Sequence record: PZ445412.1
DNA length: 50,731 nt
Strand: one strand, 5' to 3'
Source: a phage
Position numbers and translations under genes: made by a program. The notes beneath the pieces are model-generated. The model saw only the letters and a program-made list of their open reading frames with translations, was not told the origin of the DNA and ran no database searches. Positions 1 through 50,731 of this stretch are shown here, piece after piece. Numbering within the stretch: position 1 is the first letter of the stretch; each line of letters opens with the position of its first letter.

Positions 1-1572
1 ATGTTGATTTGGGAAGATTTAACAAAACTTGAAAAGCTGGCTATTAAGGAATTAAGCACACACGATTTTGATACTTTCGTTAAAATCTGGTTCCCGATCC
101 AGCAGGGCGAAAAATGGATTCCTAACTGGCATCACCTTTATATTGCAAGGGCAATTGATGAAATTATTGAAGGTGTGCGCAAAGATACCATTTTTAACGT
201 AACGCCAGGTTCAGGCAAAACCGAATTGCTTTCGATCCACTTTCCGCCTTATTCATATTTGAAATTGAACAAGGTGCGAAATCTTAATATTTCGTTTGCT
301 GATACGCTGGTTAAACGTAACAGCAAGCGTGTGCGCGATCTGGTTAACTCGCGAGAATGGCAAGAGCTTTACCCCGCAAAAACTGGTACAAGCAAGGATG
401 ATGAATTTCAGATCCTTAATGACGCTGGCAAAGTTCGCCTGGAAATGATTAGTAAATCAATGGGCGGTCAGATTACTGGTAGCCGTGGCGGTTACATCAC
501 GCCTGGCGTTTATTCCGGTTGCGTAACGCTTGACGATCCAGAAAAGCCAGATGATATGTTTTCGAAGGTGAAGCGTGAGCGCGGTCAAATGATCGCAAAG
601 AACACCATTCGATCGCGTCGCGCACATTCAGAAACGCCGATTATCGTTATTCAGCAGCGTCTACACGCGCAGGATATGACATGGTTTCTGATGAATGGCG
701 GAATGGGTATTGAATTTGATCAGATATCAATTCCGGCGATGGTTACAGAGGAATACGGGAAATCGCTTCCTGATTGGTTGCAACCGCACTTTGAAAAGGA
801 TGTGCTTTCGTCTGAATACATCGTTATTGACGGCGTGAAGTATTATTCTTTTTGGCCTAGCAAGGAAAGCATTCATGACCTGAAAGCGCTACGCGATGCT
901 GATTTGTACACGTTCCTTTCTCAGTATCAGCAAGAGCCAATTGCTCTTGGCGGTAACGCAATTAACGTTGGATGGTTCCAGTATTACGGAACTGGAGAAA
1001 AATCAACGATGCCAAAACCGGATCGCTTTGATTATACGTTTATTACAGCAGATACCGCTCAGAAAGAAGGTGAGCTAAACGACTACAGCGTTTTATGTTA
1101 TTGGGGCATGTTCAAAGGCCGTATATATTTTATTGACGGTGTGCGCGGAAAATGGGAAGCGCCAATGTTAGAAACGCAGTTTAAAGCGTTTGTTAAACAG
1201 TGCTGGAACCGTAACAAAGAATGCGGAAACTTGCGTAAAATTTACGTGGAAGATAAAGCGAGCGGTACAGGTTTGATCCAGAATTGCCGCAAAGCATTTC
1301 CGATAGAAATTACGCCAGTGCAACGCGATAAAGACAAAGTAACGCGCTGCATGGACGCACAGCCAGTGATCAAGAATGGTTATGTTGTATTGCCTGAATC
1401 GCATCACATGCTTGCTGAATTTCTGGCAGAGGCTGCGGCATTCACTTATGATGATAGCCATCCTCATGATGATATTATGGATAACCTTTTTGATGCTGTT
1501 AATATTGAGCTTAACCTTGCTGATAATGCGGTTGATAGAATGAAGCGTTTAGCTGGATTAGCGAAGCGTTAA
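1..1572 (+). CDS. terL: terminase large subunit
   Basis: 523-aa ORF starting at base 1, RBS AGGTGA at window end; Walker-A-like TPGSGKTE; followed by portal; directly downstream of terS across the window junction. Confidence 0.8.
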   Translation: MLIWEDLTKLEKLAIKELSTHDFDTFVKIWFPIQQGEKWIPNWHHLYIARAIDEIIEGVRKDTIFNVTPGSGKTELLSIHFPPYSYLKLNKVRNLNISFADTLVKRNSKRVRDLVNSREWQELYPAKTGTSKDDEFQILNDAGKVRLEMISKSMGGQITGSRGGYITPGVYSGCVTLDDPEKPDDMFSKVKRERGQMIAKNTIRSRRAHSETPIIVIQQRLHAQDMTWFLMNGGMGIEFDQISIPAMVTEEYGKSLPDWLQPHFEKDVLSSEYIVIDGVKYYSFWPSKESIHDLKALRDADLYTFLSQYQQEPIALGGNAINVGWFQYYGTGEKSTMPKPDRFDYTFITADTAQKEGELNDYSVLCYWGMFKGRIYFIDGVRGKWEAPMLETQFKAFVKQCWNRNKECGNLRKIYVEDKASGTGLIQNCRKAFPIEITPVQRDKDKVTRCMDAQPVIKNGYVVLPESHHMLAEFLAEAAAFTYDDSHPHDDIMDNLFDAVNIELNLADNAVDRMKRLAGLAKR

Positions 1573-1585
1573 TGTGTAAAATCAA

Positions 1586-1612
1586 AGGCTGGAATATTCC
1601 GGCCTTTTTTAT
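1586..1612 (+). terminator. hairpin plus T-tract between terL and portal (attenuator/terminator)
   Basis: GGCTGG-AATATT-CCGGCC stem followed by TTTTTTATT. Confidence 0.4.
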
Positions 1613-1625
1613 TATGGGGGTATTT

Positions 1626-2921
1626 ATGAGCGACAAGGTAAAGGCCATTACTAAAGAAGATGGTTACAACGAAATTTTCGGATCTAAAGATGGAACGTTT
1701 AGGCCAAATGCTTTTTACATGCAAAGTGCGGCATTTAAAACGTTATCGCAATTTTATGAAGAAGATGGAATGGCGCGGCGCATTGTCGATGTTATTCCCG
1801 AAGAAATGGTAACACCTGGTTTTAAAGTTGACGGCGTGAAAAATGAAAAGGCTTTTAAATCGCGTTGGGATGAATTGCGATTAAACGCTAAAATTATTGA
1901 TGCACTTTCATGGTCGCGGTTATTTGGCGGTTCTGCAATTCTTGCTGTTGTTGCTGATAACAGAATGCTGAAATCACCTGTAAAGCCTGGCGCACAACTT
2001 GAAGATATTCGCGTATATGATCGCTATCAGATCACCATTCAGGAGCGTGAAACTAATGCGCGGAGTGTTCGTTACGGTGAGCCAAAACTTTATAAGATCT
2101 CACCTGGCGGAGATATACCGGAATTCTTTGTTCATTACTCGCGTATTTGCATCATTGATGGTGAGCGCGTATCGAATGAAAAACGCCGTCAAAATGATGG
2201 TTGGGGCGCAAGCATTTTAAACAAGCGTTTGATTGAGGCGATTGTTGATTATAACTATTGCCAGGAATTAGCAACGCAATTGCTACGCCGAAAACAACAA
2301 GCAGTATGGAAAGCGCGTGATCTGGCTTTGATGTGCGACGATGAAGAAGGTCGCTATGCGGCGCGTTTGCGTTTGGCTCAGGTTGATGACGAAAGCGGAG
2401 TTGGTAAGGCAATTGGTATTGATGCCACAGATGAAGAATATGAGGTTCTCAATTCTGACGTTTCCGGCGTTCCAGAGTTCTTACAGGAAAAGATTGATCG
2501 AATTGTTGCCCTAACTGGCATTCATGAAATCATCCTCAAAAATAAGAACACTGGCGGCGTTTCAGCGAGTCAAAACACGGCGCTAGAGACTTTCTATAAG
2601 TTGATTGATCGCAAGCGCGGAGAGGATTACAAGCCGATTCTTGAATTCCTTTTGCCTTTCATGATCGCAGAAACGGAATGGTCTATTGAATTCGAACCGT
2701 TAAGCGTTCCGAGCGATAAGGACAAAGCTGAAATTATGGCTAAGAACGTTGAATCTGTTGTAAAATTGAAAGCTGAACAGGCGATTGATCTCAAAGAAAC
2801 AAGAGACACTTTGCGATCCATTTGTCCAGATCTTAAAATCAGTGACAATGACAACATTGAATTGCCAGAGCCGGAAGATTTAGATCCAGAGCCAGGGCAA
2901 GAGGGAGGATTGAATAAATGA
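1626..2921 (+). CDS. portal protein
   Basis: Large ORF immediately after terL; likely start MSDKVKAI at 1626 after GGGGG RBS (six-frame ORF starts 1572); acidic C-terminus; position typical of portal. Confidence 0.7.
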   Translation: MSDKVKAITKEDGYNEIFGSKDGTFRPNAFYMQSAAFKTLSQFYEEDGMARRIVDVIPEEMVTPGFKVDGVKNEKAFKSRWDELRLNAKIIDALSWSRLFGGSAILAVVADNRMLKSPVKPGAQLEDIRVYDRYQITIQERETNARSVRYGEPKLYKISPGGDIPEFFVHYSRICIIDGERVSNEKRRQNDGWGASILNKRLIEAIVDYNYCQELATQLLRRKQQAVWKARDLALMCDDEEGRYAARLRLAQVDDESGVGKAIGIDATDEEYEVLNSDVSGVPEFLQEKIDRIVALTGIHEIILKNKNTGGVSASQNTALETFYKLIDRKRGEDYKPILEFLLPFMIAETEWSIEFEPLSVPSDKDKAEIMAKNVESVVKLKAEQAIDLKETRDTLRSICPDLKISDNDNIELPEPEDLDPEPGQEGGLNK

Positions 2922-3589
2922 TGTTTCCCGATATGACAGAGAGCGACGTTGAAAAGGCGCTTAATGATCTTGCGGTTGATATCACTGAAAACAATGCTGA
3001 TGTAGAGGCGGCAATTGCCGCCTTTATGTTGCTGGTTTACGGGTTCGCCGTTAGTGCATACAAATACCACACTCGCCAATTTATCAGAATGGCAAAGCAA
3101 ACAGGAGGCGCAAATAATCGATCCGTTATCCTTCTGATTGGTGGCGTTTACGGAAATATGAATGAACGCTGGTTCAATTCAAAATACATAACCTGGCGAT
3201 CACTTATTGAGGCATCCGTAAGGAAATTTGCGTATAATGTGCTTGATGATTGGGAAGTACAACAGCGTTTAAATGAGTTACGCGAGCAAGCAGAAACAAG
3301 AGCACAGATCCGAAAGCGCCTAAGAAAATATAAGGCGTGGGCTAAAAATAGGGCGTCTGGTTTTGTTGGTTCATGGTATTCCGTGTTAATGTTTCAACGC
3401 GTAGTTGATGCCGGAGTTACCCATTATATTTGGCGCACTCAGGAAGATAACAGGGTTAGACCTGAACACGCGAAATTGGACATGAAGCGGATCTCATTAG
3501 CTATAAAGCACATATTCCCAGGGCAGGAATATAATTGTCGCTGTTGGGCGCAACCGGATTGGAAAACAGAGCAAGAGGTATATTTATGA
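2918..3589 (+). CDS. head morphogenesis / minor capsid protein (SPP1 gp7 / Mu F-like)
   Basis: 223-aa ORF overlapping portal stop (ATGA); position and size typical of F-like head morphogenesis protein. Confidence 0.5.
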   Translation: MMFPDMTESDVEKALNDLAVDITENNADVEAAIAAFMLLVYGFAVSAYKYHTRQFIRMAKQTGGANNRSVILLIGGVYGNMNERWFNSKYITWRSLIEASVRKFAYNVLDDWEVQQRLNELREQAETRAQIRKRLRKYKAWAKNRASGFVGSWYSVLMFQRVVDAGVTHYIWRTQEDNRVRPEHAKLDMKRISLAIKHIFPGQEYNCRCWAQPDWKTEQEVYL

Positions 3590-4695
3590 AGAAGGTGCAA
3601 CGTTTTGATAGTGTCAGAGTAAAGGCTCATTTTGATGAACATGGGTTCTTAGTGGATCGGCCTATTGTGGCGCGAATTGGTTTGCAGATTTATCAAACGC
3701 CATACGGCGAGCGCCGAGAATTCAGGCCAGCAAGTGAAGTATTTAAAGCTGATAGCCTGGCGACTTACGCAGGGAAACCAATCACAGTAGGTCACGTCAC
3801 TGTAACTCCTGAAAACGCCGAGAAGGTTGTTGTTGGATCGTGTTCCGGCGCTGGCATTCCAAATGGTGTGGGCGTTGAAGCGCCGTTAAACATTTACGCA
3901 AAACGAGCAATCGAAAGCGCAAAGAAAAAACAAACGGCTGAAATTAGCGTTGGTTATACGTCGATTGATATTGATAAGCCTGGTTATGGATCTAATGAAA
4001 CTGGTGAATACATCTTTGAAGAAGATCTAAAAGAAGATGAACAGCCACCGGAAGGATGGGTAAAATTTGATGCGCTGCAAACAAGCATTAGCGTTAACCA
4101 TATTGCGTTAGTGTTTAAGGGTCGCGCTGGCATTGCAAAATTGAATCTTGATAGCGAGCAAGAATTCCCGTATGATATCGACGTTAAATTAAATAAAGAG
4201 GACGAAGTTATGACCGTTAAAATTAAACTTGATGGTGCTGTTGAATTTGACGTACCAAAAGAAGTTGCTACTTTTATCGAAACCGTGAAAGCAGACGCTA
4301 CAGCGGCAAAAACTAAAGCCGATAGCCTGGAAGCAGAGCGCGATGCGCTACAGGCGAAAGTTGACGGCATTCCGGCGCAGATTGAAGAAGCCGTGAAAAA
4401 GGCAAAAGCTGACGCTGATGAACATGCTGCACTGGTCGCTACCGCTTCCGAAGTTGGCGTAAAATGCGACGGCTTAACAGCAAAAGAAATTAAAATCGCA
4501 TATGTGAAAGAGGTCATGGGTAATGACATTAGCGCAAAGGCTGATGCATATATTGATACCGCTTTTGATATCGCGAAAGAATCTGATAAAATGGCGGCTC
4601 AACGTATCGCATTAAAAGGCGATGCAGCAAAAAACAAACAGGATGCAGCGGAAACCGTTCTTGATCCTTCCGCGCGTCTGAATAAAGCTAAGTAA
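3586..4695 (+). CDS. prohead protease / scaffolding protein (fusion-like)
   Basis: Start MKKVQRF at 3586 overlapping upstream stop; Ala/Lys/Glu-rich coiled-coil C-terminal half typical of scaffold; lies between portal and capsid genes. Confidence 0.45.
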   Translation: MKKVQRFDSVRVKAHFDEHGFLVDRPIVARIGLQIYQTPYGERREFRPASEVFKADSLATYAGKPITVGHVTVTPENAEKVVVGSCSGAGIPNGVGVEAPLNIYAKRAIESAKKKQTAEISVGYTSIDIDKPGYGSNETGEYIFEEDLKEDEQPPEGWVKFDALQTSISVNHIALVFKGRAGIAKLNLDSEQEFPYDIDVKLNKEDEVMTVKIKLDGAVEFDVPKEVATFIETVKADATAAKTKADSLEAERDALQAKVDGIPAQIEEAVKKAKADADEHAALVATASEVGVKCDGLTAKEIKIAYVKEVMGNDISAKADAYIDTAFDIAKESDKMAAQRIALKGDAAKNKQDAAETVLDPSARLNKAK

Positions 4696-4707
4696 GGAGA
4701 AAATATT

Positions 4708-5187
4708 ATGGCTCAGATTTCAGCAAGTTATCATGTTGCAATGGCTCGTGCCTTGCCTGGTCAAGTTTCTGACACTTCCGCGTATAACATCGACGGCGCT
4801 TGTGTTCTTGATGGTGATACCGGAACAACAATTTATGTTGGCGTTGGTGTTCAACATGGCGGAATTAGCGCAAGCGGTGAGAAATTAATTAAGGCTATGG
4901 CGGCGTCTGGTAATGCTTATGGTGTTGCTATTCGATCCAACTTCCAGACCACATCTAAAGATGGTCGCATGGTTTATGAGGCTGGTAGCGGAATTAACGT
5001 AATGACTAAAGGGCGCGTTTGGATGCTATCTGTAGAATCAGAAGCGCCAGCATTCAAAACACCTATCAGACTTGACAATTCAGGACAGGTTGATTTAATG
5101 TCTGGATTAATTGAAACTACTTGGATCGCAACTGGAGACTTTACGGAATTCCAAGGTCTAAAACTCGTTGAGGTTCAACTGGTATAA
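4708..5187 (+). CDS. head-module protein, paralog 1 (possible decoration/structural protein)
   Basis: RBS AGGAGA; shares motifs YNIDG and G(R)xW(V/M) with the next ORF; followed by hairpin terminator. Confidence 0.4.
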   Translation: MAQISASYHVAMARALPGQVSDTSAYNIDGACVLDGDTGTTIYVGVGVQHGGISASGEKLIKAMAASGNAYGVAIRSNFQTTSKDGRMVYEAGSGINVMTKGRVWMLSVESEAPAFKTPIRLDNSGQVDLMSGLIETTWIATGDFTEFQGLKLVEVQLV

Positions 5188-5191
5188 TAAT

Positions 5192-5217
5192 AAGGCCGGA
5201 TTATTCCGGCCTTTTAT
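5192..5217 (+). terminator. rho-independent terminator-like hairpin
   Basis: GGCCGGA-ttatt-CCGGCC followed by TTTTAT; same stem family as 1586-1612. Confidence 0.5.
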
Positions 5218-5230
5218 ATATGGTGGTTTT

Positions 5231-5671
5231 ATGTCTGATTACGGTTCTATAATAGGTATAGTTGAAAATGGGTGCTTGGTAGATTCAAGCCTTTATAATA
5301 TAGATGGCTCGCCAGTTATGGATGTTTCAGCCGTGATAGGTAAGGCCGTATGTGTTGATCGCATATCTTGCGGTTACAAAATAATCAGCCACAATTTTAA
5401 TGAAAACTCAAAGCATTACGGAATCGTTACGCGTGATTATATGGATTTTTGCAAAGAATATTACGACGCCGGAGATCCGGTTAACGTAATAACTCATGGT
5501 CGAATTTGGGTAATCACTCAGGACGAACAGGATATTCCATCGTATAAAGATCCTGTTTTTGTTAAAGACAATGGCTCTATATCAACAAGTGGATTTCCTA
5601 CCAGTTGGTTTTTTACTGGCGAATACGTAAGATATTCACACGGATATATTTTACTATCAGTTCAGTTGTAG
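5231..5671 (+). CDS. head-module protein, paralog 2
   Basis: Start MSDYGS at 5231 after terminator hairpin; paralogous to 4708-5187 (LYNIDGSPV, HGRIWVITQ). Confidence 0.4.
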   Translation: MSDYGSIIGIVENGCLVDSSLYNIDGSPVMDVSAVIGKAVCVDRISCGYKIISHNFNENSKHYGIVTRDYMDFCKEYYDAGDPVNVITHGRIWVITQDEQDIPSYKDPVFVKDNGSISTSGFPTSWFFTGEYVRYSHGYILLSVQL

Positions 5672-5760
5672 CGTGCTAACACAAAAAACACTTGAACGTT
5701 TAACAAAAAATGCTATATTAAAGCCGTTATTATGACGGCTTTTCTATGAGGGAAAATATT

Positions 5761-6735
5761 ATGTCTAAAGAAATGAAATATGATGAATTTGAAGCAAACG
5801 TGATCGCCAACCACATGCAGTTACGCGGCGCTAAAAACGACGCATCTGATATGGGTATTTGGACGGCTCAAGAGCTTCATAAAATTAAGGCTCAAGCCTA
5901 TGAAAAAGAATATCCGGCAGGTTCCGCACTGCGTGTATTCCCTGTAACGTCCGAGCTTTCTGATACGGATAAAACCTTTGAATATCAGACTTTCGACAAA
6001 GTAGGACACGCAAAAATCATCGCTGATTACACTGATGATCTGCCAACTGTTGACGCGCTGATGACTTCTGAATTCGGTAAAGTGTTCCGCCTTGGTAATG
6101 CGTTCCTGATTTCCATTGACGAAATCAAAGCAGGTCAACGCACTGGCAAGAGCCTTTCCACTCGCAAGGCCAACGCAGCACAGAATGCGCATGATCAGCT
6201 TGTAAATCACCTGGTTTTCAAAGGTTCTAAACCGCATAAAATTATCAGCGTGTTTGATCATCCAAACCTGACAACTATCAACTCCGCAGGTTGGAACAAC
6301 GCCGCAGGTACTGGTAAAAAGCCGGAAACCGCACAGGATGAATTAGAGCAAGCGATTGAAAAAATCGAAACGCTGACAAACGGGCAGCACCGCGCTAATA
6401 TGATCCTGATTCCGCCGTCAATGCGTAAAGTTCTGATGGTTCGTATGCCGGAAACCACCATGAGCTATCTTGATTATTTCAAGCAGCAGAATGGCGGTAT
6501 CACTATTGAATCCATTTCCGAGCTTGAAGATATCGACGGCGCAGGGACTAAAGCGGCACTGGTTTACGAAAAAGATCCGATGAACATGAGCATTGAGATT
6601 CCAGAAGCGTTTAACATGCTGACCGCGCAACCTAAAGACCTGCATTTCAAAGTGCCTTGCACCTCTAAATGCACTGGTCTGACGATTTACCGTCCGTTGA
6701 CGCTTGTTCTGATTAAAGGTCTTGTAGTAGGCTGA
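5761..6735 (+). CDS. major capsid protein
   Basis: 325-aa ORF, RBS GAGGG 8 nt before ATG at 5761; strong terminator downstream; position after scaffold. Confidence 0.7.
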   Translation: MSKEMKYDEFEANVIANHMQLRGAKNDASDMGIWTAQELHKIKAQAYEKEYPAGSALRVFPVTSELSDTDKTFEYQTFDKVGHAKIIADYTDDLPTVDALMTSEFGKVFRLGNAFLISIDEIKAGQRTGKSLSTRKANAAQNAHDQLVNHLVFKGSKPHKIISVFDHPNLTTINSAGWNNAAGTGKKPETAQDELEQAIEKIETLTNGQHRANMILIPPSMRKVLMVRMPETTMSYLDYFKQQNGGITIESISELEDIDGAGTKAALVYEKDPMNMSIEIPEAFNMLTAQPKDLHFKVPCTSKCTGLTIYRPLTLVLIKGLVVG

Positions 6736-6751
6736 TAATTAAATTAATATA

Positions 6752-6780
6752 GGGAACCGTTAAAAGGTTCCCTTTTTTAT
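6752..6780 (+). terminator. rho-independent terminator after major capsid gene
   Basis: GGGAACC-gttaaaa-GGTTCCC followed by TTTTTTAT. Confidence 0.75.
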
Positions 6781-6796
6781 ATCTGGAGAAAAACAA

Positions 6797-7069
6797 ATGG
6801 CTAAAGAAAAAGAAGTTACACTGGTAAACACTGGCGTTGCACTGATTATTATTGATCGCGTTGACGTTATGCCAGGTAAAGAAATTACCGTTGCGGAAAG
6901 CGTGTTAGAGCGGCAGGGTACAAAATCACTGGTTGCACAAGGCAAGCTAACCGTAAAAGATAACAGCGAGCTAAACGATAAGATCATTGAAGCGTTCAAC
7001 GAAAAACGCAAGCCAAACCCAATCGAAGGCAAAAGCAAAGCACAGCTTGAGGAAGGCGGCGAGTATTAA
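6797..7069 (+). CDS. hypothetical head-associated protein
   Basis: 90-aa ORF with RBS GGAGAAA, flanked by terminators on both sides. Confidence 0.4.
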   Translation: MAKEKEVTLVNTGVALIIIDRVDVMPGKEITVAESVLERQGTKSLVAQGKLTVKDNSELNDKIIEAFNEKRKPNPIEGKSKAQLEEGGEY

Positions 7070-7075
7070 TTAGAA

Positions 7076-7103
7076 AGGGCGCTCATGTAGCGCCTTTTTT
7101 ATT
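7076..7103 (+). terminator. rho-independent terminator
   Basis: GGGCGCT-catgt-AGCGCC followed by TTTTTTATT. Confidence 0.7.
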
Positions 7104-7117
7104 ATGGAGAATACACC

Positions 7118-7522
7118 ATGAATGATATTGAGATCCTAGAGCAAATTTATAAAATCGCGCCAGCATTCAAGAAAGTTGATCCTGAATTGATTCAGGCATG
7201 GATTGAACTGGCTAAAGATTTCGTTTGCGAAAAGCATTTCAAAGACAAATATTTCCGCGCTGTTGCTCTTTACACTTTGCACCTAATGACTTTTGACGGA
7301 GCTATGAAACAGGAAAGTGAGAGCGTAGAAAGCTACTCTCATCGTATAGCGTCATTTTCCCTGACTGGTGAGTTTTCGCAAACGTTCAGCAAAGTTAGCG
7401 ACGACACAAGCGGTAACACGTTGCGCCAAACGCCGTGGGGTAAAATGTACGAAGTTCTCAACAAGAAAAAAGGCGGCGGATTTGGCCTTACAACTGCATT
7501 TCATCGGAGGTGCTCACGATGA
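7118..7522 (+). CDS. head-tail connector / head completion protein
   Basis: RBS GGAGAA; position between capsid and tail genes. Confidence 0.4.
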
Positions 7523-7890
7523 ATTATGAACAAATCAGATCTATGGCATCGGCTGGAATTAATTTTTTTAGCGATGGAACGGGTGAATTTGATTGCATTA
7601 CTCAACCTGGAAGCGTTGAAATTGTTGGCGGTATTGAGGTTGAAAAACCTGAAATAAAGGTGAAGATTAAAGGTCTTGTGAGAGCACCACGGACGCGAGA
7701 AGTTGACGGAGAGACAATTAGAGTTACCGACAAGTTAGGCGTTTTTAATGCTGATATAGAGCTTAAAAACGGATATCAGATTGATATCGACGGCGAGCGT
7801 TATGTTATGGTTGAAACAAGACCAATCAGACCAACTAGCATTACCGTTGCTTACCGTCCAATAATGCGGAGGGTTGCGGTTCATGGCTGA
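7519..7890 (+). CDS. head-tail adaptor protein
   Basis: Start MNYEQ at 7519 overlapping upstream stop; position. Confidence 0.35.
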
Positions 7891-8323
7891 TTATTCGATC
7901 CGAGAATTTCATGGCAATGTTGACAAATGGATCGAGCAAGTAGAAAGCGGATTGAATGACGTGATTCAGATTTTTGGTGAAAAGGTTCACGGCGCATTAG
8001 TTGATATTGCGCCAGTGTACACAGGACGATTCAAAGCCAATATGCAGATCACAGCAAACAAGCCGCCTCTTTACGCGCTCAATCAATATGATCCTGATGG
8101 TGAGAAAACAAAGGCGGAAGGTCGCAGGACGCTTTATGCTTTATTGCATGGCGGCGGTGCTATCAAATCAATATACTTTTCCAATATGCTGATTTACGCT
8201 AATGCTCTTGAATATGGTCATTCAAAGCAAGCGCCAGCGGGGGTATTTGGTATCGTTGCGATCCGGTTGCGCTCTTACATGGCGGAAGCGATAAGGGAGG
8301 CGAGAAAGAAAAATGCACTATGA
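7883..8323 (+). CDS. tail completion / neck protein
   Basis: Start MADYSIREF at 7883; overlapping, translationally coupled late genes. Confidence 0.35.
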   Translation: MADYSIREFHGNVDKWIEQVESGLNDVIQIFGEKVHGALVDIAPVYTGRFKANMQITANKPPLYALNQYDPDGEKTKAEGRRTLYALLHGGGAIKSIYFSNMLIYANALEYGHSKQAPAGVFGIVAIRLRSYMAEAIREARKKNAL

Positions 8324-8705
8324 ATTATCTGTTGCGGCAAGAATGGCGCTGGCTCAAGAATACGAAAGCGAATATATGATCGCTTATGAAAACGTTGAAT
8401 TTACGCCACCAAAAGGCGGCGGCATTTGGCTGAAATATGACTACAAAGAAGCAGATACAATAATTCATGATCTGAAAAGGAAATGCATTAGCTATATTGG
8501 AATGGTTCAGATCGGAATTGAATTCCCGCCAGGCTCAGGAATTGATAAGGCTCGCAAGCTGGCAAAAAATATTGCTGATTTCTTTGAAGATGGTAAAATG
8601 CTTTCGAATGGCTATATTTCAGAAGGTGCAAAAGTGCATCAAGTTCAGAAATCAGAATCAGGCTGGTTTTATCCAGTACGTTTTTATGTTCGTTATGATG
8701 GTTAA
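8313..8705 (+). CDS. tail terminator-like protein
   Basis: 130-aa ORF immediately upstream of major tail protein. Confidence 0.35.
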   Translation: MHYELSVAARMALAQEYESEYMIAYENVEFTPPKGGGIWLKYDYKEADTIIHDLKRKCISYIGMVQIGIEFPPGSGIDKARKLAKNIADFFEDGKMLSNGYISEGAKVHQVQKSESGWFYPVRFYVRYDG

Positions 8706-8719
8706 TAAAGGGGGCTATT

Positions 8720-9382
8720 ATGCACTTACCTAACGGAGCACAGATTTTTATTGAGAATACTCGCGCACAGGCAGTAAGCGCAACCAACGTTAGCAACGCT
8801 GAAAAACCGGAGTTCACTGTTGCAAGTGGCGGCACTGACTTTAAAAAGGGTGATTACATTATCGTTACCGCCTCAAGCTGGGGTAAATTGCTTGATCGCG
8901 TTCTGCGTGTGACGGCTGGAGAAGAAACAAAGGTTACTGTTGAAGGTATCGACACGACTGATGAAAACGTTTTTCCGTCTGGTAACGTTACCGCAAGTTT
9001 TGCCAAAATCAACGGATGGTCTGAAATTCCATGCGTACAGGATTTGGGTCAAGACGGCGGCGAGCAACAGTATTACAATTACCAGTGTTTGAGCGATGAC
9101 CAGGAGCAGCAGTTACCAACCTATAAAAGCGCGGTATCACTGACTTACACATTTGCGCATGAGTACGATAACCCTATTTATCCGCTCTTGCGTAAGGCTG
9201 ACGAATCCGGCGACGTTAAAGCATTGCGCATGTATGTACCAAAAGCGAAAGAAATGCGCCTTTGGGCTGGTGTGCTTTCTTTCAACGAGATCCCGCAAAC
9301 GGCGGTAAACGAAATGGAAACCGTTTCTTTGTCGGTATCCCTGAAAGGTCGCTTTACTTTCTTGCCGTCTACTCAGGCTTAA
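8720..9382 (+). CDS. major tail protein
   Basis: 220-aa ORF with RBS AAGGGGG; followed by terminator and then chaperone G/GT and tape measure (canonical siphovirus order). Confidence 0.6.
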   Translation: MHLPNGAQIFIENTRAQAVSATNVSNAEKPEFTVASGGTDFKKGDYIIVTASSWGKLLDRVLRVTAGEETKVTVEGIDTTDENVFPSGNVTASFAKINGWSEIPCVQDLGQDGGEQQYYNYQCLSDDQEQQLPTYKSAVSLTYTFAHEYDNPIYPLLRKADESGDVKALRMYVPKAKEMRLWAGVLSFNEIPQTAVNEMETVSLSVSLKGRFTFLPSTQA

Positions 9383-9387
9383 TTTAA

Positions 9388-9415
9388 AGGGGCGCATTGC
9401 GTCCCTTTTTTATTT
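9388..9415 (+). terminator. rho-independent terminator after major tail gene
   Basis: GGGGCGC-att-GCGTCCC followed by TTTTTTATTT. Confidence 0.6.
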
Positions 9416-9453
9416 GATGTAATATCACCTCAATATTTAACCACTCAGGAGAA

Positions 9454-9774
9454 ATGATAATGGCTAAAATGAAATTGACTCTTGCCCCGCTTCCAGATTT
9501 CAAACTTCCAGTTAAATTTGTATTGCCGGATGGTAACGAGCAGAAAATTGTGTTTACCGTTAAGCATAAAAAGGCCAGCGAGATTCAAGAGCTTTACCAG
9601 AAAGAAGGTATTAAAGATCCTGAATTCATCATGAATGTTGCCGTTGGTTGGGATCTGGAAGAAGAGTTCAACGAAGAAAACGCTCAACTGTTAGTTGATT
9701 ATTATCCTGGCGCGGCGCTGGCTCTTATGGGATCTTATTTAAGTGCGCTGGCAGGGCAACGCGTAAAAAACTAA
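9454..9774 (+). CDS. tail assembly chaperone (lambda G-like)
   Basis: 106-aa ORF before tape measure; ends with slippery A_AAA_AAC directly before stop. Confidence 0.6.
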   Translation: MIMAKMKLTLAPLPDFKLPVKFVLPDGNEQKIVFTVKHKKASEIQELYQKEGIKDPEFIMNVAVGWDLEEEFNEENAQLLVDYYPGAALALMGSYLSALAGQRVKN

Positions 9775-10091
9775 AACGGGCGGTTTATCTGTATTATCAG
9801 AAACCGCCGACAGATGCAGAATTGCAAGCCGTAGGATTAACACGCGCAGACTATGAAGGAGAAGATCCGCCAGAGGTCATATTTGATGAAAGTATGATGC
9901 AATCATGGGATATATTTTGCGCGATGGGCACACAGTGGCGTAGTGCTGGCGCTGGTGCTTACGGTTTTGATTATAATGTTTTGCCTATGTTATTCAGAAT
10001 CTATAAAATAGACGATGAAGAAATGGCCTTAAATGACTTGCGCATCATGGAACAAAAAGCACTGGAAATGATGCAAGCAAATAACAAATAA
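9454..10091 (+). CDS. tail assembly chaperone GT-like, predicted -1 frameshift product
   Basis: The -1 frame is open from 9699 to 10091; slippery heptamer AAAAAAC at 9765-9771; stem-loop GGCGGTTT...AAACCGCC 7 nt downstream. Confidence 0.5.
9765..9808 (+). promoter_or_regulatory. programmed -1 ribosomal frameshift site (slippery A_AAA_AAC plus stimulatory stem-loop)
   Basis: Heptamer at 9765-9771 in the G frame just before its stop; stem 9779-9786 / 9801-9808. Confidence 0.5.
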
Positions 10092-10115
10092 AGCGCCTAC
10101 GGGCGCTTTTTTTAT
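10091..10115 (+). terminator. rho-independent terminator-like hairpin before tape measure gene
   Basis: AGCGCC-tacg-GGCGCT followed by TTTTTTTAT. Confidence 0.55.
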
Positions 10116-10128
10116 GAGGGTAAAATAT

Positions 10129-13038
10129 ATGGCTGAACAATTTGCAGGTTTAACACTTGGCGTTAACGTCGAGCAGTTAAACAGGGCTGTAAAGTCATTG
10201 CAGGACTTTAAAAAAGCAAACGACGAAGCAAAGAAAGGCGTTGAGAGCTTTGTTAATGAGGAAGAAATTGCAAAGCAAAGAGCAAAGCAATTAGCTGATG
10301 AATTGGCGAAACAGAGCCGTGAATTTAAACGCATTCAGGACACTGTTGATCCGACAGCGGCGAAAATGCGCAAGCTATCTCAGGCCGCAAGTGATCTTGA
10401 TAAGCTATGGCAAAAGGGCATTGTTCCCGATGAAACGTTTTTCCAGTTGGGGAGTATGCTGGAAACTCAGATCAGTAAGCTGGAGCGTAATAAAAAGGCG
10501 TTAACGGAAGAAGGCCGCGCAGCACTTGAGGAATCAAAAGCCAAAGAGAAAGCAGCGTTAGCCGGAAAAACTTTCCTTGCGGATCTGGAATCGCAAGCCG
10601 CCGCTCTTGGCAAAACAAAAGCCGAATTGCTGGAAATGAAAGCGGCGCAACTTGGCGTAAGTGCTCAGGCAGCGCCATTTATCGCACAGCTTAAAGCGCA
10701 AGAAAAACAGATGAAGTTAACCGGAATTAGCGCTGGGCAATACAAGCAAGCTATGGCGCAACTTCCGGCTCAGATCACTGACGTTGTAACGTCGCTGGCT
10801 TCCGGTATGCCTGTTTGGTTGGTTGCAATCCAGCAGGGTGGACAGATTAAAGATTCTTTCGGCGGCGTTGGTAATACGTTTAAAGCGCTGTTGTCGTTTC
10901 TGAATCCGGTAAACGTTGGCCTTGCCGCATTAGCCGTTTCAATGGGTGCTCTTGTTAAGGCTGGTTATGATGCGTATAAATCGCAACGTGACTTGCAAGA
11001 GGCGTTGGTGCTGACTGGTGGATATGCTGGCACAAGCGGCGCACAGTTCGATAAGCTGGCGCAGGACATTAATAACAGCACTGATGCGACGATAGGAAAC
11101 ATCCGATCTATCGCAACAGAGCTTGCAAAATCCGGCAAGTTCACGATTGATCAGATTAAAGCAATCACGAAGACTACCGCTCAGTGGTCAACTGTAACGG
11201 GTGAATCAAGCGACAAGATAACCGATTACTTTAATAAGATTGCTGGCGATCCGGTTAAAGGTCTTGCAGAGCTAAACGAGCAATTCAACTTTTTAAGCGA
11301 AGGGCAGTTAACTTATATTGCAGACCTGGAGAAAACGAAAGGCAAAACGGAAGCAGTAACGGCGGCGACAAAGTTATTTGCTGATGTTATGGATCAGAGA
11401 TTAGCTAAACTGGCAGACTCCGCAACGCCATTAGAAAAGATGTGGACGAACATTAAAAAATGGGCGTCAGATGCATGGGGTTGGGTTGGGGATCATACGC
11501 TGGCGGCGCTTAACCTGATTATTGACGTTGTAGCCGGAACCGTTGAGCAGGTTCGTTACTTGCTTAATCAGGGTGATATTCTCATTGGTGAGTTTATCGT
11601 GTCTGCAACAAAGGCTATGCAAAAAATACCTGGTCTTGATGGAGTTGGTGATTCAGTAATTGCACAGCAGCAACAGATCATTAATAAATCAAAAGAGCAA
11701 AACAAAGAGCTATTAAAATCAATTGCCGAACGTAACGAGCGAGTCAAAAAAGGCGAGCAGGGTTACATTGACATGATGAAAAATCGTGCGGCGGTTGAAC
11801 AGCAATATGCTACTAAAACAAAGGAGAATATCAGGAAGGAAGCCGAGGAATTAGCCAAGCGCGATAAAAAACAAAAGGCTGAAAAAGTTAAAGTATCGGC
11901 TGGCGATAAGCTGGAAGAACAATATCAGCGTGATATCCTGGCTTTAGAAACTCAATTAAGAGTTTTGAAAGAGCATAAGACGATCACTGATACCATAAGC
12001 CAGCAACGTAAATCTTTATGGGCTGAACAGGCTAAAATTCAGATTCTGCAAGAAGCCTCAACAAAGCGGCAACTTACTGATGAAGAAAAAAGCATTTTAG
12101 CCAACAAAGATAAGATCCTGGCGATGGCTGAACAAAAAGCCATTTTAGGCGATCAGATTGTTGCACAAACGCGCCTTAATCAGTTGCAAGATAGCTCAAT
12201 CAAGTTTATCCAGCAGCAGAAAGCAGCAACAGAAGCACTAGCCAAAACCAGAGGGTTAAGCGAGCGTGAAGCAGCAAGAGCGGCGGAACGTGCAAAGGTT
12301 GAATCTGATTATCTTGCTAAGGGAGGACAGAAAGAAGATCCGCAACTTAAAGCCATGATGGATGCCTTAGACAACCGCTATAAAGAGGAAGATGCTAAAC
12401 GTGCTGATTGGTTGGCTGGAGCTAAAAATGCCTTTGCGGAGTACGGCGAGGAAGCAATGAACATGTATGATAATATCGGCAACATTGCGAGCCAGGCGCT
12501 AAACGGCCTATCGCAACAAATGGCTGATTTTTTGACTACTGGACAAGCCAACTTCAAAGACTTTGCAAAATCAATCATTAGCCTGATTGTTCAGATGATC
12601 ACAAAAATGGTTATCTTCAATAGCATTTCCGGCATGATGGGCGGCTCAACCTGGACGCTTGGAAGCCTTTTAAGCGGTGCTGGTTTTGCTGGCGGCGGTT
12701 ATACTGGCGACGGTGGCAAATATGATCCGGCTGGAGTTGTTCATAAAGGTGAGTTTGTTTTTACCAAAGAGGCAACGCAAAGGATCGGAGCCAAAAACCT
12801 ATATCGCATGATGCGAGGTTATGCAAACGGCGGTCAAGTAGGAAGCGTGACAACTGGCGGCGCTGGCATCAATCGCGGTGCATCGCAATTTGCGTTTGGT
12901 GATATCAACGTTAACATTGACAACGGTCAAGATCCAAAAGGGATGGAAACTGGTATCAAGATGATTTTCACTGAAATGATTCAACGGTCATGCTCGCAAG
13001 GTGGCGAGGTTTATAATTTTGTTCATGGGAGGGCTTAA
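10129..13038 (+). CDS. tail tape measure protein
   Basis: About 970 aa, long coiled-coil regions, Gly-rich C-terminus; start MAEQF at 10129. Confidence 0.85.
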   Translation: MAEQFAGLTLGVNVEQLNRAVKSLQDFKKANDEAKKGVESFVNEEEIAKQRAKQLADELAKQSREFKRIQDTVDPTAAKMRKLSQAASDLDKLWQKGIVPDETFFQLGSMLETQISKLERNKKALTEEGRAALEESKAKEKAALAGKTFLADLESQAAALGKTKAELLEMKAAQLGVSAQAAPFIAQLKAQEKQMKLTGISAGQYKQAMAQLPAQITDVVTSLASGMPVWLVAIQQGGQIKDSFGGVGNTFKALLSFLNPVNVGLAALAVSMGALVKAGYDAYKSQRDLQEALVLTGGYAGTSGAQFDKLAQDINNSTDATIGNIRSIATELAKSGKFTIDQIKAITKTTAQWSTVTGESSDKITDYFNKIAGDPVKGLAELNEQFNFLSEGQLTYIADLEKTKGKTEAVTAATKLFADVMDQRLAKLADSATPLEKMWTNIKKWASDAWGWVGDHTLAALNLIIDVVAGTVEQVRYLLNQGDILIGEFIVSATKAMQKIPGLDGVGDSVIAQQQQIINKSKEQNKELLKSIAERNERVKKGEQGYIDMMKNRAAVEQQYATKTKENIRKEAEELAKRDKKQKAEKVKVSAGDKLEEQYQRDILALETQLRVLKEHKTITDTISQQRKSLWAEQAKIQILQEASTKRQLTDEEKSILANKDKILAMAEQKAILGDQIVAQTRLNQLQDSSIKFIQQQKAATEALAKTRGLSEREAARAAERAKVESDYLAKGGQKEDPQLKAMMDALDNRYKEEDAKRADWLAGAKNAFAEYGEEAMNMYDNIGNIASQALNGLSQQMADFLTTGQANFKDFAKSIISLIVQMITKMVIFNSISGMMGGSTWTLGSLLSGAGFAGGGYTGDGGKYDPAGVVHKGEFVFTKEATQRIGAKNLYRMMRGYANGGQVGSVTTGGAGINRGASQFAFGDINVNIDNGQDPKGMETGIKMIFTEMIQRSCSQGGEVYNFVHGRA

Positions 13039-13385
13039 TGTTAGATGAATTTACCTGGTGTACGCAGATTCAGAGCGGCGGCGGTGTAATGACAACTATC
13101 AATAACGACAGGGAGGTTGTTTTTGGTAACGGTTATCGCCAAAAGGCATCTTCTGGATTTAACACGGAGCGGAGGGAGTTTTCTATTGTTTACGCTGGCA
13201 CTGATTATAAAAAAGTGAAAGCGTTCATGACGGATCACAGATTAAAGCCTTTCTTGTGGAGGATGCCGGATGGTGATTTAGGATTGTTCACGGTTAAAGC
13301 CGGAACGGTAGGACTAACGCCAATAAGCCCAACCGCTCAGGAAGTCAAAGCAACATTCACGGAAGAATTTACATCCATGCGATAA
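13038..13385 (+). CDS. minor tail protein (lambda M-like)
   Basis: 115-aa ORF overlapping tape-measure stop; position. Confidence 0.55.
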   Translation: MLDEFTWCTQIQSGGGVMTTINNDREVVFGNGYRQKASSGFNTERREFSIVYAGTDYKKVKAFMTDHRLKPFLWRMPDGDLGLFTVKAGTVGLTPISPTAQEVKATFTEEFTSMR

Positions 13386-13389
13386 ATCA

Positions 13390-13413
13390 AAGCCGCCATT
13401 GTGCGGCTTTTTT
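13390..13413 (+). terminator. rho-independent terminator
   Basis: GCCGC-cattgt-GCGGC followed by TTTTTTAT. Confidence 0.6.
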
Positions 13414-13457
13414 ATTGTGTCTATAATGGTGCTTTATTGTGTCTATAATGGTGCTTT
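13414..13457 (+). repeat. perfect 22-bp tandem duplication containing TATAAT (tandem promoter candidate)
   Basis: ATTGTGTCTATAATGGTGCTTT repeated twice, directly upstream of RBS GGAGGG of the L-like gene. Confidence 0.7.
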
Positions 13458-13474
13458 ATTGGAGGGCATAGAAT

Positions 13475-14233
13475 ATGGCTGAAAAACAGATCAAAAAGAC
13501 TTTTGAAAATTGTCTGCAATCGCTTTTCCCTGGTGAAATAATTACGCTTGTTGAGGTTGACGGCACAAAATTTGGTGCGCAGGTTTACCGCTTTCATGCT
13601 GAAAATATCGCGTACACTCCAGAGGAATTAATGCAAGCGCGTGAAACTGGAATATTGCCGCCGAAAGATATTAAATTTCGTGGCGAGGTTTACGGGGCGC
13701 GGCCTTTTGGGATTACTGGCATTGGCTTTACAAGTAACGGAAAGGCAGAGAAACCACAATTAGCGCTTTCAAATTTAGATAGCCGCGTATCTGCATTAAT
13801 CAGATCATATAATGGCATGATGCAAGCCAAAGTAACAATTTGGGTTACATCGGCTGATTTAATTGATGAAGAAGGAAACGTGGAGGATGGCGCATATAGA
13901 AAGTTGGTTTATTATATTGAGCGTCCGAATTTTGTTAATCAGACAGTTGCACGTTTTGAATTAACATCACCTTATGATATGGATGGAATTATGATCCCGC
14001 CACGACTCACGCAAAGCGTTTGTTATTGGGCGCAAAGGGGATGGTATAGAAGCGGGAAAGGTTGTGGATATAACGGATCGGCAATGTTCGATAAAGACAA
14101 TAATCCGGTAACAGATCCGAGCAAGGATTATTGCGCCGGAACAGTGACAGCCTGTAAATTGCGCTTTGGCGCTCAAAATGAATTAGATTTCGGCGGTTGC
14201 GCGGTTGCATCACTATTGAGGAAAAACCAATGA
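13475..14233 (+). CDS. minor tail protein (lambda L-like)
   Basis: 252-aa ORF; Cys cluster near C-terminus; position. Confidence 0.6.
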   Translation: MAEKQIKKTFENCLQSLFPGEIITLVEVDGTKFGAQVYRFHAENIAYTPEELMQARETGILPPKDIKFRGEVYGARPFGITGIGFTSNGKAEKPQLALSNLDSRVSALIRSYNGMMQAKVTIWVTSADLIDEEGNVEDGAYRKLVYYIERPNFVNQTVARFELTSPYDMDGIMIPPRLTQSVCYWAQRGWYRSGKGCGYNGSAMFDKDNNPVTDPSKDYCAGTVTACKLRFGAQNELDFGGCAVASLLRKNQ

Positions 14234-14952
14234 TTAACGCAAAAATTAAACTTGAAATTATGCGCCATGCCAATGACATTTATCCTAATGAATGTTGCGG
14301 CCTGGTAACTCAAAAATCACGCGTACAGAAATATCACCGGATCGACAACGTAAGCAAGGAGCCGGAAAAGCATTTTGAAATGGACGCTGAACAATATGCA
14401 GAAGTTGAGGACGGCGGCGCTGATATCATAGCGATAGTTCACAGCCACACAGGGGAAGGGGCAACCACAATCCCTAGCGCACACGATTTGTGCATGTGTG
14501 ATGAAACTGGTGTTTCTTGGGTTATCGTTTCGATACCAGAGGGAGACATGAGAATTATAGAACCGCAATCACGACCTTTGATTGGTCGCCCATGGTCGCT
14601 TGGCGCTTATGATTGTTGGGGGCTTATTATGGCCTGGCATAAAGAGCAAGGCGTGATACTGAATGATTTCCGCAAGCCGTATGAATGGTGGAAGCCGGAA
14701 TATGGTGAAAACCTTTATCAAGATAATTACTTGAAAGAAGGTTTTATAGAAACAGGCGAACCGCCAAAGCCAGGTGATATGATCATAATGCAGTTGCAAG
14801 CGCCAGTATGGAACCATGCCGGAATTTATTTAGGCAACAATCAACTATTGCATCATGCATTCGGCAAGTTGTCGCGAGTTGATTTATATTCTGGATGGTA
14901 TCATGAACACACAACAATGATTTGCAGACATAAGGATCTGAAAAATGAATAA
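14230..14952 (+). CDS. tail assembly protein (lambda K-like, MPN/JAB + NlpC/P60)
   Basis: HSHTGEG JAB-like motif and Cys/His NlpC/P60-like C-terminal half; start MINAKIK at 14230. Confidence 0.65.
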   Translation: MINAKIKLEIMRHANDIYPNECCGLVTQKSRVQKYHRIDNVSKEPEKHFEMDAEQYAEVEDGGADIIAIVHSHTGEGATTIPSAHDLCMCDETGVSWVIVSIPEGDMRIIEPQSRPLIGRPWSLGAYDCWGLIMAWHKEQGVILNDFRKPYEWWKPEYGENLYQDNYLKEGFIETGEPPKPGDMIIMQLQAPVWNHAGIYLGNNQLLHHAFGKLSRVDLYSGWYHEHTTMICRHKDLKNE

Positions 14953-15544
14953 GGTTATCAACGTAAAATTATCAGGCTCATTAGGTCGCCGCTTTGGTGT
15001 TTTCCATAAATATGCTGTTGATAGTTGGCCTGAATGCGTAAGGGCATTATCAAGCCAGGTTGAAGGATTCAAAGAATTTATGCAAAGTGAAATCGGATCA
15101 AAGATGAAATTTGCAATTTTCGTTGATGGTAAAAATGTTGGCCTGAATAATGATAGCGCATGGCGTTGCGCTCGCGAGGTTCGAATTGTTCCGGTTCCAA
15201 CAGGTTCAAAAAGCGGCGGTTTATTTCAGGTTGTTTTGGGTGCTGTTATTATGGTCGCTGCGTTTTTCACTGGTGGTGCATCGCTGGCGGCTATGGGTGC
15301 TTTTTCATCGGCTGCATTTATGATGGGTGGCGCAATGGCTCTTGGCGGAGTAATGCAGATGATTAGCCCACAACAAGGAGGAATGAGAATGGAGAGCCAA
15401 AGCGCAGCAAATAAACCATCATATGCGTTTGGTGGTGCTGTTAATACTACGGCGGCAGGTTATCCGGTATGTTTACCATATGGTTATAGAACGGTTGGCG
15501 GCGCTGTATTCAGTGCTGGCTCATACGCAGAAGATAAACTTTAA
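14945..15544 (+). CDS. tail assembly protein (lambda I-like)
   Basis: 199-aa ORF with Gly/Ala-rich hydrophobic C-terminal region; position before J. Confidence 0.6.
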   Translation: MNKVINVKLSGSLGRRFGVFHKYAVDSWPECVRALSSQVEGFKEFMQSEIGSKMKFAIFVDGKNVGLNNDSAWRCAREVRIVPVPTGSKSGGLFQVVLGAVIMVAAFFTGGASLAAMGAFSSAAFMMGGAMALGGVMQMISPQQGGMRMESQSAANKPSYAFGGAVNTTAAGYPVCLPYGYRTVGGAVFSAGSYAEDKL

Positions 15545-15550
15545 TTATAT

Positions 15551-15578
15551 AAACCCGCCGTTGCGCGGGTTTTTTGTT
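15551..15578 (+). terminator. rho-independent terminator
   Basis: CCCGCC-gttg-CGCGGG followed by TTTTTTGTT. Confidence 0.6.
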
Positions 15579-15601
15579 ACATGTACAATGGCAGCACGTT
15601 T

Positions 15602-15623
15602 AAATAGCACAAAAGGTTAAAAG
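15602..15623 (+). promoter_or_regulatory. box variant directly upstream of J start
   Basis: AAATAGCACAAAAGGTTAAAAG, 3 nt before ATG, no hairpin. Confidence 0.35.
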
Positions 15624-15625
15624 CT

Positions 15626-18600
15626 ATGATCAAAAATATGATAACTGGCAGTAAGGGCGGTTCTTCAAAGCCTCATACACCTGTTGAAATGGAAGATAAC
15701 CTAATTTCAATTAACAGGATCAGAATTCTTTTAGCTGTTTCTGATGGTGAAGTTGATCCAGACTTTTCATTGAAAGATTTATATTTTGATGACGTTCCGG
15801 TTATGAATCAGGATGGTTCGCTAAACTTTCAGAATGTTAAGGCGGAATTCAGACCAGGGACGCAAACGCAGGATTATATTCAGGGGTTTACTGATACAGC
15901 CAGCGAAATTACAGTTGCTCGCGATCTGACAGCCGCAACTCCTTATATTATTTCTGTTACCAATAAAAACCTTTCTGCGATCCGTATTAAAATTTTAATG
16001 CCTCGCGGGGTTACTCAGGAAGATAACGGAGATCTAACAGGTGTTCGCGTTGAATATGCTGTTGATATGGCTGTTGATGGCGCTGAATATAAAGAGGTTT
16101 TGCATGATGTAATTGAAGGTAAAACAATGAGCGGTTACGACAGAAGCCGCCGAATTGATTTACCTGCTTTCAATGAGCGTGTTTTATTGCGCGTCCGTCG
16201 CCTTACAGATAGCACGTCAGCAAGGGTAACGGATCTGATTAAAATGCAAAGCTATGCGGAAGTTGTAGACGCTAAATTTCGTTACCCACTGACTGGTTTA
16301 GTATATGTTGAGTTTGACAGCGAATTATTCCCTAATGCGTTGCCGAATATCAGCATTAAGAAAAAATGGAAAATCATTAATGTTCCGTCAAATTATGATC
16401 CTATTTCCCGCACTTACTCAGGGTCATGGGATGGAACCTGGAAAAAGGCATGGAGTAATAACCCTGCTTTTGTTCTTTATGATTTGATTACCAATCAGCG
16501 TTACGGACTCGATCAAAGAGAGTTAGGCATCGCGCTTGATAAATGGAGCATTTACGAATGTGCGCAGTATTGCGATCAGATGGTTCCAGACGGTAAAGGC
16601 GGAACAGAGCCGCGCTATCTTTGCGACGTTGTGATCCAGAGCCAGGTAGAGGCGTATCAGCTTGTGCGTGATATTTGTTCAATATTCCGTGGCATGAGCT
16701 TTTGGAATGGTGAAAGCCTTTCAATCGTGATCGATAAGCCTCGCGATGCGTCATACATCTTTACTAATGACAACGTGGTTAACGGTGAATTCACTTACAC
16801 GTTTGCCAGCGAAAAAAGCATGTACACGCAATGCAACGTGACTTTCGACGACGAACAAAACATGTATCAACAGGATGTTGAGGGAGTTTTCGAAACTGAG
16901 GCGGCGTTACGCTTTGGCTATAACAGCACGTCAATTACTGCGATTGGATGCACACGACGCAGCGAAGCCAACCGCCGTGGACGCTGGATTTTAAAAACCA
17001 ACGTCAAGAGCACAACGGTAAACTTTGCTACAGGTCTGGAAGGTATGATCCCAACAGTAGGCGATGTGATTGTTGTATCGGATAACTTCTGGTCAAGCGC
17101 TCTAACGCTGAATCTATCAGGTCGAGTGATGGAGGTTAGCGGGTTGCAGGTGTTCACGCCGTTTAAGGTAGACGCAAGAGCAGGTGATCGCATTCTGGTA
17201 AATAAGCCGGATGGTAAGCCAGTTGGTCGAACCATTGCGCGTGTGAGTGATGACGGTAAAACGCTAACGCTAAACACGACATTTGGTTTTGACGTTCAGC
17301 CGGATACCATTTTTGCAATTGAGCGAACCGATATTGCACAGCAACGATATGTTGTAACCGGAATCACTAAGGGTGACGGTGATGAAGAATTTACCTACAA
17401 CATAACGGCTGTTGAATACGATCCGAACAAATACGATGAAATTGATTATGGCGTAAACATTGATGACCGTCCGACTTCAATCGTGCAGCCTGACATTTTG
17501 CCAGCACCGCAAAACGTCAAGATCGAATCTTATTCGCGAGTTGTCCAGGGCGCGAGCGTGGAAACAATGCATGTTTCATGGGATAAGGTTGAATATGCAA
17601 GCCTTTATGAAATGCAGTGGAGAAAAGACAATGGCAACTGGAACAACACGCCGCGCACAGCCAACAAGGAAACGGAAGTTGAAGGAATTTATGAGGGTAA
17701 CTATCACGTAAGGGTTAGATCTGTTGCAGCGAATGGTTCAGCGTCTGGATGGTCAGCAATTGTAAGCGCCGGATTAACTGGCAAGGTTGGCGAACCGGAA
17801 AGGCCAATTAACCTTACTGCGTCTGACAATGAAGTTTTCGGAATTCGCGTAAAATGGGGTATGCCAGAAGGAAGCGGAGACACGGCATATATTGAGTTGC
17901 ATCAAGCGCCAAACGGTTCTGATGGTCATCCTATTGTTGATGAAGCAACGCTCTTAACGCTGATACCGTTCCCGCAATATGAGTATTGGCATTCAATACT
18001 GCCAGCGGGTCATGTTGTCTGGTACAAGGCAAGGGCAGTTGACAAAATCGGTAACGTTTCTGATTGGACTGATTTTGTGCGCGGCATGGCTTCCGACGAT
18101 ACGAGCATTATCACGGATCATATTAAGGTCGATATTGAAAATTCTGATGGCTATAAGTGGTTGCAGGAAAACGCAATAAAGGCCAATGATAAGATCCACA
18201 GCACAGCGGAATCAGTGATTGAAAACGCATTAGCGAATGATAAAGATGTTCGACGTATGCGAGTTGAAAACGGAAAGCGTAAAGCGGAGTTCTTGCAATC
18301 GCTGAAACTCATTGCAGACGAAACAGAAGCAAGGGTAACGCAGGTCACTCAAATGAGTGTGCAATTTGACGAGAAATTAACGGCTCAAAATAGCGAATTG
18401 AGAGAGGTTATTGCTAACAGCACTGAAACCATTAGCCAAAGGATTGATCAGCTTACAGCTACGTTTGAGAGCGAAATTGATGGTGTTAAGCAGGATATCA
18501 AAGCACAGATAACTGATGTTAACCAGGCAATCACCAATGAATCGGAAGCGCGAGCATCAGCGGATAGGGCGTTATCAACTCAAATTGGTGATACCCAATC

Positions 18601-19402
18601 AGCGGTTAACCAGAAACTTGATTCATGGGTTAACGGTACAAGCGTTGGTGCGATGTACGGAGTTAAGTTGGGGATCAGGTATAACGGGCAGGAATATAGC
18701 GCAGGTATGGCTCTTTCTCTTGTCGCTGATGGTGGCGGAGTTAAATCACAATTCCTGTTTGATGCCGGAAGATTTGCGATCATCAACAATGCTCAAAGCG
18801 GAGCCTTTACATTGCCGTTTGTAGTTGAGAATAACCAGGTGTTTATCAATAGCTTGCTTGTGAAAAACGGCTCTATTGGTAACGCTCAGATAGCTAACTT
18901 CATTAACTCTAACAACTGGCAAAGCGGTGTTGCAGGTTGGGCGATTAACAAGGATGGTTATGCCGAATTCAACCAAGTAACTGTAAGGGGTGGCGTTTAT
19001 GCTTCATACGGATCATTCACTGGCAGCGTTTACGCGCAAGACGGATGGTTTAGGGGTACTGTTTACGCTGAAAAAATTGAGGGTGACGTTGCAAAGGCTG
19101 TTGTTCTTCCGTTTAACGGATCGGTTCACATTCCGGCGGTTAACTATAACAGACACCTTGTGATCCCTTATGTTGGTATTCACGGGTACACATATTCAGG
19201 TGGTACATGGGGCGGCGGTACTGTTTGGGTTGATTCAACATATGGTGGTCGCCTTGCTAACGTTCGGGCAACTGCAATGCATGGCGGATCAAGTGGTTAT
19301 GTTCTGTTGCCAGCAGGTAACGCAACCACGCTTTCATATGGTGGAGATCTAAACCACGCAAACGCAGTACCGATCTTAACAGTTCTGTTATTCAAAGCAT
19401 AA
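15626..19402 (+). CDS. central tail fibre / host specificity protein (lambda J-like)
   Basis: 1258-aa ORF, largest gene, downstream of K/I-like genes; strong terminator downstream. Confidence 0.85.
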   Translation: MIKNMITGSKGGSSKPHTPVEMEDNLISINRIRILLAVSDGEVDPDFSLKDLYFDDVPVMNQDGSLNFQNVKAEFRPGTQTQDYIQGFTDTASEITVARDLTAATPYIISVTNKNLSAIRIKILMPRGVTQEDNGDLTGVRVEYAVDMAVDGAEYKEVLHDVIEGKTMSGYDRSRRIDLPAFNERVLLRVRRLTDSTSARVTDLIKMQSYAEVVDAKFRYPLTGLVYVEFDSELFPNALPNISIKKKWKIINVPSNYDPISRTYSGSWDGTWKKAWSNNPAFVLYDLITNQRYGLDQRELGIALDKWSIYECAQYCDQMVPDGKGGTEPRYLCDVVIQSQVEAYQLVRDICSIFRGMSFWNGESLSIVIDKPRDASYIFTNDNVVNGEFTYTFASEKSMYTQCNVTFDDEQNMYQQDVEGVFETEAALRFGYNSTSITAIGCTRRSEANRRGRWILKTNVKSTTVNFATGLEGMIPTVGDVIVVSDNFWSSALTLNLSGRVMEVSGLQVFTPFKVDARAGDRILVNKPDGKPVGRTIARVSDDGKTLTLNTTFGFDVQPDTIFAIERTDIAQQRYVVTGITKGDGDEEFTYNITAVEYDPNKYDEIDYGVNIDDRPTSIVQPDILPAPQNVKIESYSRVVQGASVETMHVSWDKVEYASLYEMQWRKDNGNWNNTPRTANKETEVEGIYEGNYHVRVRSVAANGSASGWSAIVSAGLTGKVGEPERPINLTASDNEVFGIRVKWGMPEGSGDTAYIELHQAPNGSDGHPIVDEATLLTLIPFPQYEYWHSILPAGHVVWYKARAVDKIGNVSDWTDFVRGMASDDTSIITDHIKVDIENSDGYKWLQENAIKANDKIHSTAESVIENALANDKDVRRMRVENGKRKAEFLQSLKLIADETEARVTQVTQMSVQFDEKLTAQNSELREVIANSTETISQRIDQLTATFESEIDGVKQDIKAQITDVNQAITNESEARASADRALSTQIGDTQSAVNQKLDSWVNGTSVGAMYGVKLGIRYNGQEYSAGMALSLVADGGGVKSQFLFDAGRFAIINNAQSGAFTLPFVVENNQVFINSLLVKNGSIGNAQIANFINSNNWQSGVAGWAINKDGYAEFNQVTVRGGVYASYGSFTGSVYAQDGWFRGTVYAEKIEGDVAKAVVLPFNGSVHIPAVNYNRHLVIPYVGIHGYTYSGGTWGGGTVWVDSTYGGRLANVRATAMHGGSSGYVLLPAGNATTLSYGGDLNHANAVPILTVLLFKA

Positions 19403-19415
19403 AAGGAGTTAAATC

Positions 19416-19450
19416 AATGCCCTGGCTTAACGGTCGGGGCATTTTGTTTT
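19416..19450 (+). terminator. rho-independent terminator after J
   Basis: ATGCCC...GGGGCAT followed by TTTTGTTTTC. Confidence 0.6.
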
Positions 19451-19862
19451 CTTTTGTTCCACGATGTTCACAACCGAATCCGGCGTAAAATTGAAAACGT
19501 CTTGATAACAAAAAGAACAAATTAAATATCTATATAATACATACACTTAGAGTTTAATTATTATTATATATATCTATTTGTATTCTTCTTGTTTCCATTG
19601 TTCTCTATGGTTTGTGGTGGTTGTGTGTTTTGTATTGGTTGATGGTTATATATCACATGGTATGTATTTATATATGGTATGCGGCGTAAATGCGTAAACA
19701 ATGGAACGCAAAAACAACAATTAGTAAAATCATAAACTTACGATGTGATTTTGTTGTCAATGCTAGTTGTAAACGTATGCAAAACAAAAAGAACACTTAA
19801 AGGGTATTGACTACATGCAACAAAGACATATAATGCAGACATACCAACGAGAGGATGACCAA

Positions 19863-20918
19863 ATGAGCGATTTTAAAGTTTACACCTTTGACCAGTTAAC
19901 CAATGATGAATATCACGATCCTAAAGGTTGGGCGGCTGAATACGTTAGCGGTTCAAGCCTGGCAGAAATCTTTGCAACTTGTCCGGCAGCATGGAAATAC
20001 AGACCACGCGAAGAAAGCAAAGCTCTTGTTTTCGGTACGCAGTCACATACCAACTTTCAAAGCAGTGAGTTGTTCGCAAAAGAGTACCGCCGAGCGCCAG
20101 CGCCGGAAGATTACGAAAACTTAATCACAAGCCAAACGGCATTAGCAAGCAAGTTAAAATCTTTTGGCCTGACTGGTACATCTGGGAAAACCTATCCAGA
20201 TCTGATTAAGATGATTGTTGATTGCGGTGAGGATCTTAATGTTCAGTGGCTGATTGAAATGATCGCAGAGAGCCAGGCGCGAGCGGATAAAGTTGAATTG
20301 GTTCCGGCTAAAGATTACGACGCTTGCGTTACCATGCGCCGCGTACTGGAAAGCATACCGGAACACAACGCTTGCATGAATAGCCCAACAGCACAACGCG
20401 AGCTATCAATTTTCGGCACTATCAAAGGCGTGAAAGTCAAAGTAAGGCTTGACCATGTTGATATTTGCAAGGATGTGCTTGCAACAGTGATTTCCGGCTA
20501 TGGTGGTGATGGTAATCCGGTATATGAAACAACGCGATTTGATGAAGCGATTGTGATCACGGATTATAAAACAACGTCAAGCGCTAACCCGTCAGAGTTT
20601 GCAAGGCTGGCATTCGATCATGGCTACTACTTGAAAATGGCATTGCAGCATGACCTATTCAAGAAAGCGTATCCAGAAGAAACGCGCCCCGTAGTAGTCA
20701 GATTGCTGGCGCAGGAAAAGAAAGAGCCTTATTTACCGATCGCATACCGCATGACGGATGAACAATTGAAGATCGGACGGCTTCAATACATGAGTGTGAT
20801 AAACCAGTTTGCAGAATGCCAGGTAAATGACGTTTGGCCTTCATACGCAAACGGAGAGCCGGAAATTGATCTTCAAACACCTGATTGGGTTCGTCGTCAA
20901 TACAAAGGTTTTTTATAA
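19863..20918 (+). CDS. PD-(D/E)XK-family exonuclease (RecE-like recombination nuclease)
   Basis: Motifs RLDHVD and ITDYKTT (D...D/E-x-K); precedes Erf-like and SSB genes; start MSDFKVY at 19863. Confidence 0.5.
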   Translation: MSDFKVYTFDQLTNDEYHDPKGWAAEYVSGSSLAEIFATCPAAWKYRPREESKALVFGTQSHTNFQSSELFAKEYRRAPAPEDYENLITSQTALASKLKSFGLTGTSGKTYPDLIKMIVDCGEDLNVQWLIEMIAESQARADKVELVPAKDYDACVTMRRVLESIPEHNACMNSPTAQRELSIFGTIKGVKVKVRLDHVDICKDVLATVISGYGGDGNPVYETTRFDEAIVITDYKTTSSANPSEFARLAFDHGYYLKMALQHDLFKKAYPEETRPVVVRLLAQEKKEPYLPIAYRMTDEQLKIGRLQYMSVINQFAECQVNDVWPSYANGEPEIDLQTPDWVRRQYKGFL

Positions 20919-20938
20919 ATAGCACTTTTTGCTAAAAC
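20917..20938 (+). promoter_or_regulatory. conserved 22-bp box plus hairpin element
   Basis: AAATAGCACTTTTTGCTAAAAC; hairpin GATGCGTG-gtatacta-CACGCATC at 20949-20972. Confidence 0.6.
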
Positions 20939-20995
20939 TGCCATTCGATGCGTGGTATACTACACGCATCAACCAACGAGAGAGAGGAAATAAAA

Positions 20996-21286
20996 ATGGA
21001 ACAGCAATTCAATGAACAAGACATTCAAGATGTGCGCGATCACGTAGGCGGATTTGTAAACGCATTAGGAATTATGCAACGCCAGTTCTTGCGCGTAATT
21101 GATCCAAGCGAATCACCGGAAACTCTTGAATATGTTCGCAAGGTTGCATATTCGATTGATAACGTTGTGTTAACGGTTCTTCAAATGGAAAATAACGAAG
21201 AGCATCGCAAGATGATTAATCAGGCAAGTGAAATCATGATCCAGAATTTGATTGATTATCACAACGAGAACGAAGAAAAGCATTAA
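20996..21286 (+). CDS. hypothetical acidic protein
   Basis: Start MEQQF at 20996 after box/hairpin element; RBS GAGAGAGG. Confidence 0.4.
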   Translation: MEQQFNEQDIQDVRDHVGGFVNALGIMQRQFLRVIDPSESPETLEYVRKVAYSIDNVVLTVLQMENNEEHRKMINQASEIMIQNLIDYHNENEEKH

Positions 21287-21332
21287 TTAACACGGCGGCG
21301 CAAGCCGCCATTATTAAACCGGAGTCAATGAA

Positions 21333-21995
21333 ATGAAATTTTCCGAACAAAACGCAAACGTAATTAAGGCATTGTTTGAGGCGCGTCAATTATTCACCAA
21401 AGTAAAAAAGGATAAGCAAAACACGCACCTGAAAAATAAATATGCAACTCTTGACAGCGTTCTTGATGCTATTATGCCTGGCCTTACTGATAAGGGTTTA
21501 TTCCTTACTCAAGATCAGAAAGTTGGCGAAGATTTGAAATCAATGACGGTTTTAACTCGCTTCATTCACGTTGAATCAAATGAATGGGTTGAATATAGTT
21601 TCACGTTGCCAATGCAGAAATTAGATCCACAAGGCGGCGGCTCAACAAACAGCTATGCGCGACGTTATGCGCTTTGCACAGCTCTTGGCCTGGCAACGGC
21701 TGACGATGACGCAAATCTTGCCACAAAAAACGCGCAGGATTGGAAAAAAGATCTTGATGCTTGCGATAACCTTACAGACTTGCAAGAAACGTTTAAAACG
21801 GCTTACAAGCAATCTGATGCGGCTAACCGGAGAATCATTAAAGAGCATTACGACAAGCTGAAAGCGAAAATGGAGATCGGAAAGGCTCGCGGTTTTAATC
21901 CGGCTGAACCAGCGGCAAATGTTGCGAAGAATGAAAAAGTTGAAAACCAACCGCAACAGGAAGTAAAATCACATTCTATCACTGACTTTGAATAA
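21333..21995 (+). CDS. single-strand annealing protein (Erf-like)
   Basis: Motifs KNKYATLDSVLDAI and SYARRYAL, recalled as Erf-family signatures; sits between nuclease and SSB. Confidence 0.5.
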   Translation: MKFSEQNANVIKALFEARQLFTKVKKDKQNTHLKNKYATLDSVLDAIMPGLTDKGLFLTQDQKVGEDLKSMTVLTRFIHVESNEWVEYSFTLPMQKLDPQGGGSTNSYARRYALCTALGLATADDDANLATKNAQDWKKDLDACDNLTDLQETFKTAYKQSDAANRRIIKEHYDKLKAKMEIGKARGFNPAEPAANVAKNEKVENQPQQEVKSHSITDFE

Positions 21996-22033
21996 TTTAT
22001 CGCGGGGCGATAACGCCCCGATAAGGAAATAAA

Positions 22034-22462
22034 ATGCACGTTATCACCGGAGAAATTCGCAAAGAGCCTTTTGTTAAGCAAGGGCAAAACGGCACACTTT
22101 ATATTGTTGAGCTTTCAGAATCATATAAAGATCGAGAAGGTAACAGACAATACACCAATTACAAATTCTTCTTTAATGCAAAAAGCGAGGGAATGAATAA
22201 TTGGTATCGTGAGGCATTCCAGCAGGGTAAAATTATTTCTGTATCTTGCGACCAGTTGCGCATTGATAGCAGCGAATATAACGGGCAGATTTATAACACT
22301 CTAACAAGTGCCGGATTTGCTAACCTGCAATTTAGCCAGCGCGGAGGGCAGCAACAAGCGCCACAGCAGCAAAGCCAGCCACGCCAACAGCAGCAGCCAC
22401 GACAGCAAGCGCCTCAAAATAACGAGCCGCCTATGGATTTTGACGACGATATTCCATTCTAA
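22034..22462 (+). CDS. ssb: single-stranded DNA-binding protein
   Basis: Gln/Pro-rich linker and C-terminal acidic tail MDFDDDIPF, the canonical SSB C-terminus. Confidence 0.85.
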   Translation: MHVITGEIRKEPFVKQGQNGTLYIVELSESYKDREGNRQYTNYKFFFNAKSEGMNNWYREAFQQGKIISVSCDQLRIDSSEYNGQIYNTLTSAGFANLQFSQRGGQQQAPQQQSQPRQQQQPRQQAPQNNEPPMDFDDDIPF

Positions 22463-22467
22463 AAATA

Positions 22468-22490
22468 AAGGGGCTTACGCCCCTTTTTCA
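22468..22490. terminator. bidirectional terminator between convergent ssb and minus-strand block
   Basis: AAA-GGGGC-ttac-GCCCC-TTTTT. Confidence 0.6.
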
Positions 22491-22732
22491 CTTTCTTTGA
22501 TACCCAAAACAGCAATTACCTTAACTGCGATCCGGCTTGCAAGTTCAAGCTGTTGTGCGTTAAGCGTTCCTGTATTCATGATAGACAACAGTCCAGACAT
22601 AGAGCCAAGAGCTTTAAAATCAGTAAAGGCTGATTTCATAATATCCATTTGTTGATGACCACCATTCACAATCGCTTGTGCGCGTTCTGATAGGTCTGCA
22701 ACTACCTTTTCAACACCATCACTTTTCGTCAT
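22475..22732 (-). CDS. hypothetical protein
   Basis: 85-aa ORF, last gene of the minus-strand block; convergent with ssb. Confidence 0.35.
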   Translation of the reverse strand: MTKSDGVEKVVADLSERAQAIVNGGHQQMDIMKSAFTDFKALGSMSGLLSIMNTGTLNAQQLELASRIAVKVIAVLGIKESEKGA

Positions 22733-23216
22733 TTTCTGCTACCTTTTCCGCCTGAGTTGCTTGTTGTGGCATGTTAGGCCACGGGCTAATCGCTTCACGT
22801 TCTGCAACAGGCTTTTCCGGTTCAATCCCTAAAAACTTGCCAACAAACTCACCAACGAAATTAGAGCTATCACTTATATAAACGTGCATCCGATCCAGAT
22901 CTGAGGACGTTACACTATTTGGCGCAATCATGATGCGCTGTTGATGAAAGCCGATATACATCACATTAACAGGGCGCTCAAGTGCCCCAGGGTTTGGGGC
23001 AATAACTCCCATGATCCAACAATAATGGATTTGACCATCGCCTAAAGGCTCACATCCAGCATTTAGCCAGTTCACTTTCTGATGTGGGAACATCATAGAC
23101 GAATCTGTTGCGTCACGCCGTAGCGACCAATTAACGCCACCAATTTCAATATTTGGACGTGGGCGCATACCGTTAAACTGAGTCACACCAGCACCATTCT
23201 GATTCATGTTTTGCAT
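22719..23216 (-). CDS. hypothetical protein
   Basis: 165-aa ORF, co-oriented, overlapping the downstream ORF. Confidence 0.4.
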   Translation of the reverse strand: MQNMNQNGAGVTQFNGMRPRPNIEIGGVNWSLRRDATDSSMMFPHQKVNWLNAGCEPLGDGQIHYCWIMGVIAPNPGALERPVNVMYIGFHQQRIMIAPNSVTSSDLDRMHVYISDSSNFVGEFVGKFLGIEPEKPVAEREAISPWPNMPQQATQAEKVAENDEK

Positions 23217-23230
23217 ATCGGCTTACCTTC

Positions 23231-23578
23231 TTACATTGATTTCATTTTACGCAGAGCGCAAATACACGCGGCGGCAAGATCTGTTAATTCTTTCTCAATG
23301 CCGTGATGCGAGCCATCTGATTTTTCAGTCATTAACTCTTTGTATTCCATTTCAACAATTGACATCATGCCGCCTGGCTTGTCGTGGTACGCTTCCCAAG
23401 TATGCGGAGGGTTTGAAATGCGTTCATGAACATCTGCCATAGCTGAACCATGTTCATGAGTTCGATAATGATAACCATCATGATCTTTTTCCTCATGCGA
23501 GCCAATAACAATGCGCGGTAAATGAATGCGTGGCATTCGATAGCCAGCGATCTTAATATGTGACATAAAAGCCTCCAT
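23231..23578 (-). CDS. hypothetical His-rich protein
   Basis: 115-aa ORF with many His residues (HEEKDHDGYHYRTHEHG...). Confidence 0.4.
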   Translation of the reverse strand: MEAFMSHIKIAGYRMPRIHLPRIVIGSHEEKDHDGYHYRTHEHGSAMADVHERISNPPHTWEAYHDKPGGMMSIVEMEYKELMTEKSDGSHHGIEKELTDLAAACICALRKMKSM

Positions 23579-23609
23579 AGAGAAAAGCGCCCCGAAAGGC
23601 GCTTATTTA

Positions 23610-24320
23610 TTAGCAGCCACAGCAGCCAGTAGGCGGCGTTGGCGGGGTAGGCAGTTTGAAGTTAACCAACTGCTCAACCTGGTTAATTTTGCAATTCAGC
23701 GCGGCGGTTTGATTCGCCTGAGACAGTGCAAAACGAGCCTCTTGCAGTTGCGATTTCATATCGCAAATGAGAACAGCCTGAGAATCAGCGAACTGTTGAC
23801 GCATCAGATCACGCGTTGCGTTGCCCTGGCGTTCAATATTCAGGTTTGTCTCGCAGCAACATCTTTCGGCGGCAAGTTGCGCCTCAAAACTAGCTCGCTG
23901 TTGCTCAAACGACTGAGCACAAATAGCACCAGTAATTGTGTTAGTGCTTTGAGTGATCGCAGTGTTAAGACCTGCAAAGCCCTGGACGGATGCCAAAAGG
24001 TTCTGCGTGTTCTGATTGGTAATGCCGTTAAAAGTTGAAGCGGCGGAGCGTTCAACAGTTAAGTTTGTCGCGTTCTGTCCTTGCAGGGTTTGCAGTCCCA
24101 AGTTGTTGACACCAGTCTGAATGTTATTGATACCATCAAGAACGGCGTTTGCACCAACAGCAACAGCAGCACCATCGCCACCACCATTAAAGCCACGACC
24201 ACCAAAGCCATTGCCGAACCATGAACCAATCAGGCCGCCGACAGCGCCGCCAAGACCAGCCGCACCAGCTTCACCGCCACCAAAACCGCCACCCGTAGGT
24301 AATAGAGTCATATCTGACAT
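23610..24320 (-). CDS. Gly-rich protein with Cys-rich C-terminus (possible fibre-associated protein)
   Basis: N-terminal Gly-rich low complexity, central Gln/Asn-rich region, CCCE motif and C-terminal PTPPTPPTGCCGC; directly downstream of tail fibre gene. Confidence 0.45.
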   Translation of the reverse strand: MSDMTLLPTGGGFGGGEAGAAGLGGAVGGLIGSWFGNGFGGRGFNGGGDGAAVAVGANAVLDGINNIQTGVNNLGLQTLQGQNATNLTVERSAASTFNGITNQNTQNLLASVQGFAGLNTAITQSTNTITGAICAQSFEQQRASFEAQLAAERCCCETNLNIERQGNATRDLMRQQFADSQAVLICDMKSQLQEARFALSQANQTAALNCKINQVEQLVNFKLPTPPTPPTGCCGC

Positions 24321-24439
24321 AATGAATTCCTCTTTGACATTAAAAAATTAAAAATTTAAGTAACATTTTCGTTACGCGGTGGAGTATGCGCCTTATTGGA
24401 TGGAATAGATATGGAAGGATTGTAAAGAATTGGTAAATA

Positions 24440-24464
24440 AAAAAGGGAGGCGTTGCGCCTCCCG
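24440..24464 (-). terminator. rho-independent terminator after tail fibre gene (minus strand)
   Basis: GGGAGGCG-ttg-CGCCTCCC with a T-run on the minus strand. Confidence 0.65.
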
Positions 24465-24469
24465 TTGTA

Positions 24470-26389
24470 TTATGGTAGTTCTGGAATTGTTGTGGCATTA
24501 CCTCCAGCCAATCCAGCAATCATTTCCTTCAATTGTTCAATATCAGCTTTTAAACTTGAAACTTCACTTTCTAACGCTTCATTTTTACCCTGCAACTCTT
24601 GAACAACAACAATAAGATCAGAAATAACGGCGCGATCATTAACGTTCATGATTTCGAATTCATCACCGTTTTCATCTGTTGCAGTTCCGCCAAAGAAAAC
24701 GTAAGTGTCGTCTATTTCAGCCATTTGTTGCGCAAGGTATCCACGCTGCAAAACATGGTTTCCCTTATAATAAAACTCCATAACACCAATCTGTTTAACG
24801 CGATCCCATGCGCCAGGCTTAGGAGGTTCAAATCTATCCTTAATACGAACATCAGATCCCTGAATAGCGCAGCGCCCCTCAGGTGTATAGAATCCATTAT
24901 CGTTTCGCATCGAGTACCATACGACACTACCGCCAAATGTGTTAAAAGACCAAACATATTGATACTGTTGCCCAGGGACACCTGCAACATAGTTTTGAAC
25001 ACCAAACCACGAGTTTTCAACATATGTAAGAAGGTTTGCGCCATCGCTTGATTGTTGAGATTTTTCTTTAATCAAAGCAGCAGTCCACGGGCCTCCCTGA
25101 CCATAATAAGCCTTAGCCCACACCGCATTAAATGTAACATCCTGATCAATTCCAACCCCTAAATTTCGTCTTGCTTGAGCTACATTATCAGCACCAGTAC
25201 CACCTTGCGCAATACCTAGAGCCGACCAACCTTTTAGATAGCGATTGAACATACCCCATGTTCCATCATTCCTTACAGATATCTCTTTTAAACCATCTGG
25301 AGAAAGCATTGACGTGAAAACAGAATCCTGAATTATTCTATCAACTTGCAAATTTATTTTTGCTTGCGTAACGTTTTCAGCACCAGTGCCGCCAGCGCCA
25401 ATAGAAAGTGCCGATGTGCTGTTGTTGTCATTACGTGCAACTCGCCATTCTCCATTGTTAGCGATCCGCAATTCATAAGTCCATGCAGGATTTCTGAAAG
25501 AGTTGTAAGCGCCAGTATCTTGATCTTTTACAGAATTAACCGCCTCAACTTTCAAAGCTTCCCTTGCAAGGTCTTTGTTTGCAAGATCATTAAGGTTTTG
25601 ATCCTTATGCAGCAGATTTTCAGGTTGCACCTGTTGCGCCCATTGGCGAGCTTCATCACGCGCAGTCTCAGCGCCAGCCTTTGCATTATCAGCACCAACC
25701 TTTGATTGCTCTGCGGCGAATTGTGCGTTTTCCGCTTCATCACGCGCGTCTAACGCTTCATTTTTAATTCCGGTTATCTCAGTAACGGCAGAATCTTTAA
25801 TCTGTTGCGTTTGGTTTTTTATTGCGTCCGTGTCTGCCTTAATCTGATTGGTTTCGGCAACAGCGGCATTCTTAATCTGTTGAGTTTCAGAAACAGCGGT
25901 ATCCTTAATCTGTTGCGTTTCAGTAACAGCAGCATCCTTTATTGTTTGCGTGTAGTTTTTTAATTGTTCCGTCGCGGCTCGGTCTGCATCAGTTTTTTGC
26001 GCGGAAGCCTCAGCGCGAGCAACAAGATCCTGTATTGTTTTTAAATCAAAGTTTTTGAAAAATTCAATCGCTTCCTCAATAACAGTTTCTTTACTTTGGT
26101 AATAGCGCAGCGTTTCCGCAACATCTTGCGCCATTCCATCTACCGTTAAAGAGTCATTCAACAGGATCACATAATTTCCGTTTTCTACTGGCTCGCCGTC
26201 AGTCTGGATCGCTTTCATTTCCGTGTCACTTACAATATCGCTAATCACAGCCAATTTAAGAGGCGATGTGAGAAATACGATTGTTGCGCCAGCGCGGATA
26301 AGAGAAAGAGGCTCACGCCATTTTGTGCCAGTACCAGTAATAACGCCTTGCGCGTCCATTGCAGCCGTACCAGTGCGATATAAAGCCAT
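24470..26389 (-). CDS. side tail fibre with C-terminal chaperone-like domain
   Basis: 639 aa; about 11-aa tandem repeats (TQQIKDTAVSE-like); C-terminal coiled-coil tail; own sigma70-like promoter and terminator. Confidence 0.7.
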   Translation of the reverse strand: MALYRTGTAAMDAQGVITGTGTKWREPLSLIRAGATIVFLTSPLKLAVISDIVSDTEMKAIQTDGEPVENGNYVILLNDSLTVDGMAQDVAETLRYYQSKETVIEEAIEFFKNFDLKTIQDLVARAEASAQKTDADRAATEQLKNYTQTIKDAAVTETQQIKDTAVSETQQIKNAAVAETNQIKADTDAIKNQTQQIKDSAVTEITGIKNEALDARDEAENAQFAAEQSKVGADNAKAGAETARDEARQWAQQVQPENLLHKDQNLNDLANKDLAREALKVEAVNSVKDQDTGAYNSFRNPAWTYELRIANNGEWRVARNDNNSTSALSIGAGGTGAENVTQAKINLQVDRIIQDSVFTSMLSPDGLKEISVRNDGTWGMFNRYLKGWSALGIAQGGTGADNVAQARRNLGVGIDQDVTFNAVWAKAYYGQGGPWTAALIKEKSQQSSDGANLLTYVENSWFGVQNYVAGVPGQQYQYVWSFNTFGGSVVWYSMRNDNGFYTPEGRCAIQGSDVRIKDRFEPPKPGAWDRVKQIGVMEFYYKGNHVLQRGYLAQQMAEIDDTYVFFGGTATDENGDEFEIMNVNDRAVISDLIVVVQELQGKNEALESEVSSLKADIEQLKEMIAGLAGGNATTIPELP

Positions 26390-26419
26390 AATTACACCTC
26401 ATTTTATTCATTGAAACAG

Positions 26420-26455
26420 TGTAGTGATTATGCGATATTGCTATGTTACATGCAA
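26420..26455 (-). promoter_or_regulatory. sigma70-like promoter for tail fibre gene
   Basis: On minus strand TTGCAT, 17-nt spacer, CATAAT; about 30 nt upstream of fibre ATG. Confidence 0.5.
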
Positions 26456-26480
26456 TAAAAAACCCCGCCTTAGCGGGGTT
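26455..26480 (-). terminator. rho-independent terminator after primase gene (minus strand)
   Basis: CCCCGC-taag-GCGGGG followed by TTTTTT on minus strand. Confidence 0.65.
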
Positions 26481-26544
26481 CGTCAACGACAACGAGAAGT
26501 CAATGAAACAGATTCATCGAAAAGTGTTAGTAGCATGATTAATA

Positions 26545-27471
26545 TTATAATAAGTCACTTGCCTTGTAAAGCCTCCGCTCTATTCCATTTTTGAATTTAC
26601 CGTTAACTGGTAACATTACGTCTAATTCGCGATCATCAGCAGCAATCAAAGTATCGCGATCATTAGCATGGCACACAACGCGCATTTTACGATCTCCTTT
26701 GTATCTGTATGCAACAATTTCAAGATTTGAAGGTGAGAAACACGCCCATACTTCTTGCCCCGTCGCCAGGTGTATATGTTGCGCATCAATCCAATCAACG
26801 CAAAGGTAAATTGTTTTGTCAGTCTTGCCAGTTACCGCAACGCTTCCGCGCGTGTAATCTTTCGCGTAAAAACTGCTTTTCCCTTCCTCATTGACGAAAA
26901 GAATATTGCACATATCATCATCCAATTCATCACTATGCACCAGGTGGCAAGGAATAGCGTGTATATGTTCGTCATATCCACCAGGATTGATTTTTACGCC
27001 TACTTGATACGATTCACCGTCTAACGGATAAAACGCCTCAAAAATGCTTAGGTGCGTTGCTGTCATGGTTTCTGTTTTACTCATTACCTCAGCGCATTTT
27101 TCGTGTGGTGATTGCGATCCGAAATTATAACCGGAGTCACGTTTTGCCGCTTTGTTCGCCTTGTTGACAACCTCAACCGGAACCAGGTTTAACCATTCGC
27201 CTAGAGTGTCGATTGCTTCACTGTAATTTTCACCACGTATGCGCATGAATAATCCGATCCCTGAATCATTCCCGCATTGGTTGCAAATGTTGCCGCCGTC
27301 GCCTTTCTCGTTGATTTTGTCAGTCCAACGAAAGCGATCTTTACCGCCGCAATAAGGGCAAGGCTGATGCTTTCCGTTAAAGGTTAATTGAGGAATATCG
27401 CAAAGTTTCATTAATGCCGCTTGCCACATGCCGCGCATCTTTGGGATCACTTCTTCTTTTTGATAATGCAT
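26545..27471 (-). CDS. DNA primase (zinc-binding, P4-alpha-like N-terminal type)
   Basis: CPYCGGKDRFRW...CNQC zinc-finger motif near N-terminus. Confidence 0.55.
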   Translation of the reverse strand: MHYQKEEVIPKMRGMWQAALMKLCDIPQLTFNGKHQPCPYCGGKDRFRWTDKINEKGDGGNICNQCGNDSGIGLFMRIRGENYSEAIDTLGEWLNLVPVEVVNKANKAAKRDSGYNFGSQSPHEKCAEVMSKTETMTATHLSIFEAFYPLDGESYQVGVKINPGGYDEHIHAIPCHLVHSDELDDDMCNILFVNEEGKSSFYAKDYTRGSVAVTGKTDKTIYLCVDWIDAQHIHLATGQEVWACFSPSNLEIVAYRYKGDRKMRVVCHANDRDTLIAADDRELDVMLPVNGKFKNGIERRLYKASDLL

Positions 27472-27484
27472 TTCTCAACCTCCA

Positions 27485-27521
27485 AATAAAAAACCTGGCA
27501 CGATGATAAACCATGCCAGGC
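27485..27521 (-). terminator. hairpin plus T-tract between HTH gene and primase (minus strand)
   Basis: CCTGGCATGG...CGTGCCAGG followed by TTTTTTATTT on minus strand. Confidence 0.5.
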
Positions 27522-27529
27522 CGGAATTT

Positions 27530-28138
27530 TTAGCAATCAGTGCTATCGACGGAAATCACAACGCGTTTCTTCTGATTGGCTTCCTTTGCTTTGCGCCGTT
27601 CTTCTTTCGCCTTTTCGCGTTCAGCTTTGCGCCGCGCTTTCTCCTTCTCGCGTTCTTCTGGACTCATAGACCGCAACGGATCGTAAGGCCGCACAAATCC
27701 TCTTGCTTCCGCTTCCTCTTTGGTTACAAATCGCATCAGCTTTCTGTTGCTGCAACGATTCTCTAATGGCTTGCCGTTATTATCAAATTTGATATCTGGA
27801 CGGCAATATGAAGCGCGGAAGCCGTTAAAACCTTTGCGTCGGTAATCTTTCTGGATCAGTTCAGCGCCTTTAGTTGAAATCATGCCGCGCTCTTTCCATC
27901 CCCATACTGTTTTAAGGTTAACGCCAATTTCACGCGCCAGGGCAGCGCAACCGCCGTAAGCGTTGACAACTTCATCAAGCCGCGCTTTTAATCCGGCTCT
28001 TACTTCTTCCTTTAATACAAGATAACCGCTAACAGGTGCGCGACGTTTACGATCTTTACCACGTCTTACGCCGTTGTTACCATTGATTGTTCGTTTGTCG
28101 ATTTCGCCAGTTGAGGCAGCAATTTTGATTTCGCTCAT
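27530..28138 (-). CDS. HTH DNA-binding protein with basic C-terminal tail
   Basis: HTH-like segment CAALAREIGVNLKTVWGWKERG; Lys/Arg/Glu-rich C-terminus; first gene of leftward unit upstream of primase. Confidence 0.4.
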   Translation of the reverse strand: MSEIKIAASTGEIDKRTINGNNGVRRGKDRKRRAPVSGYLVLKEEVRAGLKARLDEVVNAYGGCAALAREIGVNLKTVWGWKERGMISTKGAELIQKDYRRKGFNGFRASYCRPDIKFDNNGKPLENRCSNRKLMRFVTKEEAEARGFVRPYDPLRSMSPEEREKEKARRKAEREKAKEERRKAKEANQKKRVVISVDSTDC

Positions 28139-28148
28139 ATTTTCACCT

Positions 28149-28170
28149 GTAGCACTTTTTGCTAAAAAAC
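28149..28170 (+). promoter_or_regulatory. conserved 22-bp box upstream of helicase
   Basis: GTAGCACTTTTTGCTAAAAAAC followed by TATGATAT and a small hairpin. Confidence 0.5.
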
Positions 28171-28226
28171 TTGATTAAGTTTGTGTATGATATGCCTCAA
28201 ATGGCATTTAGTCAAAAGGATAAAAA

Positions 28227-30200
28227 ATGATTCCTAACATTGAAAAGCAGATTGCAGATCTTGGAGAGGAAAGAATTAAGGCAATCCAGAAGCGTTTCAC
28301 GGTTGGTGAGATTGTCCCGTATGAATACCAATGCGTTGCTTACGCTGAAATTGCAAAGCGCTTGAGCAAGTATGTCGATCCGTTTTTCGTTAAAGCGGCG
28401 GTATCGGCAGGTAAAACAATAATCTTTGCTATGGTTGCGGCTCAGTGTCGGAAAATGGGATTGAAAGCGTTATTTCTGGCGCGTCAATCTGAAATCGTGG
28501 ATCAGGATTCAAAAGAGATTAGCGCCTTTGGTGTTCCGAATTCCGTTTATTGCGCTGGCCTGAATACCAAAAGCGCTTATTTCCCGATTGTTGTCGGATC
28601 GGAAGGTACTGTAATTGGTGGATTGAATAAAGCGTTAGGTGATTACGTCCCACAGGTTTTAGGTATAGATGAATGTCATCAAGTCAACTGGAATGATATT
28701 GTTGAAGCCGAGGAAAACGGCGAAAGCATAGAGCAAATGATGACGCCGAAAGGTGAACCAGTTGAAGGGCATCCATTGCTGATTGGTTCAGGACGCGCAC
28801 AATACACCATTATCATTGCAGAAATGCGCCGCCGTTGTCTTGAGACTTACGGTCATCAGTTGCGCATATTTGGAATGACCGGATCGGAATATCGCGGAAT
28901 TGAGCCGATACTTGTCGAAGATAAAAGAATTCCTGGGTTTTGGCGTGAGCAGATCACAAACATTGATACTGATTACCTGGTAAAATTTGGTTCAGTTGTT
29001 CCCACATATTTTGGCAATGTTGGTGATTTGGGTTACGACTTATCAGAATTTACGCCAGTGCATGAATTTGGCGTTGCTGATTATGACCAGAAGCAATTAA
29101 AGGCCATGAGTGACAAGATTCACCAATCAGTAACCATGACGCAGAAAATAATGCAGATGGTTCATGAGGTAATGAAAAACCGCTTATGTGCTCTTGTTAC
29201 TTGCGCTGACGAAAGGCACTGCAAAGAGGCGGCGGCGGCGCTTCCGTCTGGCACGAAATATCACATTATTACCGGAAAAACTGGAGAGAAACAGCGGCGC
29301 TTATGGCTTGAGGATGCCTATGAAGGGCGCGTGAAATACATCTTCCAGGTTCAGGCGCTAACAACTGGCGTTAACGTTCCGCCGTGGGATACTTCTGTGA
29401 TTTTGCGTAAGATCGGAAGCCTGACGCTATTAACTCAGCTTTTGGGGCGTGGTATGCGTCAATTAAAAACTTACCATAAAGAAGTATTGGGAATGCACAA
29501 AACGGATCACCTTGTTTTGGATTTTTCCGGCACGATGTTTGAAATGGGTAATTTGTATTTCGATCCTATGTTAGAGCAAGCGCAATTCCAGTTGCGTAAA
29601 TCACAGGATAAAGATCCGAAATATTGCCCGATTTGCGGCACAGAAAATTCATTCTATGCTCGCCGTTGCATTAATGAGGATGAAAACGGAAATCGTTGTG
29701 AACATTTCTGGACGTTCCAGGAGTGTGAGGATCAGATTGATGACCGCACAAAGAAAGTTATTGTAAAAGGTTGCGGCGCAAAAAATGACGTTGCTGCGCG
29801 TGTATGCCGTTGCTGTAATGTTCAGTTACGCGATCCAAATGATAACTTGTCCGGCAAGATGTACCGTAAAAACGATTGGTGCGACGTGTTAGATTTTAAT
29901 GTGACGCTGACAAAAAACCAGGCTGGCGTAATATTCTGCTACACGTTGCGTGATAGTGGCGGCGTAGAATTCAGGGCATACGAAAAATATTTCCCTGAAT
30001 CAGAACACAAGATATGCAAAACGCTTTGGACAAAGGCGGTTAGAACTCACGTTATAGATCGCCAGGCCGCAAACTTTATGATCACTTGCCGCAATGCAAT
30101 TAAGATCATGAGTTATGCGGGGCAAATATTGCCGCCAAAACGTGTTACCCATCGCAAGAACACAAAGAAAGAAGATTTGATCGCACAGAAGGAGTTTTAA
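28227..30200 (+). CDS. superfamily-2 ATP-dependent helicase with C-terminal zinc ribbons
   Basis: Walker A AVSAGKT, DExH box GIDECHQ, C-terminal CPICG...C..C and CG...CRCC pairs. Confidence 0.7.
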   Translation: MIPNIEKQIADLGEERIKAIQKRFTVGEIVPYEYQCVAYAEIAKRLSKYVDPFFVKAAVSAGKTIIFAMVAAQCRKMGLKALFLARQSEIVDQDSKEISAFGVPNSVYCAGLNTKSAYFPIVVGSEGTVIGGLNKALGDYVPQVLGIDECHQVNWNDIVEAEENGESIEQMMTPKGEPVEGHPLLIGSGRAQYTIIIAEMRRRCLETYGHQLRIFGMTGSEYRGIEPILVEDKRIPGFWREQITNIDTDYLVKFGSVVPTYFGNVGDLGYDLSEFTPVHEFGVADYDQKQLKAMSDKIHQSVTMTQKIMQMVHEVMKNRLCALVTCADERHCKEAAAALPSGTKYHIITGKTGEKQRRLWLEDAYEGRVKYIFQVQALTTGVNVPPWDTSVILRKIGSLTLLTQLLGRGMRQLKTYHKEVLGMHKTDHLVLDFSGTMFEMGNLYFDPMLEQAQFQLRKSQDKDPKYCPICGTENSFYARRCINEDENGNRCEHFWTFQECEDQIDDRTKKVIVKGCGAKNDVAARVCRCCNVQLRDPNDNLSGKMYRKNDWCDVLDFNVTLTKNQAGVIFCYTLRDSGGVEFRAYEKYFPESEHKICKTLWTKAVRTHVIDRQAANFMITCRNAIKIMSYAGQILPPKRVTHRKNTKKEDLIAQKEF

Positions 30201-30202
30201 AG

Positions 30203-30610
30203 ATGGTTAATGATAAAGGAGATTATCTGGAGTATTACGACAAATCAGATCCAGATACAAGAAAAGAAGAATCTCACCAGGTTGATTCTTACTCATGGCT
30301 TATATACGAATTCCCCATGTGGCTTGTTTGGCACACTAAAAACGAAGGGAAGAAAACCATTGGCACAGCAGTAAAAGATCAGCAAGCAGGTGTGAAAAAG
30401 GGAGTAAGCGACATTCTAATCCTGACTGGTTTTATTGGCTGCAAATATTCATTCATTGCCATTGAGCTTAAAAAAGCCAACAAGAAAGGCACAAAAGTAA
30501 GCAAGGAACAAAAGGAATTCTTACGTCGCGTTAGGGAATGCGGAGGATTTGCCGCCGTATGCTATGGTGTAGAGCAAGTAAAATTGGCTATCGCAGACGC
30601 TACAAAATAG
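30203..30610 (+). CDS. VRR-NUC domain nuclease
   Basis: GVSDILIL...IAIELKK pattern consistent with the VRR-NUC D...E.K core; follows helicase. Confidence 0.5.
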   Translation: MVNDKGDYLEYYDKSDPDTRKEESHQVDSYSWLIYEFPMWLVWHTKNEGKKTIGTAVKDQQAGVKKGVSDILILTGFIGCKYSFIAIELKKANKKGTKVSKEQKEFLRRVRECGGFAAVCYGVEQVKLAIADATK

Positions 30611-30626
30611 CACTTTTTGTTAAAAC
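30605..30626 (+). promoter_or_regulatory. conserved 22-bp box plus hairpin element
   Basis: AAATAGCACTTTTTGTTAAAAC; hairpin GGCGCA-acggaa-TGCGCC; CATAATGCAC; AGAACGAAACGGAG. Confidence 0.6.
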
Positions 30627-30681
30627 AGGCGCAACGGAATGCGCCATAATGCACCCATCAGAACGAAACGGAGAATTAACC

Positions 30682-30960
30682 ATGAAAAAGATGTTATCAG
30701 TAGTTGCTTTATCACTTGCCCTTGTCGGTTGCATGGATAAACCCAAAACATATATTTGCGGAAATGAAGCGTTTGAGGTTACAAGCGACTATATGAAAGT
30801 TGTGCAAGGCAAAAGCACAGGCGTTGTAATGGATAATATCAGCAAAAATCAATATAAGTTGTTTACGCCAATTGGAACGGCTTATTACACTGTTAACGAT
30901 AGCACCATTGATATTAAAGTTGGCGTTTATCAGCACACTCTAACTTGCGAGGTAAAATAA
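30682..30960 (+). CDS. lipoprotein (candidate Cor-like superinfection exclusion protein)
   Basis: Signal peptide with lipobox LALVGC; start MKKML at 30682 after box/hairpin element. Confidence 0.55.
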   Translation: MKKMLSVVALSLALVGCMDKPKTYICGNEAFEVTSDYMKVVQGKSTGVVMDNISKNQYKLFTPIGTAYYTVNDSTIDIKVGVYQHTLTCEVK

Positions 30961-30961
30961 A

Positions 30962-31699
30962 ATGGCTAAGGATTTTCAGGACAAAGCAACCATTGATACT
31001 TTTGAGCCGGAAATGGATTTTCATGAATTGCAACACGGCAGATATTCAGATATTGCGTTGCGTTCAGGTGGTCATTATCAGCCAGTTAGAGAAAACCCAA
31101 TGTTCAAGGTTAGCGGCAACCGTTACGCCGGAAGTAAGACACCTGATGTTGTGCGTGATTTGTGGGAAACGCCAGATGAAATTGTAGAATATTTGGCTGA
31201 ACGTTACGGCAAATACGATCTTGATGCAGCCGCAAGCGAAAACAACAAGAAATGCGATAAGTTTTACAGCAAGGAAACAAACTGCTTAAAACGTTGGTGG
31301 GGTAGCAATAAGCATGTTTGGCTCAATCCACCATACAGCAATCCAGATCCGTTTGTGTTAAAAGCAATTGAGCAGATGGAACACGGAAACCAGATTGATA
31401 TTTTACTTCCGGCTGACAACTCAACAGCATGGTTTAGCGATGCACAAAAACACGCGGCTGAAATTATCTGGATCACTGGCGAAACATGGGAAGAAGAAGG
31501 AAAACAATATTCCCGCACTGGTCGAGTATCGTTTATTTCTGGAATGACAGGTGAACCAGTTAGCGGAAACAATAAAGGAAGCGTGATTTTTATCATGCGA
31601 CAACTGAAAGAAGGTGAGCAACAACAAACTCATTATGTGCCAATTAGTGAAATTTGCCCTTCTGTTGAGAACAAACGCACAAAAGCGCGGAGTATTTAA
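30962..31699 (+). CDS. dam: DNA N6-adenine methyltransferase (phage Dam type)
   Basis: Catalytic NPPY motif (WLNPPYSNPDP) and upstream DLDAAAS motif. Confidence 0.75.
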   Translation: MAKDFQDKATIDTFEPEMDFHELQHGRYSDIALRSGGHYQPVRENPMFKVSGNRYAGSKTPDVVRDLWETPDEIVEYLAERYGKYDLDAAASENNKKCDKFYSKETNCLKRWWGSNKHVWLNPPYSNPDPFVLKAIEQMEHGNQIDILLPADNSTAWFSDAQKHAAEIIWITGETWEEEGKQYSRTGRVSFISGMTGEPVSGNNKGSVIFIMRQLKEGEQQQTHYVPISEICPSVENKRTKARSI

Positions 31700-31701
31700 A
31701 G

Positions 31702-31968
31702 ATGGAAAAGATTGAAACTATTGTTGAAAATGGCGTTGAATATCGACGCGTTGAATTAACTGAACGTGGTTTATGGTTGCTTTATCGCGCTATGGTTTGC
31801 GAAGCTATAGAGAAAGCGAAAGAAACTGAAACAGTAGGATCTGATTTGTGGATGTTCACAGGTGCGCTTGATATGAGCTTTGATGAAACAAAAGAGCTTG
31901 TATTGAGCAAGTGGGAAGAAAAGATAAATCAAGATCTCAAAGAATTTTTAGCAGATCCGAATAAATAG
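31702..31968 (+). CDS. hypothetical acidic protein
   Basis: 88 aa, Glu/Asp-rich; stop codon embedded in box element. Confidence 0.4.
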   Translation: MEKIETIVENGVEYRRVELTERGLWLLYRAMVCEAIEKAKETETVGSDLWMFTGALDMSFDETKELVLSKWEEKINQDLKEFLADPNK

Positions 31969-31985
31969 CACTTTTTGTTAAAAAT
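31963..31985 (+). promoter_or_regulatory. conserved 22-bp box plus hairpin element
   Basis: Box then hairpin TGCCCC-gcgaaagt-GGGGCA, ATAATCA, TCAACGAAAC. Confidence 0.6.
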
Positions 31986-32038
31986 GCCCCGCGAAAGTGG
32001 GGCATAATCATTTCAACGAAACACGATAGGGCTTTAAG

Positions 32039-32203
32039 ATGGAAATCAAAAACATTGAATACTTCAAAGATGCGCAATGGCTGGCAAGAGAGGCAATTTT
32101 CTTGCGTGATCGAAAAAATCCTATTGTTGTGTCACAGATACTTTGGAATGACGCTATGAAACTTCTTAAAAAGGCTTACGGTCATGAAAATAATGAGGGG
32201 TAA
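32039..32203 (+). CDS. hypothetical small protein
   Basis: 54-aa ORF after box/hairpin/TCAACGAAAC leader; not in the 60-aa ORF track. Confidence 0.35.
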   Translation: MEIKNIEYFKDAQWLAREAIFLRDRKNPIVVSQILWNDAMKLLKKAYGHENNEG

Positions 32204-32426
32204 AAAAGAAACATGGGATTTAGCTAAAAAAGGCGGTCTTGATGAAGGGATCGCAAAAATAGCGCAATATTTCGATATTAAAGACGTGTGCGTTATTGTC
32301 GGTGATGAAATGGCATATGTGGATGAAAAGCCGCGCAAGGTTCATCGCGTTCCGGCAATTCCGACAACAATTGACTATAAAGAAGTGATCAACAAAACCA
32401 AAGAGCAAAGGAAATATTACAAGTGA
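32184..32426 (+). CDS. hypothetical protein
   Basis: 80-aa ORF overlapping upstream gene end. Confidence 0.35.
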   Translation: MKIMRGKKETWDLAKKGGLDEGIAKIAQYFDIKDVCVIVGDEMAYVDEKPRKVHRVPAIPTTIDYKEVINKTKEQRKYYK

Positions 32427-32519
32427 AAACAATTAAATTCATGTTTGCTGTTGCCTTGCCGCCAATGCTGGCATGGTTTATGATGTATGCCGTTGTTATG
32501 AAATAAGAGGATTTGTGAA

Positions 32520-33635
32520 ATGAGTGCGGCAAAAATTACGGACGAACAACTTATTGCAGAAAGGGCGGCAGGTTTAAAACTGCGTGAGATTGCGGAAAAA
32601 TACGGAATGAGCTTGCGCCAGGTTGAGCACCGACACAGCAAATTGGCTAAACGTGGGGAAATATCAACAATCGGATCGCCTGGCTTTGCTGTAATTGGTG
32701 AATCACAGCTTAAACGTGCAAATGGTGAGGTTGTAATGACCTGGACTAAAACGCACAAAGACAAAGCACAATTAGAGGCAATCATGCAAGCGGCTATGGC
32801 TGCATTTTCGGAAGAAGTGCCGCGCGTCGAACCGCAACCGGAAAAGATTGTTGACTACTCGCAAACGCTGGCGTTATATCCGATCTTTGATATCCATATT
32901 GGCGCAATGGCTCATAAGCATGAAAGCGGTGAGAATTACGACACGGCAACGGCGGAAAACGTCATGAATGAGTTTTTCGATTATGCAGTTGATAAAGCGC
33001 CGAATAGCGAAAAGGCTGTATTGCTGATTGGTGGTGATATGATTCACAGTGACGGTCTGGAGGCTGTAACACCTGCAAGCGGTCACGTTTTGGATCAAGA
33101 TAGCCGTTACGCAAAACTTGTTTATGTTGCTATCCGCGCCACGCGTCGAGCAGTAAGCAGAATGCTGGAAAAACATAAAGAGGTTGAATTGCAGATCATT
33201 GAAGGTAATCACGACCAATCAGGAATGATCTGGCTACGTGCTGCAATGGCGGCGGCGTATGAGAATGAGCCACGCGTAAAGGTTGATGTTTCTCCGCGTG
33301 TCGTGCATCACACTCAATATGGTAAAACATTCCTGGCTTATCATCATGGTCACACTGTACGCAAACCAGAAACGCTTTTAATGATGTGTGCAGCGGATTG
33401 GCGGGAAGATTTCGGAAACTCCAATTCAATGTATGCTCATGTAGGGCATTGGCATCATCAGACCGTCACAGAAACTAGCCTGGGCATTGTTGAGGTTCAT
33501 AGCACTATGGCGGCTAAAGATGCTTATGCGGCGCGTGGAGGTTGGCGTTCACGCCGTCGAGCGGCGGTAATTATCTATGATAAGGAATATGGCGAGATAG
33601 GGCGCTTCATGTTCTACCCTGAAATGATTGCATAA
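32520..33635 (+). CDS. metallophosphoesterase with N-terminal HTH-like domain
   Basis: Calcineurin-like motifs GDMIHSD, EGNHDQ, HHGH, GHWHH; N-terminal LKLREIAEKYGMSLRQV HTH-like. Confidence 0.55.
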   Translation: MSAAKITDEQLIAERAAGLKLREIAEKYGMSLRQVEHRHSKLAKRGEISTIGSPGFAVIGESQLKRANGEVVMTWTKTHKDKAQLEAIMQAAMAAFSEEVPRVEPQPEKIVDYSQTLALYPIFDIHIGAMAHKHESGENYDTATAENVMNEFFDYAVDKAPNSEKAVLLIGGDMIHSDGLEAVTPASGHVLDQDSRYAKLVYVAIRATRRAVSRMLEKHKEVELQIIEGNHDQSGMIWLRAAMAAAYENEPRVKVDVSPRVVHHTQYGKTFLAYHHGHTVRKPETLLMMCAADWREDFGNSNSMYAHVGHWHHQTVTETSLGIVEVHSTMAAKDAYAARGGWRSRRRAAVIIYDKEYGEIGRFMFYPEMIA

Positions 33636-33746
33636 TTAAATTATCACCTAAAAAGGCTGGCTAAATGCTGGCCTTTTTTTGTTTTTGTCGTTAACATAAT
33701 CAGACTATTTTTGATATTGACTTTTTAATTTTTAAAGGATCTGGTT

Positions 33747-33962
33747 ATGCGTGAATTTATTAACTTTGCAACTTATTCAAGCGGTGGCGCTACCTTCTCA
33801 GGCGCTGCAAGTGGTCAATTACTGTTGGCGGCTCTAACATTCATATTCTTTGTTATTTTCGGCGCTATTGGCTTGTGGTTAAGGTGGCGTGACAGCAAGG
33901 CGATCCGAGAAGCGTTAGAGTGTGGAGATCTTAAAACCGCTCTTAAAATTAACCAAAAATAG
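33747..33962 (+). CDS. holin (possible pinholin)
   Basis: 71 aa, hydrophobic TM segment LLLAALTFIFFVIFGAIGLWL, charged C-terminus; directly upstream of endolysin. Confidence 0.55.
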   Translation: MREFINFATYSSGGATFSGAASGQLLLAALTFIFFVIFGAIGLWLRWRDSKAIREALECGDLKTALKINQK

Positions 33963-33974
33963 GGAGTGAATTTA

Positions 33975-34469
33975 ATGGCTATTAAAAAGACAATAGCCGC
34001 TACCATAACGGGCGCGGCTCTAATGATGGCATCGCCCTTGATTGAAGAAATTGAGGGCGTGAGGTATAAGCCTTACAAGGATATTGCAGGAATCTGGACT
34101 GTATGCCACGGCATCACCGGAAAGGATGTGATATTAGGAAAGGAATATACCAGGCGAGAATGTGACGCGCTACTTGCAAAGCATATGAAAGTTGCGGCTG
34201 ACGCTGTTGATAAAGCGGTTAAGGTTGATATTCCTATTTCTATGCGAGCGGCCTTGTACTCATTCACATTCAACGCCGGAACGGGGGCATTCAGGAAATC
34301 AACCATGTTGAAGAAGATCAACAATGGTGATCTGTATGGTGGTTGTGGCGAGCTTTGGAACTGGACATATTACCGGAACCCGAAAACGGGCAAAAAGGAA
34401 AAATCAAAGGGATTGAAGAATCGCCGCGCTGTTGAATATAAATATTGTGTAATGGATCTGAATAAATGA
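33975..34469 (+). CDS. endolysin, lysozyme type with putative SAR N-terminus
   Basis: [23 protein letters not shown] closely matches the catalytic region of P21-type SAR lysozymes; Gly/Ala-rich weak TM at N-terminus. Confidence 0.75.
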
Positions 34470-34855
34470 AAAGAAAATTACTGGCTATTATGATGTGCAT
34501 TGCTCTTTCTGGTTGTTCAGCTTCAAGCGTGTTACCTGGTCTGATTGGTAGCAAGCCTGATATAACGGCACAGGCTGGAGCGGAGAATGTGAAACAGACT
34601 GTTGGTGTAACCGCAAAGCAGGATACATCAAGCAAGCAGAAAACCACATTCAAAGAATCGGCAGTTGGCGAGGTTGACACGTCTAATAAAAAGCAGGTGA
34701 GCACTTCAAGCATTAAGGCAGAAAACATCACAGCGGAAAGAATAGAGATCCGCAATAATGATGGTCTTAATGTTCCGGCAATCGCAATGGGTATATTGAT
34801 GTTTATTGCGGGTATGTTGGCGGGTTGGTCACTGAAACGAAATAAGGCGGCATAA
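34466..34855 (+). CDS. unimolecular spanin (u-spanin)
   Basis: Lipobox LSGC at N-terminus plus C-terminal TM helix; last gene of lysis cassette. Confidence 0.65.
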
Positions 34856-34871
34856 GCCGCCTTTATTATTA
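34841..34871. terminator. bidirectional terminator between lysis cassette and leftward operon
   Basis: GGCGGC-ataa-GCCGCC flanked by A-run and T-run. Confidence 0.6.
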
Positions 34872-35093
34872 AAAAATGTTGTTCATTAAGTCTTGGAAAG
34901 TATTTTCGCTATAATCCCTTTCCTCAATAATGTGAGCACCTTTCTTTTTTATGTTCCACAACATTTCTTCATATTCACTTCTGTTGATCCCAAAAGTTCT
35001 ACCATCATCAACAAAAGCAGTACCTTTATCGTTGAATGTATCAAATGTGACGTTAACAACGCGAGTGGTTTTGATAGTATATTTCAGAGTCAT
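34869..35093 (-). CDS. hypothetical protein
   Basis: 74 aa; preceded by box, hairpin and TCGAAACGAAAC leader; last gene of leftward operon. Confidence 0.45.
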   Translation of the reverse strand: MTLKYTIKTTRVVNVTFDTFNDKGTAFVDDGRTFGINRSEYEEMLWNIKKKGAHIIEERDYSENTFQDLMNNIF

Positions 35094-35152
35094 GGTTATT
35101 CCCCTTTGTTCGTTTCGTTTCGATGAAACAAATATACCCGATGCGAGATCGG

Positions 35153-35176
35153 GTTTTTTGACAAAAAGTGCTATTC
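35153..35176 (-). promoter_or_regulatory. conserved box plus hairpin element (minus orientation)
   Basis: Reverse complement GAATAGCACTTTTTGTCAAAAAAC; hairpin CCCGAT-ctcgc-ATCGGG; TATATT; TCGAAACGAAACGAAC. Confidence 0.6.
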
Positions 35177-35368
35177 AAAGCGTCTGACGTGAATCAGCAA
35201 TTCACCATCATTGTTTGTCAGTTGGTGCTCTTGATCCTCAAACGCTCGCATATCTGAATACAGGAGAAGCATTAAGGCATAAACAAAATCATCATGCGGA
35301 ATTTGCATTGCTGAACTTTCTTTCAAAATAAGATCTATCAAATGTTGGCTTGCTGAATAATTCTTCAT
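35171..35368 (-). CDS. hypothetical small protein (start uncertain; may begin at 35308)
   Basis: Stop codon TAG is embedded in box 35153-35176 as for other real genes; overlaps 35292-35684 in another frame. Confidence 0.3.
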   Translation of the reverse strand: MKNYSASQHLIDLILKESSAMQIPHDDFVYALMLLLYSDMRAFEDQEHQLTNNDGELLIHVRRFE

Positions 35369-35684
35369 CGCTCATTTTCTCAATGTTCATCATCTCCCAC
35401 ACATAACGATTGGAATCACCTTCCAGGCTATGCAACTCAAAATTAAACGGCCTTTTCATCTTGTTTTTGCACCAGTACACGCAATGAACGCCGTCAAGAT
35501 ATCCATAACCCATCATTCGCGCTATAAACTCTTTGCTTGAGCTTGATGCGAAATAGCGGGGCGTTACCCCCGCATTTTTGGCGAGCCTTTCACATTCACG
35601 GTGTCGGAATATAAATCTTGCTAACTCTTGGCGGTTGAATTTCTCGCGAGACTCGCAAAAGCGATACAGATCTAATAAGAACAT
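35292..35684 (-). CDS. hypothetical protein
   Basis: 130-aa ORF immediately downstream of the 526-aa gene. Confidence 0.45.
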   Translation of the reverse strand: MFLLDLYRFCESREKFNRQELARFIFRHRECERLAKNAGVTPRYFASSSSKEFIARMMGYGYLDGVHCVYWCKNKMKRPFNFELHSLEGDSNRYVWEMMNIEKMSDEELFSKPTFDRSYFERKFSNANSA

Positions 35685-35686
35685 GA

Positions 35687-37267
35687 TTACCCCATTAACG
35701 CCGGATTGACATAAACAAATTTACCCACGCTGCAAACATAATTCTTTTCTTCAAGCATTGGCAATAATTGTTCCTCAATTCGTTTCATCACGCCTGATTG
35801 ACCTGTAAACGGCTTAACCTTACGAGCACTTTCATAGATCGCTCTTGCATTGGTAACGCCTTTATTTTGACGTGAGATCTTAATGATGATTTCAATTAAC
35901 TTGCTCATTTCGGCATCATCGCCAGCGTGACCGGAAGCATTCGCGGCGTTGATATATGTTTTGCTTAATTCGCTGAACATCACCAAAGCCTCTTGCATTG
36001 TCTCAACTTCAATTTCTCGCGACTTTTGCGGCGTACCGTTTGGATTAAACCAATTGCGGATCGTGTGCAATACTGACGCAATGCGGATCACTTGCTTATC
36101 CATTTTACCCAAAGCACCACGCAACATTGTATGTGAATATTTCCCGCCGTCTGCTAAATCTGGCTCTAATTGCTGTCGAGCAATATTAAGAACACGCATT
36201 GCAGAACGTGACGGCTTCAATACAACATTTTGTTCAGTCATGATGTTATGAATCAACTGAAAATATTGCGCCTTTAATTCTTTATCAACTGGCGTGTAAT
36301 CAAGATCACCATTTTCATCAATAAATACACGCTCGCCTAACATTGTTTTTTCACGTACAAGCAAGAAACGTTCACTAACACCGATACCCCGCGCCCCTGC
36401 ATCCATGATCCCTTTTATCGTTTCATCCTGGGCAATTACGCTCATGCAGCCCAACGCAACAAAACTCATATTGTTTTCAGAGTTTGCGCGAGCTATTGAA
36501 ACGTGTCCGGCGTCCCATGCTTTTAGAACCAATTCGCTGTTAGTCTTGCGATCACTATTAGCGTAAGTCAATCCGAGTAAGCTGTTGATGCTTGTTGCTT
36601 CATCGGAAATGACAGCAAAGTTACCCTGGCGATTGTTGATCTTTGCTAACCCTTCCGGCGTGGTGTCTGATACCGGAAAAACGATATCGCACATTTTTTC
36701 TAACTTTTCCTCTAATTCCTCCTTTTCCTCAAACAACGCCGCTAACTCAGTGCCGGAACGTTCAGCTTTCAATTCCTTTTCAACGCCTTTTAATTTAGCT
36801 GCGATCTTCTTTCGCTCTTTCTTGCGTTGTTCGTTTATTCGCTCAACTTCACAGACCATTGGCGCAATAGCCAGGCTGTTGATTGCTGACTTACCAGTTG
36901 ACGGCGGCTGACTGGTTACAACATAAAGCGCCGTTGGTTGTTCAGTGCCGTGGTACTCAACCTGGAAACGTCCAACCATAGCGGCGGAAACGCAACCAAT
37001 GAAATGCATATAGGCTGATGATTCAGGAAATTGAACAGATTGCGCAATGCTACGTGACAGTTTACCCACAACATCAACATCATTACCCAAAGAGATCACA
37101 GGATAGCGGTCATTAGCGCCGTTGATATCCTTTACAGGTTCCCAAAAGCTGGACGATTGGCGGTAGCCGTTCGACTGAATAGCAACGCGAAGCGGCGATG
37201 TTCCCTGCGATTCTGCAATGGCTATAACTTGTTGAGGTGTCAATTTGTTGGTGTCAAAGTCAAACAT
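35687..37267 (-). CDS. DUF3987-like P-loop protein (primase-associated helicase-like)
   Basis: 526 aa, Walker-A-like TSQPPSTGKSA; family assignment from memory of P4-alpha C-terminal-like proteins. Confidence 0.4.
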   Translation of the reverse strand: MFDFDTNKLTPQQVIAIAESQGTSPLRVAIQSNGYRQSSSFWEPVKDINGANDRYPVISLGNDVDVVGKLSRSIAQSVQFPESSAYMHFIGCVSAAMVGRFQVEYHGTEQPTALYVVTSQPPSTGKSAINSLAIAPMVCEVERINEQRKKERKKIAAKLKGVEKELKAERSGTELAALFEEKEELEEKLEKMCDIVFPVSDTTPEGLAKINNRQGNFAVISDEATSINSLLGLTYANSDRKTNSELVLKAWDAGHVSIARANSENNMSFVALGCMSVIAQDETIKGIMDAGARGIGVSERFLLVREKTMLGERVFIDENGDLDYTPVDKELKAQYFQLIHNIMTEQNVVLKPSRSAMRVLNIARQQLEPDLADGGKYSHTMLRGALGKMDKQVIRIASVLHTIRNWFNPNGTPQKSREIEVETMQEALVMFSELSKTYINAANASGHAGDDAEMSKLIEIIIKISRQNKGVTNARAIYESARKVKPFTGQSGVMKRIEEQLLPMLEEKNYVCSVGKFVYVNPALMG

Positions 37268-37318
37268 CTAAAAATCTCCTTCTTGTTGCCGCTAATTATA
37301 ACGGCAACATTCTACAGC

Positions 37319-37340
37319 CTTTTAGCAATTCGTGCTATTT
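37319..37340 (-). promoter_or_regulatory. conserved box (GAATTG type) plus hairpin element
   Basis: Reverse complement AAATAGCACGAATTGCTAAAAG; hairpin TGTTGCCG-ttataatta-CGGCAACA with TATAAT in the loop. Confidence 0.6.
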
Positions 37341-37583
37341 GATCGGCTCAACCCTGGCTAATAACTTTCCATCTATAATGCTATGACATTCAAGAGTTTT
37401 AGGATCGAATGCAAGCGAACGATGGAACGTATGACCAATCAGAAAATATGAATGCTTATCCCTGATGCGATAGACCGTTTCACCTTCCTTTAATGAAGAT
37501 ATCTCACTGAAAACAACCTTGTAACGGTATTTTTGCATGGCCTCAGAACGGTGAGGAATGTAATCTTTTTCCGGTAAACTCAT
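37335..37583 (-). CDS. hypothetical protein
   Basis: 82-aa ORF, start overlapping upstream gene stop. Confidence 0.4.
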   Translation of the reverse strand: MSLPEKDYIPHRSEAMQKYRYKVVFSEISSLKEGETVYRIRDKHSYFLIGHTFHRSLAFDPKTLECHSIIDGKLLARVEPIK

Positions 37584-37942
37584 GAGTATTTGGCCTCAAA
37601 CAGATAAGCACCGCCAGCGGCTGAAAATCCAACTTCTTCCCGATACAGCGTGAAACGATCGCCGTTTTCGTCGAACACGTATCCAGCAACAGCACCTAAC
37701 ACGCGCCCTTGTTCGATCTGATAACGCTTATCGGCCTTGAAAGTTTTCTTGATCTGCATGGAGTGATTTACCCATTTGCAAAGGATTGTTTTTGTCTTGA
37801 CTTGACGGAAAGTCATTCCGGTTAAATTGGCGTGAATCCATTTCCCATCTAACTTAACGAAAGTATCATCATTTTCATCAACGCGTGCCTTGTATAGACG
37901 GTTATCAGATCCGATAAGTTTAATTGATTTGAATTTAGCCAT
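37580..37942 (-). CDS. hypothetical protein
   Basis: Start MAKFKSIK at 37942 with RBS AGGAGA; six-frame ORF extension (to 38035) runs through the box. Confidence 0.45.
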   Translation of the reverse strand: MAKFKSIKLIGSDNRLYKARVDENDDTFVKLDGKWIHANLTGMTFRQVKTKTILCKWVNHSMQIKKTFKADKRYQIEQGRVLGAVAGYVFDENGDRFTLYREEVGFSAAGGAYLFEAKYS

Positions 37943-37997
37943 TTGATTTATCTCCTTTTGTTTCGACGAGTGCATTATGCCGGATTCTAGATCCGGC

Positions 37998-38019
37998 GTT
38001 TTAACAAAAAGTGCTATTT
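37998..38019 (-). promoter_or_regulatory. conserved 22-bp box plus hairpin element
   Basis: Reverse complement AAATAGCACTTTTTGTTAAAAC; hairpin GCCGGAT-ctaga-ATCCGGC; CATAATGCAC; TCGAAAC. Confidence 0.6.
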
Positions 38020-38709
38020 CTGATTTGCCAGGCATACAGCAAGCGCAAAGCCGCGCGGAGTGAGTGAGCGGATCAGCTTTGTGCGCTTAGACTTGCCGCC
38101 GAGCTTTTGCCAGCCTGGATTGTTGTTCCCTGTTGGCAATACTGCGTTTGTATCCGGCATCACAAAGCCGTTACCCGTCCAAAGACAAGTTTTTTTGGTG
38201 TACGCATCGCGAGCGGGAATGATTTCAGGAAAGTGAGGATGTTTATCATCTTCCGGCAATAGACCGCCAAACGCGCAAGGATGAAATATAAAATCAGGTT
38301 GCCGCCACATCGACGACAGGACGCTAACAGGATTCTCGATCATGTATGGCACATTGAACCAATCCGCAATTTCAGCCGCAATCTTGCATGTTGAAACGGC
38401 CTTATCCTGGAATAGCGGATCACGTTCACGCTTTGCGGCAAAGTGACGCGAACCGCTAACAGCTAAATCAGTGCATGGAGGAAATGCAATCACAAAATCA
38501 GGCTTTCCGTAAACCTCATTGCGAGCCTTAAAGCTGAAATCTGAATCAATCCAAACGTTTACATACTCAATGTTGGGATGACTTACGCGCACTGAATGGT
38601 AATCACCATGATCGGCATCATCATAATTGAAACAGATTACTTTGTGACCACGTTCAGCCCACGGCAACGCATCATAACCGGAACCGCTAAAAAGAGAAAA
38701 AACTAACAT
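38014..38709 (-). CDS. putative C5-cytosine DNA methyltransferase-like protein (short)
   Basis: LFSGSG (motif I-like), FPPC with catalytic-type Cys, IENP (ENV-like); start MLVFSLF at 38709 with RBS AAGGAT; only about 231 aa. Confidence 0.35.
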   Translation of the reverse strand: MLVFSLFSGSGYDALPWAERGHKVICFNYDDADHGDYHSVRVSHPNIEYVNVWIDSDFSFKARNEVYGKPDFVIAFPPCTDLAVSGSRHFAAKRERDPLFQDKAVSTCKIAAEIADWFNVPYMIENPVSVLSSMWRQPDFIFHPCAFGGLLPEDDKHPHFPEIIPARDAYTKKTCLWTGNGFVMPDTNAVLPTGNNNPGWQKLGGKSKRTKLIRSLTPRGFALAVCLANQK

Positions 38710-38816
38710 ACTTAAATCCTTTGTGTATGGCCTTGTAAGGCGTTTTGTTTGGTGGTGTCGCAACTGTATTGGTTGCGACCTGAAATCGCGACACGATGCG
38801 AAACAGGCCGCTAATT

Positions 38817-39053
38817 TTAGAATGGGAAACAGCGCTTGCAAGATGGATCGAAGTTACAACCGCAATCATTGATTATTGCATTAGGATCAGCAAGCATCAC
38901 GCTACTTTCTTGATCCATATCCATAGCGCCTAATGCGTCATCAAGCGTTATTTCAAGATAGGCAACTTTGAGCGCCCACTCTTTGTTAAGTCCAGCCGCC
39001 TCCGCTTCATGTAGGCGAGCAAAGAAAGCATCTTGAACCATGATTAACTCCAT
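38817..39053 (-). CDS. hypothetical protein
   Basis: 78-aa ORF in leftward operon. Confidence 0.4.
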   Translation of the reverse strand: MELIMVQDAFFARLHEAEAAGLNKEWALKVAYLEITLDDALGAMDMDQESSVMLADPNAIINDCGCNFDPSCKRCFPF

Positions 39054-39265
39054 TTCTCGATCAGGAAAGAAAGATCATCAACAAGCGCGTAAGCATCGCT
39101 TTCAGTCATGCGTCGGATTTTGCCTCCTGGATGTTCGCCCACAGCGTAACCAGTTTTTACGCGGGTAATCGTTAACTGATGGAATCCAGAAGCGCGATCC
39201 ATTTTCAAAACTACTTTCCCGTGAGCTTTGACAATGTTCATGATGGATTCAGTTTTCAGTTTCAT
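39044..39265 (-). CDS. hypothetical protein
   Basis: 73 aa; preceded by GAATTG-type box 39320-39343. Confidence 0.45.
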   Translation of the reverse strand: MKLKTESIMNIVKAHGKVVLKMDRASGFHQLTITRVKTGYAVGEHPGGKIRRMTESDAYALVDDLSFLIEKWS

Positions 39266-39319
39266 TTTTGATTCTCCATTTTGTTTGTGTGAAAGTATGA
39301 TACCAATCAGAGCGATATC

Positions 39320-39343
39320 GTTTTTAGCAATTCGTGCTATTTA
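39320..39343 (-). promoter_or_regulatory. conserved box (GAATTG type)
   Basis: Reverse complement AAATAGCACGAATTGCTAAAAAC; followed by TGGTATCATACT. Confidence 0.5.
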
Positions 39344-39487
39344 CGGCGATAAACGGATATCCTGTTAAATCTGCGGGTCTGTATTTCTTGTGCGGCCTCC
39401 ACCAATTAACATCTTTTGACAGCATGAAAACCTTGTTGCCGACAATTTGATAAAAGCAACCATTTTCCACATTCTTAAACAGATTTT

Positions 39488-39721
39488 TCACAACCTAACC
39501 TCATGATATTCGATGAATTCTTGCACATATGAGCATTCTCGCGGCGACTCCTGGCCTTTTAGAACTTCACAACCACCATTGAACAGATAGCAGTGCTGGC
39601 AAAGGTTGCCGCCCACGTTTTCCTCAGCGATCTGAATTCCGGTACACAAACCGCCACCAAACCTATGAGGAAAATCGTAAGCCTGGCAGCGGCACGTTGC
39701 TTGATGCCGCTTACGTTTCAT
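39488..39721 (-). CDS. hypothetical Cys-rich (zinc-binding-like) protein
   Basis: 77 aa with about 9 Cys (CRC...C...CxxC...C...C). Confidence 0.4.
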   Translation of the reverse strand: MKRKRHQATCRCQAYDFPHRFGGGLCTGIQIAEENVGGNLCQHCYLFNGGCEVLKGQESPRECSYVQEFIEYHEVRL

Positions 39722-39990
39722 TAGATGTTCTCGCTAATAAACTGGATAACCTGGCGAAGATGTTTTTCATCCTTAATTGTCGCTGGTAATTCTTCCTTAA
39801 CTTCTTGGCTTAGATAGATATTACCTTTCCATGTAAAACTACCATCATCATTAATGTAATAAGAGCAAAGCCATTCGCAATCATTATCAGCCTCCCAAAT
39901 GCACAATACATCCATATCATTAAATTGCTCAACGCTTAACTCAATGCCACGTTTGCCAGCGAAGTTAGTAGTTGTTTTTGATACCATCAT
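39721..39990 (-). CDS. hypothetical protein
   Basis: 89 aa; preceded by box 40045-40067 and TCGAAACGAACCGGAG leader. Confidence 0.45.
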   Translation of the reverse strand: MMVSKTTTNFAGKRGIELSVEQFNDMDVLCIWEADNDCEWLCSYYINDDGSFTWKGNIYLSQEVKEELPATIKDEKHLRQVIQFISENI

Positions 39991-40044
39991 TTTTAGATTC
40001 TCCGGTTCGTTTCGATGAATGTATTATGCCAAAACAAACCGGAT

Positions 40045-40067
40045 CGCTTTTAACAAAAAGTGCTATT
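40045..40067 (-). promoter_or_regulatory. conserved 22-bp box element
   Basis: Box then GGCATAATACA and TCATCGAAACGAACCGGAG leader. Confidence 0.55.
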
Positions 40068-40261
40068 TAGTCAGATTCCATTACGATGACCGGATCAAGA
40101 CGTTCAAGCACGACTTTGAAATCTGCGTAAAAAGTCGGGCGGCGTTTTGTCAATTCCTCATAGGTATCAGTTGCCAGGCAAGCGTGATCACCTTCATAGC
40201 ACACAACGCGTTTACCGTTGGCGCGGCTGATTGCAACCACGCGGTAAGTGTTCTTGCTCAT
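40067..40261 (-). CDS. hypothetical protein
   Basis: 64-aa ORF, coupled to neighbours. Confidence 0.4.
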   Translation of the reverse strand: MSKNTYRVVAISRANGKRVVCYEGDHACLATDTYEELTKRRPTFYADFKVVLERLDPVIVMESD

Positions 40262-40491
40262 GAAATCACCTCAATTTCGCAAAGATGATCGACGCCAGGC
40301 GCATAAACCCCGCTTTTATCATTAGTGACGCAGAGGCAAAGAGACAATCCGCGATTATCAACGATGTGCAGCCAATCCATGCGGGTATAAAGAATTTCGT
40401 ATTCGCGCTCACTGTCAAAAGTCCAAACGCCAATGAATTCACCAAGCGCCTTAACTCTTACCTTCTTGCCTACAAATTTTTGATCGTTCAT
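40258..40491 (-). CDS. hypothetical protein
   Basis: 77-aa ORF, ATGA overlap with upstream gene. Confidence 0.4.
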   Translation of the reverse strand: MNDQKFVGKKVRVKALGEFIGVWTFDSEREYEILYTRMDWLHIVDNRGLSLCLCVTNDKSGVYAPGVDHLCEIEVIS

Positions 40492-40713
40492 TTATTCATC
40501 CTCAACAGTTTCAAACACGGTATTAAATGCCAGAAGTTTAAATTTCTTGCCAGGCTCAACAACCTGAATATTCCAGGTAATTCCGCCGTGATATGCGACC
40601 ATATCATCAATATCGACGGTGATTTGTGCGCCCTTCTTGAATAAACCTTTCTCATGAGTAGCGTCACGTTCAGTAACTACAGTTTCGAATTGCGTTTGTT
40701 GTTCAAAGTTCAT
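40492..40713 (-). CDS. hypothetical protein
   Basis: 73 aa; preceded by box 40769-40790, hairpin and CAACCAATCAGGAG leader. Confidence 0.45.
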   Translation of the reverse strand: MNFEQQTQFETVVTERDATHEKGLFKKGAQITVDIDDMVAYHGGITWNIQVVEPGKKFKLLAFNTVFETVEDE

Positions 40714-40768
40714 CGTTGATTCTCCTGATTGGTTGATGCGTGTATTATGCCGGAATTAGATCCGGCAC

Positions 40769-40790
40769 GTTTAACAAAAAGTGCTATTTC
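40769..40790 (-). promoter_or_regulatory. conserved 22-bp box plus hairpin element
   Basis: Box; hairpin GTGCCGGA-tctaat-TCCGGCAC; ATAATACACGCATCAACCAATCAGGAG. Confidence 0.6.
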
Positions 40791-40933
40791 AAAACACAAA
40801 ATGCCCTGGCGCTAAAAGTATTATCTTTGACTATTTGCCGCGCCTCCAGGCAACGAGCTTTGCTGTGAAATTCTTGCGTTGTTACCGCCTCACCTTGCAT
40901 TGTTTGAAGCGCAATAATTAGCACGTAAATCAT
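40784..40933 (-). CDS. hypothetical small protein (49 aa)
   Basis: ATG overlaps stop of upstream gene (ATGA); its TAG stop is embedded in box 40769-40790; below the 60-aa track cutoff. Confidence 0.35.
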   Translation of the reverse strand: MIYVLIIALQTMQGEAVTTQEFHSKARCLEARQIVKDNTFSARAFCVLK

Positions 40934-41169
40934 TTTTCCTTTCCTTCATTGTATGTAAGGTTAATGTGAATTGATGCACTTCCGACAATTTCAGCGGTTC
41001 CAATCTCAACCATGTATATCAATTCATGGCGGCTAAATGATGTGTACGCAGGGAAGCCGTCAACAATGCGCATAACCGGAAGTTCACTGTATTTTGTGTT
41101 AGGCACTGCATATTCATTGCCAGTGCTCTTAATGCGTATAAGAATCATTTTATTCTCCCACGATCCCAA
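40930..41169 (-). CDS. hypothetical protein
   Basis: 79-aa ORF. Confidence 0.4.
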   Translation of the reverse strand: MGSWENKMILIRIKSTGNEYAVPNTKYSELPVMRIVDGFPAYTSFSRHELIYMVEIGTAEIVGSASIHINLTYNEGKEK

Positions 41170-41434
41170 AGATAGAAATTATTGAGTTTGTACGACTCCG
41201 GCGATACTTGCGCATAACAAACGTTAAGTTTTCGCCTTGCTGATGACCTAGCGTGATCGGCATTTCAGAACCATCACCGAATTCATCACCAATCTTTTTT
41301 GGCTTTTCTCGCCACGCGCAAATAAAACCAAATTTATCACGCGTGATATAGCGGTATATGTTAGGAAGGGGCAATTTCAACCCCTCGAAATCAACCTGTT
41401 GCGTGTAACTGCGAAAATTAAGCGTGGAATTCAT
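41150..41434 (-). CDS. hypothetical protein
   Basis: 94-aa ORF. Confidence 0.4.
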   Translation of the reverse strand: MNSTLNFRSYTQQVDFEGLKLPLPNIYRYITRDKFGFICAWREKPKKIGDEFGDGSEMPITLGHQQGENLTFVMRKYRRSRTNSIISIFGIVGE

Positions 41435-41573
41435 ACATCACCTCACCAAATTCACCAACGATTTGAGCCTTATAAAAACCGCCTTTACTTGCAATGTTAT
41501 ATGCTGCGTGCATTGGCATTTCGAATTGTTCAGCTTTGCTGTTTTCGTGCTCCCAGGTAATCAGTACGACCAT
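41418..41573 (-). CDS. hypothetical small protein, first gene of leftward operon
   Basis: Start MVVLITWEHE at 41573 with RBS GAGGAT after box 41629-41650. Confidence 0.4.
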   Translation of the reverse strand: MVVLITWEHENSKAEQFEMPMHAAYNIASKGGFYKAQIVGEFGEVMYEFHA

Positions 41574-41628
41574 TTTGTAATCCTCAATTCGTTTCGATGA
41601 AGTAATCATAGCAATTCGTGACTGATTG

Positions 41629-41650
41629 GTTTTAACAAAAAGTGCTATTC
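41629..41650 (-). promoter_or_regulatory. conserved 22-bp box, first element of leftward operon
   Basis: Box followed by CCAATCAG, CACGAATTGCTA and TCATCGAAACGAATTGAGG. Confidence 0.55.
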
Positions 41651-41656
41651 ATGCGA

Positions 41657-41684
41657 TAGACCGATTGGTCTAGACCGTTTGGTC
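41657..41684. promoter_or_regulatory. two abutting 14-bp palindromes (operator-like)
   Basis: AGACCGATTGGTCT and AGACCGTTTGGTCT just upstream of the first leftward box. Confidence 0.55.
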
Positions 41685-41721
41685 TAATGAACACATCGTT
41701 TTCTGTATCGAACGGATTCAC

Positions 41722-41815
41722 GATCACGTTATGCGATCACAATATGATCATGTTGATGATTGATGTGTGAGTTGATTTGATTTTATTTGATGGGATTTGA
41801 TTAGATTTGAGTAGC
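41722..41815. repeat. GATC cluster plus 10-bp-phased ATTTGA iterons (candidate origin or protein-binding array)
   Basis: Three GATC within 30 bp; ATTTGA at 41775, 41785, 41795, 41805 with exact 10-bp spacing. Confidence 0.6.
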
Positions 41816-42248
41816 TAGTGAGCAGAAATAATCACACCTTGCCGATCAGAGAAAACTTTTCCCGCAAAACATCACTCCAGGCTAGCTCTTGTCTCAATCT
41901 GTTTTCTGCTGTCTCAATTCGCACATTCCGCAAAAAAGCGAAACGGTTCACAAACAGAAAGAACAAATAAATCACCTATATAATAATAATAAAATCAACT
42001 AGTTAGTTATATATATCTATTTATGGTTATATATCTGTCTTAGTTGTTCTGTCTATATAGGCATACCCTGGTATATTTCAATTTATATATTGATATTGGT
42101 ATCTATGGGTATATATATCTATATATGCTCGATTTCCGGCGCAAACTGGTGAACAGGCGAAAAAGACAAGCGTTTTCATTGCTTTGCGTTGAAATTTGTC
42201 TCAAATCGCATATTGAAATGTATTAAGAACCAAAAGAACTTGACACGT

Positions 42249-42275
42249 TATAGAACAAGTTATAACATTCACGGC
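42249..42275 (+). promoter_or_regulatory. sigma70-like promoter candidate for rightward early genes
   Basis: TTGACA, 15-nt spacer, TATAAC; followed by ACCAATCAGGAGG leader. Confidence 0.35.
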
Positions 42276-42304
42276 GTACCAAAAACCAATCAGGAGGAAA
42301 AACA

Positions 42305-42760
42305 ATGGAAGAATTCGACTACATCCCAATGAAAGATTTCTGCAACGGCCTACGCGAAAAGGCAAAGAGCATTGCAGAAGGTGAACCACTAGTGATCCCG
42401 TTGGCTATGCTGGTTCAAAAACTGCATCCAGAAGATGCGAGAAAGGTTACAGCCAGCTACATAAGAACCATCCTTGTGCGCACACCTGAAATCAAAGAGA
42501 AAGGAAGCGTGAGCATCAAGAAGTGCAATTGCCCGGATCGCGGTGAATACCTTGAAGTGACGCTCAACGAAAACAAAAAGCGTCGAGTGATCACAAGTGA
42601 CGACCTTCCAGCAATCAAGGAGGCGGCTGTAAGTAGCGCTTTCGAGAAGTTTATGCACATTCAGCCTGACGTTACAGATCTTGAAGGTGATCAGTTAGTT
42701 GGTGCTACTGTAGCGTTGCGCCGCATGAAAAATCTGATTAAGTCAATGATTAAGGGGTGA
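42305..42760 (+). CDS. hypothetical protein, first gene of rightward early block
   Basis: 151 aa; RBS CAGGAGGA; TTGACA promoter-like hexamer upstream at 42249. Confidence 0.5.
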   Translation: MEEFDYIPMKDFCNGLREKAKSIAEGEPLVIPLAMLVQKLHPEDARKVTASYIRTILVRTPEIKEKGSVSIKKCNCPDRGEYLEVTLNENKKRRVITSDDLPAIKEAAVSSAFEKFMHIQPDVTDLEGDQLVGATVALRRMKNLIKSMIKG

Positions 42761-43047
42761 TGAAAATGAAAATGTCTAAAATAGACTCACTAGCAAAGGT
42801 GATTGCCGAGGAATTGCGAGATCAGAGCGTTAGTGATTCAGATTGGAATATCCTAAAAGAAAACGTTATGCGCCTGTTAGGTAATCGTGTGAGAGTTGTT
42901 TCTGACTACATTGACACGAAAGGCCGAGAATGCACTATGGATGTTGTTTATGTTGCCGGATCGCCAGCGTACCTAACAGCAACAAAAGCTCTCATTGAAA
43001 GCGGAGCTAAATTTACAGTTATTCCGTTGACAGTGACAAAGGGGTGA
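42757..43047 (+). CDS. hypothetical protein
   Basis: 96-aa ORF overlapping upstream stop. Confidence 0.4.
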   Translation: MMKMKMSKIDSLAKVIAEELRDQSVSDSDWNILKENVMRLLGNRVRVVSDYIDTKGRECTMDVVYVAGSPAYLTATKALIESGAKFTVIPLTVTKG

Positions 43048-43051
43048 TGTG

Positions 43052-43153
43052 ATGAATACAAAATACATTGAATTGTGTCTATGCTTGCTTATCCTGGCTT
43101 ATCCTGGCGATTGCGGCAACTTTCGGATCGATGGCTGTTATGATTTTTGTTGA
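43052..43153 (+). CDS. tiny Cys-rich peptide (33 aa); an alternative overlapping TM peptide in another frame ends at 43175
   Basis: ATG 7 nt after RBS-like AAAGGGGTG; alternative frame gives a hydrophobic peptide whose stop overlaps the next ATG. Confidence 0.25.
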   Translation: MNTKYIELCLCLLILAYPGDCGNFRIDGCYDFC

Positions 43154-43171
43154 CGCTATGGACGGCCTAAA

Positions 43172-43279
43172 ATGAAAGCATTCGCCTTTGTCGCTGCAAT
43201 GTGGTGTGTTGTTATTGATAGTCCTGGCGTGGCGCTAGTTGTGTTGGGTCTGATTTTGTTGGGGGTGTTTGATGAATAA
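43172..43279 (+). CDS. tiny single-TM peptide (35 aa)
   Basis: MKAFAFVAAMWCVVIDSPGVALVVLGLILLGVFDE; coupled to neighbours. Confidence 0.35.
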   Translation: MKAFAFVAAMWCVVIDSPGVALVVLGLILLGVFDE

Positions 43280-43385
43280 GAAACTTTTAGATCATGCCGT
43301 GGTGTTCTTTATCGCTGCTGCTGGATTTTCGCTGTTGTCAATTGCTTTTTCAATCCTTGCTTTTGCCGTGTCAATGCTGAAATGA
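43272..43385 (+). CDS. tiny single-TM peptide (37 aa)
   Basis: MNKKLLDHAVVFFIAAAGFSLLSIAFSILAFAVSMLK; ATG overlaps upstream stop. Confidence 0.35.
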   Translation: MNKKLLDHAVVFFIAAAGFSLLSIAFSILAFAVSMLK

Positions 43386-43405
43386 CGGATTACATCCTGA
43401 TTGGT

Positions 43406-43427
43406 AAATAGCACTTTTTGTTAAAAC
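43406..43427 (+). promoter_or_regulatory. conserved 22-bp box plus hairpin element
   Basis: Box; hairpin GGGGT...ACCCC enclosing TTGACATAATT; TCGAAACGAAACGAGG. Confidence 0.6.
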
Positions 43428-43482
43428 TCAATTGGGGTGGTTTGACATAATTACCCCATCGAAACGAAACGAGGAAAATAAA

Positions 43483-43740
43483 ATGTTTGAACTGAAACGC
43501 GTAACTGTTGAGATCCTGAATGATGGCTCTTACGATGGAATGAAACACTTAACCTTCCCGATCCGCATTGAGAATTGCATTGATTATGGTATTGAAGTTG
43601 GAATGGTTGACGTTCCGCTTGATGCACTTATCGCGGCTGGCTATGACAAAGAGAAAGGCCAATGTGCTGATATACCGGATAGCTATGAAAGCGACACGCA
43701 TTTCCCGTTCACATATGGCGAATGCCGGATTGTTGATTGA
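43483..43740 (+). CDS. hypothetical acidic protein
   Basis: Start MFELKRV at 43483 after box, hairpin and TCGAAACGAAACGAGG leader. Confidence 0.45.
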   Translation: MFELKRVTVEILNDGSYDGMKHLTFPIRIENCIDYGIEVGMVDVPLDALIAAGYDKEKGQCADIPDSYESDTHFPFTYGECRIVD

Positions 43741-43812
43741 GGTTATAAAATGAGCAGTTAGCACAATGAGCACGTAATGCAATTCTACCGCCATAGAATA
43801 AAGAAAATTCTC

Positions 43813-43833
43813 AATAGCACGAATTGCTAAAAC
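43813..43833 (+). promoter_or_regulatory. conserved box (GAATTG type)
   Basis: AATAGCACGAATTGCTAAAAC; hairpin GGTAT-agtaatccc-ATACC with TATAGT. Confidence 0.55.
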
Positions 43834-43889
43834 AGAATCTTGGGCTTGCGGTATAGTAATCCCATACCAAACAAATAGAGGATCACAAA

Positions 43890-44204
43890 ATGGAATTAGC
43901 ACGTAACGCGATTTATGGTTTACACCTCAAAGGCGGCAAAGGTTCAACTTATGCGCACCTGTTTCATGTTAACGATCGCGGCCAGGTTGATATTGCAATG
44001 TATGTTGACCAACTGGTTAAAGGTTGTGAGTCCGACAAGTTCAGACCGGACCTGATTGAATACGATCACACATACAGTCATGACCACTGGTTAGATGGTT
44101 ATAAGTTTACAATGCTGGATACCCATGTTATTGACACAGGCAAGTTAACTAATCGAGACTATAAGCGCATGGCTCGAAAGGTAGTTAAACTTAAAGCGCA
44201 ATAG
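43890..44204 (+). CDS. hypothetical protein
   Basis: 104 aa; preceded by GAATTG-type box 43813-43833. Confidence 0.45.
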   Translation: MELARNAIYGLHLKGGKGSTYAHLFHVNDRGQVDIAMYVDQLVKGCESDKFRPDLIEYDHTYSHDHWLDGYKFTMLDTHVIDTGKLTNRDYKRMARKVVKLKAQ

Positions 44205-44219
44205 CACAAAATGTTAAGC
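44200..44219 (+). promoter_or_regulatory. box variant plus hairpin with extended -10
   Basis: AATAGCACAAAATGTTAAGC; hairpin GGTCAT...ATGACC enclosing TGGTATAAT; GCATCAACCAACCAAAGGAG. Confidence 0.55.
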
Positions 44220-44276
44220 GGTCATGTGTCCTGATTGGTATAATGACCGCATCAACCAACCAAAGGAGAAGTAAAA

Positions 44277-44384
44277 ATGTCTAAAGAGTCTATCAAGCAA
44301 TTTCTGAAATACGGTTCTATGATTGTGCTCGCTACCGTTGTGCTGGCTGGCATCGCATATAGCATTATTGAGTTTGCGGGGTAA
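44277..44384 (+). CDS. tiny single-TM peptide (35 aa)
   Basis: MSKESIKQFLKYGSMIVLATVVLAGIAYSIIEFAG; preceded by box variant, hairpin with TGGTATAAT, RBS AAGGAG. Confidence 0.4.
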   Translation: MSKESIKQFLKYGSMIVLATVVLAGIAYSIIEFAG

Positions 44385-44387
44385 TTG

Positions 44388-44930
44388 ATGTTTACGATCA
44401 ACTTATGGGGAAGGGATTATGTTAATCCCTATGTTGTGACAAAACAGCGTTTCGTTATTTTCGACCTGGACGGCACATTGTCAAATGGTGAGCACCGCTT
44501 GCACCTGTTGCCAACGGTTGATTTGCACCTTACTGAAAGCTGGAGTGAGTTTAATCGCGCCGCAAAGGATGATTCACCATTCAGCAATAACATTGCCGTG
44601 TGCAATGCCATGTTTGATGCCGGATACCTGGTTATCATCCTAACAGGTCGAAGTGATGAAGTTGAATCGGAAACACGAGCATGGTTGGCTGAAAACGGCG
44701 TTTCTTTCGATTGGCTGATTATGCGCCGCGCCAGCGATAACCGGAAAGATACCGTAATCAAAGAGGAAGTTTTACGTACTATCGGACTTGATCGCATTGT
44801 CGCATGTTGGGATGACTCACCAAACGTTATTGCACACCTGCGCGGCCTGGGCTTGACGGTTTACCAGGTCATTGACTACGGAGAGCAGTTGCACGATCAC
44901 TTAAAGTCTCACGGAGTGGAGAAGTTATGA
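44388..44930 (+). CDS. HAD-superfamily phosphatase (polynucleotide 3'-phosphatase-like)
   Basis: HAD motif I FDLDGTLS near N-terminus. Confidence 0.5.
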   Translation: MFTINLWGRDYVNPYVVTKQRFVIFDLDGTLSNGEHRLHLLPTVDLHLTESWSEFNRAAKDDSPFSNNIAVCNAMFDAGYLVIILTGRSDEVESETRAWLAENGVSFDWLIMRRASDNRKDTVIKEEVLRTIGLDRIVACWDDSPNVIAHLRGLGLTVYQVIDYGEQLHDHLKSHGVEKL

Positions 44931-45103
44931 AACTAAAATGCATCGGTGAATATCCAGGTTTTACGGTTGGCAACATGTACAATGCAACAATCGGAATGGA
45001 TCACACATTTGGTTATGAATGCTATGTTGTCATTGATGATGATGGTGATTCACGTAGCATTGATTTCGAAACAGAGGATTTTATAGAGGATCGCTATCTG
45101 TGA
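44927..45103 (+). CDS. hypothetical small acidic protein (58 aa)
   Basis: ATG overlaps upstream stop (ATGA); acidic C-terminus. Confidence 0.35.
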   Translation: MKLKCIGEYPGFTVGNMYNATIGMDHTFGYECYVVIDDDGDSRSIDFETEDFIEDRYL

Positions 45104-45200
45104 TTGAAAACTATGATCCAATGGCGCTTGCTTGGGGGATTGGTGCTTTTATCGTGGCGGTTGTGATTTTCTTATGGGATATCAACAGGAGAGACAAATA

Positions 45201-45380
45201 ATGTATACATACGTTTTACTGATGGTTGTCATGGGCTATCAATCAGGCGGCGCTTTGAGTCATGAGTTTACCGGAATTGAAGCGTGTGAGAATGCAGCAC
45301 AGCAGATGAAAGAGAAGTTGGGGCGCAATCGTGATGTTGTTTATTCATGCGTACCGAAAAACTCAAGTCTCGTTAAATAG
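45201..45380 (+). CDS. hypothetical small protein
   Basis: Start MYTYVLL at 45201 with RBS GGAGAGA; stop embedded in box 45375-45396; a 26-aa hydrophobic peptide ORF (45121-45201) precedes it. Confidence 0.4.
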   Translation: MYTYVLLMVVMGYQSGGALSHEFTGIEACENAAQQMKEKLGRNRDVVYSCVPKNSSLVK

Positions 45381-45427
45381 CACTTTTTGCTAAAACTTGC
45401 TAAGGCACATTTGATAAAGTGTGCCTT
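45375..45427 (+). promoter_or_regulatory. conserved box plus class-B hairpin
   Basis: Box; hairpin AAGGCACA-tttgataaag-TGTGCCTT. Confidence 0.6.
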
Positions 45428-45453
45428 GTCGAGACAAGCAAGGAGAATGACGA

Positions 45454-45708
45454 ATGAAATATTACAGGTGCGGCAGTCTTATTTATCGTGACGATGGGGT
45501 TAATATTTTTGTTGCCTATTATGACAAGATGGAATTTTTTGAATCCATTTACACAAGGCGCGTTTTTAATTCAATGGTTGATGCCGGATTTATGAAAGAG
45601 TGCGAGCCACCAAAAGCGAAGCCGTTTTATAAAAATGTTGATTTCTGGCATAACGCCGTATTGATCACAATTCTGTTAATTCTTTCCGTGGGGTTTATTT
45701 TCTTATGA
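45454..45708 (+). CDS. hypothetical membrane protein (C-terminal TM anchor)
   Basis: RBS AAGGAGAA; C-terminal hydrophobic segment AVLITILLILSVGFIFL. Confidence 0.45.
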   Translation: MKYYRCGSLIYRDDGVNIFVAYYDKMEFFESIYTRRVFNSMVDAGFMKECEPPKAKPFYKNVDFWHNAVLITILLILSVGFIFL

Positions 45709-45887
45709 TGCTTGATAACCGTAAAGAGACTGAAAAAACGATCAGCTATCTGCGTGAGCTTGCCGATAGACTGGAAAACGGCGAAGTGGGATTAAATGAT
45801 ATTACGATTGAAGCGCGTAATATTTGTTGGAACGTTGAAGAAGAAACATTAACACTACAAACTGTTAAGGCGGTAAACAATGGCTAA
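45705..45887 (+). CDS. hypothetical protein
   Basis: 60-aa ORF coupled between membrane protein and kinase. Confidence 0.4.
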   Translation: MMLDNRKETEKTISYLRELADRLENGEVGLNDITIEARNICWNVEEETLTLQTVKAVNNG

Positions 45888-46455
45888 AATTATCATCCTA
45901 AATGCGCCTCCTGGTGCTGGTAAAGATACGATCGGCAAGATGATTTCAGTTTTCGCAGACGGTAAGCAATGCCGCATCATTAGCTTTAAAGAGCCAATGT
46001 TTGACATAGCGTTAGCTATCCTGGGTAAAGAGAACTATCAGCGCTTCATGTTGGCTTATGATGACAGAGAGCAGAAAGAAAGACCGCAAACATTCCTGAT
46101 GGGTATGTCGCCGCGAGAGTTCATGATCTGGATTAGTGAGGATGTGATCAAGCCTAAATTCGGAAGGGATTATTTCGGCGTAAGGTTTAACCAAAAGGTA
46201 AAAGAGTGCGATGCTCCTGTTGTTTGCACTGACGGCGGTTTTCCAGATGAAATTATCGCGCTAATCAATGCTGGTAATGAGGTGAAGTTATGCCGATTGC
46301 ATAGGGACGGATTCACGTTTGCAGGTGATAGCCGCAACTACATTCGAATCAATCCATACTACCAGAAAAACGGATATAGTGAGCACGATTACTTATTAAC
46401 CAATGAAAAGCCGATGATTACAGTTAGCGAAATCATTCGCGATCACCTTAAATAG
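45880..46455 (+). CDS. P-loop nucleotide kinase (dNMP kinase-like)
   Basis: N-terminal P-loop NAPPGAGKDT; stop embedded in box 46450-46471. Confidence 0.55.
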   Translation: MAKIIILNAPPGAGKDTIGKMISVFADGKQCRIISFKEPMFDIALAILGKENYQRFMLAYDDREQKERPQTFLMGMSPREFMIWISEDVIKPKFGRDYFGVRFNQKVKECDAPVVCTDGGFPDEIIALINAGNEVKLCRLHRDGFTFAGDSRNYIRINPYYQKNGYSEHDYLLTNEKPMITVSEIIRDHLK

Positions 46456-46501
46456 CACGAATTGCTAAAACTTGCGCAAGGCCATTTGATATAGTGGCCT
46501 T
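46450..46501 (+). promoter_or_regulatory. conserved box (GAATTG type) plus class-B hairpin
   Basis: Box; hairpin AAGGCCA-tttgatatag-TGGCCTT. Confidence 0.6.
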
Positions 46502-46535
46502 ATTCAAGAGAAGCAACCAATCAGAGGAATAACCG

Positions 46536-46733
46536 ATGAAAATTAAATGCACCAAATCAAACACCATGAATCTGACAGTTGGCGCGATTTACCATATGGA
46601 AGAAGGTGTAAACGGATTTAGCCCAACTGTTACGCATGAATACGGCGGTCACTTCTTCTTAAACGGTAAAGACGGATTATCTGTAAATGTTGGCTCTTTC
46701 GTTCTGGCAGAATTTGAGGTCGTGGAGGAATAA
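46536..46733 (+). CDS. hypothetical protein
   Basis: 65 aa; after box, hairpin and CAACCAATCAGAGG leader. Confidence 0.45.
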   Translation: MKIKCTKSNTMNLTVGAIYHMEEGVNGFSPTVTHEYGGHFFLNGKDGLSVNVGSFVLAEFEVVEE

Positions 46734-46735
46734 AA

Positions 46736-46900
46736 ATGTTTTGGATTCATTCGCCGCAAGGATTGCTTTATGTGCCTGGCGTTGAGTTAGAAGAGCGGCG
46801 CGACGGCGACACGGTGAACATCATAACGAAGGATTCAAAAGGCCATACACTAAAAACGTATGTTTTTAACACTCCGGTTAAGGTTGAAAAAGATGATTAA
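46736..46900 (+). CDS. hypothetical small protein (54 aa)
   Basis: ATG 3 nt after upstream stop; not in the 60-aa track. Confidence 0.35.
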   Translation: MFWIHSPQGLLYVPGVELEERRDGDTVNIITKDSKGHTLKTYVFNTPVKVEKDD

Positions 46901-47036
46901 GATGTGGTTAATATTTATCCTGCTTGTCATAATTGGCAATATTTTGATTGTCGCTAATTGTGTTCCTTTTGGTGGCGCTGTTTTGGGTATGGCTGGTTAT
47001 TACGTTGGGTATAAAGGGAATAAATTAGATGAATAG
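46893..47036 (+). CDS. tiny membrane peptide (47 aa)
   Basis: MIKMWLIFILLVIIGNILIVANCVPFGGAVLGMAGYYVGYKGNKLDE; overlaps neighbours. Confidence 0.35.
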   Translation: MIKMWLIFILLVIIGNILIVANCVPFGGAVLGMAGYYVGYKGNKLDE

Positions 47037-47274
47037 AAAAATGCTGGTACGCGCATTCGCAAAGATTGCTAAAAGATGGGGTGATTCAGCTAAAACACCT
47101 TACACGTTTGGCATGTACGGTTACAAGAATGCTCGCGCATGGGGTCGCATCATTACAGATAACTATGAATCCGAAATGCTGGAGGCTTACGCAAGCTGGA
47201 TTGATACACCGCTAAATGAATGGGGCCAGGCTGAATATGATTGTTTTGCTGATGAAGAAATTTCTTGCTGGTAA
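47029..47274 (+). CDS. hypothetical protein
   Basis: 81-aa ORF. Confidence 0.4.
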   Translation: MNRKMLVRAFAKIAKRWGDSAKTPYTFGMYGYKNARAWGRIITDNYESEMLEAYASWIDTPLNEWGQAEYDCFADEEISCW

Positions 47275-47286
47275 GGAGACTAAACG

Positions 47287-47799
47287 ATGAAAGCTAAAAA
47301 TGATTTTTATAACTACCTGACGAAAGGTCGTGACTATACCGTTTTGAATAGCATTGATACTCTTTACCTGGTTGTTGCTGATAATGGCGTTAGAGTTTGG
47401 CTTGATAAAACGCTTTTCGAAAGCGAGCACCTAAGCAATGCAAAGCGAATAGCAGATGAAGCAAGCGCATTAGCAGAGCGTGAACGAATTCGCGATATAG
47501 TAGCGGAGCAGGTTAGAAATTCTTGTTTGCCTGGTGGCGATATCTTCAAATCAATGCGCGGTGAAATGACGGTTGGAATTAAAGATCGCGTAATTGCAAA
47601 ATCAGTTGATTCTGTAATTGAGAATGCGAAATTCAATGCAATGATTGAATCGGAGCCTAATGAATACATCAAAGTGCTGGAACAATTGCGCGAAGTATTG
47701 CGAGTGCCGGATGGTGAAAACATTGTGACTCATGCAAAGGTTGTAAGAACGTTGGCTGATGCTTTGCTTGACGTTTATCCAGGAATGAAGCGCAAATAG
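47287..47799 (+). CDS. hypothetical protein
   Basis: 170 aa, RBS AAGGAGA; stop embedded in box 47794-47815. Confidence 0.45.
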   Translation: MKAKNDFYNYLTKGRDYTVLNSIDTLYLVVADNGVRVWLDKTLFESEHLSNAKRIADEASALAERERIRDIVAEQVRNSCLPGGDIFKSMRGEMTVGIKDRVIAKSVDSVIENAKFNAMIESEPNEYIKVLEQLREVLRVPDGENIVTHAKVVRTLADALLDVYPGMKRK

Positions 47800-47845
47800 C
47801 ACTTTTTGTTAAAACTTCCGCGAGGACATTTGTTAAAGTGTCCTC
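47794..47845 (+). promoter_or_regulatory. conserved box plus class-B hairpin
   Basis: Box; hairpin GAGGACA-tttgttaaag-TGTCCTC. Confidence 0.6.
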
Positions 47846-47871
47846 ATTGAAGCGAAACAGAGGAAAACGCA

Positions 47872-48084
47872 ATGAAAATCAAAATCACCAAAATCGACAC
47901 TATCAACGGCGACGGCTCAATCACTCTTGAGCAATGCGGGTTGGTTATCGGGGATGTTCTGGAGGTTGACGGGCATTTCAGCGACGGATCTTATTGTGTG
48001 ATTGCGCCGCGTAACAGCGAGTTTATCAAAGCTGGCGACAATATCAGTGTTAACCATGATGAATGCGAGGTTGTAGAAAAATGA
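47872..48084 (+). CDS. hypothetical protein
   Basis: 70 aa; after box, hairpin and GAAGCGAAACAGAGGAAA leader. Confidence 0.45.
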   Translation: MKIKITKIDTINGDGSITLEQCGLVIGDVLEVDGHFSDGSYCVIAPRNSEFIKAGDNISVNHDECEVVEK

Positions 48085-48413
48085 TTCAGATTAACCTATC
48101 AGAAGAACAAGCGAAATCATTGTTGCGCGGCCTGGGCTGGCGAATGGGTAGCGGTAGCGAGGCGGTTGTAAACATCAAAGAGGAAGTAGCAAAAGAGCTT
48201 TTTGCACAGCTTGAGCATAAACTGATGCCAACCTCAACAAGCGCGGCGGAGTTGGCAGTGTGGCGGCATGAAAACGGCCTTAATGAAATGGATGTTGAGA
48301 AGTGGAAGCGTAAAAACTGTAAAGAGGTTGTAAGCGTTCCAATGGATGTTGTTAGAAAAAACCAACTTCCTTACTATCCGGCTTTTGAAGTTATCATGAA
48401 TATAGGTGGTTAA
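48081..48413 (+). CDS. hypothetical protein
   Basis: Start MIQINLSEEQ at 48081 overlapping upstream stop. Confidence 0.4.
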   Translation: MIQINLSEEQAKSLLRGLGWRMGSGSEAVVNIKEEVAKELFAQLEHKLMPTSTSAAELAVWRHENGLNEMDVEKWKRKNCKEVVSVPMDVVRKNQLPYYPAFEVIMNIGG

Positions 48414-48414
48414 A

Positions 48415-48756
48415 ATGATTTACGTTCACACTTACGGGATCGGGAAGTTTGCCAGCAAGCAGATCCGAAACATTCACGACACGCATGATGAAGCGGAAGC
48501 GCAACGGCGCGTTTTGGGTGGAGTGGTTCAGGCGTTTGAATCAGTGGAAAACTTAGAAAGCGAATGGATGGAGCGCGAGAACATAAAGGATCTGATTGTT
48601 GATGAGGTGTCATGCTTGATTGATGATCTCACAACTGATGCGCCAGGGTCGCCGAGAAACTATGAGCCAGGCTCAACGCAATGGGATTGTTGGAAGGTCA
48701 AAACGCTAAGCAACATCCGTGATATTCTGGACGGAAAATTTAACGAAATTGAATAG
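48415..48756 (+). CDS. hypothetical protein
   Basis: Start MIYVHTY 2 nt after upstream stop. Confidence 0.4.
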   Translation: MIYVHTYGIGKFASKQIRNIHDTHDEAEAQRRVLGGVVQAFESVENLESEWMERENIKDLIVDEVSCLIDDLTTDAPGSPRNYEPGSTQWDCWKVKTLSNIRDILDGKFNEIE

Positions 48757-48941
48757 TGTTTAAAGCGCCTCAATAGCATTCTAATAGGTGCTAATTTTGG
48801 AAAGGTGATTGTATGCCTAATTACATAAACCTTCTCAGTGGTGCGCACAGAAGCAAGAGGAAGCACTAGAGCGCGGCGACACTGACACAGCATTACATTA
48901 CTTTGAAATGTACCAACTTTGGAAATCAAGAGGACTGTAAA

Positions 48942-49169
48942 ATGTTTGGATTATGCGAAGCACAATTTAACATCGTTAAACGCGCTGCAAAGGCTTGTGC
49001 TGATGATGTGAGAAAAGAAATCAAGAGAGGCAGCAAATACGATCAGATAGCATCAGGCATCATAACCAAACATCACGCACAGGTTTCGGTGTTGATTACA
49101 AGGTTGCGCTTCATCTGGCTTGTTGGTTATCTCGAGGGTCGTTATGGTCAATCTGGCGAGTACGAATAA
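48942..49169 (+). CDS. hypothetical protein
   Basis: Start MFGLCEAQ at 48942 with RBS AAGAGGA. Confidence 0.4.
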   Translation: MFGLCEAQFNIVKRAAKACADDVRKEIKRGSKYDQIASGIITKHHAQVSVLITRLRFIWLVGYLEGRYGQSGEYE

Positions 49170-49351
49170 TAGCCAGTTGGTTCAAGTAAGGTTGACGGCG
49201 TGTTGTCTGATTGGTAGATTAAACGCCGTGAACATAAGATGTGTTTACACACAACGCGCGGCGCGATAGCCGTAAAGCCAAATCGGATGGGATTGCATTG
49301 CAAATGACCGTCGCGGGAGCCGTAACCCGCAACCACTCAGGAGATTAATTT

Positions 49352-49561
49352 ATGAAATACACTTTGCTTTTCAAAGAAAGAGTTTTGCATCCTGGTAGCG
49401 ATCTTCTTGTTAATCGCGTAATTGTTTCAGAAAAAGATTTCGATATTGATGTTCAAAGGGATGGTGTCATAATCTCAAACAAAGAAGATACAAAAGCGTT
49501 TTCATTCCCCAAACACAACATCATTCAGCTTATCGCAGAGGAAGAAAATAATGCAGAATAA
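49352..49561 (+). CDS. hypothetical protein
   Basis: 69 aa, RBS CAGGAGA. Confidence 0.4.
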   Translation: MKYTLLFKERVLHPGSDLLVNRVIVSEKDFDIDVQRDGVIISNKEDTKAFSFPKHNIIQLIAEEENNAE

Positions 49562-49712
49562 AGAGATTGCAAAGGTAACTATCATCGTTGAGCGTGACGG
49601 CAAGAAAACGCGATATAAAAAGAGATTTAAACAAGGTGAGGCGATGTTAGGCCGCGTTGGTGATTTCATGGTGAAGTTGCAAGAGGATAAACCGGATGAA
49701 ATTCAAGGTTAA
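49551..49712 (+). CDS. hypothetical small basic protein (53 aa)
   Basis: ATG overlapping upstream gene end; Lys/Arg-rich. Confidence 0.3.
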   Translation: MQNKEIAKVTIIVERDGKKTRYKKRFKQGEAMLGRVGDFMVKLQEDKPDEIQG

Positions 49713-49878
49713 ATTAACTATCCGGCGCATGGGTCGCAATTGCGGAACATGTAAGCAAGATTTCGAATGCGAGGTTGATGCTTTAGGATCACTTGAGGCA
49801 GCAGCCAAAGCCAAAGAACTTTCAGGCGCTAACCCTGAAACGCACCAATTTTCAATCAATTATGTGAGGGCTATATAA
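49696..49878 (+). CDS. hypothetical protein
   Basis: 60 aa with CxxC (CGTCKQDFEC). Confidence 0.35.
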   Translation: MKFKVKLTIRRMGRNCGTCKQDFECEVDALGSLEAAAKAKELSGANPETHQFSINYVRAI

Positions 49879-50108
49879 TGCTGATGTTTATTGCTGGATT
49901 CGGTTTTTGTGCGCTGATTTGCTTTTTTGTTTATCTTTGCGTTTCCTGGGGTGTTCGTGCTTGCGTAAGAGATAACGAACTGGTTATTGCCGTATACAAA
50001 AACAAAAGCGATGTTTGGGAAATTACACGAAATTACGAAAAGATTGCTGATGAAATTGCGTTTCGTCGCAAGTTTGGCAAGCCTGGAAGCATTAAGTACA
50101 TCGACTGA
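49878..50108 (+). CDS. hypothetical membrane protein
   Basis: N-terminal TM segment MLMFIAGFGFCALICFFVYLCV. Confidence 0.4.
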   Translation: MLMFIAGFGFCALICFFVYLCVSWGVRACVRDNELVIAVYKNKSDVWEITRNYEKIADEIAFRRKFGKPGSIKYID

Positions 50109-50124
50109 TGCAACGCCAAAAGAT

Positions 50125-50150
50125 AACCCGCCTTGTGCGGGTTTTTTTGT
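50125..50150 (+). terminator. rho-independent terminator upstream of terS
   Basis: CCCGCC-ttgt-GCGGG followed by TTTTTTTGT. Confidence 0.6.
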
Positions 50151-50195
50151 GCCTACAATTTAGCTATAATCACGCCTCAACAGGAGGATTTTATT

Positions 50196-50720
50196 ATGGC
50201 TAAAAAAACAGAAGCGCCAGCGGCGGAAAGTCTAAACTTTAAAAAGTTATGGAATAAGCGATATTCCGATCTGGTAGGTAGTGAGATTGATAAACGCGCA
50301 ACGCTAACGCCGGAACAAGTCATGAACCTGATTGTTCAGTATTTTGAGTGGGCGGAGTTAACCGCCATTAAAGCAGGTGAAACGGCATCCTTTCAGGGTC
50401 GAGTGTATCAGGATACGATTCACAAGCCGCGTATTTTTACATGGGAAGGGTTAAAGCTGTTTTGCGGTTTTTCCGGCACAGCACTAGCAAAGTGGAAACT
50501 TAAACCAGGCTATGATGTTGTGATCGAATTTGCTGAGTCTGTAATAAAAGAGCAGAAATACCAGTTAGCCGCAAACGGAATGATTAACAGCACCATGATC
50601 GCAAAAGAGCTTGGCATTGATAAAGGCGACACGTTCAATATTAGCGCCAACGCAAAAGAGCAAGACAATACAGAAGAAGCGATGAAAAACGCAGTCGCAA
50701 GCGTCCTAAGCAAGATTTAA
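50196..50720 (+). CDS. terS: terminase small subunit
   Basis: Start MAKKTEAP at 50196 with RBS CAGGAGGA; immediately upstream of terL across the window junction; terminator and promoter-like element upstream. Confidence 0.6.
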   Translation: MAKKTEAPAAESLNFKKLWNKRYSDLVGSEIDKRATLTPEQVMNLIVQYFEWAELTAIKAGETASFQGRVYQDTIHKPRIFTWEGLKLFCGFSGTALAKWKLKPGYDVVIEFAESVIKEQKYQLAANGMINSTMIAKELGIDKGDTFNISANAKEQDNTEEAMKNAVASVLSKI

Positions 50721-50731
50721 AGGTGAATGCT

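What the first reader, a model, noticed from the sequence alone, without database searches (positions are those of the whole stretch)
43052..43385. Cluster of three back-to-back tiny single-TM peptide genes, plus at least four more elsewhere
Between 43047 and 43406 there are three overlapping mini-ORFs (33-37 aa) whose products are essentially one transmembrane helix each, with start and stop codons overlapping. Similar tiny hydrophobic peptides occur at 44277-44384, 45121-45201, 46893-47036 and 32424-32507. All are below the 60-aa cutoff of the ORF track. Such peptides in phage early regions often act as membrane-targeting inhibitors (superinfection exclusion, inhibitors of host transporters or cell division, holin modulators).
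Basis: partly seen in the sequence, partly recalled or inferred. Interest (0 to 1): 0.5.

Follow-up and report, generated by a model that had tools for sequence, protein, structure and literature searches.

The report
Small membrane-peptide genes in T1-like phage
The window is coliphage DanielBernoulli (Bas08), and the flagged spot holds two intact small hydrophobic-peptide genes plus a frameshifted third; they are conserved, mostly already annotated as hypothetical proteins, and their function is unknown, so the finding is real but ordinary.

Summary
The window is the complete genome of Escherichia phage DanielBernoulli (Bas08, MZ501059.1; Drexlerviridae, Tlsvirus).

**The trio at 43052-43385**
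- g2 (43172-43279, 35 aa) and g3 (43272-43385, 37 aa) are intact and annotated in GenBank (bas08_0067 and bas08_0068). They have Shine-Dalgarno sites or start/stop overlaps, and substitution patterns in relatives favour their frames.
- g1 (from 43052) is broken here by a 10-bp tandem duplication at 43087-43106. Its 33-aa product has only a 12-residue apolar stretch. Intact 37-aa copies exist in phages Sazh, Stevie and U136B.

**The other four**
- 44277-44384, 45100-45201 (start GTG 45100, not ATG 45121) and 46893-47036 are also annotated.
- 32423-32506 was unannotated in every record whose feature table I read, yet its frame is kept across several Drexlerviridae lineages.

**Chance:** hydrophobicity alone is weak evidence, because 60 of 475 six-frame mini-ORFs look transmembrane-like.

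**Family and function**
- No peptide matches a Pfam, NCBIfam or PDB family. PHROGs lists g2 and g4 as unknown function.
- g2 is probably related to phage T1 orf73 (hhalign 91%).
- No experimental data were found.

The likeliest reading is accessory small inner-membrane proteins coupled to early-region operons. The "membrane-targeting inhibitor" role remains a guess.

The parts
42240..42268 (+). Best sigma-70-like promoter match in the region (TTGACA-17-TAACAT), 37 nt upstream of bas08_0065. It is the putative start of the transcription unit that ends with g1-g3.
   Evidence: consensus scan only; function inferred
42305..43047 (+). bas08_0065 (42305-42760, 151 aa) and bas08_0066 (42766-43047, 93 aa), the upstream genes of the same unit; function unknown.
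   Evidence: phrog_4841 and phrog_38282, unknown function; Pfam DUF7174 on the 0065 product
43052..43175 (+). g1, a frameshifted remnant of a 37-aa single-TM peptide gene. A strong Shine-Dalgarno site (GGGGTG) precedes ATG 43052. A 10-bp tandem duplication at 43087-43106 ends the frame at 43153. The original C-terminal frame continues to the TGA at 43173-43175, which overlaps the g2 ATG.
   Evidence: intact orthologues are annotated in Sazh (CPT_Sazh_003, 'TMD N in C out'), Stevie60 and U136B_003
43172..43279 (+). g2 = bas08_0067, 35 aa, hydrophobic with a central D-S-P-G / G-H-P-G turn and an acidic C-terminus (GVFDE). It belongs to phrog_22353 and is probably related to T1 orf73.
43272..43385 (+). 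g3 = bas08_0068, 37 aa, N-terminal MNKK followed by a 28-residue apolar helix. A GGGGGTG Shine-Dalgarno site lies 6 nt upstream, and the gene overlaps g2 by 8 nt.
43406..43427 (+). Copy of the 22-bp Drexlerviridae repeat AAATAGCACTTTTTGTTAAAAC, which marks the end of the g1-g3 unit and the start of the next module. There are 11 copies in the genome, co-oriented with transcription.
   Evidence: described for TLS, Stevie and T1 in PMC11447400 and PMC4319613
44277..44384 (+). g4 = bas08_0071, 35 aa, N-in single-TM peptide. It has an AGGAG Shine-Dalgarno site and sits 3 nt upstream of the polynucleotide kinase gene. It belongs to phrog_17726 and shows the strongest purifying selection of the set.
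   Evidence: pN/pS 0.06; variable sites 4/2/17
45100..45201 (+). g5 = bas08_0074, 33 aa, acidic N-terminus, 20-residue apolar helix and basic C-terminus (N-out/C-in predicted). The start is GTG 45100, not ATG 45121.
   Evidence: found in few relatives, with an in-frame stop in phage Brooksby
46893..47036 (+). g6 = bas08_0081, 47 aa, one long hydrophobic helix, a D/N-C-V-P-F-G-G turn and a Gly/Tyr-rich second segment (1-2 TMD).
   Evidence: Tls gp17, '2 TMD'; 15 distinct conserved members
32423..32506 (+). g7, a 27-aa hydrophobic mini-ORF, unannotated in every feature table read. Its GTG start overlaps the stop of bas08_0040 (GTGA), and its stop abuts the Shine-Dalgarno site of the phosphoesterase gene bas08_0041.

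Best explanation
g2, g3, g4, g5 and g6, and probably g7, are genuine genes for very small inner-membrane proteins of 27-47 aa, each essentially one hydrophobic helix.

**Expression (inferred).** They are not separate transcription units. They ride on the rightward operons of the phage's non-structural region. The trio closes the first module, which runs from a sigma-70-like promoter at 42240 to the 22-bp repeat at 43406. Translation uses their own Shine-Dalgarno sites and/or coupling to the preceding gene through overlapping stop and start codons.

**g1.** It is the same kind of gene, but in this phage a 10-bp tandem duplication has inactivated it.

**Accessory status.** The patchy distribution and independent decay of g1 and g5 argue that these are accessory genes rather than core replication or assembly functions.

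**Mode of action (inferred, not shown).** The most likely mechanism is helix-helix binding inside the cytoplasmic membrane to a host or phage membrane protein, modulating it. This is how bacterial small membrane proteins such as AcrZ, MgrB and SgrT work (my own knowledge). The target is unknown.
For: **Gene reality**
- All are on the same strand as their neighbours and fill gaps between annotated genes.
- Shine-Dalgarno sites: GGGGGTG for g3, AGGAG for g4, AGAGGA for g5, AAGGAAA for g7.
- The g2 start overlaps the stop of whichever gene lies upstream (ATGA, GTGA or TTGA) in every locus aligned, even where that gene differs.
- No internal stop occurs in 20 (g2), 11 (g3) or 16 (g4) distinct nucleotide versions. 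Codon position 2 is the least variable: 14/8/19, 5/1/8 and 4/2/17.
- pN/pS is lowest in the proposed frame: 0.40, 0.11, 0.06 and 0.26.
- g6 has 15 distinct conserved protein versions.
- g7 keeps its frame through a 9-nt indel across Tlsvirus, Vibrio phage Vc1 and phage Motto.

**Membrane character**
- KD19 is 2.2-2.9, with 17-28-residue apolar stretches and charged flanks.
- Transmembrane-domain notes appear in the Sazh, Tls and T1 records.

**Age of the g2 family**
- The g2 profile aligns full-length and ungapped to T1 orf73: hhalign probability 90.8%, E 1.2e-6. T1 orf73 has the same coupled, module-end position.

**Accessory status**
- Among the public phage records, g1-region DNA was found in five phages and is frameshifted independently in two of them, Bas08 and UTK0006. 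Two metagenome contigs also carry intact copies.
- g3 is lost in the NBSal001 group, and g5 carries a stop in Brooksby.

**Class recurrence**
- Other Drexlerviridae carry unrelated conserved mini-TM ORFs in the same region.
Against: - There is no direct evidence of translation, membrane insertion or any phenotype, and I found no paper on these genes.
- Hydrophobic mini-ORFs arise easily by chance in this genome: 12.6% of six-frame ORFs.
- Selection signals are weak for g5, g6 and g7 (pN/pS 0.26, about 1 and 0.70, from few sequences). For g2 and g3 the codon-position test is not significant on its own (p = 0.11 and 0.07).
- The pooled pairwise pN/pS is not phylogenetically corrected.
- g3 and its flank are nearly invariant at the DNA level, so part of its conservation could reflect recent spread or a DNA-level constraint.
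- The early timing and the binding-partner mechanism are inference only.
Confidence: 0.6

Rival explanations
1. They act specifically as superinfection-exclusion or DNA-entry blockers. TolC-targeting Tlsvirus phages lack the receptor-binding-protein locus downstream of gpJ, where other Drexlerviridae are suggested to keep cognate exclusion genes. One or more of these membrane peptides would fill that role, for example by acting on the TolC-associated envelope machinery or on DNA passage through the inner membrane.
For: - The BASEL paper states that the RBP locus, suggested to carry cognate superinfection-exclusion proteins, is absent in TolC-targeting phages including Bas08 (PMC8594841).
- The peptides are predicted membrane proteins in a putatively early operon.
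- In T1 the g2 homologue is translationally coupled to a 57-aa lipobox protein, that is, another envelope protein.
Against: - There is no sequence relation to any known exclusion protein, and no lipobox in g1-g7.
- The g2 family also occurs in FhuA-type T1 phages, so it is not TolC-specific.
- No exclusion phenotype is reported for these phages in the papers searched.
Confidence: 0.12
2. They are membrane-damaging or depolarising peptides, like type I toxins or holins. They would be used for host shut-off or to tune lysis timing, as holin or antiholin modulators.
For: Their size and composition (27-37 aa, one hydrophobic helix, charged ends) resemble type I toxins such as TisB, Ldr and Hok, and small holins (my own knowledge; composition).
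Against: - No match to any toxin or holin family in Pfam or NCBIfam, and no Rfam antisense-RNA family in the window.
- The lysis cassette (holin, endolysin, u-spanin) is complete and about 8 kb away, at window 33747-34855.
- Early depolarisation would harm a phage that needs an energised host.
Confidence: 0.1
3. Some of them are not functional peptides. They would be chance hydrophobic ORFs in T-rich spacers, or short ORFs kept only to couple translation of flanking genes, so that the act of translation matters rather than the product. This applies mainly to g7, g5 and the residual g1 frames.
For: - 12.6% of six-frame mini-ORFs are TM-like.
- g7 starts on the upstream stop codon and ends at the downstream Shine-Dalgarno site, with pN/pS 0.70.
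- g5 is rare and truncated in Brooksby.
- g1 is already broken in two phages.
- The g3 slot in the NBSal001 group holds a 22-aa hydrophobic ORF that looks like a deletion by-product.
Against: - g2, g3 and g4 show frame-specific constraint and dozens of intact copies.
- The C-terminal half of g7 (W-V/F-I/M-M-Y-A-V-V-M) is conserved across three lineages, with pN/pS 0.50.
- g6 has a conserved non-trivial motif.
Confidence: 0.15

Closest known systems
Orthologous trio in Tlsvirus phages Sazh (CPT_Sazh_003/004/005), Stevie (gp60/61/62) and U136B (003/004)
   Same: Same three genes in the same order, with the same overlaps and sizes (37, 35 and 37 aa). The Sazh record already notes 'TMD N in C out / N in C out / N out C in'.
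   Different: In Bas08 the first gene is frameshifted by a 10-bp duplication. U136B annotates an antisense 40-aa ORF instead of the third gene. None has a known function.
Phage T1 orf73 (AAP49927.1, 36 aa, phrog_25570)
   Same: Same length and hydrophobic layout, a central G-H, and a C-terminal GAF(D/E). It is ATGA-coupled to the upstream gene and sits last-but-one before a 22-bp repeat. Profile-profile probability is 90.8%.
   Different: Sequence-to-profile search is not significant (E 0.3-1.5). The downstream partner in T1 is a 57-aa lipobox protein, not a g3-like TM peptide. It is also uncharacterised.
Bacterial small inner-membrane regulators (AcrZ, MgrB, SgrT, YohP and similar)
   Same: Size class (under 50 aa), a single transmembrane helix and no enzymatic domain. 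YohP-type proteins are described as essentially one transmembrane domain (PMC7549839, PMC12648545). The proposed way of working is binding a larger membrane protein.
   Different: No sequence similarity. These peptides are phage-encoded, and their partners are unknown. The resemblance is functional analogy from my own knowledge, not a test.
Phage membrane-located superinfection-exclusion proteins (T4 Imm/Sp, HK97 gp15, Cor/Llp lipoproteins)
   Same: Small envelope-located phage proteins encoded outside the structural genes (my own knowledge).
   Different: The known examples are larger or are lipoproteins. There is no lipobox here, no family match and no exclusion phenotype known.
Type I toxin peptides and small holins
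   Same: Length and hydrophobic-helix-plus-charged-tail composition.
   Different: No family match, no antisense RNA family and no proximity to the lysis cassette.

Membership tests
PHROG phrog_22353 (g2) and phrog_17726 (g4), phage protein families of unknown function | Full-length significant match to the family profile | tested here: met
   g2: E 3.6e-25 over 1-35/35. g4: E 4.6e-28 over 1-35/35. g1, g3, g5, g6 and g7 match no PHROG.
T1 orf73 family (phrog_25570) | Sequence homology to the 36-aa T1 orf73 peptides | tested here: inconclusive
   hhalign of the g2 alignment against the T1-group alignment: probability 90.8%, E 1.2e-6, 34 ungapped columns. hmmsearch of the g2 HMM gives only E 0.3-1.5. 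Compositional bias of transmembrane peptides may inflate the profile score.
T1 orf73 family (phrog_25570) | Same genomic position: translationally coupled, second-to-last gene of a module that ends at a 22-bp repeat | tested here: met
   T1: the orf74 stop overlaps the orf73 ATG (ATGA), the orf73 stop overlaps the orf72 ATG, and a repeat lies at 2269. Bas08: the same layout, with the repeat at 43406.
Type I toxin peptides (Hok/Gef, Ldr, Ibs, TisB, ShoB and similar) | Match to a curated toxin family model | tested here: not met
   No Pfam or NCBIfam hit at E <= 1 apart from sub-threshold noise.
Type I toxin peptides | Cognate antisense or overlapping regulatory RNA | tested here: not met
   No Rfam family reaches its gathering score anywhere in the window. 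An undescribed antisense RNA cannot be excluded.
Holin / antiholin | Encoded in or next to the lysis cassette with the endolysin | tested here: not met
   Holin, endolysin and u-spanin are at record 34283-35391 (window 33747-34855), 8-13 kb from g1-g6.
Cor/Llp-type superinfection-exclusion lipoproteins | Signal peptide with a lipobox [LVI][ASTVI][GAS]C | tested here: not met
   No lipobox in any of g1-g7.
Cor/Llp-type superinfection-exclusion lipoproteins | Blocks the phage's own receptor when expressed | not testable with these tools
   Needs plating or adsorption assays.
Small single-pass inner-membrane proteins (generic class) | An apolar segment long enough to span the bilayer (about 18 or more residues) flanked by charged residues | tested here: met
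   g3 28, g4 20, g5 20, g7 21 and repaired g1 23 residues. g2 has 17 plus a second 13-residue apolar segment. g6 has 18 plus 18. The as-is g1 product has only 12 and fails.
Small single-pass inner-membrane proteins (generic class) | Demonstrated translation and membrane localisation | not testable with these tools
   No Ribo-seq, proteomic or fractionation data were found for any Tlsvirus phage.

The most novel reading that the evidence does not exclude
The conserved g2 family (Tlsvirus g2 and T1 orf73), together with whichever small envelope protein is coupled downstream of it (g3 in Tlsvirus, a lipoprotein in T1), would form a two-part early membrane module common to Drexlerviridae. It would target a host envelope complex, for example to exclude superinfecting phage or protect the infected cell envelope. 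In TolC-targeting phages this would replace the missing gpJ-linked exclusion locus. The other mini-peptides would be further host-specific transmembrane 'adaptors', gained and lost with host range, as shown by g1 being broken in the E. coli K-12 and Salmonella isolates but intact in the Citrobacter phages.
Probability: 0.1. Interest if true: 0.6.

Novelty: new member of a known kind. Interest (0 to 1): 0.25.

Why it matters
Small membrane proteins are an under-studied class in both bacteria and phages, and T1-like phages are widely used in defence-system screens, including Bas08. A short, evidence-ranked list of genes follows.
- **Best supported:** g4, g3 and g2.
- **Decayed:** g1.
- **Unannotated in the records read but conserved:** g7.

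The link from g2 to T1 orf73 gives experimenters concrete deletion and expression targets. If any of these peptides binds a host membrane complex it would be a compact tool or inhibitor. As it stands, this is a tidy annotation result rather than a discovery.

Tried and rejected
- **Family searches.** Pfam, NCBIfam and PDB sequence searches of all the peptides found nothing. PHROGs gave only unknown-function families, for the neighbouring genes as well.
- **Homologue searches.** The search for homologous proteins refuses queries under 40 aa. An exhaustive HMMER search of g2 against 1.84 billion representatives found only 2 close relatives. tblastn of g3 and g4 found only Tlsvirus records at 90% identity or more.
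- **Paralogy among g1-g7.** The shuffling test gave at best z = 3.3 (g1/g3 and g3/g4), which is not significant after 21 comparisons. g1 and g3 do share a similar Shine-Dalgarno and start context (D1), so paralogy stays an unproven hint.
- **Positional analogue of g4.** No hydrophobic mini-ORF lies directly upstream of the polynucleotide kinase gene in other Drexlerviridae.
- **The antisense 40-aa ORF over g3.** It is annotated in U136B, UTK0006, Brooksby, GJL01 and CF1. I rejected it: it has no Shine-Dalgarno site, opposes all its neighbours, and fits the substitutions worse than the forward frame.
- **Literature.** Searches for functional, transcriptomic or Ribo-seq data on Drexlerviridae early genes or on Bas08 genes returned nothing relevant. 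The daunorubicin and Druantia preprints use Bas08 or its relatives but do not touch these genes.
- **Rfam scan.** The whole window gave no hits.
- **Structure prediction.** I did not attempt it. Single-sequence models of 35-aa helices would not discriminate between the hypotheses.
Full report
**Identity of the window**

A 5-kb stretch around the finding is 100% identical to Escherichia phage DanielBernoulli. This is Bas08 of the BASEL collection, MZ501059.1 (Drexlerviridae, Tempevirinae, Tlsvirus). The record is 50,731 bp, the same length as the window, and record coordinate = window + 536. Close relatives are the TolC-specific phages Tls, LL5, U136B, Stevie and Sazh, plus several Salmonella phages.

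**What is at 43052-43385**

The sequence and ORF list show two clean + strand mini-ORFs:
- g2, 43172-43279, 35 aa: MKAFAFVAAMWCVVIDSPGVALVVLGLILLGVFDE.
- g3, 43272-43385, 37 aa: MNKKLLDHAVVFFIAAAGFSLLSIAFSILAFAVSMLK.

Both are annotated in GenBank as hypothetical proteins bas08_0067 and bas08_0068. g3 has a strong Shine-Dalgarno site (GGGGGTG, 6 nt upstream) and overlaps the end of g2 by 8 nt.

**The first ORF (g1) is broken in this phage**

- From ATG 43052, which has a GGGGTG Shine-Dalgarno site, the frame runs only to 43153. The product is MNTKYIELCLCLLILAYPGDCGNFRIDGCYDFC, whose longest apolar run is 12 residues.
- Alignment with Sazh, U136B and Stevie shows that Bas08 carries a 10-bp tandem duplication, GCTTATCCTG twice, at 43087-43106.
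- Removing one copy restores a 37-aa peptide, MNTKYIELCLCLLILAIAATFGSMAVMIFVDAMDGLK. Its TGA overlaps the g2 ATG.
- This matches the intact, annotated genes in Sazh (note 'TMD N in C out'), Stevie gp60 and U136B_003. It also matches two metagenomic contigs.
- UTK0006, which shares the same upstream gene as Bas08, has an independent 1-nt deletion in codon 4 of the same gene.
- Most Tlsvirus genomes lack g1 altogether.
- The cluster in this phage is therefore two live genes plus one remnant.

**The four "elsewhere" ORFs**

| ORF | Window coordinates | GenBank | Notes |
|---|---|---|---|
| g4 | 44277-44384 | bas08_0071 | AGGAG Shine-Dalgarno site |
| g5 | 45100-45201 | bas08_0074 | see below |
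| g6 | 46893-47036 | bas08_0081 | 47 aa |
| g7 | 32423-32506 | unannotated | GTG start, 27 aa |

- For g5, the conserved start with a Shine-Dalgarno site is GTG 45100.
- g7 is unannotated in Bas08 and in every relative whose feature table I read: ElisaCorrea, KMM3, Stevie, Tls, YSP2, Vc1 and Motto.

**Is it more than chance?**

- Hydrophobicity by itself is weak evidence. Of 475 six-frame ORFs of 25-60 aa, 60 reach the Kyte-Doolittle transmembrane criterion, against 25 +/- 4.5 in mononucleotide shuffles.
- Context and conservation are what set the candidates apart. Among 14 annotated CDS of 60 aa or less, five are strongly hydrophobic (KD19 >= 2.19), and all five lie in the rightward operons between 43.1 and 47.0 kb. 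Only 3 of 71 larger CDS exceed KD19 2.1.
- Comparative data came from 8 GenBank relatives, 72 IMG/VR loci anchored on the polynucleotide kinase gene, and 10 contigs encoding an identical g2.

| Gene | Pooled pN/pS in proposed frame | Distinct nucleotide versions, none with internal stops | Variable sites by codon position 1/2/3 |
|---|---|---|---|
| g2 | 0.40 | 20 | 14/8/19 |
| g3 | 0.11 | 11 | 5/1/8 |
| g4 | 0.06 | 16 | 4/2/17 (p = 2e-4) |
| g5 | 0.26 | few; one carries a stop | 8/4/10 |

- For each of g2 to g5 the proposed frame has the lowest pN/pS of the six frames.
- Position 2, which specifies hydrophobicity, is always the least variable.
- g5 and g6 have too few nucleotide homologues to judge: pN/pS is 0.26 and about 1, and g5 carries a stop in Brooksby. 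At the protein level, however, g6 has 15 distinct members with a conserved GNILIVADCVPFGG...GMAGYYVGYK core.
- g7 keeps its start-on-stop arrangement, its frame (through a 9-nt indel) and a conserved C-terminal W-(V/F)-(I/M)-M-Y-A-V-V-M. This holds in Tlsvirus, Vibrio phage Vc1 (Jhansiroadvirus) and phage Motto. pN/pS is 0.70 overall and 0.50 in the C-terminal half.
- In Tls, an HNH endonuclease gene (endY) is inserted into the 3' end of g7.

**Competing annotation of g3**

Several relatives (U136B_005, PJM39_0004, BROOKSBY_64, GJL01_50, CF1) annotate a 40-aa ORF on the opposite strand instead of g3. That ORF has no Shine-Dalgarno site, opposes all its neighbours, and fits the substitutions less well (0.24 or worse, against 0.11). 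In GJL01, all seven differences from Bas08 that I read in the alignment are synonymous in the forward frame, and the two proteins are identical. Tls gp03 (59 aa) is a 5'-extended reading of g3. Tls g2 starts with TTG and is unannotated.

**Context**

- The best sigma-70-like match in the region is TTGACA-17-TAACAT at 42240-42268, just upstream of bas08_0065.
- Twenty nucleotides after the g3 stop lies a copy of the 22-bp repeat AAATAGCACTTTTTGTTAAAAC at 43406-43427. It occurs 11 times in the genome, always co-oriented with transcription. Further copies lie at 45375 and 47794.
- This element is already described for TLS (21 nt, found about 76 nt upstream of start codons, role unknown), Stevie and T1 (PMC11447400, PMC4319613).
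- The trio therefore closes the first rightward module (0065, 0066, g1, g2, g3). g4 and g5 lie in the second module with the polynucleotide kinase gene, and g6 lies in the third.
- In every locus aligned, the g2 start overlaps the stop of whatever gene precedes it (ATGA, GTGA or TTGA), although that gene differs between phages. This argues for conserved translational coupling.
- All neighbouring genes except the polynucleotide kinase and dNMP kinase genes are of unknown function.

**Relatives and known families**

- Only g2 (phrog_22353) and g4 (phrog_17726) match PHROGs, and both are unknown function. Pfam, NCBIfam and PDB give nothing.
- All public names are "hypothetical protein".
- tblastn finds g3 in 36 phage records and g4 in 44, all Tlsvirus at 90% identity or more.
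- An exhaustive HMMER search of g2 against 1.84 billion representatives finds two close relatives only.
- A crude scan of the 72 Drexlerviridae loci showed that other genera carry their own conserved mini-TM ORFs in this region.
- It also exposed 36-aa peptides in the T1 group with the g2 layout: a central G-H and a C-terminal GAF(D/E). Profile-profile comparison of the two alignments gives 90.8% probability (E 1.2e-6) over 34 ungapped columns. The sequence-to-profile search is not significant.
- The T1 member is orf73, annotated "single transmembrane domain predicted N-in and C-out". It is ATGA-coupled to orf74 upstream and to orf72 downstream, and a 22-bp repeat follows. orf72 is a 57-aa protein with a lipobox.
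- The T1 arrangement has the same architecture as g2-g3 in Bas08, with a different small envelope protein in the second slot.

**How it most likely works**

- **Shown:** the ORFs exist, are co-oriented, have ribosome-binding signals or coupling, are hydrophobic enough to span a membrane, and (g2, g3, g4) evolve as coding sequence.
- **Inferred:** they are translated from the early-region operons and inserted into the cytoplasmic membrane. Predicted topology is N-in for g3 and g4 and N-out for g5, from flanking charges. They act by helix-helix contact with a larger membrane protein, as bacterial small membrane proteins do (my own knowledge).
- Their patchy presence, and the independent inactivation of g1 in Bas08 and UTK0006, argue that they are accessory and possibly host-specific.
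One circumstantial point favours an exclusion role. TolC-targeting Drexlerviridae, including Bas08, lack the gpJ-adjacent locus suggested to hold cognate exclusion genes in other family members (PMC8594841). However, the g2 family also occurs in T1-type phages.
- A toxin- or holin-like role is less likely. There is no family match, no antisense RNA family, and the complete lysis cassette lies elsewhere.

**Verdict**

The genes are mostly already annotated, and the trio carries transmembrane-domain notes in the record of a sister phage. They are uncharacterised members of a familiar class, small phage membrane peptides.

The additions from this work are:
- the frameshifting duplication in g1;
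- evidence ranking of the seven ORFs;
- the probable link of g2 to T1 orf73;
- the conserved g7, unannotated in every record read.

Interest is low to moderate.

Noticed in passing
window 43087-43106: A 10-bp tandem duplication (GCTTATCCTG twice) frameshifts the first mini-gene. The closest relative, UTK0006, has an independent 1-nt deletion in the same gene, while the gene is intact in Sazh, Stevie, U136B and two metagenome contigs.
   Followed up: yes
window 32423-32506: A hydrophobic mini-ORF of 24-27 aa between bas08_0040 and the phosphoesterase gene, unannotated in every feature table I read. It is conserved in Tlsvirus, Vibrio phage Vc1 and phage Motto. In Tls, LL5 and CF1 an HNH endonuclease gene sits at this spot; in Tls it replaces the 3' end of the mini-ORF.
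   Followed up: yes
window 20917, 30605, 31963, 35155(-), 37998(-), 40047(-), 40768(-), 41629(-), 43406, 45375, 47794: Eleven copies of the 22-bp repeat AAATAGCACTTTTTGTTAAAAC, co-oriented with transcription. Similarity continues about 50 nt further downstream (TTGACATAATTACCCC...GAGGAAAATAAAATG) between at least two copies. The repeat is already described for TLS, Stevie and T1, with unknown role.
   Followed up: partly
L079/L100 (phage T1, AY216660 1992-2272): T1 orf73 (36 aa) is a probable homologue of g2. It is translationally coupled to orf72, a 57-aa protein with a lipobox (LVVSGC), and both are annotated only as hypothetical.
   Followed up: partly
window 43292-43414 (- strand) and relatives: A 40-aa antisense ORF over g3 is annotated as a CDS in U136B, UTK0006, Brooksby, GJL01 and CF1. 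It is probably a mis-call. Tls gp03 (59 aa) is a 5'-extended g3, and Tls g2 (TTG start) is not annotated.
   Followed up: yes
L010, L092, L097 (NBSal001-type phages), position equivalent to window 43272-43385: g3 is replaced by a 22-aa hydrophobic ORF (MNSAQITFCILIGYMFFL..FC) that looks like a deletion/insertion derivative running into the spacer before the 22-bp repeat.
   Followed up: partly
loci L019-L082: Other Drexlerviridae carry their own conserved mini-TM ORFs near the polynucleotide kinase gene. Examples are MPDFSNWNNEPPSFQELLFCLLVLTLSLKGVLWLLS and MNLYEFIAAHPVLTVIILLIINHTIINVAKLFLGRY in the T1 group, and MRYIAILFTAILFTIAIINYAIQLG in another group of loci.
   Followed up: no
window 43740-43890: The 26-aa Stp-like peptide gene that Tls (gp05), Stevie (gp66) and U136B (009) carry after the bas08_0069 homologue has no counterpart here. 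No + strand ORF of 20 aa or more lies within this gap.
   Followed up: partly
window 19403-19814: An unannotated gap of about 410 bp after the J-like tail-tip gene. According to the BASEL paper, this is where other Drexlerviridae carry the receptor-binding-protein and exclusion locus, which is absent in TolC-targeting phages. It holds only short, unconvincing ORFs.
   Followed up: partly
window 41574-42304: A 730-bp AT-rich non-coding region between the divergent leftward and rightward operons. It contains short direct repeats (TATATATATCTAT(T/A)TATG twice, GATTTGATT..TTTGA twice) and a palindrome at 41657-41686.
   Followed up: no
public records: 'Streptococcus phage MBBL140', several 'Campylobacter phage' records and 'Pseudomonas phage Motto' match this Drexlerviridae genome, so their host labels may be doubtful. 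The 90% cluster containing g3 has a 2106-aa Trichoderma protein as its representative, which is a clustering artefact.
   Followed up: no
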